Translations under genes and position numbers: made by a program | Assembly (NCBI GenBank): GCA_037305845.1 | Contig: CP147778.1 | Span: forward strand, 384,001-448,000 | Origin: Candidatus Freyarchaeum deiterrae | GTDB lineage: Archaea > Asgardarchaeota > Jordiarchaeia > Jordiarchaeales > Jordiarchaeaceae | Reading direction: 5' to 3' | Length of the DNA stretch: 64,000 nt | Shown: piece after piece, positions 1 through 64,000 of the stretch | Layout: the number at the start of each line of letters is the position of its first letter | Position numbering within the stretch: the first letter of the stretch is position 1 | The notes under the pieces: model-generated | What the model was told of the DNA's origin: nothing | Database searches by the model: none | The model's input: the letters and a program-made list of their open reading frames with translations, nothing else

Positions 1-2
1 TT

Positions 3-404
3 GGAAACGACTGTATACTAAGGGTGAAAAAACTTCTTGAACTATTACCCTCTTACGACTGCTTTTATATACACATTAAGGGTCCAGATGAACCCGGTCA
101 CGATGGAGACTTCAAACGCAAAACAGAACTTATCGCAACAATCGACAAATACTTTTTCGGTGAACTACTAGAAAAAATAAAGCTGGAGGATAATATCATC
201 TGTGTCACAGCAGACCACTCAACACCCTGCAAACTGAAAGGTCACAGCGACGACCCAGTTCCACTACTTATAACTGGCAATAAAATAAAGGGAGACAAAG
301 TTTCCAAGTTCTCTGAAAAAGATTGCAAAAAAGGAAGCTTAGGCATTTTGGAACACGGTACTGAACTCATGCCAAAACTCATCAGTTTCCTAAAGAAAAA
401 GTAG
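3..404 (+). CDS. apgM: Cofactor-independent phosphoglycerate mutase (ApgM family), C-terminal part, truncated by window edge
   Basis: Metal-binding motifs HIKGPDEPGHDG, TADHSTP and GHSDDPVP; frame is open back to the window start. Confidence 0.88.
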   Translation, partial: GNDCILRVKKLLELLPSYDCFYIHIKGPDEPGHDGDFKRKTELIATIDKYFFGELLEKIKLEDNIICVTADHSTPCKLKGHSDDPVPLLITGNKIKGDKVSKFSEKDCKKGSLGILEHGTELMPKLISFLKKK

Positions 405-514
405 AAAAGTAGTAACTTGAACCCGAAATTTCGGGACCTTGATTCTGAATTTTTTCCTTTATAACTGCTCCACAGCTGTTTACCTAAGCTTTTAACTTTC
501 ATCTATTTCTAAAA

Positions 515-1435
515 CTAACGAGCCTTAGACGAGCTTCCAAATAGGCGCATTTTGCTCTTGACAAGCTCTTTCATAGCGTCTTTAGCGGGGCCTAGAATCT
601 TTCTCGGATCAATTTCCTTTGGTTTAGTAACCAGAACTTCACGGATTTCAGCAACGAAAGCCAGCCTTACATCCGTATCAATATTTATTTTTGAGATACC
701 CAAGGAAATAGCCTTTTTAATATGCTCGTCTGGAATTCCTTTAGCCTCTTCTATTTCAGCACCATATTTATTGGCTTTACTAACTATCTCCGGTGGAACC
801 CCTGACGCTCCATGCAAAACAAGTAGAACTTTAACCTTACTTCTGATAGCGTGTAATCTTTCAAAATCCAGTTTCGGTTCTGCCTTAAATTTGTAGGCTC
901 CGTGGGAGGTTCCGATTGCCACTGCTAGGACGTCTACGCCGGTTCTCTCAACAAACTCCTTGGCTGCGTCGGGGTCGGTTAATATGGTTTCCTTTTCTTC
1001 AGCTGTTGACTCTTCTACTCTGGTAAGTTTCCCAAGTTCTGCTTCAACTGATACTCCTTTTCGATGAGCCAAATTCACAACACTCTTTGTCAAAGAAATA
1101 TTTTCTTCGAAATCAAGACTGGAACCGTCTATCATAATCGAAGTAAAACCAGCCTTAAGGCATTTTGAAACAGTTTCTACATCGTGACCATGGTCCAGAT
1201 GTAAAGTCATAGGAACAGGAGCGGATTTCGCTGCAATTTTGACAATTGAGCTTAGGTACTCCAAGCCATTGTATTCAATAGAGGAGGGAGTTATAGCAAC
1301 GATTACCGGCGACTTCTCCTCCACAGCAGCCTCAGTAATAGCCAATAAACTTTCCAGATTGTTAATGTTAAAATGGCCTACAGCATAACCTTTAGCTCTT
1401 GCATCAGACAAAACTTCTTTATTTGTAACAAGCAT
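515..1435 (-). CDS. fba: Class II fructose-1,6-bisphosphate aldolase
   Basis: HLDH, EAELG, GTSHGAYK, LHGASG and KINIDTD motifs. Confidence 0.93.
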   Translation of the reverse strand: MLVTNKEVLSDARAKGYAVGHFNINNLESLLAITEAAVEEKSPVIVAITPSSIEYNGLEYLSSIVKIAAKSAPVPMTLHLDHGHDVETVSKCLKAGFTSIMIDGSSLDFEENISLTKSVVNLAHRKGVSVEAELGKLTRVEESTAEEKETILTDPDAAKEFVERTGVDVLAVAIGTSHGAYKFKAEPKLDFERLHAIRSKVKVLLVLHGASGVPPEIVSKANKYGAEIEEAKGIPDEHIKKAISLGISKINIDTDVRLAFVAEIREVLVTKPKEIDPRKILGPAKDAMKELVKSKMRLFGSSSKAR

Positions 1436-1554
1436 GTCCTCAACCCTCCAAATCTAAATATTTGTTAAATAGACTTAATATAAAATTTCCATATCATTTA
1501 AAAACATTTCGAAAATTAAGTAGAATTAGTAATCTTCTGGGGGTAATTGACCAA

Positions 1555-3246
1555 ATGAGCGAAACTTTGTACTGGGATCTGGCTGAACTCTGCAGGGAAA
1601 TCGAATCGACCACCAAGAGACTAGTAATCGTCGAACTCATAGCACAGTTTCTAAATAAACTATCTCCAGAAGAAGTTGCGCCATCGATTAGAATGATAGT
1701 GGGTAAAACCTTTCCCGAATGGAGCCACATCACACTCGATGTGTCTTGGAGAGCAATTCAGGACGTAATTAGAGATATAACTAAAGCTTCAGATGAAGAA
1801 ATGTTACAAGCCTTTAGCGAGAAGGGAGACCCCGGTGATATGGTTCAATTGTTAATGTCGAGGAAAGAGGTCTCAAAGCAAACCGTACTTTTACCTAAGT
1901 CACTTTCAATACTTGAAGTCTACAGAAGCTATCAGACTATCTCTGAAATCAAGGGAAGCGGTTCGAAAAAGAAAAAAGAAAACGTTCTAATGAGCCTGCT
2001 AAGCAGGGCAACCCCCTCAGAAGCAAAATACATAATAAAAAACCTTATCGGAGAAATGAGAACCGGGGCTTCTTTGGGATTAATGGAGGAGGGTATAGCA
2101 AAGGCGACCTTATCGCCGCTGGAAGAGGTTAAGAGAGCTCATATGTTGATAGGGGATCTCGGTGAAGTAGCAGAAAAAGCCTTTCGAGAAGGTTCTCAAA
2201 CTCTTAAGGATGTGAAACCCATTCCTTTTCATCCAATAAAACCTATGCTAGCCCAAGCCGTGGAAAATGTAGGTGAAGCCTTGGAAGAGCATAAAGGGGA
2301 AACCAGCCTGGAGTATAAACTCGATGGTGCTAGGCTTCAGATACACATCCACGGGAAAGAAGTTAGGATTTACAGCAGAAGGCTGACCGAAGTAACCACC
2401 AGTCTCCCGGACGTAGTGGAACAGGTTACTAATAATATTCAGTGCGAAGCGGCTATAATGGAGGGGGAAGTTATAGCGGTAAGCGAAGACGGCAGACCTC
2501 TTCCTTTTCAAAATCTAATGAGGAGATTTCGGAGAATTAAGAAAATTGAAGAAACTATTACCGAAATTCCAGTAAAGCTTTACTTATTCGACATAATTTA
2601 TCTAAACGGTCAAACACTCATAGACCAGCCTTACAGTGAGAGAAGGAAAACACTCTCTGAGATAGTGGGTAATAATATAGAACTGGTTCCGCAGCTTTTG
2701 ACACGTGATTTGGGGAAGGCTCAGGAATTTTTTGAAGAAGCCAGGAAAAATGGCCACGAGGGGCTAATGGCTAAAAGGATTGAGAGCAAATACACTCCGG
2801 GTAGAAGAGGGAAAAAATGGCTGAAGATAAAAGAAGCAGAGCTCCTAGACCTAGTAATAGTGGGTGCGGATTGGGGGTACGGGCGGAGGGTAAACTGGCT
2901 CAGCGATTATTATCTAGCGGCGAGGAATGAAGAATCAGGCGAATTTCAGATAATTGGTAAAACGTTCAAGGGGCTCACCGATAATGAGTTTGAAGAAATC
3001 ACCAAGAAACTAAAGACTTTGATAATCTCTGAGGAGAGAAGAACAGTAAGAGTTAAACCGGAGATTGTCGTGGAGACGGCTTTTGATGAGATACAGAAAT
3101 CTCCCAGATACAAGTCGGGTTTTGCACTCAGATTTGCGAGAATTACGAGGATAAGAGAAGATAAAGGTGTGGAAGATGTCGACACGATAAAGAAAGTAAG
3201 AAGTCTTTATGAAAAACAGTTCAAAAACAAGGCGGAACTAGTGTAG
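1555..3246 (+). CDS. lig: ATP-dependent DNA ligase (archaeal type)
   Basis: EYKLDG adenylation motif, EGLMAK, WLKIK, LRFARITRIREDK; start placed at ATG 1555. Confidence 0.95.
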   Translation: MSETLYWDLAELCREIESTTKRLVIVELIAQFLNKLSPEEVAPSIRMIVGKTFPEWSHITLDVSWRAIQDVIRDITKASDEEMLQAFSEKGDPGDMVQLLMSRKEVSKQTVLLPKSLSILEVYRSYQTISEIKGSGSKKKKENVLMSLLSRATPSEAKYIIKNLIGEMRTGASLGLMEEGIAKATLSPLEEVKRAHMLIGDLGEVAEKAFREGSQTLKDVKPIPFHPIKPMLAQAVENVGEALEEHKGETSLEYKLDGARLQIHIHGKEVRIYSRRLTEVTTSLPDVVEQVTNNIQCEAAIMEGEVIAVSEDGRPLPFQNLMRRFRRIKKIEETITEIPVKLYLFDIIYLNGQTLIDQPYSERRKTLSEIVGNNIELVPQLLTRDLGKAQEFFEEARKNGHEGLMAKRIESKYTPGRRGKKWLKIKEAELLDLVIVGADWGYGRRVNWLSDYYLAARNEESGEFQIIGKTFKGLTDNEFEEITKKLKTLIISEERRTVRVKPEIVVETAFDEIQKSPRYKSGFALRFARITRIREDKGVEDVDTIKKVRSLYEKQFKNKAELV

Positions 3247-3534
3247 GTGTAGACTTCTTGTAAGTGAATGTTGGGTGTTTTTTTATGATGAATCAGGTTT
3301 GATTTTTTAACTTTTTTCAGTTTTAATTTAAATTTTTTTACAATTTTATAATATTTTTTATTTTAATATTTAGAATTATAATATACTTATACACTATTTT
3401 TCTTATTTATTACAAGTCCCGTTTATTATCTTAATAACACACCAAAAACTTAAATCAAAGACAAAACTACTTTTTTAACAAGAATGATTGAATTTTTCTA
3501 AAAATTTCATTAGCAGCCGGGGTTGTTAAACAAA

Positions 3535-3963
3535 ATGGAGCAGAAAATGATTGAATTCATCGATGTTCTAAGGAAAAAGGGATACAAGGTAACGCCTCAG
3601 AGAATAGAACTATTCAAAATAATCAAAGCTAGTAAACACCCCACGGTGGATGAAGTATACCAAAAAGTAAAAACAACCTATCCCACGGTGAGTCCAGCTA
3701 CGGTTTACAAAACAATTGAGCTGTTAAAAGGGATTGGAGAAGTCCAGGAAATCGGTGTGGTAGATGGAAAAATTCTGTACGAAACTAATACGACCCCCCA
3801 CATCAATCTACACTGTATAAACTGCAATAGAATAGAGGATATAGGGTCAGACCTAACTGAAAAACTAGTAAAGGATATACAAAACAAAACTAAAAGCAAA
3901 ATTGTAGGTCTGAGTATAAACTTTTATGTGTATTGTTCTGAGTGCCAAAACAAAATGAAATAA
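3535..3963 (+). CDS. Fur/PerR family transcriptional regulator
   Basis: TPQR, HPT, ATVYKT, H-x-x-x-H-CxxC and C-terminal CxxC. Confidence 0.9.
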   Translation: MEQKMIEFIDVLRKKGYKVTPQRIELFKIIKASKHPTVDEVYQKVKTTYPTVSPATVYKTIELLKGIGEVQEIGVVDGKILYETNTTPHINLHCINCNRIEDIGSDLTEKLVKDIQNKTKSKIVGLSINFYVYCSECQNKMK

Positions 3964-4007
3964 TTAGGCTAGTTTTCTAAACCTAATCTAGGTAGTGTTG
4001 GAATTCT

Positions 4008-4823
4008 CTATTTAGGATTTTTGTGTTTTTTATTCTCTGACTCATCTATGAAGTAGGATACTAAATCCGCGAAGAAGTCTTTCCTTTCCAGAAGTGCGGC
4101 GTGTCCCCCGTAGGGAATTATTGCTATCTGCGAGTTTGGGATTTGTTTGTTCATGAATTCTGCTTCTTCTGCTGGTACCACTTGGTCATCTCTGCCGTGG
4201 ATGATCAGTGTTGGAACCTTGATTTTCTTAATGTCCTTCTCCAGAGTCAGTGGACTCTTCATGTACCCCTGCTGAATTCTCGGTACGGTTCTCGCATCTC
4301 TGGTTTTCATAGAATCCGCGAAGAGTTTCATCTCGTCCGGATGTCTGCGTGTGAAGATGGGGTTGAAAACGGATTTTACTTCGGCTTCGATGTACGCGTC
4401 TAATCCCTTTTCAGCAAATGCTTTTGCCCATGTTGCACCAACTTGGATGGCTTTTGGGGGTATGCGTGCAGCAGTGTCTATAAGTATAATTCCACTAACC
4501 TTTTCTGGATGATTCAACGCCATCTTTAGGGTTACAAATCCGCCCATACTAACTCCGCAAATATATGCTTTGTCAATTTTCAGGTTGTCGAGAAGTGCTG
4601 TCACATCTTCTGCGAACATATCCTGGGTGTAAGGCTGGTCCGGCTTATCGGATTTCCCGTGTCCCTTTAAATCCACGGCTATACATCTTATCTCCTTTGA
4701 GAGTTCTGGGGCTAAAAACGACCACTCGCTTGTGTCTCCGCCCATTCCATGGATTAAAACTAGCGGTGTTCCTTTTCCGGTGTCCTCGTAATACATTTCA
4801 ATATCGTTTACTTTAGCTATCAA
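4008..4823 (-). CDS. Alpha/beta hydrolase
   Basis: HG oxyanion motif, GVSMG nucleophile elbow, HGRDD, GH; start TTG 4823 or GTG 4832. Confidence 0.9.
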   Translation of the reverse strand: MIAKVNDIEMYYEDTGKGTPLVLIHGMGGDTSEWSFLAPELSKEIRCIAVDLKGHGKSDKPDQPYTQDMFAEDVTALLDNLKIDKAYICGVSMGGFVTLKMALNHPEKVSGIILIDTAARIPPKAIQVGATWAKAFAEKGLDAYIEAEVKSVFNPIFTRRHPDEMKLFADSMKTRDARTVPRIQQGYMKSPLTLEKDIKKIKVPTLIIHGRDDQVVPAEEAEFMNKQIPNSQIAIIPYGGHAALLERKDFFADLVSYFIDESENKKHKNPK

Positions 4824-4919
4824 AATTATCACTCTCCGCTCCGTTTGATTTAAGGTTTTTATTTATGAAGAATTGATTTGATTTTTATTTTTGAATATGT
4901 GTTTATTAAAATGTTTCCG

Positions 4920-6440
4920 TCACTTGGACGGTGAGCTATTGTTGGCTCTTCCATAAATTTCCGTCATTTCCAGAAGCCTTCTTGCTATTGAGGAAGTTAA
5001 CTGCTCAGGTGAAAGCCGCCACTTAAAATTTCCTTTTGTGGTTGCGGGTTTATTCATTCGAGCTTCTTCACCCAGTCCCAGAATATCTTGCACTGGTAGG
5101 ATGGCTGTATTCGCAACTGACATCATTGCGAGCCGGATTAATTCCCAGTGCACTTCTTTAGGTGAAACTTGTCTTCCAATGTAGATTGAAAGTCTCTTTC
5201 GATCTTCCGTTGTTGCCTCCTTTTCAAACCATCCTCTTATTGTGTTGTTATCATGAGTTCCGGTATATACTATGCAGTCTTTAATGTGGTTGTGCGGTGC
5301 GTAGGGATTCGTGGGAAGATCCTCACCAAAGGCGAAGAGAAGCACCCGCATTCCCGGTAAATTGAAATGGTGTATGAGCTCTCTTACATCGTCTGTGATA
5401 ACGCCAAGGTCCTCGGCGATGATAGGTAGATTGGAAAAGTGTTTGAGAAGCGTAGAGAGGAAGTCTTCTGCGGGCCCTGGGACCCATCGTCCGTTGATAG
5501 CTGTCTTTTCACCTGCTGGTACTTCCCAGTATGCGGCGAAGCCTCGGAAGTGGTCGATTCGCACCCAGTCATAGAGCTTTAGTGTGTGTGCCATTCGTTG
5601 AATCCACCAAGCATATTCATTTTGTTTAAGCACATCCCATCGATAGACGGGGTTTCCCCATAGTTGCCCCGTTTTACTGAAGTAGTCCGGTGGGACGCCG
5701 GCAACGTACAATGGTTTCTTTTCCTCGTTTAGTTTGAATATTGCGGGGTTCGCCCATACGTCCACGCTGTCGTAGTGCACGTAAATAGGTATGTCTCCGA
5801 TGATTTGGATGTTTTTCTGATTGCAGTAGTTTTTGAGGATGAACCACTGCTTAAAGAAGAGAAACTGGAGAAACTTTTCTCTCTCAATTTCATCTTGAAA
5901 CGCCTCTTTCAATTCTTGTAGGGCTCCGGGTTGTCTGTCGCGTATTTCGGGTGGCCATTCGCTCCAAACTTGTCCCTTGAAGTGAACCTTAGCGACGATG
6001 AAAAGTGAGTAATCTTCAAGCCAGTTCGAGTTTTCAGAACAGAATTTTTCGTAATCTTGTTCGTTTTTTCTTTCTACCTTAAAATGCTCGTGGGCTCTAT
6101 CAAAAATATTTTCTTTATAACGAATAACTTTTGGATAATCGACCATATTTTTTGGTGAGGAATGTATATGTTTAGTATCTGCCTTTTTGAGTAAGCCTTC
6201 TTGAAGCATAAGGTCAGGGCTTATCAGAAGCTTGTTTCCCGCAAAGGCGGAGAAACTACTGTATGGAACATTGCCCAAGGCGGGGTCTGTTGGAGTTAGA
6301 GGTAGGATTTGCCAGAAACTCTGTTTGGTTTCGGTTAGAAAATCAGCGAATTTGTAAGCTCCGGGACCAAAGTCACCAATCCCGTAAGGCGAGGGTAAGG
6401 ATAGAATGGGGAGCAGAATTCCGCTTCCTCTTCTGTTCAC
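4920..6440 (-). CDS. malQ: 4-alpha-glucanotransferase (amylomaltase, GH77)
   Basis: GVPPDYFS, RIDHFRG, IAEDLG, YTGTHDN, RMNKP motifs; AGGAGG RBS. Confidence 0.95.
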   Translation of the reverse strand: MNRRGSGILLPILSLPSPYGIGDFGPGAYKFADFLTETKQSFWQILPLTPTDPALGNVPYSSFSAFAGNKLLISPDLMLQEGLLKKADTKHIHSSPKNMVDYPKVIRYKENIFDRAHEHFKVERKNEQDYEKFCSENSNWLEDYSLFIVAKVHFKGQVWSEWPPEIRDRQPGALQELKEAFQDEIEREKFLQFLFFKQWFILKNYCNQKNIQIIGDIPIYVHYDSVDVWANPAIFKLNEEKKPLYVAGVPPDYFSKTGQLWGNPVYRWDVLKQNEYAWWIQRMAHTLKLYDWVRIDHFRGFAAYWEVPAGEKTAINGRWVPGPAEDFLSTLLKHFSNLPIIAEDLGVITDDVRELIHHFNLPGMRVLLFAFGEDLPTNPYAPHNHIKDCIVYTGTHDNNTIRGWFEKEATTEDRKRLSIYIGRQVSPKEVHWELIRLAMMSVANTAILPVQDILGLGEEARMNKPATTKGNFKWRLSPEQLTSSIARRLLEMTEIYGRANNSSPSK

Positions 6441-6537
6441 ATTAAATTCCTCCTTTTTTTTAAAGAAATAATGAAATTATCATTGTCGCTGAGTAGGGAT
6501 TGAAATTAATTTTTGGTTGCTAGGGGATATGATTGCA

Positions 6538-8964
6538 TTACATGCATTTCACGCCTAGGAAATTTTCTAGTTCAGTGAATTGCTCGATCCATTTTTTCGC
6601 GTTGGGATCAGTCATTCCTTCTTTTTTCATTAAACCGCAGAACTTCTTGCCTATTGAGAAGAAGGTGTTCTGGGCTTTCCAAAGATTTAGTTCCATCGGG
6701 AAGGCGTTTAGGAATTTAAGTGTATTATTTATTGCTTCCAGTATAGCCAAATTTTTCGGATTTTTGGAGAATTTTTGCATGAGTATATTAATCTTCTGAG
6801 TTGCGGCAAATCCCAGTGCGGTTTTATCCGGTTCTAAGAACCATTGTTTCATTTCTTCGACTAAGTATTGAAGCTGGCCAAGGTCTGTATCTTCATCTTC
6901 CAATAATTTGCTGATATCCATGTTTAATATAAATCCTATAACTGTGGAGAGGGCTGGCGGTGGAGGAAGCCCCATCTGTATTATCGTCTGCATTATAGGA
7001 TAGTTGTTTTTGTATATTTTTCGGAAAATGTCTTCTATCTCTTTCTGTGTGGGTTCAAGAATCTGGCTCAAAATCTTTCTCTGCTCATCAGTGAAGAGAT
7101 GCCGTAGTGAATAGCTGCGTGTATCAAAATATGTTTCTATTAAACTAGTAACTTCAGACACATCGTCGCCGTTCTGGAAAGCCTTTTTTATCTTTTTACA
7201 CATTTTGGAAAAATAATCTTTATCCATATTATCATGGACTCCTCCGAACAAGTTTTGGCCCCCAACATAGAGAACTGCGAAGCTTATGATGCCTTCTTCC
7301 CAAGTGATATCCGAACGTATACTTGCCCTTCCCATGGCGAGTTTTTGGTTTCCCTCCTCCTCTTGGTCGTATATCTCGCTGTTGGCTGTGTAACAGTAAA
7401 TCTTTGTGTTTTCGGGGTACTCTTTAAATAGAGAGGAAACAGCATAGTGAGCTCCAACCCTTGGCAGATCAATAACATTGGGTTTTACAAACCTATTGTA
7501 GATTTCAGCACCGTTTTTGTACTCTTGGATGTTGCTTGGTGCCCGCTCAAGTATCTTGACATAGTTAGGCTCTAAATCTACACCGCCTACTTCTCTAGCG
7601 AGCTGCATTGCGCGAGCAGCGTACTGCAAAATCTGAATGGTTTCAATGCCCGAAATCTCATCAAAGAACCAACCATCACTTGAGTACATGAGCATAGCGT
7701 TCCTCTGCATTTCGAGTAGCTTTAAAACCTTCACTTTATCTTCTTTTGTGAGTTCCTTAACGGTGTGTTCTGAAAAGAAGTGCTCTACGTTCTTAACGGA
7801 TCTGTCGAGAATGACTTCAATATAGTCATTTCTCACCTGCCAGGGATCATGTACATAGAGTGTCATTTCCTTCTCAAAGAGTGAAGCGAGATTGTCTCTA
7901 AGCCAGTCCATTGCTTCGCGCAGAGGGGCCCGCCATTTTTGATTCCATCCGGGGTGTGCTCCCATATTGCATCCACAGTCACTTCTCCATCTCTCCACAC
8001 CGTGAGAACAACTCCAAGAAGTATTCTCACTAAGTTCTACCTCGTATTTAGGAGGGCTTTTTTCCAAATACTCACCGTATATGGTAATTTTGGCGAGATG
8101 GTTTGATTCCATGTAGTAAATGCAGTAGGCAAGAGCCATGTCACCAAATCGGAGATGATGACCATAAGTTTCTCCGTCGGTGGCGATGTGGACAATCTGA
8201 TTCTGTTCCTGGTCTTGGGAAAAATTGTTGAGCAATCTTTTCGCAAAGTTTTCACCATTTATTAAGAGGTTACCGAAAGCAACATCATTCGCAATCGAGC
8301 CATTGTAAAAAAAGACATTAATGCTTCTTCCGGAAGGAAGCTTGCACACGTAGGGTGTTTTGGTATCGATATTTCTAGCAGTCACATCATTCCACATTTC
8401 TTCCCCGATTTTTCGCACTCGACGTGCCTGATGCGGTGCCAGAATAATGAATTTTACACCTTGTTCAGCCATTATGTCCAGTGTTTCAATATCAACAGCT
8501 GTTTCTGGAAGCCAAATACCTTCAGGTTTCCTTCCAAAACGGCGTTCAAAATCTCTTATCCCCCAGATTGTCTGCGTGATCTTGTCTCTACTATTGGCAA
8601 GGGGCATTATAATATGACTGTAAGCTTGGGCTATAGCCGGTCCATGTCCTGAAAATTGCTTCCGACTCTCCTTATCCGTTTCAATAATTGCTTTATACAC
8701 TTCAGGCTCGTGTCTTTCTAACCAAGAAAGCAATGTGGGACCAAAGTTAAAACTTATTTTCGAATAATTGTTGACTATGTCAATAATCGTTTTCTCGCTG
8801 TCAAGAATGCGGGAAGCCGTGTTAGGCTCGTAACACTCCGCAGATACCTTTTCATTCCAATCGTGGTAAGGATAAGCCCCTTCCTGCAGTTCGACCTCTT
8901 CCAGCCAAGGATTCTCTCTTGGCGGTTGATAAAAATGACCGTGAATGCAAACATAATGACTCAT
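6538..8964 (-). CDS. GH57 family glycoside hydrolase with DUF3536-type C-terminus
   Basis: HGHFYQPPRENPW, WLPETA, ATDGETYGHH, SWSCSHGVERW, GWFFDE. Confidence 0.9.
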   Translation of the reverse strand: MSHYVCIHGHFYQPPRENPWLEEVELQEGAYPYHDWNEKVSAECYEPNTASRILDSEKTIIDIVNNYSKISFNFGPTLLSWLERHEPEVYKAIIETDKESRKQFSGHGPAIAQAYSHIIMPLANSRDKITQTIWGIRDFERRFGRKPEGIWLPETAVDIETLDIMAEQGVKFIILAPHQARRVRKIGEEMWNDVTARNIDTKTPYVCKLPSGRSINVFFYNGSIANDVAFGNLLINGENFAKRLLNNFSQDQEQNQIVHIATDGETYGHHLRFGDMALAYCIYYMESNHLAKITIYGEYLEKSPPKYEVELSENTSWSCSHGVERWRSDCGCNMGAHPGWNQKWRAPLREAMDWLRDNLASLFEKEMTLYVHDPWQVRNDYIEVILDRSVKNVEHFFSEHTVKELTKEDKVKVLKLLEMQRNAMLMYSSDGWFFDEISGIETIQILQYAARAMQLAREVGGVDLEPNYVKILERAPSNIQEYKNGAEIYNRFVKPNVIDLPRVGAHYAVSSLFKEYPENTKIYCYTANSEIYDQEEEGNQKLAMGRASIRSDITWEEGIISFAVLYVGGQNLFGGVHDNMDKDYFSKMCKKIKKAFQNGDDVSEVTSLIETYFDTRSYSLRHLFTDEQRKILSQILEPTQKEIEDIFRKIYKNNYPIMQTIIQMGLPPPPALSTVIGFILNMDISKLLEDEDTDLGQLQYLVEEMKQWFLEPDKTALGFAATQKINILMQKFSKNPKNLAILEAINNTLKFLNAFPMELNLWKAQNTFFSIGKKFCGLMKKEGMTDPNAKKWIEQFTELENFLGVKCM

Positions 8965-9624
8965 AATGATGATGCCTCCATCGTATGTAATGAAAAACTG
9001 AGAGGACTTATAATTAGTTCTTATCCATAATTTATTCTCTCACGTATTGAAGAACCGGGTTCCCTCCATATATTTTCGGAGGAATCTCTAATCTTTTTAC
9101 TTACTCCTTTTAGTAATATTGACACGAAAAGCCAATATCTTTTTCGTTAAAATTCATAAAGCAGAATCTAGCGGTCATTACACCATACGCAGAGAAAAAA
9201 AGCCTTTCTCCTTCCATCCCTTATTGAAGGCAAACTTAGTGTAAGACCTACAGTAATAAAAGGAAATTTGAGTTCTTTAGTAACACGTTCCAGTACTTGG
9301 AACAGAGTAAAAAGCGATTAATTACAATGTTTATTACCAACCCTAAAGTGAAAATAGCTTAGTTATCAGATTGGTAATGCGATTGCTTGTTCTACGTGTA
9401 ACCTTAATTTTTCAAAAAATCCGAGACCCAAGCGCAGCGCAGAAAAGTTTTCAAGCTCGGGCATTTTCCAATATTTCTGGGATAGAGGTTTATTGATGAG
9501 CTAGATTTTTGGGTATGTTTTAGTTATGGGAGTTTGTAGAAGAAGGGGGTGACAGAAAGTTTAAATAAGAAAAATATCGTTTTTTTGAGAGCGAAATATT
9601 TGGGTAAAGGGCGGTTTAGAGAGT

Positions 9625-10296
9625 TTGTCCGACGTTTTGAAGAATAGGTTTAAAAAAATTTGTTTGGCGGCATTAGCGGTTATAATTGTTGCTTTGATAC
9701 TCTATATTTTTTTGAATTTTACCTATTCTAGTACAGAGAATCAATGGTTTAATCTTAGTTCATTTTCCTATGTGATGTTGTACTCTTCTCTTCCTAATTC
9801 AATTTCTCCATGGCTTTCTTTAGGTACGATTTTTTCAATATTAGCAGAAAGCACTCTTAATGAGTTAAATGAAATTTTAGTTGTTCCGTTCGTAATGATC
9901 GGATTAGGTTTCGGACTGATACTCGGATCCTACTTACAACTCTTCAGAGTTTCTAATTCATACAATAGGCATAAAAAACTTGACGCGATGGGATGGGCGT
10001 TTCTATTTGTTGTTTTGATACTCTGTTTTTCTTGGGTGGTTACTTATTCGGATCCATGGCTTAATCTCACTTTATTTTCCTATGTGATGATGTACTCTTC
10101 TCTTCCTAATTCCATTTCCCCATGGCTTTCTTTAAGCACGATCTCTTTAAGATTAGCAGAAAGCACTCTTAATGAGTTATATAACCTTTTACTTGTTCCA
10201 ATGTTAATTTTTGGATTAGGTGGCGGACTGTGGTTCGGTTCAGACTTAATCCTCAGCAGAGTTGCTAAATATAAAAGAAATCCGAAAAGCAGTTGA
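9625..10296 (+). CDS. Hypothetical membrane protein built from two tandem ~104-aa units
   Basis: Hydrophobic helices; FSYVMxYSSLPNSISPWLSL...LAESTLNEL occurs twice. Confidence 0.7.
   Translation: MSDVLKNRFKKICLAALAVIIVALILYIFLNFTYSSTENQWFNLSSFSYVMLYSSLPNSISPWLSLGTIFSILAESTLNELNEILVVPFVMIGLGFGLILGSYLQLFRVSNSYNRHKKLDAMGWAFLFVVLILCFSWVVTYSDPWLNLTLFSYVMMYSSLPNSISPWLSLSTISLRLAESTLNELYNLLLVPMLIFGLGGGLWFGSDLILSRVAKYKRNPKSS
9744..10272 (+). repeat. Intragenic direct repeat, period 312 nt (9744-9960 / 10056-10272)
   Basis: Near-identical DNA such as tgtactcttctcttcctaattc and ttagcagaaagcactcttaatgagtta in both copies. Confidence 0.9.
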
Positions 10297-10645
10297 TGAA
10301 GGCAATATTTTACTCATCATTTTCAGCGCTTTCACTTTTTTTGTCGTAGGATTGAATGTAAAGCGAGACTCGAATTAGATTTGGTATTCTTTTCTTCGGT
10401 TTTTTCCCTGACCACTTTCTGTAGGGCATACCAGGGATTATAGCCGCCATCCTCGCGAGCTTTATAGGTAAGAACTGGCTTTTACTCGCGTACGGTTATG
10501 TCTACATCAATGTTATACTGGTGAACCCGCACCAAACAATTTTGGTACTGCTTCGTTTACTCCCTCGCTATCATGTTTCCACTAATCTCAGTAATGCTAA
10601 TCCTCGTATACCTGTCCAGTGATGTCGAACCTCAGTTCCATTAGC
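10297..10645 (+). pseudogene. Possible decayed membrane-protein gene remnant
   Basis: Hydrophobic peptide segments in shifting frames (NILLIIFSAFTFFVVG; GIPGIIAAILASFIG; FVYSLAIMFPLISVMLILVYL) broken by stops. Confidence 0.35.
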
Positions 10646-10715
10646 ACAACCATCAAACACTCCCCCCTTTTTCTAAGGTTTATTTTTTAAAACTTTTTCA
10701 GAGTAATTAACTCGT

Positions 10716-11549
10716 TTATTTCTCTCCAGTAATAATACCTATTGTTCCTAACATGAATGGTAACTTCAATGAACGTGGGATAAAGGTCGATCCCCGTGTC
10801 TCAACAAATTTTACTTTCGTTACTCCCCAGCTTCGGATAGTCTTGATCAAGTCTTTTGTATCGCCATAAATTCTTTTCATCAAAAACAAGTCTTGAAAAG
10901 CGAATTTTCCACCCTTTTTAACGACACGTAATGCTTCTCGGATGACTTCTCGCTTGTCTGCGGTATCCTTCACTTCATGGAATACAAGATTGCTCACTAC
11001 TGCATCAAAATACTCATCGTCAAATGGCAACGCTGAAGCGCTAGCTTTCTGGAAGGTTACGCGTTTACTGACTCCCTCAATCCGGGCATTCGCTTCGCAT
11101 ATATTTCTTGAGTATTCCCACTGGCCTCCCCAATAGTCAATCCCTACAATCCGAGCCTCCGCATACTTTTGAGCAAGTTTGATGGTGAGCGGGCCGTTTC
11201 CACAGCCTATATCCAATGCTCGTCCCTTTCCGTTCCAATCCAAATGCGCTAGCAATAACTCAAGGACTTTGTTCTGCACATTTCCTCCTCGTGGAGCAAA
11301 CTGATACCGAGCATACATAAAGTAGACAGAAAAGCAAAGTGACAAACCAGCGGGAATCAAAAATAAAAACCAATAAGAAGCTAGAAAGGACAAGAAGCCG
11401 GGAACTACTAAGACCCGTAACAAAATGGATAATCCCAAAAATATGAGCCCTATCGCAGCTGTTTCATAGATGAGTCTCTTCGAAACCCAGTTTCCGTATT
11501 CCGATTTTTCAACCATTCTTACACCCTCTCTTTTTTCTATCTCGGACAT
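10716..11549 (-). CDS. Class I SAM-dependent methyltransferase with N-terminal membrane segments
   Basis: LDIGCGNG, LPFDDEYFDAV, SNLVFHEV; two hydrophobic N-terminal helices. Confidence 0.88.
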   Translation of the reverse strand: MSEIEKREGVRMVEKSEYGNWVSKRLIYETAAIGLIFLGLSILLRVLVVPGFLSFLASYWFLFLIPAGLSLCFSVYFMYARYQFAPRGGNVQNKVLELLLAHLDWNGKGRALDIGCGNGPLTIKLAQKYAEARIVGIDYWGGQWEYSRNICEANARIEGVSKRVTFQKASASALPFDDEYFDAVVSNLVFHEVKDTADKREVIREALRVVKKGGKFAFQDLFLMKRIYGDTKDLIKTIRSWGVTKVKFVETRGSTFIPRSLKLPFMLGTIGIITGEK

Positions 11550-11736
11550 TCACTGTTCGACTGATTGTGCATATAAGCTAAACGTTCCAAATATTGACGA
11601 CCACACAAATTTAGAGACGCAGAGGGGGCGGCAAAGATAATCCACCCCTGAAGACCCGAGGCTGTTTTTATCAAGGATGTCTAAACTAATAACCTCCATC
11701 TTCTGCTACCAAGATACAGGATGCTGGCTTCCATCT

Positions 11737-13662
11737 TCAAGCCTTCCGTTTGAGGAAGATAACTCCCAGAGGTGGTAAAGAGAGGGAGAGGGAATAGTTC
11801 CTGTCGTTGAATTGGATTTGTTCAGCCTCAGCTTTTCTAACCGTGCTTTGGCCGCTCCCTCCATATTCTTTGTCATCGCTGTTTAAAACCACTTCCCAAG
11901 AACCATCTGAAGGAACACCTACCCTATAATCAGGCCTTGGGATGGGTGTAAAATTACCAATCACGAGTATAATGTCCTTAGTAGTTCTTCCTTTCCTTAT
12001 GAAGCTGATGACGCTTTGTTCCCAGTCGCCAATATTTATCCACTCGAACCCCTCTTTATCGAAATCGATTTCATTTAGGGCGGGTTCGCTTCTGTAAAAT
12101 TGGTTTAGATCCTTTACCCATCGCTGAACTTCTTGATGTGGGGGATACTGGAGGAGGTCCCATTCCAAGTTTGAGTCGTGGTTCCACTCCTGCCTTTGTC
12201 CAAATTCGTCTCCCATGAATAGGAGCTTCTTGCCTGGATGGGCGTACATGTAGCCGAGTATGAGACGGAGATTCGCAAATTTCTGCCAGTCGTCTCCGGG
12301 CATCTTGCCGATGAGGGAGCCTTTCCCATAGACAACTTCGTCGTGAGAAAGTGGAAGGATGTAGTTCTCGGAGAACGCGTACCAGAGGCTGAATGTCAGT
12401 GTGTTATGCTGATGCTTACGGTAGACGGGGTCCTTGGACATGTACTCCAGTGTATCGTGCATCCAACCCATGTTCCACTTCATACCAAAGCCTAAACCTC
12501 CCACGAAGGTGGGTCTTGAAACCATGGGCCAAGCTGTTGACTCTTCGGCTATGGTTTGAACGTCAGGAAAATTCCCGTAAACCACTTCATTCAGCCTGCG
12601 CAGGAAACTTATGGCCTCAAGGTTTTCTCTTCCACCAAACTGGTTGGGTATCCATTCTCCCTCCTTTCGGGAGTAATCGAGATAAAGCATGGAGGCTACG
12701 GCGTCCACTCTTATGCCGTCAGCATGGTATTTTCTTAGCCAGAAGAGTGCGCTACTGATGAGGAAGGCTGGCACTTCGTTTCGGCCGTAGTTGAAGATAT
12801 AGCTGCCCCAGTCGGGGTGGAAGCCTCTCCGAGGATCGGCGTATTCGTAGAGATGAGTACCGTCAAAAAAGCCCAACCCGTATTCATCTGTTGGAAAATG
12901 CGAAGGAACCCAGTCTAGGATAACTCCTATGTTATTCTGATGGAGACAGTCAACAAGGTACATAAAATCCTGAGGAGTGCCATACCGACTGGTGGGGGCG
13001 AAATATCCTATTATCTGATACCCCCAAGAACCGTAGAAAGGATGCTCCATAACAGGCAAGAATTCCACATGAGTGTAGCCCATATCTTTCACGTATTCTA
13101 CTAGGTGCTTGGCCAGTTCCCTGTAATTGAGAGATCTATTGTTCTCTTCAGGAACCCTTCGCCATGATCCAAGATGTACCTCATAAACGGTTATGTTAGT
13201 GTTAAGTGAATTGTTTTTGCTACGATTTCTCATCCACTCCGCATCATTCCACTCATAGTTCAAATCCCATACAATGGAAGCAGTTTTTGGGGGAACCTCC
13301 CAGTAAAAGGCAAAAGGATCTCCTTTATCCACTTTATATTTGTTGAACTTTGAAACAATGTGATACTTGTAAAGAGCACCGTTGCGAACACCGGGAATAA
13401 AGCCCTCAAAAATGCCTGAGCCGTCCCATCTTACTCCTAAAGGGTGTGTTTTGGGGTTCCATCCGTTGAATTCCCCGATGACGGAAACACTTTCTGCATT
13501 GGGAGCCCATACGGCAAAATCGGTGCCATCCAATTCTTTTGCAGTCATAGTATGGGAACCTAATTTATCATAAAGTTGAAAATGGCTCCCCTCTTTAAAG
13601 AAGTAGGTATCGTGGTCTGTTATGAGACCCACATCGTACCTTACACTTCCGTCCTTTTTCAT
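11737..13662 (-). CDS. glgB: 1,4-alpha-glucan branching enzyme (GH13, bacterial type)
   Basis: WAPNA, YEVHLGSW, DWVPSHFP, RVDAVASMLY, AEEST, KWNMGWM, LSHDEVV. Confidence 0.96.
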   Translation of the reverse strand: MKKDGSVRYDVGLITDHDTYFFKEGSHFQLYDKLGSHTMTAKELDGTDFAVWAPNAESVSVIGEFNGWNPKTHPLGVRWDGSGIFEGFIPGVRNGALYKYHIVSKFNKYKVDKGDPFAFYWEVPPKTASIVWDLNYEWNDAEWMRNRSKNNSLNTNITVYEVHLGSWRRVPEENNRSLNYRELAKHLVEYVKDMGYTHVEFLPVMEHPFYGSWGYQIIGYFAPTSRYGTPQDFMYLVDCLHQNNIGVILDWVPSHFPTDEYGLGFFDGTHLYEYADPRRGFHPDWGSYIFNYGRNEVPAFLISSALFWLRKYHADGIRVDAVASMLYLDYSRKEGEWIPNQFGGRENLEAISFLRRLNEVVYGNFPDVQTIAEESTAWPMVSRPTFVGGLGFGMKWNMGWMHDTLEYMSKDPVYRKHQHNTLTFSLWYAFSENYILPLSHDEVVYGKGSLIGKMPGDDWQKFANLRLILGYMYAHPGKKLLFMGDEFGQRQEWNHDSNLEWDLLQYPPHQEVQRWVKDLNQFYRSEPALNEIDFDKEGFEWINIGDWEQSVISFIRKGRTTKDIILVIGNFTPIPRPDYRVGVPSDGSWEVVLNSDDKEYGGSGQSTVRKAEAEQIQFNDRNYSLSLSLPPLGVIFLKRKA

Positions 13663-13975
13663 ACCACGTTTAAATTTTGAAATTTGAATACCTCCTTCCA
13701 GTCATCCATAATTGAACTGATTAAATTGCACTTTATGCTCTAACGAAAATAATAAACAAATCGGGGCGGCTTCCAGTTTATGTTCGAATTCGTAAACAGT
13801 TATTTACTGAAGCTCACTCTTTGGCTCCTCTCTTATATTTGGTTCCTTTATTCAATACAACTTCAGCATATAGAAGTATTCTATAAAAACATACATTATT
13901 AAATATTGTTTTTAGATTCGGGTAACAGAATCACTATTTGCGAAACATTTTTTTACATTCGAGTACCTTAATTGA

Positions 13976-15031
<1,056 letters not shown>

Positions 15032-15162
15032 TCATAAGAAAGTGGAAATTAAAAACTGAACCACTTCCTTTTTTATTAATTATCTCAACTTTCATCGAAT
15101 TGTATCGATTATAAAAAATGTTTTAAATAATTCAACATCTTTAAAAATATGTAAAAAGGAGG

Positions 15163-16851
15163 TTGCGAGAATTGAGTGACCTTTTGCGCCCAATTCTGGG
15201 TAAACAGTATATTGCCTATTTCTCGATGGAGATAGGATTAAATGATGATGTTCACACTTACAGCGGAGGTTTAGGCATTCTAGCCGGTGACATGGTAAAG
15301 TCATGCGCAGACCTAAAGGTTCCATTAGTTGCGGTTACATTGGTTAGTAGAAAGGGTTACTTTAGGCAAGAACTTACAGAGGACGGTTGGCAGACTGAGC
15401 ATCCTGACGACTGGGATCCTTCAAAATATATGACACTACTTCCAGAAGAGGTTCATGTGCAAATTCAAAACAGAGATGTTAAGGTTAAAGCTTGGCTCTA
15501 TGAAGTAAAGAGTCCTATAGGAGGTGTTGTCCCGGTTCTTTTTCTCGATACCGATGTGGATGGAAACACCCAAGAAGACCGAGAAATCACCTATTATCTT
15601 TATGGAGGAGATGAGAAATATAGATTGGAACAAGAGATTGTTCTAGGAATCGGGGGTTTGAGGATTCTTGATGCTTTGGGCTTCCAAATTCGGAGATATC
15701 ACATGAATGAGGGACACTCCAGCTTACTAGCACTGGAGCTTTTGAGAAAAAATGGAATGAATGTAGACAGAGTTAAAAATTTGTGCATATTTACCACCCA
15801 CACTCCTGTAGCGGCTGGGCATGACCAATTCGGCTATGACCTCGTTAGGGAAGTTATGGGAGACTTCATCTCTTTAGAAACCCTGAAAAAGTGGAGTGGA
15901 AACGAAGGGTTGAATATGACTCTTCTGGCATTGAATCTTAGCGAGTACGTTAACGGTGTATCCAAAAAGGATCAAGTTACATCAAGTCAAATGTATCCAG
16001 GCTATGTGATTAACGAAATAACTAATGGGATACATTCCCCCACCTGGACCTGTGAGAGTTTTAGGAAGCTGTACGACAAGTATATAATCGGTTGGGCTAA
16101 GGAGCCGGAGTTGCTGGTAAGAGTTGACATCATCCCAAATGAAGAAATATGGGAGGCTCACGCAGCACAGAAAAAAAAACTGATTGATAGCATTAACGAA
16201 ACCACAAAAGTCGGCATGGATTACAACACATTAACCATAGGGTTTGGGCGGAGAGCTACGGCGTATAAAAGAGCAACTCTAATATTCTCGGATGAAAATA
16301 AATTGAGACATATAGATCAACAGACGAAGATGCAAATCATCTTTGGTGGAAAAGCTCACCCTAAGGACGAATCCGGCAAGGAAATTATTCACGGGATATT
16401 TAACCACATTGAGGATTTAAAGGACAGAATCAAGATGGTTTATTTACCTAATTATGACTTTAGCGTTGCCTACGATATGGTTTCGGGTGTTGATGTCTGG
16501 TTGAATACTCCTTTACCGCCGTCCGAAGCCTCAGGCACCAGCGGGATGAAAGCAGCTCTCAATGGTGTCATAAACTTCAGCGTTTTGGACGGCTGGTGGG
16601 GCGAAGGCTGGATTGAGGGAGTTACCGGATGGGCAATAGGACCACACCCGGATGAACAAGTATCAGATGAGGAAAGTCGTAGCAGGGAACTGGAAGACTT
16701 GTACAACAAGCTGGAATACGTGATTGGTCCCATGTTTTATGATAGAAGAGATGAATGGATAACCATGATGAAGAACTCCATAGGGAAGATAGCCTACTAC
16801 TTCAACAGCCACATAATGATGCACAGATACATCACCGAAGCATACTTCTAA
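15163..16851 (+). CDS. glgP: Alpha-glucan (glycogen/starch) phosphorylase, copy 1
   Basis: YSGGLG, HMNEGH, HTP, RRATAYKR, GKAHP, PLP-site EASGTSGMKA; TTG start (15163 or 15172). Confidence 0.94.
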   Translation: MRELSDLLRPILGKQYIAYFSMEIGLNDDVHTYSGGLGILAGDMVKSCADLKVPLVAVTLVSRKGYFRQELTEDGWQTEHPDDWDPSKYMTLLPEEVHVQIQNRDVKVKAWLYEVKSPIGGVVPVLFLDTDVDGNTQEDREITYYLYGGDEKYRLEQEIVLGIGGLRILDALGFQIRRYHMNEGHSSLLALELLRKNGMNVDRVKNLCIFTTHTPVAAGHDQFGYDLVREVMGDFISLETLKKWSGNEGLNMTLLALNLSEYVNGVSKKDQVTSSQMYPGYVINEITNGIHSPTWTCESFRKLYDKYIIGWAKEPELLVRVDIIPNEEIWEAHAAQKKKLIDSINETTKVGMDYNTLTIGFGRRATAYKRATLIFSDENKLRHIDQQTKMQIIFGGKAHPKDESGKEIIHGIFNHIEDLKDRIKMVYLPNYDFSVAYDMVSGVDVWLNTPLPPSEASGTSGMKAALNGVINFSVLDGWWGEGWIEGVTGWAIGPHPDEQVSDEESRSRELEDLYNKLEYVIGPMFYDRRDEWITMMKNSIGKIAYYFNSHIMMHRYITEAYF

Positions 16852-17240
16852 TTCGACAGACATTTCAAGCCGGAATATGCTCACAAATTTTTATATTATA
16901 GTTATTAAAGACATTTAGGTTATACTCCCCACTTACATTTTTACTCCCGTTTATCCTTTTTGAAATTTAAAAAACTTTTTTAGTCATTTGCTTTGGAATA
17001 TTTGTTTTAGGGATAAACTTAATAGGAGAAACTTAATTCTATGTTTCTAATATTTATACAATTTAATCAATACACCGAGAAATCTTTAATTTCTAATAAG
17101 CGGCTTATATGCTAAGACAGTGACGGGGTTTCTAGCGCAAACAGAACAGTTGAGATTCATTTAATTGCTTAAATTGAAGTTTGAGTATAGCTAATGATTT
17201 AGCTACTTCAAGATGGATAAACAATAACATTCAAAAAGGA

Positions 17241-18932
17241 ATGACCGCAGAATTGGAAGCATGTTTACCATACACTCTAGGAAAACAAAACATTGCCTTC
17301 TTCACGATGGAGATAGGATTGGACAGTGGGATTCCAACCTACAGTGGAGGTTTAGGCATCCTAGCTGGCGATATTGCACGGACTAGTGCAGATTTAAACA
17401 TTCCATTAGTCGCGGTTACATTAATTAGTAAAAAGGGTTACTTTAAGCAGGAGTTAACCAGTGATGGACGCCAGATAGAGCATCCCGACGATTGGGATCC
17501 ACTCAAATTTATGGCACCACTACCGGCAGAGGTTCATGTGCAAATCCAAAACAGGGACGTTAGGGTTAAAGTTTGGCTCTATGAGGTAAGGAGCATAATA
17601 GGGGGTTCTGTACCAGTTCTCTTTTTAGACACCGACATCGAAGGGAATGCACCAGAAGACAGAGAGATTACGCACTTCTTGTATGGAGGAGATGAGAGAT
17701 ACAGATTAAAACAGGAGATTATCTTAGGAGTCGGAGGGGTGAGAATTCTTGACGCTTTGGGCTTCCAAATTCGGAGATACCACATGAATGAGGGACACTC
17801 CAGCCTCCTATCATTGGAGTTGCTACGGAAATACGGAATGGATTTAAATAGAGTTAAAAATTTGTGTATATTTACATCGCATACTCCTGTCGAAGCTGGA
17901 CATGACAAATTTTCCTATGACCTAGTTAGGGAAGTAATGGGTGAGTTCGTTCCCCTAGAAACCCTGAAGAAGCTAGGCGGCCAAGACTGTTTAAATATGA
18001 CTAGCTTAGCCTTGAACTTGAGCGAATACGTTAATGGAGTCTCCAAAAAGAATCAGGATACATCAAGTCACCTGTTTCCTGGTTACCGGATTAACGCAAT
18101 AACTAACGGCGTCCATTCTCACACATGGTCCTGCGAATGTTTTAGCAGACTATACGATAAGTACCTGCCCGGATGGGCTAATGAGCCGGAGCTGCTGGTA
18201 AGGGTTGACACCATCCCCAATGAAGAAGTATGGAATGCTCACACAGAATCTAAAAAGAAGCTGATTGATTACGTTAACGAAACCACAAAAGTCGGCATGG
18301 ATTACAACACACTAACCATAGGATGCGCACGAAGAGCCACCGCATATAAAAGAATGACTCTAATATTCTCCGATCTGGATAAGCTGAAAAAAATAAGTAA
18401 AAAGGGCAAGATACAAATCGTTTTTGCAGGGAAAGCTCATCCCAGGGATGAGTCAGGCAAGAGGATGATCCAAGATATTTTTAGCTACATTGAGAAACTA
18501 AAAGACTGTATTAAAATTGTTTATTTACCCAACTACGACTTGGGTCTTTCATGCAGGGTAATTTCGGGGTGTGATGTCTGGCTGAACACTCCATTACCTC
18601 CATTAGAAGCCTCAGGCACCAGCGGTATGAAGGCTGCGCATAATGGGGTGATAAACTTCAGTGTTCTGGACGGCTGGTGGCTTGAAGGCTGGATTGAAGA
18701 AGTTACCGGATGGGCGATAGGGCCACAACCAAATGAACCACTCTCAGAAGAGGAACGCAGAACCCGGGAACTGGAGGACTTGTACAACAAGCTGGAATAC
18801 GTGATCGTTCCCATGTTCTACCAGAGAAGAGACGAATGGATAACTATGATGAAGAACTCAATAGGTAAAATAGCCTACTACTTCAACAGCCACAGGATGA
18901 TGCGCAGATACATCACCGAGGCATACTTCTAA
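17241..18932 (+). CDS. glgP: Alpha-glucan phosphorylase, copy 2
   Basis: Same motifs as copy 1; start ATG 17241. Confidence 0.94.
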   Translation: MTAELEACLPYTLGKQNIAFFTMEIGLDSGIPTYSGGLGILAGDIARTSADLNIPLVAVTLISKKGYFKQELTSDGRQIEHPDDWDPLKFMAPLPAEVHVQIQNRDVRVKVWLYEVRSIIGGSVPVLFLDTDIEGNAPEDREITHFLYGGDERYRLKQEIILGVGGVRILDALGFQIRRYHMNEGHSSLLSLELLRKYGMDLNRVKNLCIFTSHTPVEAGHDKFSYDLVREVMGEFVPLETLKKLGGQDCLNMTSLALNLSEYVNGVSKKNQDTSSHLFPGYRINAITNGVHSHTWSCECFSRLYDKYLPGWANEPELLVRVDTIPNEEVWNAHTESKKKLIDYVNETTKVGMDYNTLTIGCARRATAYKRMTLIFSDLDKLKKISKKGKIQIVFAGKAHPRDESGKRMIQDIFSYIEKLKDCIKIVYLPNYDLGLSCRVISGCDVWLNTPLPPLEASGTSGMKAAHNGVINFSVLDGWWLEGWIEEVTGWAIGPQPNEPLSEEERRTRELEDLYNKLEYVIVPMFYQRRDEWITMMKNSIGKIAYYFNSHRMMRRYITEAYF

Positions 18933-19000
18933 TTTAGATAAATAGTTTAGGTACATTAGCGTGCCTAAAGAAAAACATTGAAAGAGGAATGACATAAAAA

Positions 19001-20680
19001 TTGGAAGCGTGTTTACCGTACACTCTCGGAAAACAAAACATTGCCTTTTTCACCATGGAGATAGGAGTAGATTGGGGGGTACCTACCTACAGTGGAGGTT
19101 TGGGCGTCCTAGCCGGTGACATTGCACGGACTAGTGCAGATTTAAACATTCCATTAGTCGCAGTTACATTAATTAGTAAAAAGGGTTACTTTAGACAGGA
19201 ATTAACCAGTGACGGCCGCCAGATAGAGCATCCCGAAGATTGGGATCCACTCAAATTAATGTCACCACTACCGGCAGAGGTTCATGTGCAGATCCAAAAC
19301 AGGGACGTTAGGGTTAGACCATGGCTTTATGAAGTAAAGAGTCTAATAGGGGGGGCCGTACCAGTCCTCTTTTTAGACACCGACATCGAAGGGAACGCGC
19401 CAGAGGACAGAGAGATTACGCACTTCTTGTATGGAGGAGATGAGAGATACAGATTAAAACAAGAGGTTGTTCTAGGAGTCGGAGGGGTGAGGATGCTTGA
19501 CGCTTTGGGCTTCCAAATTCGGAGATACCACATGAATGAGGGACACTCCAGCCTCCTATCATTGGAGTTATTACGGAAATATGGAATGGATTTAAATAGA
19601 GTTAAGAACTTGTGTATATTTACATCGCATACTCCTGTCGAAGCTGGGCAGGACAAATTTTCCTATGACCTAGTTAGGGAAGTAATGGGTGAGTTCGTTC
19701 CCCTAGAAACCCTGAAGAAGCTAGGCGGTCAAGACTATTTGAATATGGCTCTCCTAGCCTTGAACTTGAGCGAATACGTTAATGGAGTCTCCAAAAAGAA
19801 TCAGGACATATCAAGTCACCTGTTTCCTGGTTACCGGATTAACGCAATAACTAACGGCGTCCATTCTCACACATGGTCCTGTGAAAGTTTTAGCAGACTA
19901 TACGATAAGTACCTGCCCGGATGGGCTAATGAGCCGGAGCTGCTGGTAAGGGTTGACACCATCCCCAATGATGAAATATGGGATGCTCACGCAGAATCTA
20001 AAAAGAAGCTGATTGATTACGTTAACGAAACCACAAAAGTCGGCATGGATTACAACACACTAACCATAGGATGTGCACGAAGGATCACCGCATACAAAAG
20101 AACAACTCTAATATGCTCAGACATAGATAAATTGAAAAAAATAAATAAAAAGGGTAGGATACAACTTATCTTTGCGGGGAAAGCCCATCCCAGGGATGAG
20201 CCAAGCAAGAGGATAATTCAAGATATTTTTAGCCACATTGAGAAACTAAAAGGCACCATCAAGATAGTTTATTTACCCAATTACGACATAAGCCTTTCAT
20301 ACAGGTTGGTTTCGGGGTGTGATGTCTGGCTGAACACTCCATTACCTCCATTAGAAGCCTCAGGCACCAGCGGTATGAAGGCTGCGCATAATGGGGTGAT
20401 AAACTTCAGTGTTCTGGACGGCTGGTGGCTTGAAGGCTGGATTGAAGAAGTTACCGGATGGGCGATAGGACCACACCCAAATGAGCAAGTCTCAGAAGAG
20501 GAGCGTAGAACCCGGGAACTGGAGGACTTGTACAACAAGTTGGAATACGTGATCGTTCCGATGTTCTACCAGAGGAGAGATGAGTGGATAACTATGATGA
20601 AGAACGCGATAGCTAAGATAGCCTACTACTTCAACAGCCACAGGATGATGCGCAGATACATCACAGACGCATACTTCTAA
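19001..20680 (+). CDS. glgP: Alpha-glucan phosphorylase, copy 3 (ancestral ATG separated by an in-frame TAA; possible TTG start)
   Basis: Same motifs; very similar to copy 2; upstream reads ATG ACA TAA AAA TTG. Confidence 0.88.
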   Translation: MEACLPYTLGKQNIAFFTMEIGVDWGVPTYSGGLGVLAGDIARTSADLNIPLVAVTLISKKGYFRQELTSDGRQIEHPEDWDPLKLMSPLPAEVHVQIQNRDVRVRPWLYEVKSLIGGAVPVLFLDTDIEGNAPEDREITHFLYGGDERYRLKQEVVLGVGGVRMLDALGFQIRRYHMNEGHSSLLSLELLRKYGMDLNRVKNLCIFTSHTPVEAGQDKFSYDLVREVMGEFVPLETLKKLGGQDYLNMALLALNLSEYVNGVSKKNQDISSHLFPGYRINAITNGVHSHTWSCESFSRLYDKYLPGWANEPELLVRVDTIPNDEIWDAHAESKKKLIDYVNETTKVGMDYNTLTIGCARRITAYKRTTLICSDIDKLKKINKKGRIQLIFAGKAHPRDEPSKRIIQDIFSHIEKLKGTIKIVYLPNYDISLSYRLVSGCDVWLNTPLPPLEASGTSGMKAAHNGVINFSVLDGWWLEGWIEEVTGWAIGPHPNEQVSEEERRTRELEDLYNKLEYVIVPMFYQRRDEWITMMKNAIAKIAYYFNSHRMMRRYITDAYF

Positions 20681-20754
20681 TTTAGATATCAAAAATACGC
20701 ACAATTGTTTATTTTAATGGTTTATTTTGTTGTGTTAAATTTTATTTTCTCTAC

Positions 20755-21309
20755 TTAGGGATAAACGCGTTTAATGTATCTGGGTGCCACATCGCCGCTT
20801 AAGTAAACCATGTTGGTTGCCTTGTAAAATTTTACACCGTTCTTTCTGGCTTCTTCCGCATTTATTTCCAAAATAACTGGGTTCGGATCTCTTCTTAATC
20901 CTACTTCTCTTGCTATCTCAATGGTTGGTGAGAAATGCACCCATCTTCTCTCCATCGGTTTGAGACCAAATTTTAGAATCCTAGAAGCAGCCTCCGGTGT
21001 CGTACCATGATAAAACATCTTAGTTTCCTTGTCTTCATCCAATTCAAGCTTTACGGGTATACTGTGGCCGTATAAGGCTCTGATTTTGTTTCCAATAATT
21101 TCGAATCTTTTTCTCTCGCTGTTCTCAACTATTTCAAGAATTGATTCGTTGTCGATTTGAAAGTGGCCTTTGAGTTTCTCTAAAAACATGTCCAGATCCA
21201 CAAACCCGTATTCATCCATTTTTAAATTCTCAGGATTGTGCCTGAGAAGGTAACTCATGTATCTACTGATTTTAATCTTTAAATCCTGTTCCACTTTGAG
21301 TCTCACCAT
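20755..21309 (-). CDS. kptA: RNA 2'-phosphotransferase (Tpt1/KptA)
   Basis: SYLLRH, KRFE, IRALYGHS, YHGT, RRWVHFS. Confidence 0.93.
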   Translation of the reverse strand: MVRLKVEQDLKIKISRYMSYLLRHNPENLKMDEYGFVDLDMFLEKLKGHFQIDNESILEIVENSERKRFEIIGNKIRALYGHSIPVKLELDEDKETKMFYHGTTPEAASRILKFGLKPMERRWVHFSPTIEIAREVGLRRDPNPVILEINAEEARKNGVKFYKATNMVYLSGDVAPRYIKRVYP

Positions 21310-21423
21310 ACACAAATTATTGAGTGCCTACATTTTAGACAGAATTACATTATGAATCCTACCTAAAAACTTATTTTCTGGAAAGCTAGTATTCACTTTT
21401 AATAAGTTCAAGAAGTGACGAGA

Positions 21424-22260
21424 ATGGTTGCGTTTTTAGAGATGGAAGACGAAGTACAGATAAAATACGAAATTAGTGGGATGGGCAAGCCCGTAATTCT
21501 GATACACGGATGGACTGGCGGGATAGGAAATTGGATGCGGCAGGTACCCGAACTTTCCAAAAATTTTAAGGTGATAACCTATGATCACCGGGGACATGGA
21601 GAATCGGGCAAGCCGGAGAAAAACCTAAACCTGAACTGGCTGGCAAGGGATCTAAAAACAATTATTCAGAAATTAGACCTTAAAAAGCCAGTTGTAGTGG
21701 GGCACTCCATGGGGGCATCAGTAATTTTAGAATACATAAAAATTTACGGAGACCAGGATTTTAGCGGCGTTAGTCTAATTGATATGACCCCGAAGTTCTT
21801 GTGCAGTGACGATTGGAAAATGGGGCTAGGTGGTGCTTTAACTTGCGAAGTGTGCTTGTTTGTACTCTCCCAGCTTTTCACCAATGCTCAGGAAAACGCG
21901 GAAGCCAACGTTGTTATGGGATATCATCAAGACAAAAAACTGGAGGATCTGAATAAGAAGGAGGTTGAAACACTTAGGTTAATGTCCCTCAATACTTCCC
22001 TTTCTGCTGCTGCAGGCTTTTTTGTCAGTATGTGTATAAACGATTATAGAGATGTGCTGTCCAAAATACAGGTACCAGTACTCTTAGCCTACGCAGGCGG
22101 AAGCCGAGCAGACTCTAGGGAAGTTGGAAAATACATGAATGCAAATATTAAAAACTCGAAGCTAGTGATTTTTGAGAAGAGCGGGCACCTGATACTCTAT
22201 GAAGAGCCGGAAAAGCTAAACAACGAGTTGAAGAAATTCATTCAATCAGTTCAAAAATAG
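21424..22260 (+). CDS. Alpha/beta hydrolase (non-heme haloperoxidase-like)
   Basis: IHGW, DHRGHGES, GHSMG, SGH..YEEPEK. Confidence 0.88.
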   Translation: MVAFLEMEDEVQIKYEISGMGKPVILIHGWTGGIGNWMRQVPELSKNFKVITYDHRGHGESGKPEKNLNLNWLARDLKTIIQKLDLKKPVVVGHSMGASVILEYIKIYGDQDFSGVSLIDMTPKFLCSDDWKMGLGGALTCEVCLFVLSQLFTNAQENAEANVVMGYHQDKKLEDLNKKEVETLRLMSLNTSLSAAAGFFVSMCINDYRDVLSKIQVPVLLAYAGGSRADSREVGKYMNANIKNSKLVIFEKSGHLILYEEPEKLNNELKKFIQSVQK

Positions 22261-22386
22261 TTATTTTTAATTCCGATATGGTCATTCTTTTTCCAAAAAT
22301 TTCGCATATGTGGAAAATTTGGGTATAGTTAAAAATTTTAGAAAAATAAAAGTGTTTGAGGGCGGGAGTGATGGCTTATCTTTTGC

Positions 22387-23079
22387 TTAGATTTCGAAGA
22401 TTCTTCCTTCGCAGTTTGGTTGGTCAAATTTTTCCAGACTGTAGTCAATGGGCTTTCCTGTTATCACGCTTATCCCTGCGGTGTTTCCCATTAGTACGAT
22501 GCATTCCTGTTGCTTTTTTAGTCGGGTTATTCCCTCGTTAATCATTCCTTTGCAGGCATCTTTGTAGGGACAGCCCTCAGATACATCTTGGAAAATAACT
22601 TGGTCTGATCCTTGTAACATGCGTTGGGATACTGTTGCTTTAGTTAAGATAGCCATTTCAATGTATGCTGAAAGGGCATCGAATATGTTTGTTATTTTAC
22701 CTTTGTACTGGTTCAGTATTCCAGAGTCTTCAATTATTTTTCTTATTGCTGTTGAAGCTACGCTTTTTGCACCAGAAGCTGTGGCTCCTTCAAACATTTT
22801 CTCAGCCTTAGCAATTCCAAAAAGCAGAGAGTTATAGCCCCTGGGGTATTTGCTCTTGCTTTCTGCGATGTACTTTACTACCTCATTTATGTCTTCGGTT
22901 CTCCCTTGGGGATTCTCACCAGTTTTGTCAGATTGGAACTTTAAGGCATACTTTGCAATCATTTTTTTAAAAGCTGGTCCAAAGATATCGCCGATTACCC
23001 TAATTGCTTCATTAATAAGAACTAATGCCGTGTCGAAATCGAGAGCTACATTTATCACCTTTTTTTCGCTTTCTAACAT
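22387..23079 (-). CDS. Hypothetical protein with possible V4R-like Cys-containing C-terminal domain
   Basis: 230-aa ORF with upstream TATA; CPYxxxC...C...C pattern in the C-terminal part. Confidence 0.55.
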   Translation of the reverse strand: MLESEKKVINVALDFDTALVLINEAIRVIGDIFGPAFKKMIAKYALKFQSDKTGENPQGRTEDINEVVKYIAESKSKYPRGYNSLLFGIAKAEKMFEGATASGAKSVASTAIRKIIEDSGILNQYKGKITNIFDALSAYIEMAILTKATVSQRMLQGSDQVIFQDVSEGCPYKDACKGMINEGITRLKKQQECIVLMGNTAGISVITGKPIDYSLEKFDQPNCEGRIFEI

Positions 23080-23110
23080 TTTAAAACCCTCACTTTTTTT
23101 TATATAAATA

Positions 23111-23127
23111 ATATAACATAGTTATAT
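23111..23127. promoter_or_regulatory. Perfect palindrome ATATAAC-ATA-GTTATAT upstream of the V4R-like gene
   Basis: 7-bp inverted repeat in an AT-rich promoter region. Confidence 0.3.
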
Positions 23128-23247
23128 AAATTTTATATATAAGTTTTATGAGTTGGAGATAGCTCTGTATCGGCAAGTTTGAATGAGCATGTTACTAATT
23201 CTAAAAGGGAAATGACAAAAGACTTATTTTTTTAAGAATCTTTTTAA

Positions 23248-23721
23248 CTAAAAGTCAGAAGGTTCCCGGCTTATTTCCTGGTAAACCTCAACCGCCTGGC
23301 TGAGGAGCCCCTCAAAAAACGCCTCATCTAAAATATTTCCTTTACCTATTCCAGAACAGTCTGAAGAAGCTTTGAACTCAAATAAGTTACCCTTCCTCTC
23401 TATCCAAAAGGGAAAACACCTGCATATCAGGGGCCTAAAATCATAAATTTTGCAGGTTTTATCTTCATCCAGAAAAACACATTTCCCATCAACCATTCTC
23501 ATTAGAAACCTAAAAGGATGATAACCCCGAATCTTCTCCGTAAAGTCCTCTCTCTTGAATCTGGAATTTTTCTCTATCCTCAATGTATCGAGATCACTAA
23601 GGAGTATTCTCCTATCTCTCACCTCGGTATGAGCACAGCACCTAGAACATCTTTGACACTGAAACCTAATGCCTTTGGGAAACTTTACAACCTTGCTCAA
23701 ATTATCTACTCCGACCGCCAT
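23248..23721 (-). CDS. YkgJ family Cys-cluster protein
   Basis: CQRCSRCC, CVFL, CKIY..RP.ICR.FPF; start ATG 23721. Confidence 0.88.
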   Translation of the reverse strand: MAVGVDNLSKVVKFPKGIRFQCQRCSRCCAHTEVRDRRILLSDLDTLRIEKNSRFKREDFTEKIRGYHPFRFLMRMVDGKCVFLDEDKTCKIYDFRPLICRCFPFWIERKGNLFEFKASSDCSGIGKGNILDEAFFEGLLSQAVEVYQEISREPSDF

Positions 23722-23876
23722 TTCGGCTAAAATATACAGATTCTTCACAACGATTAGGAAGAAGACATATTTTTTATTTTGGATAAGACTTAAATCATTT
23801 AGAATTATCTCTTTCATAGTAAAATATTTTGTGAGGAATAAGGGCTTGTTCATTTAGTATCTGAGGGATTAAAGAG

Positions 23877-25397
23877 ATGTCTGAAGGGGAAAAATTCAGA
23901 GACCTTAGTCCAATATTCGAACCCAAGTCTGTGGCTCTAATCGGGGCTTCAAACAATCCTCTCAAATGGGGTTGGGTGATTCTCTCAAACATCTTGTCTC
24001 ACGGTTATGGTGGAAGTGTTTATCCCATTAATCCGAAAGAAGATAAAATTTTGGGTTTGAAGACTTATCCAAATATTCTGCAGGTTCCCGAAGAAGTGGA
24101 TTTAGCAATCGTAGTGAGACCGGCTGAGGACACCCCTCAGCATATCAAAGAGTGTGTGGAGAAGGGAGTAAAATCCGCAATAGTTTTAGCCGGAGGTTTC
24201 CGAGAAGTCGGCAAGGAGGGGGAGAGGCTGGAGAGTGAATTAGTGGAAATAGCCCACAAGGGAAACCTGCTTATTGTGGGACCGAACACTATGGGTGTCT
24301 ACAGTGCTTCGGCGAGTCTTCTGGCTATAATGAGCCCCATAAGAGTTTTGAAGGGTAAGGTTTCCGCCCTCTCCATGAGTGGAAACATCGGAGTTAATCT
24401 ACTCTCCATGGGCAGCACGGAGAACGTGGGGTTCAACAAGTTCGTAAGCATAGGCAACCAGGCGGACATTACACTGGAGGAATACCTGAAATATTTCGGA
24501 GACGACCCCGAGACGAAAATCATTCTCCTCTACATAGAGGGTCTACGTAAGGGAAAAGAATTCATGGAGGTCGCAGAAGAAATAACTACAAAAAAGCCCA
24601 TAATAGTCCTAAAAGCCGGTAAATCCCTTGCGGGAGCCAAGGCTGCACGGTCACACAGCGGAGCCCTAGCCGGTTCCAACATGATCTATGATGCTGTCTT
24701 CAAACAGTCCGGAATCATTAAGGCGTCAACCATTAATATGCTGCTTGAACTGGCGAAGGCATTCGTTCACATGCCATTACCGAAGGGCAACCGGGTGGGC
24801 ATAGTTAGCTGGGGAGGAGGATACGGCGTCGTTGCAGCAGATGCATGTGATGACTCTGGGCTGGTAATCCCCACTCTTCAGGACAAAACAATAGAAGAAT
24901 TTGATAAGATACTACCCCCATACTGGAGCAAAGGAAACCCAGTAGATCTAGTAGGAATGCTGGACAGAAGCGTACAACCCAAAAGCCTGGAAGTAATAGT
25001 AAAAGACGAGAATATCGACGCAATCATAGTCTCAGGATTTCTTGTGGGAGGCAGCGGCGTTAAATTCGCCTCTCCAGAGACTCTGAAAAAGGGTGTAACC
25101 ATTACCGAAAAGGGTGTAACACTTGATGACAAAGGCGTTTCAATGGAAGTGGTGGCGCAGAAATGGCTGCGCATGTCTGATGAACAGAACATGGAAAAGG
25201 TAAACGAACTGGTGGAAAAGTACCAGAAACCAATCATAGCGGTAACCCTAACCGAGGACACTAGAGCAATACCCAAAGCGTGGGAAAAAAACACAGTAGT
25301 TTATCCCTCCTTGGAAGTTGCAGCGGAAGTTCTAGCCAAAATGTACGAATATAAAAAATATCTAGACAAGAAAAGTAATAAAACTCTAGTAAGTTAA
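23877..25397 (+). CDS. acdA: ADP-forming acyl/acetate-CoA ligase alpha subunit
   Basis: PKSVALIGAS, GPNTMG, SIGNQAD, SHSGALAG phospho-His motif, NPVDL. Confidence 0.9.
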   Translation: MSEGEKFRDLSPIFEPKSVALIGASNNPLKWGWVILSNILSHGYGGSVYPINPKEDKILGLKTYPNILQVPEEVDLAIVVRPAEDTPQHIKECVEKGVKSAIVLAGGFREVGKEGERLESELVEIAHKGNLLIVGPNTMGVYSASASLLAIMSPIRVLKGKVSALSMSGNIGVNLLSMGSTENVGFNKFVSIGNQADITLEEYLKYFGDDPETKIILLYIEGLRKGKEFMEVAEEITTKKPIIVLKAGKSLAGAKAARSHSGALAGSNMIYDAVFKQSGIIKASTINMLLELAKAFVHMPLPKGNRVGIVSWGGGYGVVAADACDDSGLVIPTLQDKTIEEFDKILPPYWSKGNPVDLVGMLDRSVQPKSLEVIVKDENIDAIIVSGFLVGGSGVKFASPETLKKGVTITEKGVTLDDKGVSMEVVAQKWLRMSDEQNMEKVNELVEKYQKPIIAVTLTEDTRAIPKAWEKNTVVYPSLEVAAEVLAKMYEYKKYLDKKSNKTLVS

Positions 25398-25418
25398 GAT
25401 ACTATAAAGGTGGTTACA

Positions 25419-25799
25419 ATGGAGAGAGAGATAATCGAGAAGGTTATGAAAACCCTTCAATCAATGAGTGACTTCAATAGGGTGGAGTTTGTGATACTCT
25501 ACGGTTCACAGGCAACGGGGGAGGCTTGGGCAGAATCTGATATCGACCTCTGCGTTTACTACAGAGCGGAAGAAAAGAAAGAGATGTCTAGGTTCAGACT
25601 AAGGCTTCTGACAAAGCTTTCCAGCGACAGATACGATGTACAAATTTTCCAGCTCCTTCCACTCTACATTCAGGTAGAGGTTTTGAAGGGAGAAGTGCTA
25701 TATGCTAAGGATCTAGACTTTCTCTACGAAATAGCACTAAACGCGGTTAGAGATTATGAGTTGTTTAAGCCTTTACTCGACGACTATCTCTACAGGTGA
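25419..25799 (+). CDS. mntA: Minimal nucleotidyltransferase (MNT antitoxin)
   Basis: GS-x10-DID motif; directly upstream of the HEPN gene. Confidence 0.88.
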   Translation: MEREIIEKVMKTLQSMSDFNRVEFVILYGSQATGEAWAESDIDLCVYYRAEEKKEMSRFRLRLLTKLSSDRYDVQIFQLLPLYIQVEVLKGEVLYAKDLDFLYEIALNAVRDYELFKPLLDDYLYR

Positions 25800-25804
25800 A
25801 GCTC

Positions 25805-26236
25805 ATGGTGAGAACTGAGATATTAATGATAAAAATGAAGGAAACTGAAGAGAGCCTGAAACTTGTAGAAGAAAATATGCCGAAAGACTTGAAGAGTTTT
25901 CTTAAATTGGGGCTGGTTAAAGATGGCATCTATAAGAGAATAGAGTTCTGCATACAAAACATTCTCGACATTTGTGCAGTGATAAACTCTGACCTGAAGC
26001 TCGGAGTTCCCTCTAATGAGGACAATATAGTAGAAAACCTTGTTAAGAAAGGAATTCTCTCTGGCAAAACGGGAGAGATTGTTAAAGGATTCAAAGGTTT
26101 TAGAAACTTCCTCGTACACAGGTATGGAGGAATTGATGATTCGATAGCCTTCGAAAGCATAGTGAAAGGGCTAAAGGATTTCTCTAAAGTTTTAAAAGAA
26201 ATAAAAGAATTCTTAAAATCTCCCCCAGAAAAATAG
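25805..26236 (+). CDS. hepT: HEPN (DUF86) RNase toxin
   Basis: R-x4-H-x-Y motif RNFLVHRY; start ATG 25805 or GTG 25796. Confidence 0.88.
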   Translation: MVRTEILMIKMKETEESLKLVEENMPKDLKSFLKLGLVKDGIYKRIEFCIQNILDICAVINSDLKLGVPSNEDNIVENLVKKGILSGKTGEIVKGFKGFRNFLVHRYGGIDDSIAFESIVKGLKDFSKVLKEIKEFLKSPPEK

Positions 26237-26460
26237 CGAAGAAAGCTCAAGTATGTGGCTATCAGGACGCGGTGGTTATGAAGAAGATGGAAATACCGGA
26301 TGCGGCTAAAAGGTTAGAAGAAATTTATAGAAAGGTTGATTCTAAGATCACCCAATATAAGGAGTTAAGTGACGAGGAGATAAACGAAATAATCCAAGAG
26401 TACAGAAGGAAGAAGAGGACTCCAACGAAGGTCGTAGAATAAGGATTGTACTCGATACTT
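26237..26460 (+). pseudogene. Remnant of an AbrB-like antitoxin (ORF 26278-26442) and the first codons of a PIN toxin
   Basis: DAVVMKKMEIP...LSDEEINEIIQEYRRKK followed by overlapping RIRIVLDT, after which similarity is lost. Confidence 0.55.
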
Positions 26461-26539
26461 CCAAATCAAATTATTTAATCCCCAAAATTAAATTATTTTT
26501 AACAAGCTAAGACGCTGAAAAAAAATAAAAAGGAGAGAT

Positions 26540-28701
26540 TTATGCTCTGTGTCTCAACAGGACGACAGCAGCCACCGCTACCATCACAACAGCAATCGCT
26601 CCTCCAGCCAGCAACAGTGTGGAGACAGAACTCTGGCCCTGCGAAGAGGAGTAATAGAGTAGCCAAGGGGTTAAGTTAATGCCTGCCGCTTGAGGTATCC
26701 AGGTTTCACCCATTATTGTATTGACTGTGCAATTTTGGATAATCACGTTTGCCATATTGGGATAATTAGAAATCCCAATAACACTATTGATAGTGGATGG
26801 AGCCGACGTATTTCCAGTGCAGGTCAACATTGCGGAGTCATATACCGAAAAGATTACGCCCGTTATATTTGACAAGCTCGCGCTACACTGGTTGTGCAAA
26901 TAAATAATGCTAGTAGCTGTGTTTGTTGCGCTAAACTTGGAAAAGTCATATATATCAATTGTGTTAAGGAAAGTAGTGTTCTTCGCGCTGAGCTGAGAAG
27001 AGCCGTACGTATTAATTAGGCTGGCTATTGTGTTGTTTTGAGTGTTTAGATTTGCATGGTCGTGAAGATATACATTGACTGATGGAAGATTTCCACTAAT
27101 CGTAGCGGTATTTGTGCCAACAACCGCTAAAGAGTTCAGGGTGGCATCTCCAGAACCTAAATAATCCCAGCTAGTTGAGTAAATCCACGGACCACCAAGA
27201 ACGCCGTTGACAACTGACACGTCACCATTACTCCTCGCAGCGACGCCGACATTCGTGATAGGGAATTGTTAATAGTCATAACAGAAAGATCATAACCATA
27301 GAAGTCGGCCATTGCACCACCAGTTGCGGACACGTTTAAAATGTTTACAACCGACGAATCGTAGCTGTTCACAACGAGAGACCTCGTACCTGTGAAATTA
27401 ACGTATTCCACATCTATCGTAGATTGATTTTGCGCATTGAGTGTTAGATCAGTGCCACTTAAAAGTGTGTTACTGTTCTTGAGTGTTCCTGAAGATTGGT
27501 CAGCCAGATGCACATAAGCTCCAAGGCTGGCGTTTACGTTCTGTAGACTGAGACTAGAGTGTGCCAAGCAGTAAATATCAAAAACTGAGATATTGCTGTT
27601 TTGGAAAGCCATGTTAGAGTAATCGGTGCATTTAACAACTAGAAATATTGCCGAGGCGTTGTTCAAGTAGATACTTGAACTGTCGTAGGCTTCTATTCTT
27701 AAAGATCCTGCCGTATAGTTTTGCAGGTAAACTTTTGAGCTGGCGTGGGCGAACACATTCCATACAGTGTTGTTATTTGTTATGTTTACGGTGGAGCTGG
27801 CGAGAGCACAAACACTATTGAGAAGCGGAGTCGTAGTCGAATAACTGCCGTTTGTTAGGGTGGTGGTGTTTCTACAGTTACTCAAACCAGTAGGGGGCGT
27901 GGTTCCGTTAATGATGAGGCTTCCTCCATTGCAAACAAGACCGTAGTCGAATGATGCCGTAATCGTTGAGTTGTCTACCGTGATGTTTGTTGCTTCAGAA
28001 CTCCATAAACTGCCAATTGTGCAATTGTTAGTTATTTGTCCGGTTGCGAAGTTCCCGGCATTAAGAACGCTTACTTGGCTGTTGTTAGTTATCAGCATTT
28101 TTGAAGAATCTAGGGTATTAAGAAGGATTACCGTGCAGTTATTGGCGTTCAGGTAGCTGTTATCATAAAGGGTTAATACGTTACTAAGACCACCATAAGG
28201 TAGCCGGGATCCCGACAGGTAAATTCTTGAATTGTCGTAAGCAACCATGTAGCCTGTTATGTTGCAGTTGTTAGCGGTTACCACAGACGAGTTATAAGTG
28301 AATACGTCAGAGAGAGTAGAATTTATGATGGTTACCTGGGAGGAGTCGTAAATATACAGTCTAACTGGGGGGGACATATAGTTGGTGTTGTTAATGGTGA
28401 TCTGGGAGGAGCCGTAGACGCTTATCCAGTTTAGTCCACGAGCTGTGGGATTTGTGTTAGTTTCGGTGGTGTTGGTGAAGGTTCCATTTAGTACGCCGTT
28501 GTTAATGGTGGCCACGCTGTCCATGTATCCTATACCATCACCCAGACCGGTTACGGTTGAGTTTGTGACGTGTATGAAGGGGGCGAGTGTAACCTTTTCC
28601 ATGGGACTGGAGGCTACAACGTAGTGTGACCCTGCGAGAACTGGAGCAATGCCTAAGCAGAGCAAAAGTACAATAAGAACTGATACAAGTGTCTTTTTCA
28701 A
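26540..28701 (-). pseudogene. Secreted Asn/Ser/Thr-rich beta-helix-like surface protein with C-terminal TM anchor, split by a frameshift near 27260
   Basis: Signal peptide in 27157..28701; ~10-aa repeats of the YDSSxxxIxN type continue in 26540..27220; one extra base near tccctatc joins the frames. Confidence 0.75.
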
Positions 28702-28994
28702 TCCTTTTTACTCCCCAAATTTTTACTCAAATCCTAGTTTATAGGATAGGGTATTTTCTATTCTTTCTTTTAATAAAAAAGGTTATCTGTTGCGGCATCT
28801 ATCTTCTAATTTATTTATATTCCTTTTTTAGGCGCCTCTCTGGTTTTTCTTGTATAGCGGCTCTGATTAGTTTGAAGCCTGCTTCTTATTTTGAATACTT
28901 TCGCCCACCTCTCCCCCCTATTTCTATGTAAGCTTAAACAGAGTTTTTCTCAAAATTAAGCTTAAAAAAATCCACGCTGAGGATTCCATTGTCT

Positions 28995-29007
28995 AAAAAG
29001 TATATAA
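28995..29007 (+). promoter_or_regulatory. BRE/TATA promoter of the RadA-like/PolB2 operon
   Basis: AAAAAG-TATATAA about 30 nt upstream of ATG 29037. Confidence 0.55.
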
Positions 29008-29036
29008 TTTTTTTAAGAACTGCTGGAGTAGAGATT

Positions 29037-29927
29037 ATGCTCACCGGCTATGATGAAAACCTAACAGTTGACAATCCGAACACTATGCATAATTTCTCAC
29101 AACCGTCAGCTGAATCTCTCTTTGAGAGGGAGTTAACAGACAAGTATCATAGCGCCTTAGACCTCTACTGCAGAAATCTCAACGCTGGAAGGTTAACCAC
29201 GGGAAGCTCTCTCTTGGACTCGCTAATCGGTGGAGGTGTGGAAACCTCAACTTTCACCCTCCTCTACGGTGACGAAAGAATCCTCCAAATACTGGTGCAC
29301 AAACTACTCGTCAACGCCCTTCTCGACACCAGCAGGGGAGGCTTCGCGTCGCCCGCTGTTTACGTCTGCTGCAGCAATTACCGAAAAGAGAGAACGGTGC
29401 TCAACACCTACTACCTCGCAGACATAGCTCTAAGCGCAGGCGTAAACCCCACAGCAGCCTCAAGAAATATCCATGTTTCCATGGCCTTTAACCCCCTGGA
29501 AGAATACATCATAAGCAGAGCGACGGAAAGAGTGGTGAGAAAAACAGGCTCTAAGCTTATCCTAGTGGATAACATCGCTCTCCTGCTCTGCGACGAAAAA
29601 ATGAGAGAAGAGTTTCCAGACGTAACCCTGACATCAGTGGTGGGTGGCTTCTGGGAGGCAGCGTTCAGAAACGACGCCGCACTGGTGGTCACCTGTAGAG
29701 AAGTCCCGCCCAACCTCAACAAAAACCAGTCCATTCCCATGCCTGAGGGCGGCTCTGTGCTAAGCCAGAGAGCAGGAGTAATTGTGTACCTGCGGGTTGG
29801 ACGTCGTCGAAGAGTGTCTTTCGCGAAAGCCTACCTCCGCAAGCATCCCTCTTTAGCGAACCGAGAGGTAACCTTCACTTTCAACCGCTACAGCATTTCT
29901 GATGATTTGGTGATGGAGAGTTACTGA
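29037..29927 (+). CDS. RadA/RecA-fold protein with degenerate Walker A (PolB2-associated, probably inactive ATPase)
   Basis: LTTGSSLLDSLIGGG, Walker B LILVDN, GG motif; P-loop GKT replaced by GDERILQ. Confidence 0.82.
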   Translation: MLTGYDENLTVDNPNTMHNFSQPSAESLFERELTDKYHSALDLYCRNLNAGRLTTGSSLLDSLIGGGVETSTFTLLYGDERILQILVHKLLVNALLDTSRGGFASPAVYVCCSNYRKERTVLNTYYLADIALSAGVNPTAASRNIHVSMAFNPLEEYIISRATERVVRKTGSKLILVDNIALLLCDEKMREEFPDVTLTSVVGGFWEAAFRNDAALVVTCREVPPNLNKNQSIPMPEGGSVLSQRAGVIVYLRVGRRRRVSFAKAYLRKHPSLANREVTFTFNRYSISDDLVMESY

Positions 29928-29928
29928 T

Positions 29929-30222
29929 ATGGGTAGGATTACTGTTCCCTTCCGAGCGGAGTTTAACGAGGTGCTCGATAGGCTGAGGAAAACTTTCTAT
30001 GAGGCTCTCGTTGACCCAGAACGTCGGGAGGCTTTCGACGAGCTGGTTAAGGCGTGGTCTGAAACCAAGGGTGCCATGAGTTACGCTGAACTTCCCTCGG
30101 TTCTGCTCTCTCTTCTCTTCAGTGCTGTTGTGGATAACCGGAAGGAAATCCTGCTCCTCAAAAAGAAACTACTCGAGGGAACGGAAGAGAATGAAAGGAT
30201 GGATAACCCAGAGCTACGTTGA
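29929..30222 (+). CDS. Small helical protein typical of PolB2 operons (arCOG07300-like)
   Basis: N-terminal MGRxTxPFR signature; lies between the RadA-like gene and PolB2 with tight spacing. Confidence 0.75.
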   Translation: MGRITVPFRAEFNEVLDRLRKTFYEALVDPERREAFDELVKAWSETKGAMSYAELPSVLLSLLFSAVVDNRKEILLLKKKLLEGTEENERMDNPELR

Positions 30223-32356
30223 CGGAAACCGGGCGGTCAACTGGCTGAGAACACCCCAGGGCTCTGTCGAAAAGGTGGAGGAAACTTACTACCCTGACTT
30301 CTACGCTCTGCCCCGAAGAGACCTGAACCTCGACGGATTCTCCTGGCTGCTGGGAGAGGAGCCCAGAATAGTTAACGCTGAGGTCGAGGAAAAGTATCCC
30401 GATCTGAGGATGAAGAAGAAAATCAGAGTGATACATGTTCGCACAGAGTCTCCCAGAGCCTTCCGAGAAGTCATCCGCATACTCAGAGTACGTAACGCGG
30501 TCAGAAAACTCTATGGAACCGACATAACACCCATTCAAAACTACCTCTGCTCTCGAGACTTCGCTCCCACAATGTTTGTAGAATGTAAGAATCACCAGTT
30601 CACACGTATAGAAGACCCCGAGGAACTCGCTCCACCACCCCTAACCAAAATACTCCTCAGAGTGCAGGTTGATAAGAGTGGGATTTTAGCTAATCCGGAA
30701 CGCGACCCCATCAAGAAGATTATCCTACGAGATTCCGGAGAGGGAAACGAGGAGCTGAGTGGAAGTGAAGAGTACATTCTGGAAGCTCTCCAGAGAACAG
30801 TGCGGAGCCGGGACCCCGACATAATTGTAGCTCCGAATCACCCCTTCAGAAATCTTCACTACGTTGTTCAGAGGGCAAAAATCTTGGGAGTGAACCTAAA
30901 CCTGTCTCGAGGGAACGGCGACTCTGATGCTAAGTCTGACTCACTTCCATGGAGCAGTTGGAAGGGAAGAACCTGCATCTCCTTGGGGTCGTTTAAAAGG
31001 TCGGGACTTACGGGTCTGAGTGAACTCTGCCGATTCGGAATGATTCCCCTGGGATTGGCGGCCAAGTGGGCTTCGGGAAGACTTGTGGACTGCAGACAGG
31101 TTTACGAAGCTATGAAGCTCGGAGTCCTCATACCGGAGGCGAGGAGCTACAATAACTACTTCAGAACTCTGGAGGAACTCTACCTACAGGATAGAGGAGG
31201 ACTGATCATATCTCCCAAGGTGGGTTTACACGAAAACGTTTGCGCACTGGATTTCGAGTCCATGTTTCCCAACCTGGTTCTCCGGAAAAACATAAGTTAT
31301 GAGACCTGTACGCCTGAGGGAATAGACTGTTCATGCAAGGGTTTGCTTCCCAGAGTGGCTGAGGCTGCCCTGGAGCGCAGGCTGCATTTTAAGCACCTCC
31401 GTCGAAGCTTTCCTGAGGGTAGTCCGGAGTACGTTTTTGCGGATCAGCGTCAGGAGGCTTTGAAGATGATGCTGGTCGTGATATACGGTTACAGCGGCTG
31501 CACCTGGAACCGTTTCCAGTACGTCCCCACTTTCGAGAGCATCAACCTGCACGGAAGAGAAATCCTCATCAGAGCCATAAACATCTCCATGAGGGAGGGT
31601 TTCCGAGTGGTCTACGCGGACACGGACTGCGTGTTCGTCAAAAAACCGGAAGCCTCAGAAGAAGACTTTATGAGGCTGGCAAAGCAGATATCCGAGGAAG
31701 TAAAATTTCCCATCGCTATAGACAATCTGTACCGTTTCTTGGTGCTGCTGTCATCCAAGTTGGATCCCTTGGTCGATGTTGTGAAACGTTACTACGGCAA
31801 GCTGTACGATGGGAGGCTTCATCAGCGGGGAGTAGAGCTCAGAAGGCATGACACGCCCAGATTCATAAAGAGGTTCCAGGAGGAGCTTATGGAGATGCTG
31901 TTCAACGCTCAGAACGCTGAGGGGGTAAGGGAGAATTACCGTAAGGTCTTGGAATTCACTCTTCAAACCTATAATCTGGTTCTTTCCGGAGAAATGGATG
32001 TTAGTGAACTAGTTGTGGAGAAAGCCTTGCACAAACCTGTAGGCGAATACTCGAAACTCTACCCCCACGTAGCTGCTGGTAAACAACTGGAAACACGCGG
32101 AATCACTTCCAGCGAGGGGCAGCTAATCCGGTACATCTACGTGAATCAAAGGAGCCCTAATCCTCTCACCAGGATCCAAGCTCTACCCTTATACGATGGT
32201 CGAAGCTACGACCGAGAAAAGTACGGTCAACTCGTTCTTGAGGCGGCGGAGACTCTCCTAGGAGTTTTCGGTTTTCATCGGGAGAAAAACGAGTTAAAGC
32301 CACTCCTCAAAGAGACCGCAGGCAGCAGTCAAGTCGATAAAAGAACTCTCTACTAA
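30191..32356 (+). CDS. polB2: B-family DNA polymerase, PolB2 group
   Basis: DFESMFP, KMMLVVIYGY, YADTDC, KRYYG, RGVELRRHD; exonuclease motifs degenerate; start ATG 30191. Confidence 0.88.
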   Translation: MKGWITQSYVDGNRAVNWLRTPQGSVEKVEETYYPDFYALPRRDLNLDGFSWLLGEEPRIVNAEVEEKYPDLRMKKKIRVIHVRTESPRAFREVIRILRVRNAVRKLYGTDITPIQNYLCSRDFAPTMFVECKNHQFTRIEDPEELAPPPLTKILLRVQVDKSGILANPERDPIKKIILRDSGEGNEELSGSEEYILEALQRTVRSRDPDIIVAPNHPFRNLHYVVQRAKILGVNLNLSRGNGDSDAKSDSLPWSSWKGRTCISLGSFKRSGLTGLSELCRFGMIPLGLAAKWASGRLVDCRQVYEAMKLGVLIPEARSYNNYFRTLEELYLQDRGGLIISPKVGLHENVCALDFESMFPNLVLRKNISYETCTPEGIDCSCKGLLPRVAEAALERRLHFKHLRRSFPEGSPEYVFADQRQEALKMMLVVIYGYSGCTWNRFQYVPTFESINLHGREILIRAINISMREGFRVVYADTDCVFVKKPEASEEDFMRLAKQISEEVKFPIAIDNLYRFLVLLSSKLDPLVDVVKRYYGKLYDGRLHQRGVELRRHDTPRFIKRFQEELMEMLFNAQNAEGVRENYRKVLEFTLQTYNLVLSGEMDVSELVVEKALHKPVGEYSKLYPHVAAGKQLETRGITSSEGQLIRYIYVNQRSPNPLTRIQALPLYDGRSYDREKYGQLVLEAAETLLGVFGFHREKNELKPLLKETAGSSQVDKRTLY

Positions 32357-32661
32357 TAAATAATATCCTAAAATTTCAGTCGTATAAAATCACTGTCCAA
32401 GGGCTGGGACCTAATAGAGGCGTTTCAACTGCAGTATTTTCTTTCCTACTAGTGAAATCTATAAAAGTTGATAATTCTAAACAGCCAAAATCCTTTTTTT
32501 AAAAAACACAAAAAACTCAAATCAAGACAAACAAAAAAGAACAATTTCAAAAACAAAACATATGTTGCGCGTCTAGATGAAGTATGAAAAGGCTTTTCAC
32601 GGTAAATAATAAAAAAAAAGATGGAAGGCTTGGTTTTGCATCTTTTTCAATAGTCTTGAGG

Positions 32662-33787
32662 TTACCTTCTCCTAACCAAAATCACTGCGATACTAACCAG
32701 CACGACAGCAACCAAGATTCCGCCAAAAAGCATCAGGTTTGATGTTGATTGCCCTGAATTAGCGATGGATATGCCGTAGACCATTAGAAGCGAAAGTAGA
32801 TTGCTTGGTTGAAGCAAGCTGAAATACGGGTCGATGCTTATATTGCCATCTGTAAAGTTCTGATGAGAGAAAGCAATGCTAATTGTCATCTCGTCTTCAT
32901 TCAAGAGGTAGGTCGAATTGGCTTTGCAGGGTTGGTTGGTACTGTTGTACGCGCCGTTGAACCAGCTAAACTTAGCAACAGGACTTCCCATTGAATCGAC
33001 AAAGTCGGTCTCGGACAAATCTTCATTACCCATAAGCGAATGTGAAAGACCACTGGTACCATTTACAATATCGGAACCTTCTTCCGCCCATCTGTACATA
33101 TATTCAGAAGAACCCTGAACACGTGATTCAAGATTTATCACCAAAGCAAGATATCTAGAACTATTAAGATTACTTCCACTTTCTGTTTGCCACTTGTAGT
33201 TCGTAATATTTAATCCGAATTTTAACGTTACATTATCTGGAACTGTTACATTTGTATTATTGAATTGTATGGTTGTCGATTTAAAGAAGAGTGTGATACT
33301 GAATGTGATGTTGAAAGCACCAGTTTTCTCATACCCATTTAGGGAAATCCGAATGTAATCAAATGGAGGAATAAGGGGAGACCAAGCTATATGAAAATCA
33401 GTCCAGTTCCAAAAAAACGTCTGTGGTTAAGCTGTACGTTTTCAAAACGTTGTCGATGCCTTGGTCGAAACGCCCATTTGAATTGCTATCGTTGAATTCT
33501 GTTAAGTTTGCAAACTCTAATCCGAACCTGCTATTCGCTATGCCTTCATGGGTAAAATTCGCTGACATTAAATCGTTTGTAAGGTTAACCATCATCATGT
33601 TTGTGAAGAACGATTTGGTATTATTATCCCACCCGCTGGGCAGCGGTATACTTTGTCCTGATAGCTTATTGTTTACTGTTGGGATGCTTGTTGCTTTTAC
33701 TGGAGCTGTTAATGCTGGTAACGCCATAAGCAGTGTAAATATTATTACTGTTGCGAAGGCTACTCCTAGTATCATCTTCCTTCTCAT
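32662..33787 (-). pseudogene. Secreted surface protein with C-terminal TM anchor, split by a frameshift at a T7 run (33411-33417)
   Basis: Removing one T joins 33398..33787 to an open frame running into 32662..33144; signal peptide, DSNSNGRFD Ca-loop-like motif, many NxS/T sequons. Confidence 0.8.
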
Positions 33788-33982
33788 TTTTCCTTCCCCA
33801 ATTTTTTTGGATGAGCATTATATAGTAAAAAAGATTTATTTAAAAATTTTCATTAAACGGTTGGATGGTTTAAAAAATAGTTTCTTTAAATTCTCAAAAA
33901 TTAAGAAAAATTATAAGCTCTTTGGATTGTTCAAAGAGGTTGAAGAAGGCTATTTTAAACTTTTAATTGATTAAAAATAGAA

Positions 33983-34465
33983 TTAAGATGAGAATGCTTT
34001 GCTGATTTCTTTAAGCTGTTTTTCGTTTATCTGGTCTAGCTTGACGCTGATGGTTTTGACGACCTTCATGTCCTTCTCCTCCAGTTTCTTCTTGATGCGT
34101 TTCGGGAAGTTCTCTCTCCCCATTCCTGAGGAGACGAAGACAACAGCCTTCTTATCCTTAACTTTCTCCAGTTTCTCAATAAAGGTGTTCACTGGCGGAG
34201 CGTTTGTGAAACCCCAGATTGGGCATCCCACGATTAGCGCATCGTAGTCCTTCATGCTCTTGATTGGTTTAATTTCCGGTTTCCTCCTAAACATGGTGTC
34301 GAAATTTATGCGTGGGTTTAGGTGCATTAGCTTGTTGCTGTACTCTTTAATCATCTCTATTTTGAACAGGTCCACTTTCCCGGTCGATTTGAGGGTTTTT
34401 TGAATTTTCTCAGCTATTCTTTCGGTGTTACCCGATTTTGAATAGTAAGCCAGCAGAATATTCAT
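33983..34465 (-). CDS. Flavodoxin family protein
   Basis: YYSKSGNT FMN-phosphate loop, YDALIVGCPIW. Confidence 0.88.
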   Translation of the reverse strand: MNILLAYYSKSGNTERIAEKIQKTLKSTGKVDLFKIEMIKEYSNKLMHLNPRINFDTMFRRKPEIKPIKSMKDYDALIVGCPIWGFTNAPPVNTFIEKLEKVKDKKAVVFVSSGMGRENFPKRIKKKLEEKDMKVVKTISVKLDQINEKQLKEISKAFSS

Positions 34466-34559
34466 TTTCGGTCAGCTATTAGCATCTTTTTTATCGGAGG
34501 AATATGAATAATTTTTTGATCTTTGAATTCTGTCCTATTTGTGTTTTGATTGTTTTGGT

Positions 34560-35360
34560 TTATTTTTCGAGGAATTCTATTACTTTTTGGGCGAAGTCTT
34601 CGGCTACTTGGGTGGTCATTCCGTGGCCCACGTCGTCGTACAGGATTAGTTTCGCTTTGGGGATGCGTTTGGCTATTATTTCGTCGTTCTGGTAGGGTAA
34701 GAGTACGTCCTCTTTGCCTGCCATTACTAGGGTTGGTCTGTTGATTTTTGGTAGTCTGTCGTATGTGTCGAACTCCATGCAGGCTTTTAGCTGCCTCATG
34801 TAGGCGTCTTCGGTTATGGGGGCGATGAGCAAGTGGTTTACCTCTCTCTCTATAACCTCTGGATTGTTTGTGACGTAGTCCTTGGGGAAAAGTATATTCA
34901 CTAGTCTTCTGGCCATCTGCTCGTCGGTTCGGTCTCCTCTTTCCATCAATACTGCAATGGTTTCTTGTGGTGTGGGGATCGAGTTGGTTCCTCCGGGGGT
35001 TGTGGAGCAGAGAACTAGTTTTTTGACTCGGTCAGGATAGTTCAGAACGAGCTCTTGAGCTATCATGCCTCCCATGGATACGCCGAGAATATGGGCTTCA
35101 TCTATCTCGAGTGAGTCCATAAGGCCTATCGTGTCATCTGCGAACATTTTTATCGAGTAGTCGCTCTTGGGAGCGTCGGTTCTTCCGGCTCCCCTATTAT
35201 CGAATATCAGGGTTTTGAAGTGTTTGGAAAACTGTTCAATAACTTCTTGTGCCCACCAATCTTTGTTGGCGGTTAATCCCATTATCATCACGAGAGGATA
35301 TCCTTTTCCGTGGATTTCGTAGTACATTTTAATATCGCCGATTCTTATCTTAGGCAACAC
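34560..35360 (-). CDS. Alpha/beta hydrolase
   Basis: DNRGAGRT, GVSMGG, GKED, GHG. Confidence 0.9.
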   Translation of the reverse strand: MLPKIRIGDIKMYYEIHGKGYPLVMIMGLTANKDWWAQEVIEQFSKHFKTLIFDNRGAGRTDAPKSDYSIKMFADDTIGLMDSLEIDEAHILGVSMGGMIAQELVLNYPDRVKKLVLCSTTPGGTNSIPTPQETIAVLMERGDRTDEQMARRLVNILFPKDYVTNNPEVIEREVNHLLIAPITEDAYMRQLKACMEFDTYDRLPKINRPTLVMAGKEDVLLPYQNDEIIAKRIPKAKLILYDDVGHGMTTQVAEDFAQKVIEFLEK

Positions 35361-35600
35361 GGCACACCTCCTCTTGTCTCAGATAATATACCTTAGCAGA
35401 GATTTAAAATTATTTGTATAAAATACCTACGAATCGTCTATTTATTTCACATCATTATTAGTTAATGATTTCTTACTCAAGAACACTAAACTGTTTCCAG
35501 TTTCAGATATTAAGATGTAGTTAGAGCCAAAAAGGGCAGAAAATAAATCTAAATTATCTCAGAGGGAAAAAATAAAAAGATGGGGGTTTTGATTAGTTTT

Positions 35601-36398
35601 TTAGCTTTTTAAGAATTTTATTACTTCTTTGGCGAAGTCTTCGGCGTTCTGTGAACACATGCCATGTCCGGAGTCTTCAAAGGTTACCAGTTTTGCTCCC
35701 GGTATTCTCTGCGCAAGCATTTTGGAGTTCTCCCAAGGATCTACAACATCCTTCTTTCCTGTAAGAACTATGGTGGGGGCCTTTATTTTTGGCAGTTTGT
35801 CGTAAGAGTCGAATTTAGACGTTGCAATCAACTGCCGCATATACGCGTCTAGAGGCATAGGGGCTATCATTACTCGCCTTAATTGCTCCTCAATGAATTC
35901 TGGGTTATTTTTTCTGTATTCCTCAGGGTAAAGTAGGTACACGAGTACCTTCATGAGTTCCTCGCTGGTCGCCTCCATAACACTCCGAACTTTTTGGACT
36001 GTTTCAGGCGGGAAAGGAACAGATTTCGGTCCACCGCATGTGGTGGAAACGAGAACCAGTTTATCGATTCTTTGAGGGTAACTTAGGGCCATCTCTTGGG
36101 CGATTCTGCCCCCCATAGAGACGCCCAGTATGTGGGCTTGCTTTATTCCCAGCGCATCCATTAATCCCAATGTGTCGTCTGCGAACATCTTAATCGAATA
36201 ATCAATGGCTGGTTTGTCGGTTCTTCCGGCTCCTCTGCTGTCGAATATCAGGGTTTTGAAATGTTTGGAAAACTGTTCAATAAGGTCTGGAGGCCACCAG
36301 TCTTTGTTTGCGCCTAGTCCCATTATCATTACCAGTGGTGGCCCCTTTCCATGGGTTTCGTAATAAGTGTTTATGTCACCCACTTTCTTTTTGGGCAA
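35601..36398 (-). CDS. Alpha/beta hydrolase, tandem paralog of the preceding gene
   Basis: DSRGAGRT, GVSMGG, GKKD, GHG; shares IEQFSKHFKTLIFD and DYSIKMFADDT with its neighbour. Confidence 0.9.
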   Translation of the reverse strand: MPKKKVGDINTYYETHGKGPPLVMIMGLGANKDWWPPDLIEQFSKHFKTLIFDSRGAGRTDKPAIDYSIKMFADDTLGLMDALGIKQAHILGVSMGGRIAQEMALSYPQRIDKLVLVSTTCGGPKSVPFPPETVQKVRSVMEATSEELMKVLVYLLYPEEYRKNNPEFIEEQLRRVMIAPMPLDAYMRQLIATSKFDSYDKLPKIKAPTIVLTGKKDVVDPWENSKMLAQRIPGAKLVTFEDSGHGMCSQNAEDFAKEVIKFLKS

Positions 36399-36988
36399 AT
36401 TGTCACACCTCGCATATAATTGCTCTACTTGAGTTGTGTTGGGTTTCTTTTTAAATTTTCACTTATCGTATATCTGTGGGGTTGGTGTGAAGGAAGAAGC
36501 CTATTGAAGAGGGTTGATTTGTCTGGAAAACGCGTTTAAACGCTGAAAAGGAATCGGTTAAGCATTGTAAAGGTGTCTTTAAATTCGGCGTTGCATGATT
36601 GTTTCCGAAAAATCAGATTTCAGATTTTCGCCTCTTTTCTGTTAGTGTTTTCTACGAGGAGATTTCCCTCTTATTAATCTGAAACCTGGATACAAGCTCA
36701 AGTAATCTCAAATAATAAGAGAAAAAAATATATGCTGAGAAATTGAAAATTTAGTAAATTCAATGTATGGGGTGAAAGAGAATTTAACTGATTGTGAGAT
36801 AACAATACCTTTCTCGTAAGGTCGTAGAGAAAACAGGGATTATGGTTGTTGTGAAGGATGCCCACTTGGCTTACCGCAATAAACCTCTGGGAGAATCAAA
36901 TCCTGTTAGAGTGCTACACCCTTGAAAAATTCATAAAAAAGAATAAAAGGCTTATAAGTTATAGAGTTTTGAAAGACGAAGAGGAGAA

Positions 36989-37783
36989 TTGTTAGCTTTG
37001 AACTTGAACGATTTGCTGTTAGTAGCATCTTCCGCCCTATCCCTAGCCTGTACGATTTACCTCGCCAGACACTATATTAGGACGAGGAATAAAATCACCC
37101 TGTTATTATTTGTATTCTTCGCCATGTTTTCATTAACCTGGCTTGGTTATCTACTAATTAGTAATGGGGTTTTTGAATTCGACATTGTCACGTACATATT
37201 ATACGTATCTTTGGTTGACTTCGGAGTCATACTTCTCATTGGATTAGCAATGATAAAATTAAGAGAACTATTTCTACTCCCAGCTTCCATACTTCTAATT
37301 GCGTATTTTCACGAATACGCTTTGAGCGCAAGCAGAGATCAGTTAATTAACAGCATTCAGTTTCTTTTATACATCAATTACGGGCAAGTCTTAGGGAATC
37401 CCTTGTATATAGTTATTGGTGACATAATGAACGGCCCTCCCCAAGTCCTCTATAGCGAAATCTTGGACCTGCTATTTAACCCTCTGTCAGTAATAATTCC
37501 GAGAATAGATTTAACTATAATTAGTATTTACCTTCTTGTAATCTCGGCTCCAACGATTGTTCTATTCTACTACCTCTCTTGGAAGAACAGAAGCGGTAGG
37601 TCTCTGGGATTCGCCATCGGTCTTACAGTGTTAAACCTTAACTTGTTTTTTGGTTTAAGCGAGGACATAATTGCCATTACAACCGTTGTAGCAACAGTTT
37701 TCTTCGCTCTAGGAATCTTCGGAATATTCGACCGGATTGCAAAAACAGGCTCCCAAGAAACTAAAAAGGTAGTTACAAAGTAA
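36989..37783 (+). CDS. Hypothetical ~7-TM membrane protein, copy 1
   Basis: About seven hydrophobic helices; GAGGAG RBS before TTG. Confidence 0.75.
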   Translation: MLALNLNDLLLVASSALSLACTIYLARHYIRTRNKITLLLFVFFAMFSLTWLGYLLISNGVFEFDIVTYILYVSLVDFGVILLIGLAMIKLRELFLLPASILLIAYFHEYALSASRDQLINSIQFLLYINYGQVLGNPLYIVIGDIMNGPPQVLYSEILDLLFNPLSVIIPRIDLTIISIYLLVISAPTIVLFYYLSWKNRSGRSLGFAIGLTVLNLNLFFGLSEDIIAITTVVATVFFALGIFGIFDRIAKTGSQETKKVVTK

Positions 37784-37972
37784 CAACACGCTCCTCGAGA
37801 GGTAGTGGAGGAAAAGGGGATTATAGCTATTATGAATGATTCCCATTTGGCTAGGCTTTCCACAATAAACGTGGAGAATCAAATACCTACCAGTGTTCTA
37901 AAGCATCGAAAAATTCATAAAAGAAGACAAAAAACTTAGAAGTAGGAGTGCTCTAAAAGATAAGAGGTATGT

Positions 37973-38785
37973 GTGGTAGCCTTGAATGTGTATGATTTGC
38001 TGTTCCTAATGGCTTTCGCCCTGTCCCTAGCCTGTATGATTTACCTTGCTAGACACTATGTTAGAAATAGGAACTCAATTACCCTGCTTTTAACTGTGTT
38101 CTTCGCCATGTTTTCATTAACCTACATCGGTTACTTACTGATTACTACTGGGATTATCCAATTCGACCTTGTCACGTACCTATTATATGTATCCTTGGTT
38201 GACTTCGGAGTCATACTTCTCATTGGATTAGCAATGATTAAACTTAGGGAAGCCTACTTACTCCCAGCTTCCATAATTTTAATTGGGTATTTTCATGAAA
38301 GCATTCTGAGCTCGAGCAGAGATCTGTTAGTAAGAATCATTCAGTTTTTTTCATACTATAATTACGGACAGCTCATAGGAAACCCCTTGTACATGATTCT
38401 GAGTGACCAATTCTTCGGTCTATTTCCAATACAATATGCTGAAATTTTTGACATGCTCTTTAAACCCCTCTTTGAGCCTACTTCTTTTACCCCCGCAGAT
38501 ATAAATATAATTGGTATTTATCTTCTTATAATCTCGGCTCCGACGATTATCCTATTCTACTATCTCGCTTGGAAAAACAGAAGCGGTAGGTCTCTGGGAT
38601 TCGCACTCGGAATCACTGTGTTAAACTTTAACTTAATTACAGGCGTGGTCGTAGAGATAATGACCATAACAAGCCTTGTATCAATGGTTTTCATCGCTCT
38701 AGGAATATTCGGAATATTTGACCGGATTGCAAAAACAGGCTCTCGAGAAACCCAAGCGGTAGCTGCAAAAAATAAGAGTACCTAG
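37973..38785 (+). CDS. Hypothetical ~7-TM membrane protein, copy 2
   Basis: Tandem paralog sharing YVSLVDFGVILLIGLAMIKLRE and WKNRSGRSLGFA. Confidence 0.75.
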   Translation: MVALNVYDLLFLMAFALSLACMIYLARHYVRNRNSITLLLTVFFAMFSLTYIGYLLITTGIIQFDLVTYLLYVSLVDFGVILLIGLAMIKLREAYLLPASIILIGYFHESILSSSRDLLVRIIQFFSYYNYGQLIGNPLYMILSDQFFGLFPIQYAEIFDMLFKPLFEPTSFTPADINIIGIYLLIISAPTIILFYYLAWKNRSGRSLGFALGITVLNFNLITGVVVEIMTITSLVSMVFIALGIFGIFDRIAKTGSRETQAVAAKNKST

Positions 38786-39065
38786 CAGTTATATCCCTAA
38801 TTTCACAAACTAAAAATGAAGCTCAATTCAGGTATAGAAGACATAATTTAGGGTTACAATCTCTTTGACCAGACTTTGCCGCAGTCCAACCTTAACCCTA
38901 GTTTCTAGTTTATTTCTTCGACTCTAAAGGTGGGTGTTTAATATTTTTTTGGATGAAGGACTCATCTTTTCAAAAAAAGTCGAGTTGAATAATGGATTCT
39001 TATAAGTATGTTCAGTGTTCATCGTGATTCTGTCTTTACCAAAAAGAGGATTAGAGTTATTGTTT

Positions 39066-40181
39066 TTATGTAGACTCTTTCAAGTAGTTCATTACTTCTC
39101 CTACACTTGTGTAGGAGCTTCTTACTTTGGTCGGGTCTCCGAAGTATGTTTCGTTCCATATTACCCAGTGGCTCATCCCTAATTTAATGAACTGTTCCAT
39201 TTTCTCAATAATGTCTTCGGGGGTTCCCCAGAGATAACTCTCTTGGAGTACATCTAGGGGAACTTTTTCAATCGCCTCTAGTACTTCCTTTTTTGTAAAT
39301 CTTGAGGGCACAAAGTCGGTTAGACCGTAGTACTTATCTCCTAATGGATGTTCATAGCCGCATTTTTCGAATATTTCCGCGGGTGCTGCGAGTGCGTGGG
39401 CTTTGAGTAGGGGTGCCTGCAGTATCCGTAAGCATTCGTCTTGATTAGGGTCGATGATTAAACCCGTATAAAGAGCTTTAGTGATGTTATCGTATTTTCT
39501 ACCTGCCTTTTTTGCAGCTTCTTTGATGATTTGTACTCGATTTCGGTAATCATCTACAGTGATGTTAAAGGGCAGCCAACCATCAGCGTAGGTTCCCACA
39601 AGCTGGGCCATTTTCGGCCTCGCACCACCGATCCATATCGGAGGTCTGCCTGTTAATGGTGGGAGTTCGAATACTGCGTCTTTTAGGTTGTAGTATTTTC
39701 CTTCAAAGTTTAGGAGTTCGTCTCTTTGCGAATTCCAGCAGAGGCGGATAACCTGTAAAGCCTCCTCCAGTCTGCTGACGATATGGTCGTATTTTAGACC
39801 GTAGGGTTCTATGTTTTCTCTTTCTCCCGCGCCTATTCCAAGAATGCATCTGCCCTTGGTGATATGCTCCAGAGTTGCAAAACTCTGAGCGAGCATTGCG
39901 GGAGGATGCCTAATCGGTTCGGTCACACTGGAACCCATAAGGAGAGTGCTTGTAGTTGAGGCGGCGAGAGCTATTGATAGTGTTGTTTCAAAGAAGGCGT
40001 GAGGACTTGAATTAGCGAAATCTCCAGCAATATCCGGAGTCCAAATGCTCTGAGGATACCATCCCATGAGATGGTCGGGGAACCAGATGGAATCATATCC
40101 TAATTCTTCAAGTCTCTTAGCCTGCCTTGGTATACGTTCTATAGGTGGAAAAGTAGGACCGACAGTACCTATTTTCAACAT
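39066..40181 (-). CDS. LLM-class (luciferase-like, probably F420-dependent) oxidoreductase
   Basis: GYDSIWFPDH, RHPPAMLAQ, GRCILGIGAGE, PPIWIG, ADGW. Confidence 0.88.
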   Translation of the reverse strand: MLKIGTVGPTFPPIERIPRQAKRLEELGYDSIWFPDHLMGWYPQSIWTPDIAGDFANSSPHAFFETTLSIALAASTTSTLLMGSSVTEPIRHPPAMLAQSFATLEHITKGRCILGIGAGERENIEPYGLKYDHIVSRLEEALQVIRLCWNSQRDELLNFEGKYYNLKDAVFELPPLTGRPPIWIGGARPKMAQLVGTYADGWLPFNITVDDYRNRVQIIKEAAKKAGRKYDNITKALYTGLIIDPNQDECLRILQAPLLKAHALAAPAEIFEKCGYEHPLGDKYYGLTDFVPSRFTKKEVLEAIEKVPLDVLQESYLWGTPEDIIEKMEQFIKLGMSHWVIWNETYFGDPTKVRSSYTSVGEVMNYLKEST

Positions 40182-40380
40182 TTTGCTACCTCCAATTTAT
40201 CGTAATTAAATCATTCTTTGTCGAATACAGAAAAATCGGGTAGTAGTTAAACTTTTTGTTAGAAAGTTTTAAAACCTCAAACTTTCTTTTCTTTTTCCCA
40301 AAAGACAAGTGTGAGGAGTTTCTGGCACCAACTTTACTGAACTCTTTTAACTTGTGCTAGTATGAAAGGAGGGCTTCGGA

Positions 40381-43095
40381 ATAGCCGAGACTAAAAACTG
40401 GCATAGCATGCCAACAGAAGAGGCTATGAAACTTCTGGAGAGTAGCCCTAGGGGTCTAACCGATGAGGAGGTTTCTAAACGACGAGAAGTGTACGGGCCG
40501 AACAGAATCGAAGAAGTCAGAAAGCGTTCTCCTCTTAGACTGTTTTTTAAGCAGTTCCAGAACGCCATAAACTACATTCTGATTCTGGCTGCTGTAATCT
40601 CGATTATTGTTGGAAATAACTTTCTCGATGCGATGGTAATCATCGTAATTCTCTTTATCAACGCTATTCTGGGTTTTGTTCAGGAGTACCGCTCCGAAAA
40701 GGCTCTGGCGGCTCTTAAAGAATTATCCGCACCCAAAACCATCGTGTTAAGAGAAGGCATAGAAAGAAGAGTTAACACCGAGGAACTGGTTCCCGGAGAT
40801 GTCGTGGTTCTTTCTACAGGTGATAGAGTTCCCTCCGATATCCGCCTTTTTACTTCGGTGAGGATGCGGGCGGAGGAGTCCATGCTAACAGGTGAACCGG
40901 GCTCCGATGAGAAAATTACTGGAAAGTTGCCCGAAGACACCCCTTTGGTGGACAGGCTGAATATGGTTTACTCCGGAACCAGCATCACCGGGGGAAGGGG
41001 TTCTGGAATTGTTGTAGCCACGGGCATGAATACCGAGGTGGGAAAGATTGCTGAAGAAATCGAGGAAGCTAGCGGAGAAAAAACTGATTTTCACAGAAGA
41101 ATATCTAGTCTAGCTATTTACCTCTCAATTCTTGCCGTAGTATTGGCGAGCGTCCAGGCGGTTCTAGCCTACTTAAGGGGTATACCCACGTACACTGTTC
41201 TTCTCTTCGCATTAACCTCAGCGGTTGCAAGCATTCCGGAAGGACTCATAGCCGTTATCACCATAGTCCTTGTAGTCAGCGTTAGAGTTATGGCTAGGAG
41301 GAACGCTATCGTCCGCAATCTGCAAGCCGTGGAGACTCTGGGCTCCGCCACCGTGATATGCACCGACAAGACTGGAACCCTCACTAGAAACGAAATGACC
41401 GTGCGGGTGGTATATCTGAACGGTGAAACCATAGAGGTTACTGGAGAGGGATACGCACCCATAGGGAACTTTGAGAAAAATGGAGAGATGGTAGATCCCG
41501 AGAGTCATCCACATCTCAAATTGTTTCTGAAAGCCATGGCGCTCTGCAATGATGCCAGACTGATTTCGGAGGATGATAAATACTCCATTTTCGGAGACCC
41601 CACCGAGGGTGCCTTGGTTGTGGCGGCGGCTAAGGGAGGAATCAATAAGGAGGAAGAAGAAGAGGAAACTCCTCGTGTGGATGAGATTCCCTTTGAATCA
41701 GAACTGGCGTGTATGGCTACTGTTCACGACTTCACTGATGAAGAAAAGTACATTTATGCTAAGGGTTCTCCCGAACGTATAATCGAGCTGTGTAACGAAA
41801 TTTACGTAGACGGCAGAACCGTAGAAATAACCAGTGAATTTCGAAACCGAGTGCTGGGTGTAAGCCATGAATTAGCATCAAAGGGTTACCGGGTTCTGGG
41901 AATTTCTTTCAGAATCGTAGGAAGCTCCAAATACCGTTTAGCTAGGGAGGACTGTGGCAGGGACTTGATTTTATTGGGGCTGGTTGGTATGGTTGACCCT
42001 CCAAGAAGAGAGGCCATAGAGGCGGTTAAGAGGTGTAAAAATGCTGGAATAAAAGTGGTCATGATTACTGGTGATCATCGGGAGACCGCTAGAGCCGTAG
42101 CTGAGGAAGTGGGGATAATGACCAAGAAAGACCGCATTCTAGAGGGGAGAGAACTAGACGTTATTCCCGAGAAGGAATTCGAAAAAATAGTGGAGAAAGT
42201 AAAAGTTTTCGCACGAAACGAGCCCCGCCACAAGCTGAGAATCGTGAAGGCTCTTAAAAAGAGAGGCAACATCGTAGCCATGACCGGAGACGGAGTTAAT
42301 GACGCTCCCGCCCTAGAAGAGGCGGACATCGGCATCTCCATGGGCACAACTGGTACTCAGATCGCCAAGGAGACCTCTGACATAGTTTTGACCGATGATA
42401 ATTTCGCCTCAATAGTGGGAGCAGTCGAGGAGGGTAGAACGTCTTTCAATAATCTGAGAAGAACGCTTTTATATCTGATATCGACAAGCGTCGCAGAGGA
42501 TATGACTGTACTCTTAGCTCTTCTTTTAGGTTTTCCACTACTCCTCCTGCCTCTTCAGATTTTATGGATCAACCTAGTCACCGACGGGTTTTGCGACAAA
42601 ACTCTGGCCATTGAACCCAAATATCGGGATGTTCTCAAGGACCCGCCGAGACCTCCGAAGGAGAGAATTGTTTCTAGGGGCATGCTGTATCATATAGCGT
42701 TCATGGCGTTGATAATGTCTCTCGGAACCGTGTTTGTTTACTATTTTTCAATTCAATCTTTGGGACTATCGGTGATCATTAAAGGTTACAATGAACCTCG
42801 GACGGTGGCTTTTTACACTCTTGTTTTCTTCCAGCTTTTCAACGCGGTGAACTCTAGGTCTCGTGAATACTCCATTTTTAAAATCGGATTATTCTCGAAC
42901 AAGTACCTCGCTCTGGGACTAATCATTTCGTTGGTTTTGAATATCTCTATCGTTTATGTTCCGCTCTTCCAGCAGCTTTTTGAAATTGTACCTTTGACTC
43001 TCTACGACTGGCTCATAGTTTTTCTGGTTAGCAGCAGTGTTCTAGTAATAGAAGAAATAAGAAAAGCAGTTGCACCTAAACTATTCCGTAGATGA
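40381..43095 (+). CDS. Cation-transporting P-type ATPase (type II, Ca2+-like)
   Basis: PEGL, DKTGTLT, DPPR, TGD, GDGVNDAPAL, NLVTDG; start may be ATA 40381 (first ATG 40408). Confidence 0.93.
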   Translation: MAETKNWHSMPTEEAMKLLESSPRGLTDEEVSKRREVYGPNRIEEVRKRSPLRLFFKQFQNAINYILILAAVISIIVGNNFLDAMVIIVILFINAILGFVQEYRSEKALAALKELSAPKTIVLREGIERRVNTEELVPGDVVVLSTGDRVPSDIRLFTSVRMRAEESMLTGEPGSDEKITGKLPEDTPLVDRLNMVYSGTSITGGRGSGIVVATGMNTEVGKIAEEIEEASGEKTDFHRRISSLAIYLSILAVVLASVQAVLAYLRGIPTYTVLLFALTSAVASIPEGLIAVITIVLVVSVRVMARRNAIVRNLQAVETLGSATVICTDKTGTLTRNEMTVRVVYLNGETIEVTGEGYAPIGNFEKNGEMVDPESHPHLKLFLKAMALCNDARLISEDDKYSIFGDPTEGALVVAAAKGGINKEEEEEETPRVDEIPFESELACMATVHDFTDEEKYIYAKGSPERIIELCNEIYVDGRTVEITSEFRNRVLGVSHELASKGYRVLGISFRIVGSSKYRLAREDCGRDLILLGLVGMVDPPRREAIEAVKRCKNAGIKVVMITGDHRETARAVAEEVGIMTKKDRILEGRELDVIPEKEFEKIVEKVKVFARNEPRHKLRIVKALKKRGNIVAMTGDGVNDAPALEEADIGISMGTTGTQIAKETSDIVLTDDNFASIVGAVEEGRTSFNNLRRTLLYLISTSVAEDMTVLLALLLGFPLLLLPLQILWINLVTDGFCDKTLAIEPKYRDVLKDPPRPPKERIVSRGMLYHIAFMALIMSLGTVFVYYFSIQSLGLSVIIKGYNEPRTVAFYTLVFFQLFNAVNSRSREYSIFKIGLFSNKYLALGLIISLVLNISIVYVPLFQQLFEIVPLTLYDWLIVFLVSSSVLVIEEIRKAVAPKLFRR

Positions 43096-43297
43096 AACTG
43101 ATACCTATTCCAAAAATTAAGCAGAAGAAGCTAATTGCATACAAAAATTTCTTTTGAGAATATTGTTTTTGGTATCCCTTTTTCCAAACGTGTTTTCTGT
43201 TTGTTTCATGAGCTTTTAACAGAAACTTTCAAGCTAAAATTTAATAAGGGGCTCGTAGAAAGTTAAGCAGTCTTGTTCGCGTTTACGAGGTGGTTTC

Positions 43298-43729
43298 ATG
43301 TATAGTAAAATAATGGTGGGCACCGACGGATCCGAGACAGCAAAAAAAGCTGTTGACAATGCCATCGAACTCTGTAAAAGTTTGGGAGCGGAGCTTATAG
43401 CGGTTAGCGCAGTTAACATGGCGCCTGTGTCAGGCATAGAAAAAACTGATGGGAAAACATATAACAAAATTCGGGATGAATTTGAACAACACGCAAATGA
43501 AATTCTTGATGAAGTTGAAAAAAAGGCGGCAAAGGAAAATTTGATGTTTAAGAGAATAGTCAAATTGGGTGACCCTGCAGATGTTATAGTGGAACAGGCA
43601 AAAAGGGAGAAGGCAGACCTAATAGTGATAGGGACTAAAGGACTTATGGGTGTCCAAAGAGTAGTTCTGGGAAGCCACGCAGAAAAAATTGTTAGATGGT
43701 CGCCAATACCAGTTCTCGTTGTGCGTTAA
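43298..43729 (+). CDS. Universal stress protein
   Basis: IMVGTDGS, GDPA, DLIVIGTKG...LGS, PVLVVR. Confidence 0.93.
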   Translation: MYSKIMVGTDGSETAKKAVDNAIELCKSLGAELIAVSAVNMAPVSGIEKTDGKTYNKIRDEFEQHANEILDEVEKKAAKENLMFKRIVKLGDPADVIVEQAKREKADLIVIGTKGLMGVQRVVLGSHAEKIVRWSPIPVLVVR

Positions 43730-43955
43730 ACATTTTTTATAATAGCCCAACCAAATCTCTTTTTTGTTAACAATTCGCCTCAATGCAAAAGATATGCTTG
43801 GTGTCTTATTTGAAATTTGATTCTTCGTCAGTCTAACTGGCACTTGTCACATCTTTTATCGTCATATTCTTAGCACGCGAGGATTTGTAGTCATCTTTAT
43901 ATGTCTTTTGCGATTTTTCTTTTTTTGTGAGCACGCTTTATATTGAGGAGATAAT

Positions 43956-44900
43956 ATGAGTACCTTGGAAGAGCGAATTATGCAGTCGGTGGAGAAGGTA
44001 GGGCCGGCTGTTGTGAACGTAAGTACGACTCATTTGGTACGGGATTACTTCTTTCATGTTCACCCCGTTCAGGGGATGGGGTCAGGCATCATCGTCGATG
44101 CTGACGGCTACGTGGCGTCGAATAACCATGTCATCGCGGGGAGCATGCAGGTGAGTGTAACGACTGTAGACGGCAGGAATCTTGAGGGAAAAGTGATTGG
44201 TACCGATCCCACATCTGACGTCGCCCTGTTAAAGGTGGATAGCACTGGCTTACCGACCGCTGAACTCGGCGACTCCGACAAGCTGAGGGTAGGCCAGATT
44301 GTAATAGCCATCGGAAACCCGTTCGGTTTCGCGCTAGGCGGCGGCCCAACGGTTACTATGGGAGTCGTGAGCGCATTGAAAAGGAACATACAGGCGGAGG
44401 AACGGATCTTCGAAGACCTCATCCAGACCGATGCTGCGATTAACCCTGGGAACAGCGGCGGCCCCTTAATCGACCTGGAAGGAAGGGTAATAGGTGTTAA
44501 TACCGCAATGATTCCATTCGCTCAGGGCATAGGTTTCGCGATACCAATAAACGAGGTTAAAGCGCGACTGGAGGATCTGATTAAGTATGGGCGGGTTATC
44601 AGGCCATGGCTTGGTATCGTAGGCCTCGATCTGACGAAGGAGATAGCGGCATATTATAGATTGTCAGTCAGTGAGGGTGTCATCGTGACCCGCGTCATGC
44701 GCCACAGCCCGGCGCATAAAGCTGGCATCCGTGAAGGAGACATCCTCCTCAAGCTTGAGGATGTTGAATTGAAAGAGGTGGGAGACCTTCAAAAGACCTT
44801 GAAAATGAAGAAGCCGGACGAGATGGTCAAGCTCGTCATTCTAAGGGATGATAAGCAAGGCATTGTAAACATCACGTTAGGTGAGACCCCGGAGACCTAG
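43956..44900 (+). CDS. HtrA/DegP-like serine protease with PDZ domain, no signal peptide
   Basis: GSG, NNHV, DVALL, TDAAINPGNSGGPL, RPWLG, C-terminal PDZ. Confidence 0.92.
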   Translation: MSTLEERIMQSVEKVGPAVVNVSTTHLVRDYFFHVHPVQGMGSGIIVDADGYVASNNHVIAGSMQVSVTTVDGRNLEGKVIGTDPTSDVALLKVDSTGLPTAELGDSDKLRVGQIVIAIGNPFGFALGGGPTVTMGVVSALKRNIQAEERIFEDLIQTDAAINPGNSGGPLIDLEGRVIGVNTAMIPFAQGIGFAIPINEVKARLEDLIKYGRVIRPWLGIVGLDLTKEIAAYYRLSVSEGVIVTRVMRHSPAHKAGIREGDILLKLEDVELKEVGDLQKTLKMKKPDEMVKLVILRDDKQGIVNITLGETPET

Positions 44901-45044
44901 AAGAAAAAACTTGATTGTGTTGGATTTATTTCGGTTCTTCAATTGGATTTTGGTTGTAGGATATTACTCTTATCTGAGAGAGTATTTTAATTTTTATTAT
45001 TACTTTTAATAACATGTATCTATCCAAATGTAGTATTGGTCTTC

Positions 45045-46019
45045 TTATTCGTAAAATCTTTTTAACATTTTGCAAATTGCTAAATCTATCCATAAATTAA
45101 GATTTGTACCTGACTTGTTCTTCAACAAGTTTAATTCCCAAAGCCCGTTTTCTTTTTGGCTGTCAATTAGCCATTTAAGCGCTTTGCCAATCTGTGGAAT
45201 GTCTTTTGTGAATCCTAGTAATGAAAGGGAATCAAGTGCGGATAATAAATCTGTAAACCAGAAGGGAAACGCGAATTTGATCCAATAACTAGGGTCTCCC
45301 CGGTCTGGATAATTATCGGATTTAAATAAATGTGACGTTAGTAGCTCTCCTGCAGCTTTTGCCTCTTTCGACTTTCGATACTTTTCGTGAGCTGCAAATC
45401 CACGTAGTACTACACCGGTTACTAAATGAGAGAAGGGTTTTGATGAATCTGGTTTTATTGTATCATTATCTAAAGCTATTATGTCTAATTTGGCACCGAC
45501 GGTGCGAAGGGGTATAGCCCAGCCTCCATCATTTTGGCGAATAGAAAGAAGCCACTTGAATCCTTTGTCTACGTGGGGATCATTATTGTAACCTGCTTTT
45601 GTTAAAAGTTCCATTATCCCCGCAGTGTAATTGGGAGTGTATTGTTTTCCATAAATTCCTCTAAAGTCTCCTTCTTCCGTCTGAAAACTGAACAGGAAGT
45701 CGGCAGCCTTTTTTATTGCGGAATGTTCTCTGGTGAGACCGTATTTTTCTACTAGTTGACCTAGCATCCGGTAAGTCTCAAGCTGATTATAGTTTTGTTC
45801 TGAACGGACACGTGCTCCGCTGCTAGGATATTTCCATGAACCATTATCCAGTTGTTTACCAATAATTTTTGTTACGTCTGGTAATTGCCATAAATCTTGC
45901 ACCGGGTTATCTTTTTCTGATAATAAATCACGCTTAACAAAAAACAATAGGGCTTTATTTTCTGAACTGATGAGGAGAGGAAGCGGATTATATCGTAATT
46001 GTTTCAACCAACTATCCAT
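45045..46019 (-). CDS. Prenyltransferase/squalene-cyclase repeat protein
   Basis: Repeated QxxxGxW/F motifs (QLDNGSW, QTEEGDF, RQNDGGW, QKENGLW). Confidence 0.7.
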   Translation of the reverse strand: MDSWLKQLRYNPLPLLISSENKALLFFVKRDLLSEKDNPVQDLWQLPDVTKIIGKQLDNGSWKYPSSGARVRSEQNYNQLETYRMLGQLVEKYGLTREHSAIKKAADFLFSFQTEEGDFRGIYGKQYTPNYTAGIMELLTKAGYNNDPHVDKGFKWLLSIRQNDGGWAIPLRTVGAKLDIIALDNDTIKPDSSKPFSHLVTGVVLRGFAAHEKYRKSKEAKAAGELLTSHLFKSDNYPDRGDPSYWIKFAFPFWFTDLLSALDSLSLLGFTKDIPQIGKALKWLIDSQKENGLWELNLLKNKSGTNLNLWIDLAICKMLKRFYE

Positions 46020-46235
46020 TTTTTATTTTCCCTCAGTATAGTAATTCTAACCTCTTTTCATTGTTGCAAAAAGTTTATTATGGATGAATATGTTTTCAAA
46101 AAGTTCTTGTCTCGTGTATTACTCTTATTTTTTGAATCTGCTTTATATTGTATCTGCAAATATTAATAAATAGGCACTACTTACCGTTAAGCAGAAGGAG
46201 TATAAAAGAATAATAGAATTGGAGGCAGGGCATCA

Positions 46236-47204
46236 ATGCACAAAATTGGTTTGAACGTAAGAATGGTTCTAGTTATGGCGCTAATGTTCTCGGTTCTCTT
46301 CGGATTATTCGCAGGCGTATCTTATTTATTGGGTTACTTCCAACCCTACATATACGTACTGATGGCGTTAGGTATCATGGCGGTACAGTACGTCTCTGGT
46401 CCAAAAATTGTTGAGTGGACCATGAAAGTGAAATATGTGACTCCTTACGAGGAACCTCGACTCCACGGCATAGTAGACGGTTTAGTATTAAAATTGGGAA
46501 TAAGGAAACCCAAAGTGGGGGTATCCGATGTGAAGATTCCCAACGCCTTTGCATTCGGAAGATGGAAAGGAGATGCCCGAGTTGTAGTTACCAAACCACT
46601 TCTAGAAAGGCTTGATGACGGCGAATTAGAAGCCGTGCTCGGACACGAACTCTCACATGTGGTCAACCGCGACATGATCATTTTAACCATTGTCAGCGTT
46701 GTACCCCTAATATGCTACTACGTTTTCGTTAGTCTAGTGTGGGGTGGAGGTATGAGCACTGGAGGAAACAGAAACGCGGGGTATGCTGCAATAATCGGAC
46801 TAGGAGCGTTTGCCATGTACTTGGTGACCAACCTATTGGTACTCTACGTTAGCCGAACCAGAGAATACTACGCTGATGCGGGCAGTGCAGAATTGACCCA
46901 GCAACCATACAACCTAGCTTCAGGCCTCTACAAGCTGATACGGGCCAGTAAGGACTTGGAGGAAAAGGAACTCCAACAAGTTCAAGGAGTAAGAGCTTTC
47001 TTCGCCACCGACCCCTCAAAGGCTAGAGGCGAACTCAGAATGCTCATTGAAGCCGACTTGAACAGAGACGGAAAACTAGACGCCTACGAAGTGAAAAAAT
47101 TCGCAGAGAATGCAAAACTGGGAAGGTTCTCTGGATTAGCAGAAATATTCTCCTCGCATCCGAATCCTGTGAAGAGAATCGTTAAGCTCAGCGAGATGTA
47201 TTAG
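46236..47204 (+). CDS. htpX: HtpX (M48) membrane zinc metalloprotease
   Basis: PNAFA, HELSH, SRTREYYAD, SSHP; EF-hand-like insert. Confidence 0.92.
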   Translation: MHKIGLNVRMVLVMALMFSVLFGLFAGVSYLLGYFQPYIYVLMALGIMAVQYVSGPKIVEWTMKVKYVTPYEEPRLHGIVDGLVLKLGIRKPKVGVSDVKIPNAFAFGRWKGDARVVVTKPLLERLDDGELEAVLGHELSHVVNRDMIILTIVSVVPLICYYVFVSLVWGGGMSTGGNRNAGYAAIIGLGAFAMYLVTNLLVLYVSRTREYYADAGSAELTQQPYNLASGLYKLIRASKDLEEKELQQVQGVRAFFATDPSKARGELRMLIEADLNRDGKLDAYEVKKFAENAKLGRFSGLAEIFSSHPNPVKRIVKLSEMY

Positions 47205-47222
47205 GGTAACCTTCAAGTAAAT

Positions 47223-47248
47223 AGGGTTTGAGGATAGCGTCCTCACCC
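47223..47248. terminator. Hairpin between convergent genes
   Basis: gggtttgagga-tagcg-tcctcaccc. Confidence 0.4.
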
Positions 47249-47334
47249 TTCCTGTTCCTAAAAAAATAGTTTATTCTATTTTTGGAATATTCTCATTTTA
47301 CGTTTTGGTGATTGTTCTGGAGTTAGTATGGCGC

Positions 47335-48726
47335 TTATTGTTTTTCTTCTGTTTTATCTCTAATGATTCTTTCGACGCATTTCATGGCGGATTCCGCTGC
47401 TGAATTCATGCCTACGCCTCTTCCTCGATAAGTGTCTCCCGCGAAGTAGAGGCCTTGTATGCTTGGTGCTTTTACGTCTGGTTTGTTTTTTCCAACCATT
47501 CCCGGTTTTCTGGCTATGCCGTCTATTCCTATGTATCTGGAGGGAAGCGTCCATTCAATGTGGTCTTCGAAGCCTGGAAATATTTGGGTCAAATCGTCCC
47601 AGAGAACATCCAGTCCCTCTCTCACCCACCACTTATCAAGAGCATTTTCGGGTTGGCAGGGGCAACTCACAGATAGTAGGAACTTTCCTTGAGGGGCGAT
47701 GTCTGGGTCAAAGTTTGAGGGTGCAAAACACTGGAAGGGTAGACCGGATTGGGGGAGTTTTAGAGAAGCGCGATACTTCTTGTCATCCCAGAGAGCTTCA
47801 TCTAGGCCTAATATGTATCCGATTGCGGCGGTGGTTTCTGCGGATAAGCTGTTTATTTTACTAATGAACCAAGAGGGAAACTCTTCTGATGGGAGTATAC
47901 GCTCCAGAACCCAGATAGGGACTGCACATATCACCGTATTAGCTCTCAGGAACTCGGTCTCATTTACTAGCCAGGCTTCAAAGTTTTTGGGGGCGTCTTC
48001 AACAGCTTGCTCCAAGGACACACCGATAACTTTCGAGTCTTCGATTAGAACTTCGTTTATACTCGATTCCGTGAAAACCACACCGCCTTTTTCTCTGATA
48101 ACCTCGACCATAGGTTTGACTAGATTTATGGTTCCTCCCTTAGGAAATCCTGAGGCGAGAAGTGCTTTTTTCGCTTCCAAGTTCTTCTTCATATCGTAGA
48201 TTATTTCACTTGCTGCCATCTCTTCCCAGTCTGTGATGGTTGTAATCATCATACCCAGATAGCCGAAAAGGTCTTTAACATTCTGGTTATCGGTTATGCC
48301 TTCCACCCATTCTTGAAGAGAAGAATCGTCCAAGTTGTCAATATCCTGATAGCTCGTTTCATGAATGGCCTTTATCAGCTTCTCGAAGCTCTCGTTATCG
48401 GAGCGACTGAATTTTCTATATTCCGAAATGTCCTGCCATTTATCATCGGCCCAAACGTTTACCCCCTCAGACCAGGCTGACAATTCAAATCCTTTCCCTA
48501 CTTTTGATAGTAACTCAGCTACTGAGCTAACGCTTCCCTGTGGGAGGGCATGAAGCCCAGTATCAATAGCGAAGCCTCTAAAATTCATGGTGGTAGCTCG
48601 GCCGCCGACGTAAGGAAGCTTCTCAAAAACGGCAACTCTATAACCCTTAGATGCCAAAAGAGACGCGCATCCCAGACCAGCAACGCCTGCACCAATAACC
48701 ACTATGTCAAAATCATAATCCATCAT
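47335..48726 (-). CDS. FAD-dependent oxidoreductase (phytoene desaturase/amine oxidase-like)
   Basis: GAGVAG, EK..YVGGR, DTGLH, GLYFAGD. Confidence 0.85.
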   Translation of the reverse strand: MMDYDFDIVVIGAGVAGLGCASLLASKGYRVAVFEKLPYVGGRATTMNFRGFAIDTGLHALPQGSVSSVAELLSKVGKGFELSAWSEGVNVWADDKWQDISEYRKFSRSDNESFEKLIKAIHETSYQDIDNLDDSSLQEWVEGITDNQNVKDLFGYLGMMITTITDWEEMAASEIIYDMKKNLEAKKALLASGFPKGGTINLVKPMVEVIREKGGVVFTESSINEVLIEDSKVIGVSLEQAVEDAPKNFEAWLVNETEFLRANTVICAVPIWVLERILPSEEFPSWFISKINSLSAETTAAIGYILGLDEALWDDKKYRASLKLPQSGLPFQCFAPSNFDPDIAPQGKFLLSVSCPCQPENALDKWWVREGLDVLWDDLTQIFPGFEDHIEWTLPSRYIGIDGIARKPGMVGKNKPDVKAPSIQGLYFAGDTYRGRGVGMNSAAESAMKCVERIIRDKTEEKQ

Positions 48727-48960
48727 AAAATTAACCCCATGCCATTCCTGCAAAAATCAAGTTTAATTGAATATTATCCGCTATAATTTAAACTTTGTTC
48801 CTTTCTAACAATTTTTTACGAACGCCGGAGTTAGGAACGAACATGAGGAAACCACTCAATTTAAATATGGTGTACTCTTCTTAAAGAGTTTAAAAGAAAA
48901 AAAAGAAAAACCATGAAAAAATATAATATTTTAATTTCATTTCGAGGAGATGGTTTGTGA

Positions 48961-49746
48961 ATGGTAAGTTACACGGATATAGTTTTTGAGAAGAAACCCC
49001 CAATTGGTTGGGTGACTCTCAATAGACCAGACAAGTTTAACTCTATAACCTCTAAGATGGTAGAGGAGCTTAGTGACGTTATGAGTGTCCTATGGGACGA
49101 CGAGAAAATAAGAGTTCTAGTGATTACGGGAGCAGGGGATAAAGCTTTCTGCGCCGGAGCAGACATCAATATGTTTGAGGGACTAAAACCAAGCAGCATG
49201 TTTCACACCATACGGAAAATAGCTGAACTTACCCAAAAGATAGAGAAATTTCCCAAGCCAGTGATAGCAGCCGTCAACGGCACCGCCCTGGGCGGAGGAT
49301 GCGAAATAGCTATATCCTGCGATTTCAGAATAGCAAGCGACAAAGCAGTATTCGGACAGCCAGAGATACGATTAGGACTGATACCCGGAGCTGGTGGAAC
49401 GCAGAGGCTCTCAAAACTCATTGGTCTGGGTAAAGCTAAGGAACTCTGCATGCTGGGAGCCAGCATTCCAGCCGACGAAGCCTACCGCACTGGCCTAGTT
49501 AACAAAGTGGTTCCCGCAGACAAATTAAGAGAGGAAGTTCAAAACTTAGCCACAAGACTAGCTGAAGGACCCCCAGTTGCGCTCAAGATGGCTAAGTACG
49601 CCTGCAACTTTGGAACCCAAGTACCACTAGACATTGGATTAGTGCTAGAGTCCGGGGTGTTCAGCATTCTTTTCGGAACCGAGGACATGGTGGAGGGCAC
49701 AGCTGCCTTTCTAGAAAAAAGAAAAGCCAAATTCACAGGCAAATAG
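48961..49746 (+). CDS. Enoyl-CoA hydratase (crotonase)
   Basis: LNRP, AFCAGADI, GGGCE, GQPE..LG.IPGAGGTQRL. Confidence 0.92.
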   Translation: MVSYTDIVFEKKPPIGWVTLNRPDKFNSITSKMVEELSDVMSVLWDDEKIRVLVITGAGDKAFCAGADINMFEGLKPSSMFHTIRKIAELTQKIEKFPKPVIAAVNGTALGGGCEIAISCDFRIASDKAVFGQPEIRLGLIPGAGGTQRLSKLIGLGKAKELCMLGASIPADEAYRTGLVNKVVPADKLREEVQNLATRLAEGPPVALKMAKYACNFGTQVPLDIGLVLESGVFSILFGTEDMVEGTAAFLEKRKAKFTGK

Positions 49747-49924
49747 TCACCCTCTTCCTTTTTTTTAAAAAAACCTTTAAAAGGGTCTTACACACGAAAA
49801 TTGAAGTTAAAATTAGGAATAAGTGCTAATCCAATATTCTAGGATACGAACAGCAGTGAAAAAGAATCTAATTGGCTCCATTCAAATTTTTTAGGCGCAA
49901 GCAAAAGTGAAGTATATGCGAAGT

Positions 49925-51046
49925 TTAAGAACGCCTCTCATCTTCTTCAGCAAGTTCCGTAAATAATTCTTTCAGGCGGGGTGTTAACTTCTTGGGAGTG
50001 CGTACAAGAACCCTCACGAATTCGTCTCCTCTTCCCTGCCCCGATATGTCGGGAACCCCTTTACCTTTTAGTTTGAATAACGTTTGACTCTGAGTGCCTG
50101 CAGGTATTTTCAGCTCAGCTTTACTGTTTATTGTCGGCACCTCAATTTTCGCGCCGAGTGCAGCCTGTGAAAAAGTTATAGGCACATCCGTTATTAGGTT
50201 GTTTCCATCTCTTTCGAAGATCGGGTGCTGTTTGACATGAATTACTACGTACAGGTCGCCTGGGGCGCCTCTCCTTATTCCCGCCTCTCCTTCGCCTCCT
50301 ATTCTCATTCGGGTGCCAGTGTCAACTCCTGGGGGTATGTTAACGTCTATTTTGCTTTTAACCTGAATCCTGCCCGAGCCTTTGCATTCATGACATGGGT
50401 ACGCGTTTAGCTCTCCTCTTCCACCGCACCTTGGGCAGGTCGTAATCTGTACGAATCTTGTGGCTCCTGTTTCCCTCACCTGCTGTAATTGGCCCGTCCC
50501 TCCACACTGTGGACACCTGGTCCCTTTTTTTCCGGGTTCTATTCCAGTACCCTTACACACATTGCATTCCTTCACATGGGGAACGGTTATCTCAGTTTCT
50601 AGTCCCGATACCGCCTGTTCCAGGGTTATTTCCATGTCAAATCTCAGATCGTCTCCCGGTATAGACTGCCTCTCCCAAGACCCCCTGCTTGGGCTGCCTC
50701 TGCGTCCGCGTCCGCCGCCTCCGAATAGACTTTCGAAGATGCTGTCGAAACCTCCAAATCCGAAGCCTCTGAATATGCTTTCGAAGTCGACGTTCCGGAA
50801 TATGTCCTCCTGCGTATATTTTCCGCTTATTCCCGCATGTCCGAATTGGTCATACTGCTGTCGTTTCTCTTCATCAGACAATACGCCGTAGGCTTCTGAG
50901 AGCTCCTTGAATTTCTCTTCAGCATCCGGTGATTTGTTACGGTCTGGGTGATACTGCATAGCCAGTTTGCGGTAAGCGGTTTTTATCTCATCCTTTGTGG
51001 CATCCTTGGAAACGCCGAGTACATCGTAATAGTCTCTTTTTGACAT
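49925..51046 (-). CDS. dnaJ: Chaperone DnaJ
   Basis: HPD motif, G/F-rich region, four CxxCxGxG repeats; start ATG 51046. Confidence 0.97.
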
Positions 51047-51128
51047 ATGTGTTCCCCATAAAGAAAGACTGTTTTTCACCAAAAAATAGTAATGAAAAGA
51101 ATAAAAAAATTTTGGGTAGGGTTAGGTT

Positions 51129-53060
51129 TTACTTTTTCTCTTCGTCAACTACTCTGTAGTCCGCGTCAACAACTTTCTCTTTCTTGCCTTCTCCAGAGGG
51201 ATTTTCTGCATAACTCGCTTCTGCTTGTGATGCTCCAGAGTCTCGCTCATATGCTTGTTTTGCCTGTTGTTGATATGCTGTCTGTTGGCGTTGTGCTGTC
51301 TGTTGGTATGCCGCTGTACCCACTTCTTGTAGAATGTTTTTCAAAGCCTCAATTTTGGTCTTGATTGGTTCTGTATCTTTTCCTTTCATCGTGTCCTGTA
51401 ACTCTTTAACTGCTTCTTCTAATCTGCCTTTCTGATCTGAGGTTACTTTGCTACCCAGGTCCTTTATGGTCTTATTCGTCGTGTAAATCAGTGATTCTGC
51501 TTCATTTCTGGTCTCCGCCTCTTCCTTCTTTCTGCGGTCCTGATCCGAGAACTGGTCCGCTTCTCTTACCATGCGTTCCTTATCTCTACCGGAAAGCTTG
51601 GTCGAAGCGGTTATGGTTATTTTCTGCTCGTTTCCCGTAGCCAAATCCTTAGCGGATACATTCAGTATGCCGTTCGCATCTATATCGAAGGTAACCTCAA
51701 TCTGCGGCACTCCTCTGGGTGCTGGTGGGATACCTGTTAGGTTGAACATTCCCAGCGAAACATTGTCAGCAGCCATTGCCCGCTCACCCTGAATAACGTG
51801 AATTGTAACCGTCGTCTGAAAGTCTGAAGCTGTGGAGAATATCTGACTTTTCCTTGTTGGAATAGTGGTGTTTCTATCAATAACTTTGGTGGCAACTCCT
51901 CCCAGTGTTTCTACACCGAGGGTTAGAGGAGTTACGTCGAGTAGCAGAATATCGGTTACCTCTCCCGCGAGCACACCACCCTGGATAGCGGCTCCCATAG
52001 CCACACACTCCATGGGGTCTACTCCTCCCTCCGGGGGCTTATGCATAATGTCCTCCACGAATTTGCGGACTATGGGCATTCTGGTTGGTCCGCCTACGAG
52101 AATAATTTTGGCAATATCGTTAGGAGTGATTTTAGCGTCGGAGAGAGCTTGCTGCATTGGTCCTCGGCAGCGCTCAATAATGGGAGTAACCAGTTCCTCC
52201 AGCTTCGCCCTCGTCAGGGTCATACTCAGGTTCTTGGGTCCGCTCTTGTCCGAAGCTAGGAATGGAAGATTTATACTCGCTGTTAACGAGGTAGAGAGCT
52301 CTATCTTTGCGGTTTCCCCCGCTTCCCTAAGTCTTTGCATGGCTGTTGGATCTTTATGTAGGTCGATTCCAGTGCTCTTTCTGAACTCTCCTGCTAGATA
52401 TTCGAGAATTGCGTTGTCCATGTCCGTGCCGCCGAGCTGGGTATTTCCGCTGGTGGATTTTACCTCGAAAACACCTCCACCGAACTCCATTATTGTAACA
52501 TCGAGCGTGCCGCCTCCGAAGTCAAAAACCATGATTCGCATCTCTTTCTCAGCCTTGTCCAAACCGTAAGCCAAGGAAGCTGCAGTAGGTTCATTTATGA
52601 TTCTCACGACATCCAAGCCAGCAATGGTACCCGCATCTTTAGTCGCCTGCCTCTGATTGTCGTTAAAGTATGCTGGAACAGTGATTACCGCTTTGTTTAC
52701 TTTTTCTCCTAGGAAAGCTTCTGCATCCCTCTTTATCTTCTGGAGAAGGAACGCTGAAATCTGCTGAGGTGTGTATTCCTTACCTCGAATTTTCACCCTG
52801 TAGTCGGTGCCCATTTTTCTCTTAATAGCCATTACTGTTCCTTCAGGGTTTGTAATAGCCTGTCGCCTTGCGGGTTCGCCTACAAGGAGTGTTCCGTCCT
52901 CGGTAAATGCCACGAATGAGGGAAACGCTTTTCCGTAGAGTGATGTTCCCTCTGCGCTTGGTATTATTACTGGTCTGCCAGCCTCCATAACTGCGGCTGC
53001 AGAGTTACTTGTACCCAAATCTATACCAATTATTTTTTCCTTATTTCCTGACTTTGACAT
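51129..53060 (-). CDS. dnaK: Chaperone DnaK (Hsp70)
   Basis: [47 protein letters not shown]. Confidence 0.98.
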
Positions 53061-53080
53061 TTTTTAATGCCTCACAATCG

Positions 53081-53668
53081 TTAATTTTTATTAATTTCAT
53101 TGGAGTTAGCATCAATACTAACTGGCTTTTTTGCTACTTTAACGGTGCTCGGTCTAACTACCTTACCGTTGAGCATGAAGCCCTTTCTCACTTCTTCAAT
53201 CACGGTATTGTGGGGGTGGTCTTCTGTTTGAACCGTGAGTGTAGCTTCGTGTAGCTCTGGATTGAAGGGCTTCCCTAGAGCCTCGATCTCGCATAAACCC
53301 TCCTCACAGAGGAGTTTCTGGAACTTATTGAAAACCATCTCCACGCCCTCCACCAAAGTTTCCTTATCTTCAGCATCTTTGCCGTTCTTGATTGCAAGCT
53401 CCAGTTCATCCAGAACCACTAGAAGCTTGGTGATCAATCGTGCTTTCTCCCGGTTTAGTATTTCCCCCTTCTCCTTCTCCATTCTCTTCCTGTAGTTTTC
53501 GAAATCAGCCTGTAGATACTTCAACCTGTTTAAATTATCTTCCGCTCTTTTCTTTTCTTCTTCCAAAGATTTTTCCAACAATTTCATCTCTTTGGCTTCG
53601 TCCTGGATTTCCTTCTTACCTTTCTTATCCTTTGATTCTTTTGTATTCTCCTTCCCGGGTTCAGCCAT
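53081..53668 (-). CDS. grpE: Nucleotide exchange factor GrpE
   Basis: ADFENYRKR, FNPELHEA, GFML..KVVRPSTVKV. Confidence 0.96.
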   Translation of the reverse strand: MAEPGKENTKESKDKKGKKEIQDEAKEMKLLEKSLEEEKKRAEDNLNRLKYLQADFENYRKRMEKEKGEILNREKARLITKLLVVLDELELAIKNGKDAEDKETLVEGVEMVFNKFQKLLCEEGLCEIEALGKPFNPELHEATLTVQTEDHPHNTVIEEVRKGFMLNGKVVRPSTVKVAKKPVSIDANSNEINKN

Positions 53669-53728
53669 AAAGATTCACCCCAATGTTCTCTATATAAATA
53701 ACTTCATCATTGTAATATAAAGGTCACC

Positions 53729-54433
53729 TTAACGCTTGGATTTTTGCTCCTTTTCCTCTATTGTTTTTAGCCCTTTCTCCTTCAGACCTCTAACAACTTC
53801 CTCCACGGTACTCTCCCTCATGTCGAGTTGCTCTGATATCAACTCGCATGAAACTTTTTTCTGATTCAGAATCCTATGCATAACTCTTCGTTCCTGGCTG
53901 GTCATATTTCCCATCGATAGGCAAGCTTCCTTCATAGCTAGGTTCCTTATGTAGAGCAATTTGGCACGCTTCTTCTCCATTAGGTCAACTTCATCTTCTA
54001 CATCAGAAATAAAAATGTTTAGCGCATCCAGCTTTTCTCCCTTTTCTTTAGCAGTAGTTATTTTATGCAGTCGTTTTTCAAGTTCGTCTTGGTCTGTTTT
54101 ATCATCAATCCACTCTTCGGGGTTATCAAAACACTTCAGTGACTCCATGTACAGGTTTGGGGCGAAATCTATTCTTAAAGAATAGAATTTTTTGATAGAA
54201 TACTGTTTTCTCTTCGGGCCTGCTGGGCTTTCTTCCTCGGTGCTCTCAATTATGCCCTCCGTCTCCATGTTATTAAGGTGCTTATTCACATTCTGCTGTC
54301 CCAGTTTTAGCTCTTTCGCCAACTGTAGAGCATAAGTCGGCTCTTCACTAAGCTTCTGAATAATCTTCCTCTTGACAGGATTATCAAGGACTGACACAAC
54401 CAATTCCAGTTCATCTTGATTACAACTACCCAT
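53729..54433 (-). CDS. Winged-helix regulator, Phr/HSR1-like heat-shock repressor
   Basis: NPVKRKIIQKL..EP.Y..QL, KHL..ME, GPKRKQY, coiled coil; sits between hsp20 and grpE. Confidence 0.78.
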   Translation of the reverse strand: MGSCNQDELELVVSVLDNPVKRKIIQKLSEEPTYALQLAKELKLGQQNVNKHLNNMETEGIIESTEEESPAGPKRKQYSIKKFYSLRIDFAPNLYMESLKCFDNPEEWIDDKTDQDELEKRLHKITTAKEKGEKLDALNIFISDVEDEVDLMEKKRAKLLYIRNLAMKEACLSMGNMTSQERRVMHRILNQKKVSCELISEQLDMRESTVEEVVRGLKEKGLKTIEEKEQKSKR

Positions 54434-54578
54434 AATTCCCACCACAATCATTTTTTAGATAAGAGGAAATGAGCTAACTTATCCAACCTCTTTCCTACAT
54501 AGCTTTAACTCGAGCACGCTGCGCCTCCTCCTCCTGGGCTTTTACATGTTGCAGTCCAGTTTACAACTTATCCCATTT

Positions 54579-54618
54579 TACAAATTATAGTTGTCTACTC
54601 CAAGTTTATTTATTTAAA
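54579..54618 (-). promoter_or_regulatory. TATA box (54611-54618) with ACAAC-N5-TTTGT palindrome (54579-54594) at the predicted transcription start
   Basis: CGAAA..TTTAAATA on the minus strand; same motif and spacing as at hsp20. Confidence 0.6.
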
Positions 54619-54763
54619 CATTTCGCATATCAAATTAATTAAAAAGGAAGACAGAAAAATAAAAAATCTAAAGCATTCTTGAAAAAAGCATCATAATTAC
54701 TCGCAAAATATTACAATAAAAATTATACAAAGGAGGATGAATAAAGGGATTTTACCATTTCCC

Positions 54764-55312
54764 TTAACCTTCCTTGATTTCCACTTTTACCGGTTTTTCT
54801 ATTGTAGTGGGTTCCTTCTTAGGTATTTTCACTGTGAGGATTCCATTCTTTATTTCGGCTTTAGCCTTATTGGGTATAACCTCTTTAGGGAAGACTAAGT
54901 ATCTTCTGAATGATGTGTATGATCTTTCCCTATGGATATACTGCTTTCCCTTCTCCTCTTTGTCTTCCACAGCTTCTGCGGTTATGTCCAATCCTTCTTT
55001 GGTAACATTAATCTTTAGCTCTTTTTTCGTAATTCCGGGCATTTCCGCTTTAACAGTGTAACTGTCACCATTATCTACGAGATCCACACTTGGGTATCTT
55101 ACTACGGGTTCAAACTCTGAGAACCACTCTGGGGATATTACCTCGTACCACGGTCTGGTAAGATAATCTACAGTTCTCTTGAAATCTTCAACTACGTCGT
55201 CGAATGGCCGTGATGTAGTGGCATCTGTTTTAGTTCTTGTTGTTGTAATATCTGTTTTTTCTTCGGTCTCTTCTTCTTCCTCCTCCTCTTCCGGTACATT
55301 TTCGTCGCTCAT
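54764..55312 (-). CDS. hsp20: Small heat-shock protein (Hsp20) with acidic N-terminus
   Basis: Alpha-crystallin domain (AEMPG, ERSY..FRR, NGILTV.IPK), C-terminal VxI motif. Confidence 0.93.
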   Translation of the reverse strand: MSDENVPEEEEEEEETEEKTDITTTRTKTDATTSRPFDDVVEDFKRTVDYLTRPWYEVISPEWFSEFEPVVRYPSVDLVDNGDSYTVKAEMPGITKKELKINVTKEGLDITAEAVEDKEEKGKQYIHRERSYTSFRRYLVFPKEVIPNKAKAEIKNGILTVKIPKKEPTTIEKPVKVEIKEG

Positions 55313-55347
55313 TTATTATTTCCTCCATTATTCATCTTATTATAGTA

Positions 55348-55395
55348 TACAAACTCCAGTTGTAAACTTGGAAGGCATGACATATAAATCTTTTG
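55348..55395 (-). promoter_or_regulatory. hsp20 BRE/TATA (55382-55395) with palindrome TACAAACTCCAGTTGTA (55348-55364)
   Basis: CAAAAG-ATTTATAT on the minus strand; palindrome about 25 nt downstream of the TATA 5' end. Confidence 0.6.
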
Positions 55396-55610
55396 GTTAA
55401 CAACCTCACCGCAACCAACAGAAAACACAACAACAAAAACCAAAGAAAACCCAAGACACACAAATTAACCAAAATATAAAAATCAAAAACAAGTAATGAA
55501 AGTACCACTCAACAAAGGGCATTCGTCACCCCTTTTGTTGGAGGGTGGTTCCAGTAATTTGAATGCTTCCAACTCCCGAGGTTGAAATAGCTAAAAATAA
55601 ACACAGATTG

Positions 55611-56276
55611 TTATTCTTTTTCGTCAAGCTTTTCTCTCAATTCGGGAATACTCTTTACTTCAATATCCGCTAAAGGAGTGGGAATCTCTTTTTCACTTAC
55701 TAGTGTGGTTTTCATTCCTAACTTCTTGGCTGGTGCCAAATCCGATGAAACGCTGTCCCCGACCATCATTACGTAGGAGGGCTTCAAGCCAAAGGTTTTT
55801 ATTATAAGTTTGAATGGTTCGGGATCTGGTTTCCCTTTTTCCGTTTCGCTAGCGGTGATTAGGGGTTCGAAGAGATTCGAATCTAAACCTAGTGCTTTAA
55901 GAATGTTAAGTGTGGTTTTTCGGCTCAGATTAGTTAGCATGGCGATTTTCCATTTTCCCTTCATGTAATCCAGTGTTTTCCTTAGTTCGGGGTCGGGTTT
56001 AAGGAACTTTGAAGCGTCCACAGAGTCTACAGCCTTGTAGAAATCCGCTCTCGAGATACCCATTCGGTCAACTATGTCGGAAACGGGGGGTCTTCTGAAA
56101 CCCTGTCCCCTAAGTTCCTCAACTATCTTTAGAAATTCTTTAAGGATCTCCTCCTCGCTCTTTCCGGTCTTTTCTTTGATAAGTTTAAACACCTGCGAAC
56201 GCCACTCGTTCGCCAGCTCCTTTGAGTTGTAGAGTGTACCCTCCAAGTCAAAAATCAGAGCCTTAACATCCAACAC
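55611..56276 (-). CDS. HAD-superfamily hydrolase
   Basis: FDLEGTL, LTN, KPDP, MVGDS..SD. Confidence 0.88.
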   Translation of the reverse strand: MLDVKALIFDLEGTLYNSKELANEWRSQVFKLIKEKTGKSEEEILKEFLKIVEELRGQGFRRPPVSDIVDRMGISRADFYKAVDSVDASKFLKPDPELRKTLDYMKGKWKIAMLTNLSRKTTLNILKALGLDSNLFEPLITASETEKGKPDPEPFKLIIKTFGLKPSYVMMVGDSVSSDLAPAKKLGMKTTLVSEKEIPTPLADIEVKSIPELREKLDEKE

Positions 56277-56519
56277 TAGGCACCCCTAAAAATCAAACGG
56301 ACTTGATTAAAATACCATGCCTCAGCAATTACTCAAAAGCTTTATGGTAAGTCAAATTCTCCAAAGAAAGATGGATGTAGAGTTTTTCCACAGTCCTGTT
56401 GTTTGGGAATCAGAAAAAAATAAATCTGAGACCTAGTTAATAAAAATCATACTCTCTAAGTTACGGAGAGTATAAAGGCATGGGAGAGGGTAGACCTTAC
56501 AGTAGTAGGAGGAGTTTTT

Positions 56520-57392
56520 ATGGAGAAGAAGTATCCTTATGGAAAAGGGATAGTTAAATGGATTTCAACCGACTGGTTGATGGATCATCTTGAAGATAAA
56601 AACTTTATGATTTTGGACACTCAACCGGACATCCACGATTATATCCAAGAGCATATACCTAACGCAGTCTACATGAGCGAGAAAATGCTGCGTGCCCCCT
56701 TAAGGAGAATGCCCGGTGCATACGTTTCTCCGGATATTGCCCAGCTAATCTACCGCCGCCTAGGCCTGCGGCCGAATGTACCGGTAATTGTCTATACAGG
56801 TACTGGGCCTTTCAAAGGTTGGGGCGATGGCTTGGAACAGACGATGGTAGTGTATAGTCTAATCCGCTTTGGTCACAACAATGTCTACGTTCTCGATGGG
56901 GGCATTGACAAATGGAAGGCAGAGGAGGGTACGCTCACCAAAGTCTACACCAACGTTGAAGAGTCCAACTTTAAAGTAAAGGTTCGACGCGAATTCTTTG
57001 TTGAATACGAAGAATTCAAGAAGATAAAGGACAATGAAGATGTGCTCCTGCTGGATGCACGCCCTACAAACGTTTACGAGGGTCAAGGGCCATGGATTAA
57101 GCCCGGACATATCCCCGGAGCGGTCAATCTGCCGTGGGCCAGCCTTATGGACGATAAGAACAAGCGGTTGCTCAAGCCCGACGATGCGATTCAATCTATT
57201 CTGGATGCACATAACGCAACACCGGACAAGAACATTATCTGCTCGTGCGGAACGGGTCGCGAAGCGACCAACGAGTTTCTCCTGTTTAAGTACTATCTGA
57301 GCTATCCCAATGTCAAAATTTATGAGGGTTCCTTCACCGAATGGGTTGATTACCCCGAAAACCCAACGGTGGTTGGAAAAAGCCCTCGCTAA
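56520..57392 (+). CDS. Tandem-domain sulfurtransferase (rhodanese)
   Basis: [29 protein letters not shown] active site, YEGSFTEW. Confidence 0.92.
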
Positions 57393-57480
57393 TTGAATCG
57401 AATTGCATTGAATTATCTCTGACTGCTCCACCTTCGGCCTGTTATTAATTAAATGACATCTTAGCTAGCGTTTCGTCAAA

Positions 57481-58032
57481 TCACCGCTTAGTGCTTACCT
57501 CAACTCCGTCTTCGTCTGCTGGAATATATTTGCTATCGTATTTTCCAGAGGTTCTCACATAGTTCAAGTAGTCCCTCATAAGCTTCTCGAATATTCCTGC
57601 ATTATCCGCCACAACAACACTTCCATTGTGAAGCTGATCCTCAATTAACCGCAGATAATTCATATATTCTCTTTTTTCAGCGTCGAGGAAGACCATGTCG
57701 AATTTGTCTTTAATCATTGGCAAAAGTTCCATGGCATTTCCGACCAGTACCTCTACGACTGGCTTTATTTCGGCTTTGAGTATGTTCTCCTTCGCCGTCT
57801 TCGCCTCAGCCGCGTCGATCTCAATTGTAATAATACTTGCGTCACTCTCCAATTCTTTTCCCATCAGGATTGCCGAGTAGCCAATAAGTGTTCCAATTTC
57901 CAGAACGCGTTTGGGTTTAATCTTATGAATAACCTCCACTAGAATTTTACCCTTGCGCGGGCCAATTATAGGAAGTGACTCCTCCTCCGACATCTTTTCT
58001 ATAGTTCTTAAAATCTTATCCGCTTTGCTCAT
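57481..58032 (-). CDS. O-methyltransferase (COMT-like)
   Basis: LEIGTLIGYS, FDMVFLDAEK, VADN. Confidence 0.9.
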   Translation of the reverse strand: MSKADKILRTIEKMSEEESLPIIGPRKGKILVEVIHKIKPKRVLEIGTLIGYSAILMGKELESDASIITIEIDAAEAKTAKENILKAEIKPVVEVLVGNAMELLPMIKDKFDMVFLDAEKREYMNYLRLIEDQLHNGSVVVADNAGIFEKLMRDYLNYVRTSGKYDSKYIPADEDGVEVSTKR

Positions 58033-58288
58033 AGTTATTCCCTATATCATCATTATACTCTAATCAATTTCAAATTTCTAGAGAAACTTTCTACCTAAAA
58101 TTATGGTTTCGGCATCTGCGATATTCTGCTGAAATCTTGTTTCCTCAACGGGGTGAAAGCAATCTTTTCAATTTAAAGATAGAAAAATAGGAATGGTTTA
58201 TGAAGCAGCTCATTCCATTTGTATCTTTCATTATTACTATGAGCTAGGATATTCACAAGCCTAAATTAGGCTAGTCAACGCTTTTTCA

Positions 58289-58855
58289 CTAATCAGCGTT
58301 TCCTTTTAGTCTTCTAGTCCAATTAACTAGATACTGTAGTACTAATTTTAATATTTCTCTTGTTTGCTGATCTTTAAGTTTGCCTTTGTCATCAAATTTT
58401 TCTGTTGCATTTGTTAAAAAGAATTCTGGGGCGTTCATAGGATGCATGTTAAGAGTAACGCAGATTTGTCTAAGATGATACTGGGCTTTCGCAGCTCCGA
58501 AAGGTCCTATGGATGCGCTCAATATACCGACTGGCTTATCGTTAAAGGGATTGTCCCCGAAAGGTCTTGAAGCGGCATCGATTGCGTTTTTTAGAACACC
58601 GGATACAGAGTAGTTGTATTCTGGTGTTGCAATTAGAAGAGCGTCTGCAGCCTTAATTTTTGCTTTGAAGTCCTTAACCTTTTGGGGCGGATTATTTTCG
58701 AAGTCTTGATTGAATGGGGGGATTCCCTCAAGGTCAAATATCTCGAGTTTTGCATCCTTCGGCAACACTTCCATAGCTGCACGTAGCAATGCTTTGTTGT
58801 AAGAACCTTTTCTTAAACTACCTGCAAAACCTAAAATAGAAATTTGATTAGCCAT
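58289..58855 (-). CDS. NAD(P)H-dependent FMN reductase
   Basis: GSLRKGSYN, TPEYNYS..GVLKNAID. Confidence 0.92.
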   Translation of the reverse strand: MANQISILGFAGSLRKGSYNKALLRAAMEVLPKDAKLEIFDLEGIPPFNQDFENNPPQKVKDFKAKIKAADALLIATPEYNYSVSGVLKNAIDAASRPFGDNPFNDKPVGILSASIGPFGAAKAQYHLRQICVTLNMHPMNAPEFFLTNATEKFDDKGKLKDQQTREILKLVLQYLVNWTRRLKGNAD

Positions 58856-59044
58856 AATTTACCTCCTCTTAATTTGCCCACTCATGGTTCACAAGAAAAA
58901 GAAAAGGGGTAACCTTCCTTAAATTGTTATCGCATGTAAAATGAGTTAGTAAACTTGCATATTCTATGTTACTATCCTCAATATGGAAACGCTTATTAGT
59001 TTCAGCCTTTTCATCTATTTACTCATACGAGAAGGAGGGATGTC

Positions 59045-59356
59045 ATGCCAATAGATCCTGATTTTCAGAAGAATCGAAAGATCGCCAATCAACATCAAGG
59101 CCATAATGTCTGGGGGCCAGTGAAACCCCCAAAACAACTTGGCATACATGGAACAAATGTGGCGGTTGACTGGGACATTTGCGAAGGAGACGGCATATGT
59201 ATCGACGTCTGCCCAGTAACCTTATTTGACTGGGGCGATTCTCCGGGGAATCCAATCTCTGACAAGAAATCCGACCCAGCCAGAGAAACAGAATGCATTC
59301 AGTGTATGGCGTGTGAAAATCAATGTCCTGTCCAAGCAATAAAAGTAACCGCCTAA
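59045..59356 (+). CDS. zfx: Zinc-containing dicluster ferredoxin (Sulfolobus/Thermoplasma type)
   Basis: N-terminal extension IDP.F...HxxH.VWGPV.PP..LGIHGT, CxxDxxC..CP, KSDP, CxxCxxC..CP. Confidence 0.88.
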   Translation: MPIDPDFQKNRKIANQHQGHNVWGPVKPPKQLGIHGTNVAVDWDICEGDGICIDVCPVTLFDWGDSPGNPISDKKSDPARETECIQCMACENQCPVQAIKVTA

Positions 59357-59660
59357 GAAATTAGAACATTGACCACTACTTGATCTTCCTATTTTTTATT
59401 TTCATTTTCTTTTTCTAATAACTCAAACCTGCCCCTGAGTAATTCCCAATCAAACGGAATATAATTTATTTCACTCCTTGCAAAATTTTCTCCAATAGTT
59501 TTTCATACATCTTTCCAGAACTGGAAAGGACTTTCCCGTGATGCAATTTGGAGAATAATTGGTTATAGACTCAATTTCTTCGGAATTAAAGTTTGACTGC
59601 ATTCAACCAGATAATAGTCTTATCGAGATGACGAGTGCCAACATCAATGAGTCTATGGTT

Positions 59661-60428
59661 TCATTTTGCCTTTTTCTTACCCCAAATGTAGATCCATCCC
59701 AATTTGCCTTCGATTTTATAATCGCTGAAGGAAGTCTTCGTCATAATCTCTTCTATCTCTTCGCTGGTGTAACTTGCAAGTAGTGAGCCCGTTGGTTCGT
59801 TGATTCTTCTAATTGCATTTGCGCCCAAAAACCTGAGAGCAAAATTCTGAGCAAACCTTAAAAACCACAGGAATAGTCTGCGGGCATCCCTCCTCATGTC
59901 AAGTATCAGCATCTGCCCACCCGGTCTTAGGACCCGGTAAATCTCGTCGAAAGCAGACTGAGGATCAGCCCAATGGTGAAGAGACAGAGTACTCACCACG
60001 AAGTCTTGAGTTCCCATGTCGAAGGGCAAATTGTCTGCAGAACCCTGCCTGAACTCTACCCTTCGGCCATGCCCCATTGAGCGAAAGTTGGCCCTTGCTA
60101 TCTCAACCATCTCATTGGAAATGTCAACACCAACCAGCCTATTCTTTGGCAATTCCTTTGCTATGACCTGCAACAGATATCCCGGACCGCATCCGACATC
60201 GGTGATTGTCCCTTTAACTGCATACTTTTTCAGTTTCTTTACAAAACTCCGCCTGATAAGCCCAAACTGCGGCATCCTGCTTATGCGGTCGTACGCCTCT
60301 GCAGCCTTTGGATCTTCAATTCCTTGTAGGCTCACCGTCCGCGGAATCTTTAGCCGAAATGAACCAACAAGGATGATTAAAAGTAGAACGGCGCATAGAG
60401 CAAGAACGATTAACTCAGTAAAATACAT
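59661..60428 (-). CDS. Class I SAM-dependent methyltransferase with N-terminal TM helix
   Basis: DVGCGPG, GVDIS, SLHHW, RVLRPGG. Confidence 0.88.
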   Translation of the reverse strand: MYFTELIVLALCAVLLLIILVGSFRLKIPRTVSLQGIEDPKAAEAYDRISRMPQFGLIRRSFVKKLKKYAVKGTITDVGCGPGYLLQVIAKELPKNRLVGVDISNEMVEIARANFRSMGHGRRVEFRQGSADNLPFDMGTQDFVVSTLSLHHWADPQSAFDEIYRVLRPGGQMLILDMRRDARRLFLWFLRFAQNFALRFLGANAIRRINEPTGSLLASYTSEEIEEIMTKTSFSDYKIEGKLGWIYIWGKKKAK

Positions 60429-60606
60429 AGTCAGTCACTTTCAACCAGGCATAATATGGTTTTTAAAAGTTATATAGGTTGATGCATAAAAAGTTTTTTT
60501 TGGTGGGTTTTTGTTGCTTTTGTCTACTTCGGAAAGCTCTAATAAAAAGAGAGTAATATAAAAAATATTTGTTAGACAAAAAAGTTAGTAAGGTTATTAT
60601 GCCTAA

Positions 60607-63538
<2,932 letters not shown>

Positions 63539-63597
63539 GTTTTATCATCCCCTTAGTAAGCTACTAAAATTTTAAGTTCAAGTTTGGAGAACTTGTC

Positions 63598-63726
63598 TTA
63601 TCCGCCTGTTGCGGTATGCCTTCCAATGCAGCAGTCGCAGAGAGATGTTTCGCCACAGTACGGACAGCAGCATTGGCATTCGTCTATCGGGTTGCCACAT
63701 GTTTCGCACGTTTCTATTTCTATCAA
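63598..63726 (-). CDS. Cys-rich microprotein, 42 aa with 10 Cys and C-terminal Gly-Gly; absent from the ORF track
   Basis: Manual translation MIEIETCETCGNPIDECQCCCPYCGETSLCDCCIGRHTATGG*; GAGGAGG RBS 9 nt before TTG; stop 59 nt upstream of korA. Confidence 0.75.
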   Translation of the reverse strand: MIEIETCETCGNPIDECQCCCPYCGETSLCDCCIGRHTATGG

Positions 63727-64000
63727 GCTATTTTTCCTCCTCTTATAATCCTTCAAAATATCCCGTGCATTAGGTAGATAAGTTCTATCCGAGAAAAAAA
63801 AGGTTTCGATTTTTGAGACCCGCGTGAACGTTTCCCACTAAGATTTGAGAACTAAATATGAACCAGAAAGTCTGGTGCATTTTGAGGGTTGAATACACTT
63901 TCTGCGGGGGAGATTTTTGTCTTTTTTAGTTTTCAATTCACGTCTAAAATAAGCCTTAAGAAATCTTCTTTAAGAAAAAGGAGGAAAAATCTAGCTGATA

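Follow-up and report, generated by a model that had tools for sequence, protein, structure and literature searches.

A 42-aa, cysteine-rich microprotein encoded by the archaeon Candidatus Freyarchaeum deiterrae belongs, on the sequence comparisons reported here, to an unnamed and widespread archaeal family that is tied to two-subunit 2-oxoacid:ferredoxin oxidoreductases (OFORs). Its gene lies in a 64,000-nt stretch of contig CP147778.1 (hereafter the window), directly upstream of the genes that encode the two subunits, alpha and beta, of such an enzyme, and the family is broader than the original prediction, made from this DNA alone, could know. We propose that the peptide is very probably an accessory protein dedicated to OFOR and acting in trans. 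No description of the family was found in the literature.

The reading frame, on the minus strand, has the sequence and coordinates given in the original prediction, as well as the claimed GAGGAGG ribosome-binding site and a gap of 59 nt between its stop codon and the co-oriented ATG of the alpha gene at 63538 (Table 1). The real start codon is TTG; an alternative, longer in-frame TTG at 63756 has no ribosome-binding site, and GGAGG occupies the same spot in four genomes of the host genus. The frame had been described as hidden, and it does fall below the cutoff of the open-reading-frame track, but the identical 42-aa product is already contained in public gene calls, in an NCBI-derived collection and in the ESM Atlas. 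Two metatranscriptome contigs reach alpha, and neither spans the 42-aa frame. Of all open frames of at least 40 codons in the host genome, 0.4% end in Gly-Gly, and this rarity, together with purifying selection in the homologues, argues that the frame is more than a chance occurrence; judged in this way, it is a genuine protein-coding gene.

Table 1. Features of the microprotein gene and the adjoining OFOR genes (window positions)
Feature	Position	Strand	Remarks
42-aa Cys-rich microprotein	63598..63726	minus	TTG start; TAA stop at 63600-63598
GAGGAGG ribosome-binding site	63736..63742	minus	9 nt before TTG
8-Cys core	63631..63708	minus	C7-x2-C10-x6-C17-x-C19-x-C21-P-Y-C24-G-E-x3-C30-x-C32
Conserved C-terminal A-T-G-G tail	63601..63612	minus	8-12 residues past the last core Cys
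OFOR alpha	61601..63538	minus	645 aa; CoA-binding domain III in one chain with domains I-II; scores 823 bits with NF041170 (cut-off 800)
OFOR beta	60607..61611	minus	334 aa; TPP and a single [4Fe-4S] cluster; NF041171

The original count of ten cysteines in 42 residues (24%) is correct for the window peptide; across homologues eight of them are fixed (C7, C10, C17, C19, C21, C24, C30 and C32). Seven of the eight occur in 185 of 185 distinct proteins and C30 in 184 of 185, although most of these positions belonged to the search pattern, and all eight are invariant in both HMM-selected alignments (A1 and A2). The two CxxCG knuckles, C7-E-T-C10-G and C21-P-Y-C24-G in the window peptide, are conserved in the family, as is Tyr/Phe23. 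The CxCC(C) clusters that were said to follow them reduce to CxC pairs because C20 and C33 vary, position 20 being usually Val, Ala or Arg and position 33 Cys or Ala.

By motif the peptide is a C(P)XCG microprotein, that is, one shorter than 70 aa that carries a pair of C(P)XCG motifs. Its cysteine density had been taken as typical of metallothioneins and small Zn/Fe knuckle proteins; a metallothionein is rejected on the conserved Tyr/Phe23, the fixed spacing, the conserved tail, the linkage to OFOR and the lack of any metallothionein Pfam match. Archaeal C(P)XCG microproteins such as Brz, HVO_2753 and HVO_0758 (Zn_ribbon_3, HVO_2753_ZBP) share the small size and two CxxCG/CPxCG knuckles ten residues apart, and the Brz gene likewise lies directly upstream of its target gene. 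The present family differs from them in its two additional fixed CxC pairs, its A/V-T-G-G terminus and its OFOR partner. A Pfam search with the window peptide gave no match at E up to 1, and neither Pfam, NCBIfam nor the PDB holds a match for the family; among 40 members, 15 touch Zn_ribbon_3 at E up to 1 (best 3.7e-5), and the nearest named ESM Atlas cluster is HVO_2753-like, at 0.85. Two AlphaFold2 models are of low confidence (pLDDT 59.5 and 60.1), Foldseek with one of them returned nothing at E up to 0.001, and the best fold-search rows include rubredoxins, all non-significant (E 3 or more). In a comparison with RiPP precursors, TIGR04165 matched 1 of 40 members at E 0.23, and none of the ten recurrent neighbours that were annotated is a maturase, an annotation that covered part of the clusters. 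The bound metal is not predictable from C(P)XCG motifs (PMC11241148); we envisage that the knuckle cysteines C7/C10/C21/C24 probably form a structural zinc ribbon and that a second, exposed site would be made up of the two CxC pairs, C17/C19 and C30/C32, often joined by C33.

The original prediction had mentioned similar uncharacterised peptides in other archaea, and homologues were indeed found, with the Cys spacing and terminal Gly-Gly conserved. A HMMER search of a library clustered at 50% identity yielded 38 matches, most of them true relatives, and a profile built from 40 sequences recovered 491 clusters; in GTDB genomes profile scans located at least 565 loci, and in metagenomes at least 559. 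Members come from Bathyarchaeia, Nitrososphaeria, Methanoperedens, Thermoplasmata, Methanomassiliicoccales and the host's Jordiarchaeia genus, and those that are named are hypothetical proteins. The peptide was found in 50 of 251 Thermoproteota genomes, in 2 of 251 genomes around a Thermoplasmata-type genome and in 2 of 251 around Methanoperedens. Within the host's phylum (332 genomes) the full-length peptide is confined to the host's genus; other matches there (E ~1e-6) are ordinary single zinc ribbons and not family members. Median pairwise dN/dS was 0.23 and 0.08 for two length classes, the pairs being non-independent, and one within-genus pair differs at 9 synonymous sites and 1 non-synonymous site. 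As read from these substitutions and from the codons used at the tail (below), selection is acting at the protein level, tail included.

Several matches depart from the family pattern. Longer apparent homologues with Sigma70, ribosomal S7 or POR domains (P0158, P0159 and P0169) are likely chimeric or frameshifted short contigs and were excluded. Two peptide duplicates (L064:2719-2793 and L074:2786-2860) are truncated, lacking the last CxC and the tail, and lie ~2.2 kb upstream of an intact copy; elsewhere a frameshift, possibly an assembly error, fuses the peptide to the start of alpha (L083:2821-3243). Three matches (L084, L090 and L093) sit on contigs labelled as bacterial MAGs that are probably misbinned, since the alpha of L090 groups with Bathyarchaeia.

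The expectation that the terminal Gly-Gly would be conserved proved right. It is present in 195 of 204 distinct sequences, ending in ATGG (119), VTGG (38), TGGG (17), TTGG (12) or another GG form (9), with ATGA in two, AGGD in one and no such tail in six; similarity ranking favours sequences with the tail, although the scan of genomes had the sensitivity to recover copies that lack it. The tail is retained despite a five-residue insertion at locus L328, and all fusions that we read still present it as their free C-terminus, which fits a flexible arm with a recognised end. All four codons are used at each of the terminal Thr, Gly and Gly positions and the stop codon lies a median of ~41 nt before alpha, and an RNA-level cause of the Gly-Gly, through overlap with the alpha ribosome-binding site, was rejected on these grounds. 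Tail-less copies, where read, are stand-alone second or third copies in ammonia oxidisers and never precede OFOR. Such paralogues in Nitrosopumilus-type genomes (L275, L281, L282 and L284-L286) keep the 8-Cys core, carry other end residues and are unlinked to OFOR, and they offer a natural control for what the tail does. An intact ATGG is also carried by some copies that lie far from OFOR. We suggest that the flexible A-T-G-G-COO- tail could act as a docking arm that enters a narrow pocket, either of OFOR or of the Fe-S machinery, a function for which it need not be chemically activated.

The genes downstream of the peptide had been called korAB. This name is too specific, as they pass the cut-offs of the broad archaeal 2-oxoacid:ferredoxin oxidoreductase equivalogs NF041170 and NF041171. 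The closest solved structure is the S. tokodaii OFOR 5B46, and the cysteine motifs of the beta cluster are conserved; two-subunit OFORs carry one cluster only, in beta (PMC13768988). The predicted association with an adjacent Fe-S enzyme is upheld by a conserved gene neighbourhood that links the peptide strongly to OFOR. In counts drawn from related, and hence non-independent, genomes, 143 of the 153 loci whose downstream DNA could be read have alpha directly after the peptide, separated by ~0-70 nt (median ~41). In a Thermoproteota sample chosen independently of the query, the peptide lies directly upstream of alpha in 48 of 50 bearers and 1.6 kb away in one, and all 50 encode an alpha homologue. 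The same order recurs in Methanoperedens, Nitrososphaera viennensis, other ammonia oxidisers and Thermoplasmatota; the N. viennensis peptide is WP_258914140. The link is one-way: the peptide was undetected (E 1e-8) in 113 of 163 sampled genomes with an alpha homologue, indicating that OFORs mature without it. A 99%-complete genome of the host genus has neither the peptide nor this alpha orthologue.

In a tree of alpha subunits, the peptide-linked enzymes form one large clade that contains a nested peptide-less subclade and two isolated losses, with the Asgard and Methanoperedens copies placed among Bathyarchaeia-type sequences; this topology suggests that the peptide, alpha and beta genes move together in apparent transfers. 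More distant alpha homologues that we read have no such frame upstream. We considered alpha Arg57 as a mark of an interface and rejected it, as it is fixed in peptide-linked alphas yet present in peptide-less outgroups. A predicted complex of peptide, alpha, beta and 4Fe-4S cluster scored 0.30 against a mark of 0.32, in a run without controls. The conserved arrangement ties the gene to a single clade of two-subunit archaeal OFORs, with which the peptide would be co-produced, to which it is very probably dedicated and to which it presumably binds. Elsewhere, the peptide-OFOR unit of a Nitrososphaeraceae lineage directly adjoins amoA and amoB (L189:5001-10124), and one Thermoplasmata copy lies 1.2 kb downstream of a different oxidoreductase, of gamma-delta/alpha/beta type and with its own ferredoxin domain (L193:709-5162).

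Natural fusions offer a view of function. A 118-aa protein consists of an N-terminal NifU/Nfu domain followed by the full peptide, ends in ATGG and is encoded directly before OFOR alpha. We read it on 17 contigs, and it occurs in three clusters (P0155, P0156 and P0160). Its Nfu domain scores above the Pfam PF01106 cut-off in two of the three, resembles NFU1 structures (E 8e-5) and has a CxxC that is invariant in eight sequences. Nfu domains deliver [4Fe-4S] clusters to client enzymes. The fusion is a single evolutionary event in one lineage; in two loci (L331:7001-7357 and L336:7001-7357) its neighbours are MCM and a Ski2-like helicase. Some ammonia oxidisers have a second OFOR that is arranged beta-alpha, and there a fusion of an Lrp/AsnC ligand domain with the peptide directly precedes beta; at another such locus alpha is missing and an intact beta follows the Lrp/AsnC-peptide fusion. 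Lrp/AsnC-peptide fusions in Nitrosopumilus-type genomes lie at L339:6001-7430, L342:4849-8160 and L344:6001-6324, preceding a second beta-alpha OFOR or a lone intact beta gene, or standing among Lrp/AsnC genes.

The surroundings of the peptide are rich in Fe-S and redox genes. Recurrent neighbours include ferritin-like proteins (50 loci), 4Fe-4S ferredoxins (24) and rubrerythrin (15), and IscS, IscU, DsrE and ferredoxin-thioredoxin reductase at 7 loci each. Downstream of OFOR beta the window encodes a tandem rhodanese sulfurtransferase, an O-methyltransferase, an FMN reductase and a 103-aa ferredoxin (56520-59356); the best NCBIfam match of this ferredoxin (59045-59356) is a zinc-containing type, below cut-off, and it recurs in 24 related loci. 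Beyond the window's end, upstream on the peptide's strand (L009:4335-9348, corresponding to 448335-453348), lies a redox block that encodes a flavoprotein resembling dihydrolipoamide dehydrogenase, a glutaredoxin, a ferredoxin-thioredoxin reductase with a fused rubredoxin-like domain, and a PfpI-like protein. This block is separated from the peptide by a divergent methyltransferase/ATP-grasp-like fusion of 689 aa; all these identifications were made by eye, with partial confirmation on a homologue. One Bathyarchaeia-type lineage (L042, L047, L048, L068, L246 and L248) carries a conserved DsrE-IscS-IscU-TRASH unit, with a TRASH protein of 53-57 aa, near or joined to the OFOR genes, and in the two of these genomes without the peptide (L246 and L248) IscS-IscU-TRASH is joined directly to them. 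The 57-aa TRASH/YHS-like frame in those two was considered as a functional replacement for the peptide and rejected: it is part of IscS-IscU-TRASH, sister loci contain this frame as well as the peptide, and loss of the peptide went with that of an intervening block.

The Nfu fusion, together with neighbours of Fe-S and oxidative-stress function, leads us to the reading that we prefer, namely that the peptide loads or repairs the OFOR Fe-S cluster, and we hold this reading tentatively, at somewhat short of an even chance. The exposed CxC site would carry an Fe-S cluster, or iron, or assist in its transfer, so that the one [4Fe-4S] cluster of beta is loaded or repaired, making the peptide a client-specific maturation adaptor whose proposed client is OFOR beta. 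Of the roles first put forward, the Nfu fusion thus favours that of a metal or sulfur carrier serving an Fe-S enzyme. Nfu/NfuA-type carriers and client-specific Fe-S maturation factors are likewise small and Cys-liganded, and an Nfu domain is fused to the peptide in one lineage, whereas the window peptide itself has no Nfu fold, Nfu sequence or NifU-C domain. Our literature search found no OFOR-specific maturase. Against this reading stand the single origin of the Nfu fusion, the sampled genomes whose OFORs mature without the peptide and the ATGG-tailed copies distant from OFOR; the Lrp/AsnC fusions point instead to sensing or regulation, and the Fe-S and redox neighbours may just reflect a general redox island.

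The same neighbours could also serve a redox-switched protector or inhibitor of OFOR, a free-standing counterpart of domain VII of the D. africanus PFOR, in which oxidised CxC pairs would form disulfides or release metal and the Gly-Gly carboxylate tail would plug a substrate or cluster channel until thioredoxin reverses the block. Consistent with this, the peptide is retained in all aerobic ammonia-oxidiser loci read; rubrerythrin, ferritin-like protein, glutaredoxin and ferredoxin-thioredoxin reductase genes are found nearby, also just beyond the window's end, upstream on the peptide's strand; a tail of small residues with a free carboxylate suits a narrow channel; and domain VII provides a precedent (PMC13768988). 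We nevertheless consider such a switch unlikely. The OFORs of aerobic Sulfolobales are O2-stable (PMC13768988), the more distant alpha homologues have no peptide frame upstream, a PDB search showed no sequence similarity to domain VII, and the Nfu fusion is left unexplained. That fusion is equally unaccounted for if the peptide regulates OFOR expression, either like Brz, the zinc-finger microprotein encoded upstream of bop (PMC2253796), or as a cis-acting leader peptide. Regulation would suit a gene that is co-oriented and first in its unit, the Lrp/AsnC ligand-domain fusions, and the Lrp/AsnC genes near stand-alone paralogues in ammonia oxidisers, but the peptide is acidic, with no basic DNA-binding surface, and its tail is conserved even where the gene is unlinked, inverted or downstream, which together with the freely varying synonymous sites argues against a cis-acting or RNA-level element; a regulatory role is thus very improbable in our view. 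We give as little credence to an electron-transfer mini-subunit, with rubredoxin-like iron or an Fe-S cluster, that would replace the ferredoxin domain V absent from two-subunit OFORs (PMC13768988). Eight fixed cysteines and the rubredoxins among the non-significant fold-search rows speak for it; on the other hand, the peptide has no CxxCxxCxxxCP motif and no Fer4 or PorD match, while the window's 103-aa ferredoxin matches both, a true 4Fe-4S ferredoxin often adjoins the peptide (the 24 loci above and the window itself), one copy is found close to a PFOR equipped with a ferredoxin domain, and the tail would have no explanation.

The tail is central to the remaining possibility, the conjugatable tag of the original prediction, which had rightly denied the peptide a beta-grasp fold: at 42 aa it has no ThiS match (PF02597 or related). 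An E1 (UbaA/MoeB) would adenylate the terminal Gly of this non-beta-grasp peptide and turn it into a sulfur carrier or modifier for OFOR, the OFOR cluster receiving its sulfur from a thiocarboxylate, or the enzyme acquiring a conjugate or persulfide; in the case that sulfur goes to the cluster, this overlaps with the maturation role preferred above. The near-universal Gly-Gly, always at a free C-terminus, is as expected of such chemistry, and the SAMP, ThiS, MoaD and Urm1 carriers also present a free C-terminal Gly-Gly on a short flexible tail. An E1 is encoded elsewhere in 50 of 53 peptide-bearing genomes, a co-occurrence that says little because E1 is near-universal (12 of 14 control genomes). 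Alpha Cys30 is kept in 77 of 78 peptide-linked alphas and 5 of 27 others, and the only peptide-linked lineage to have replaced it has a peptide with a GA end, a coincidence of one event with a chance probability of ~6%; this loss, however, falls on a long branch on which 10 of 162 near-invariant sites changed, and Cys30 aligns with Val, Ile, Leu or Ala elsewhere and is probably buried. E1 activation is, moreover, distinctly unlikely given that the peptide has no beta-grasp surface for E1 recognition, that the host's E1, JAB and ThiS proteins have no tblastn match in 188 peptide neighbourhoods, with OFOR as the fixed partner instead, and that OFOR-linked copies can end in GA or GGD. The known carriers further differ in the residues before the Gly-Gly and in their linkage to E1, JAB, MoaE or ThiG. 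The peptide's x-A/V-T-G-G tail lacks the hydrophobic-Pro-x-[VI]-x-GG strand of ubiquitin-like proteins from the same organisms, whose tails form a hydrophobic strand, mostly with Pro (LPAVAGG, IPVIHGG and FVPIAGG); its x-x-A-T-G-G follows an unstructured linker. If the E1 route were true, with sulfur or a covalent tag delivered specifically to OFOR to build or protect its [4Fe-4S] cluster, ubiquitin-like chemistry would have a new scaffold, carried by ammonia-oxidising archaea and Bathyarchaeia.

E1-like, JAB and ThiS-like genes number four each in the host genome, and none lies near the locus. Two of its four ThiS/SAMP-like proteins (L301 and L302; 747762-748019 and 2331278-2331547) bear C-terminal extensions after the Gly-Gly, so JAB-type processing would be needed. 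In three Nitrosopumilus-type genomes (L348, L349, L351 and L353-L356) the ThiS-family domains found all occur as N-terminal fusions whose Gly-Gly is internal, one on E1 itself and one on a ~258-aa protein, and no free GG-ended ThiS was found.

Small elements of unclear or protective role are encoded with other OFORs, including epsilon of the five-subunit Hydrogenobacter/Aquifex PFOR, the PorE polyferredoxin of M. maripaludis and domain VII of the D. africanus PFOR (PMC13768988). Those extras belong to one-, four- or five-subunit enzymes, unlike the partner of the peptide, and no family or PDB match ties the peptide to them. A 2026 review of OFORs (PMC13768988) lists no such third gene and is silent on zinc, small proteins, maturation, Bathyarchaeia and Nitrososphaeria.

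Two-subunit OFORs are considered complete alpha-beta enzymes, and a conserved third gene, often absent from annotation or labelled as just a hypothetical protein, travels with them in Bathyarchaeia, ammonia-oxidising archaea, Methanoperedens and one Asgard genus. The near-invariant Gly-Gly offers a clean test of whether ubiquitin-type activation requires a beta-grasp fold, and the peptide may be required for heterologous expression of these OFORs. For the biology of its carriers, the third gene suggests that an oxygen-sensitive enzyme on which aerobic nitrifiers depend has a maturation or protection factor that has gone unrecognised.
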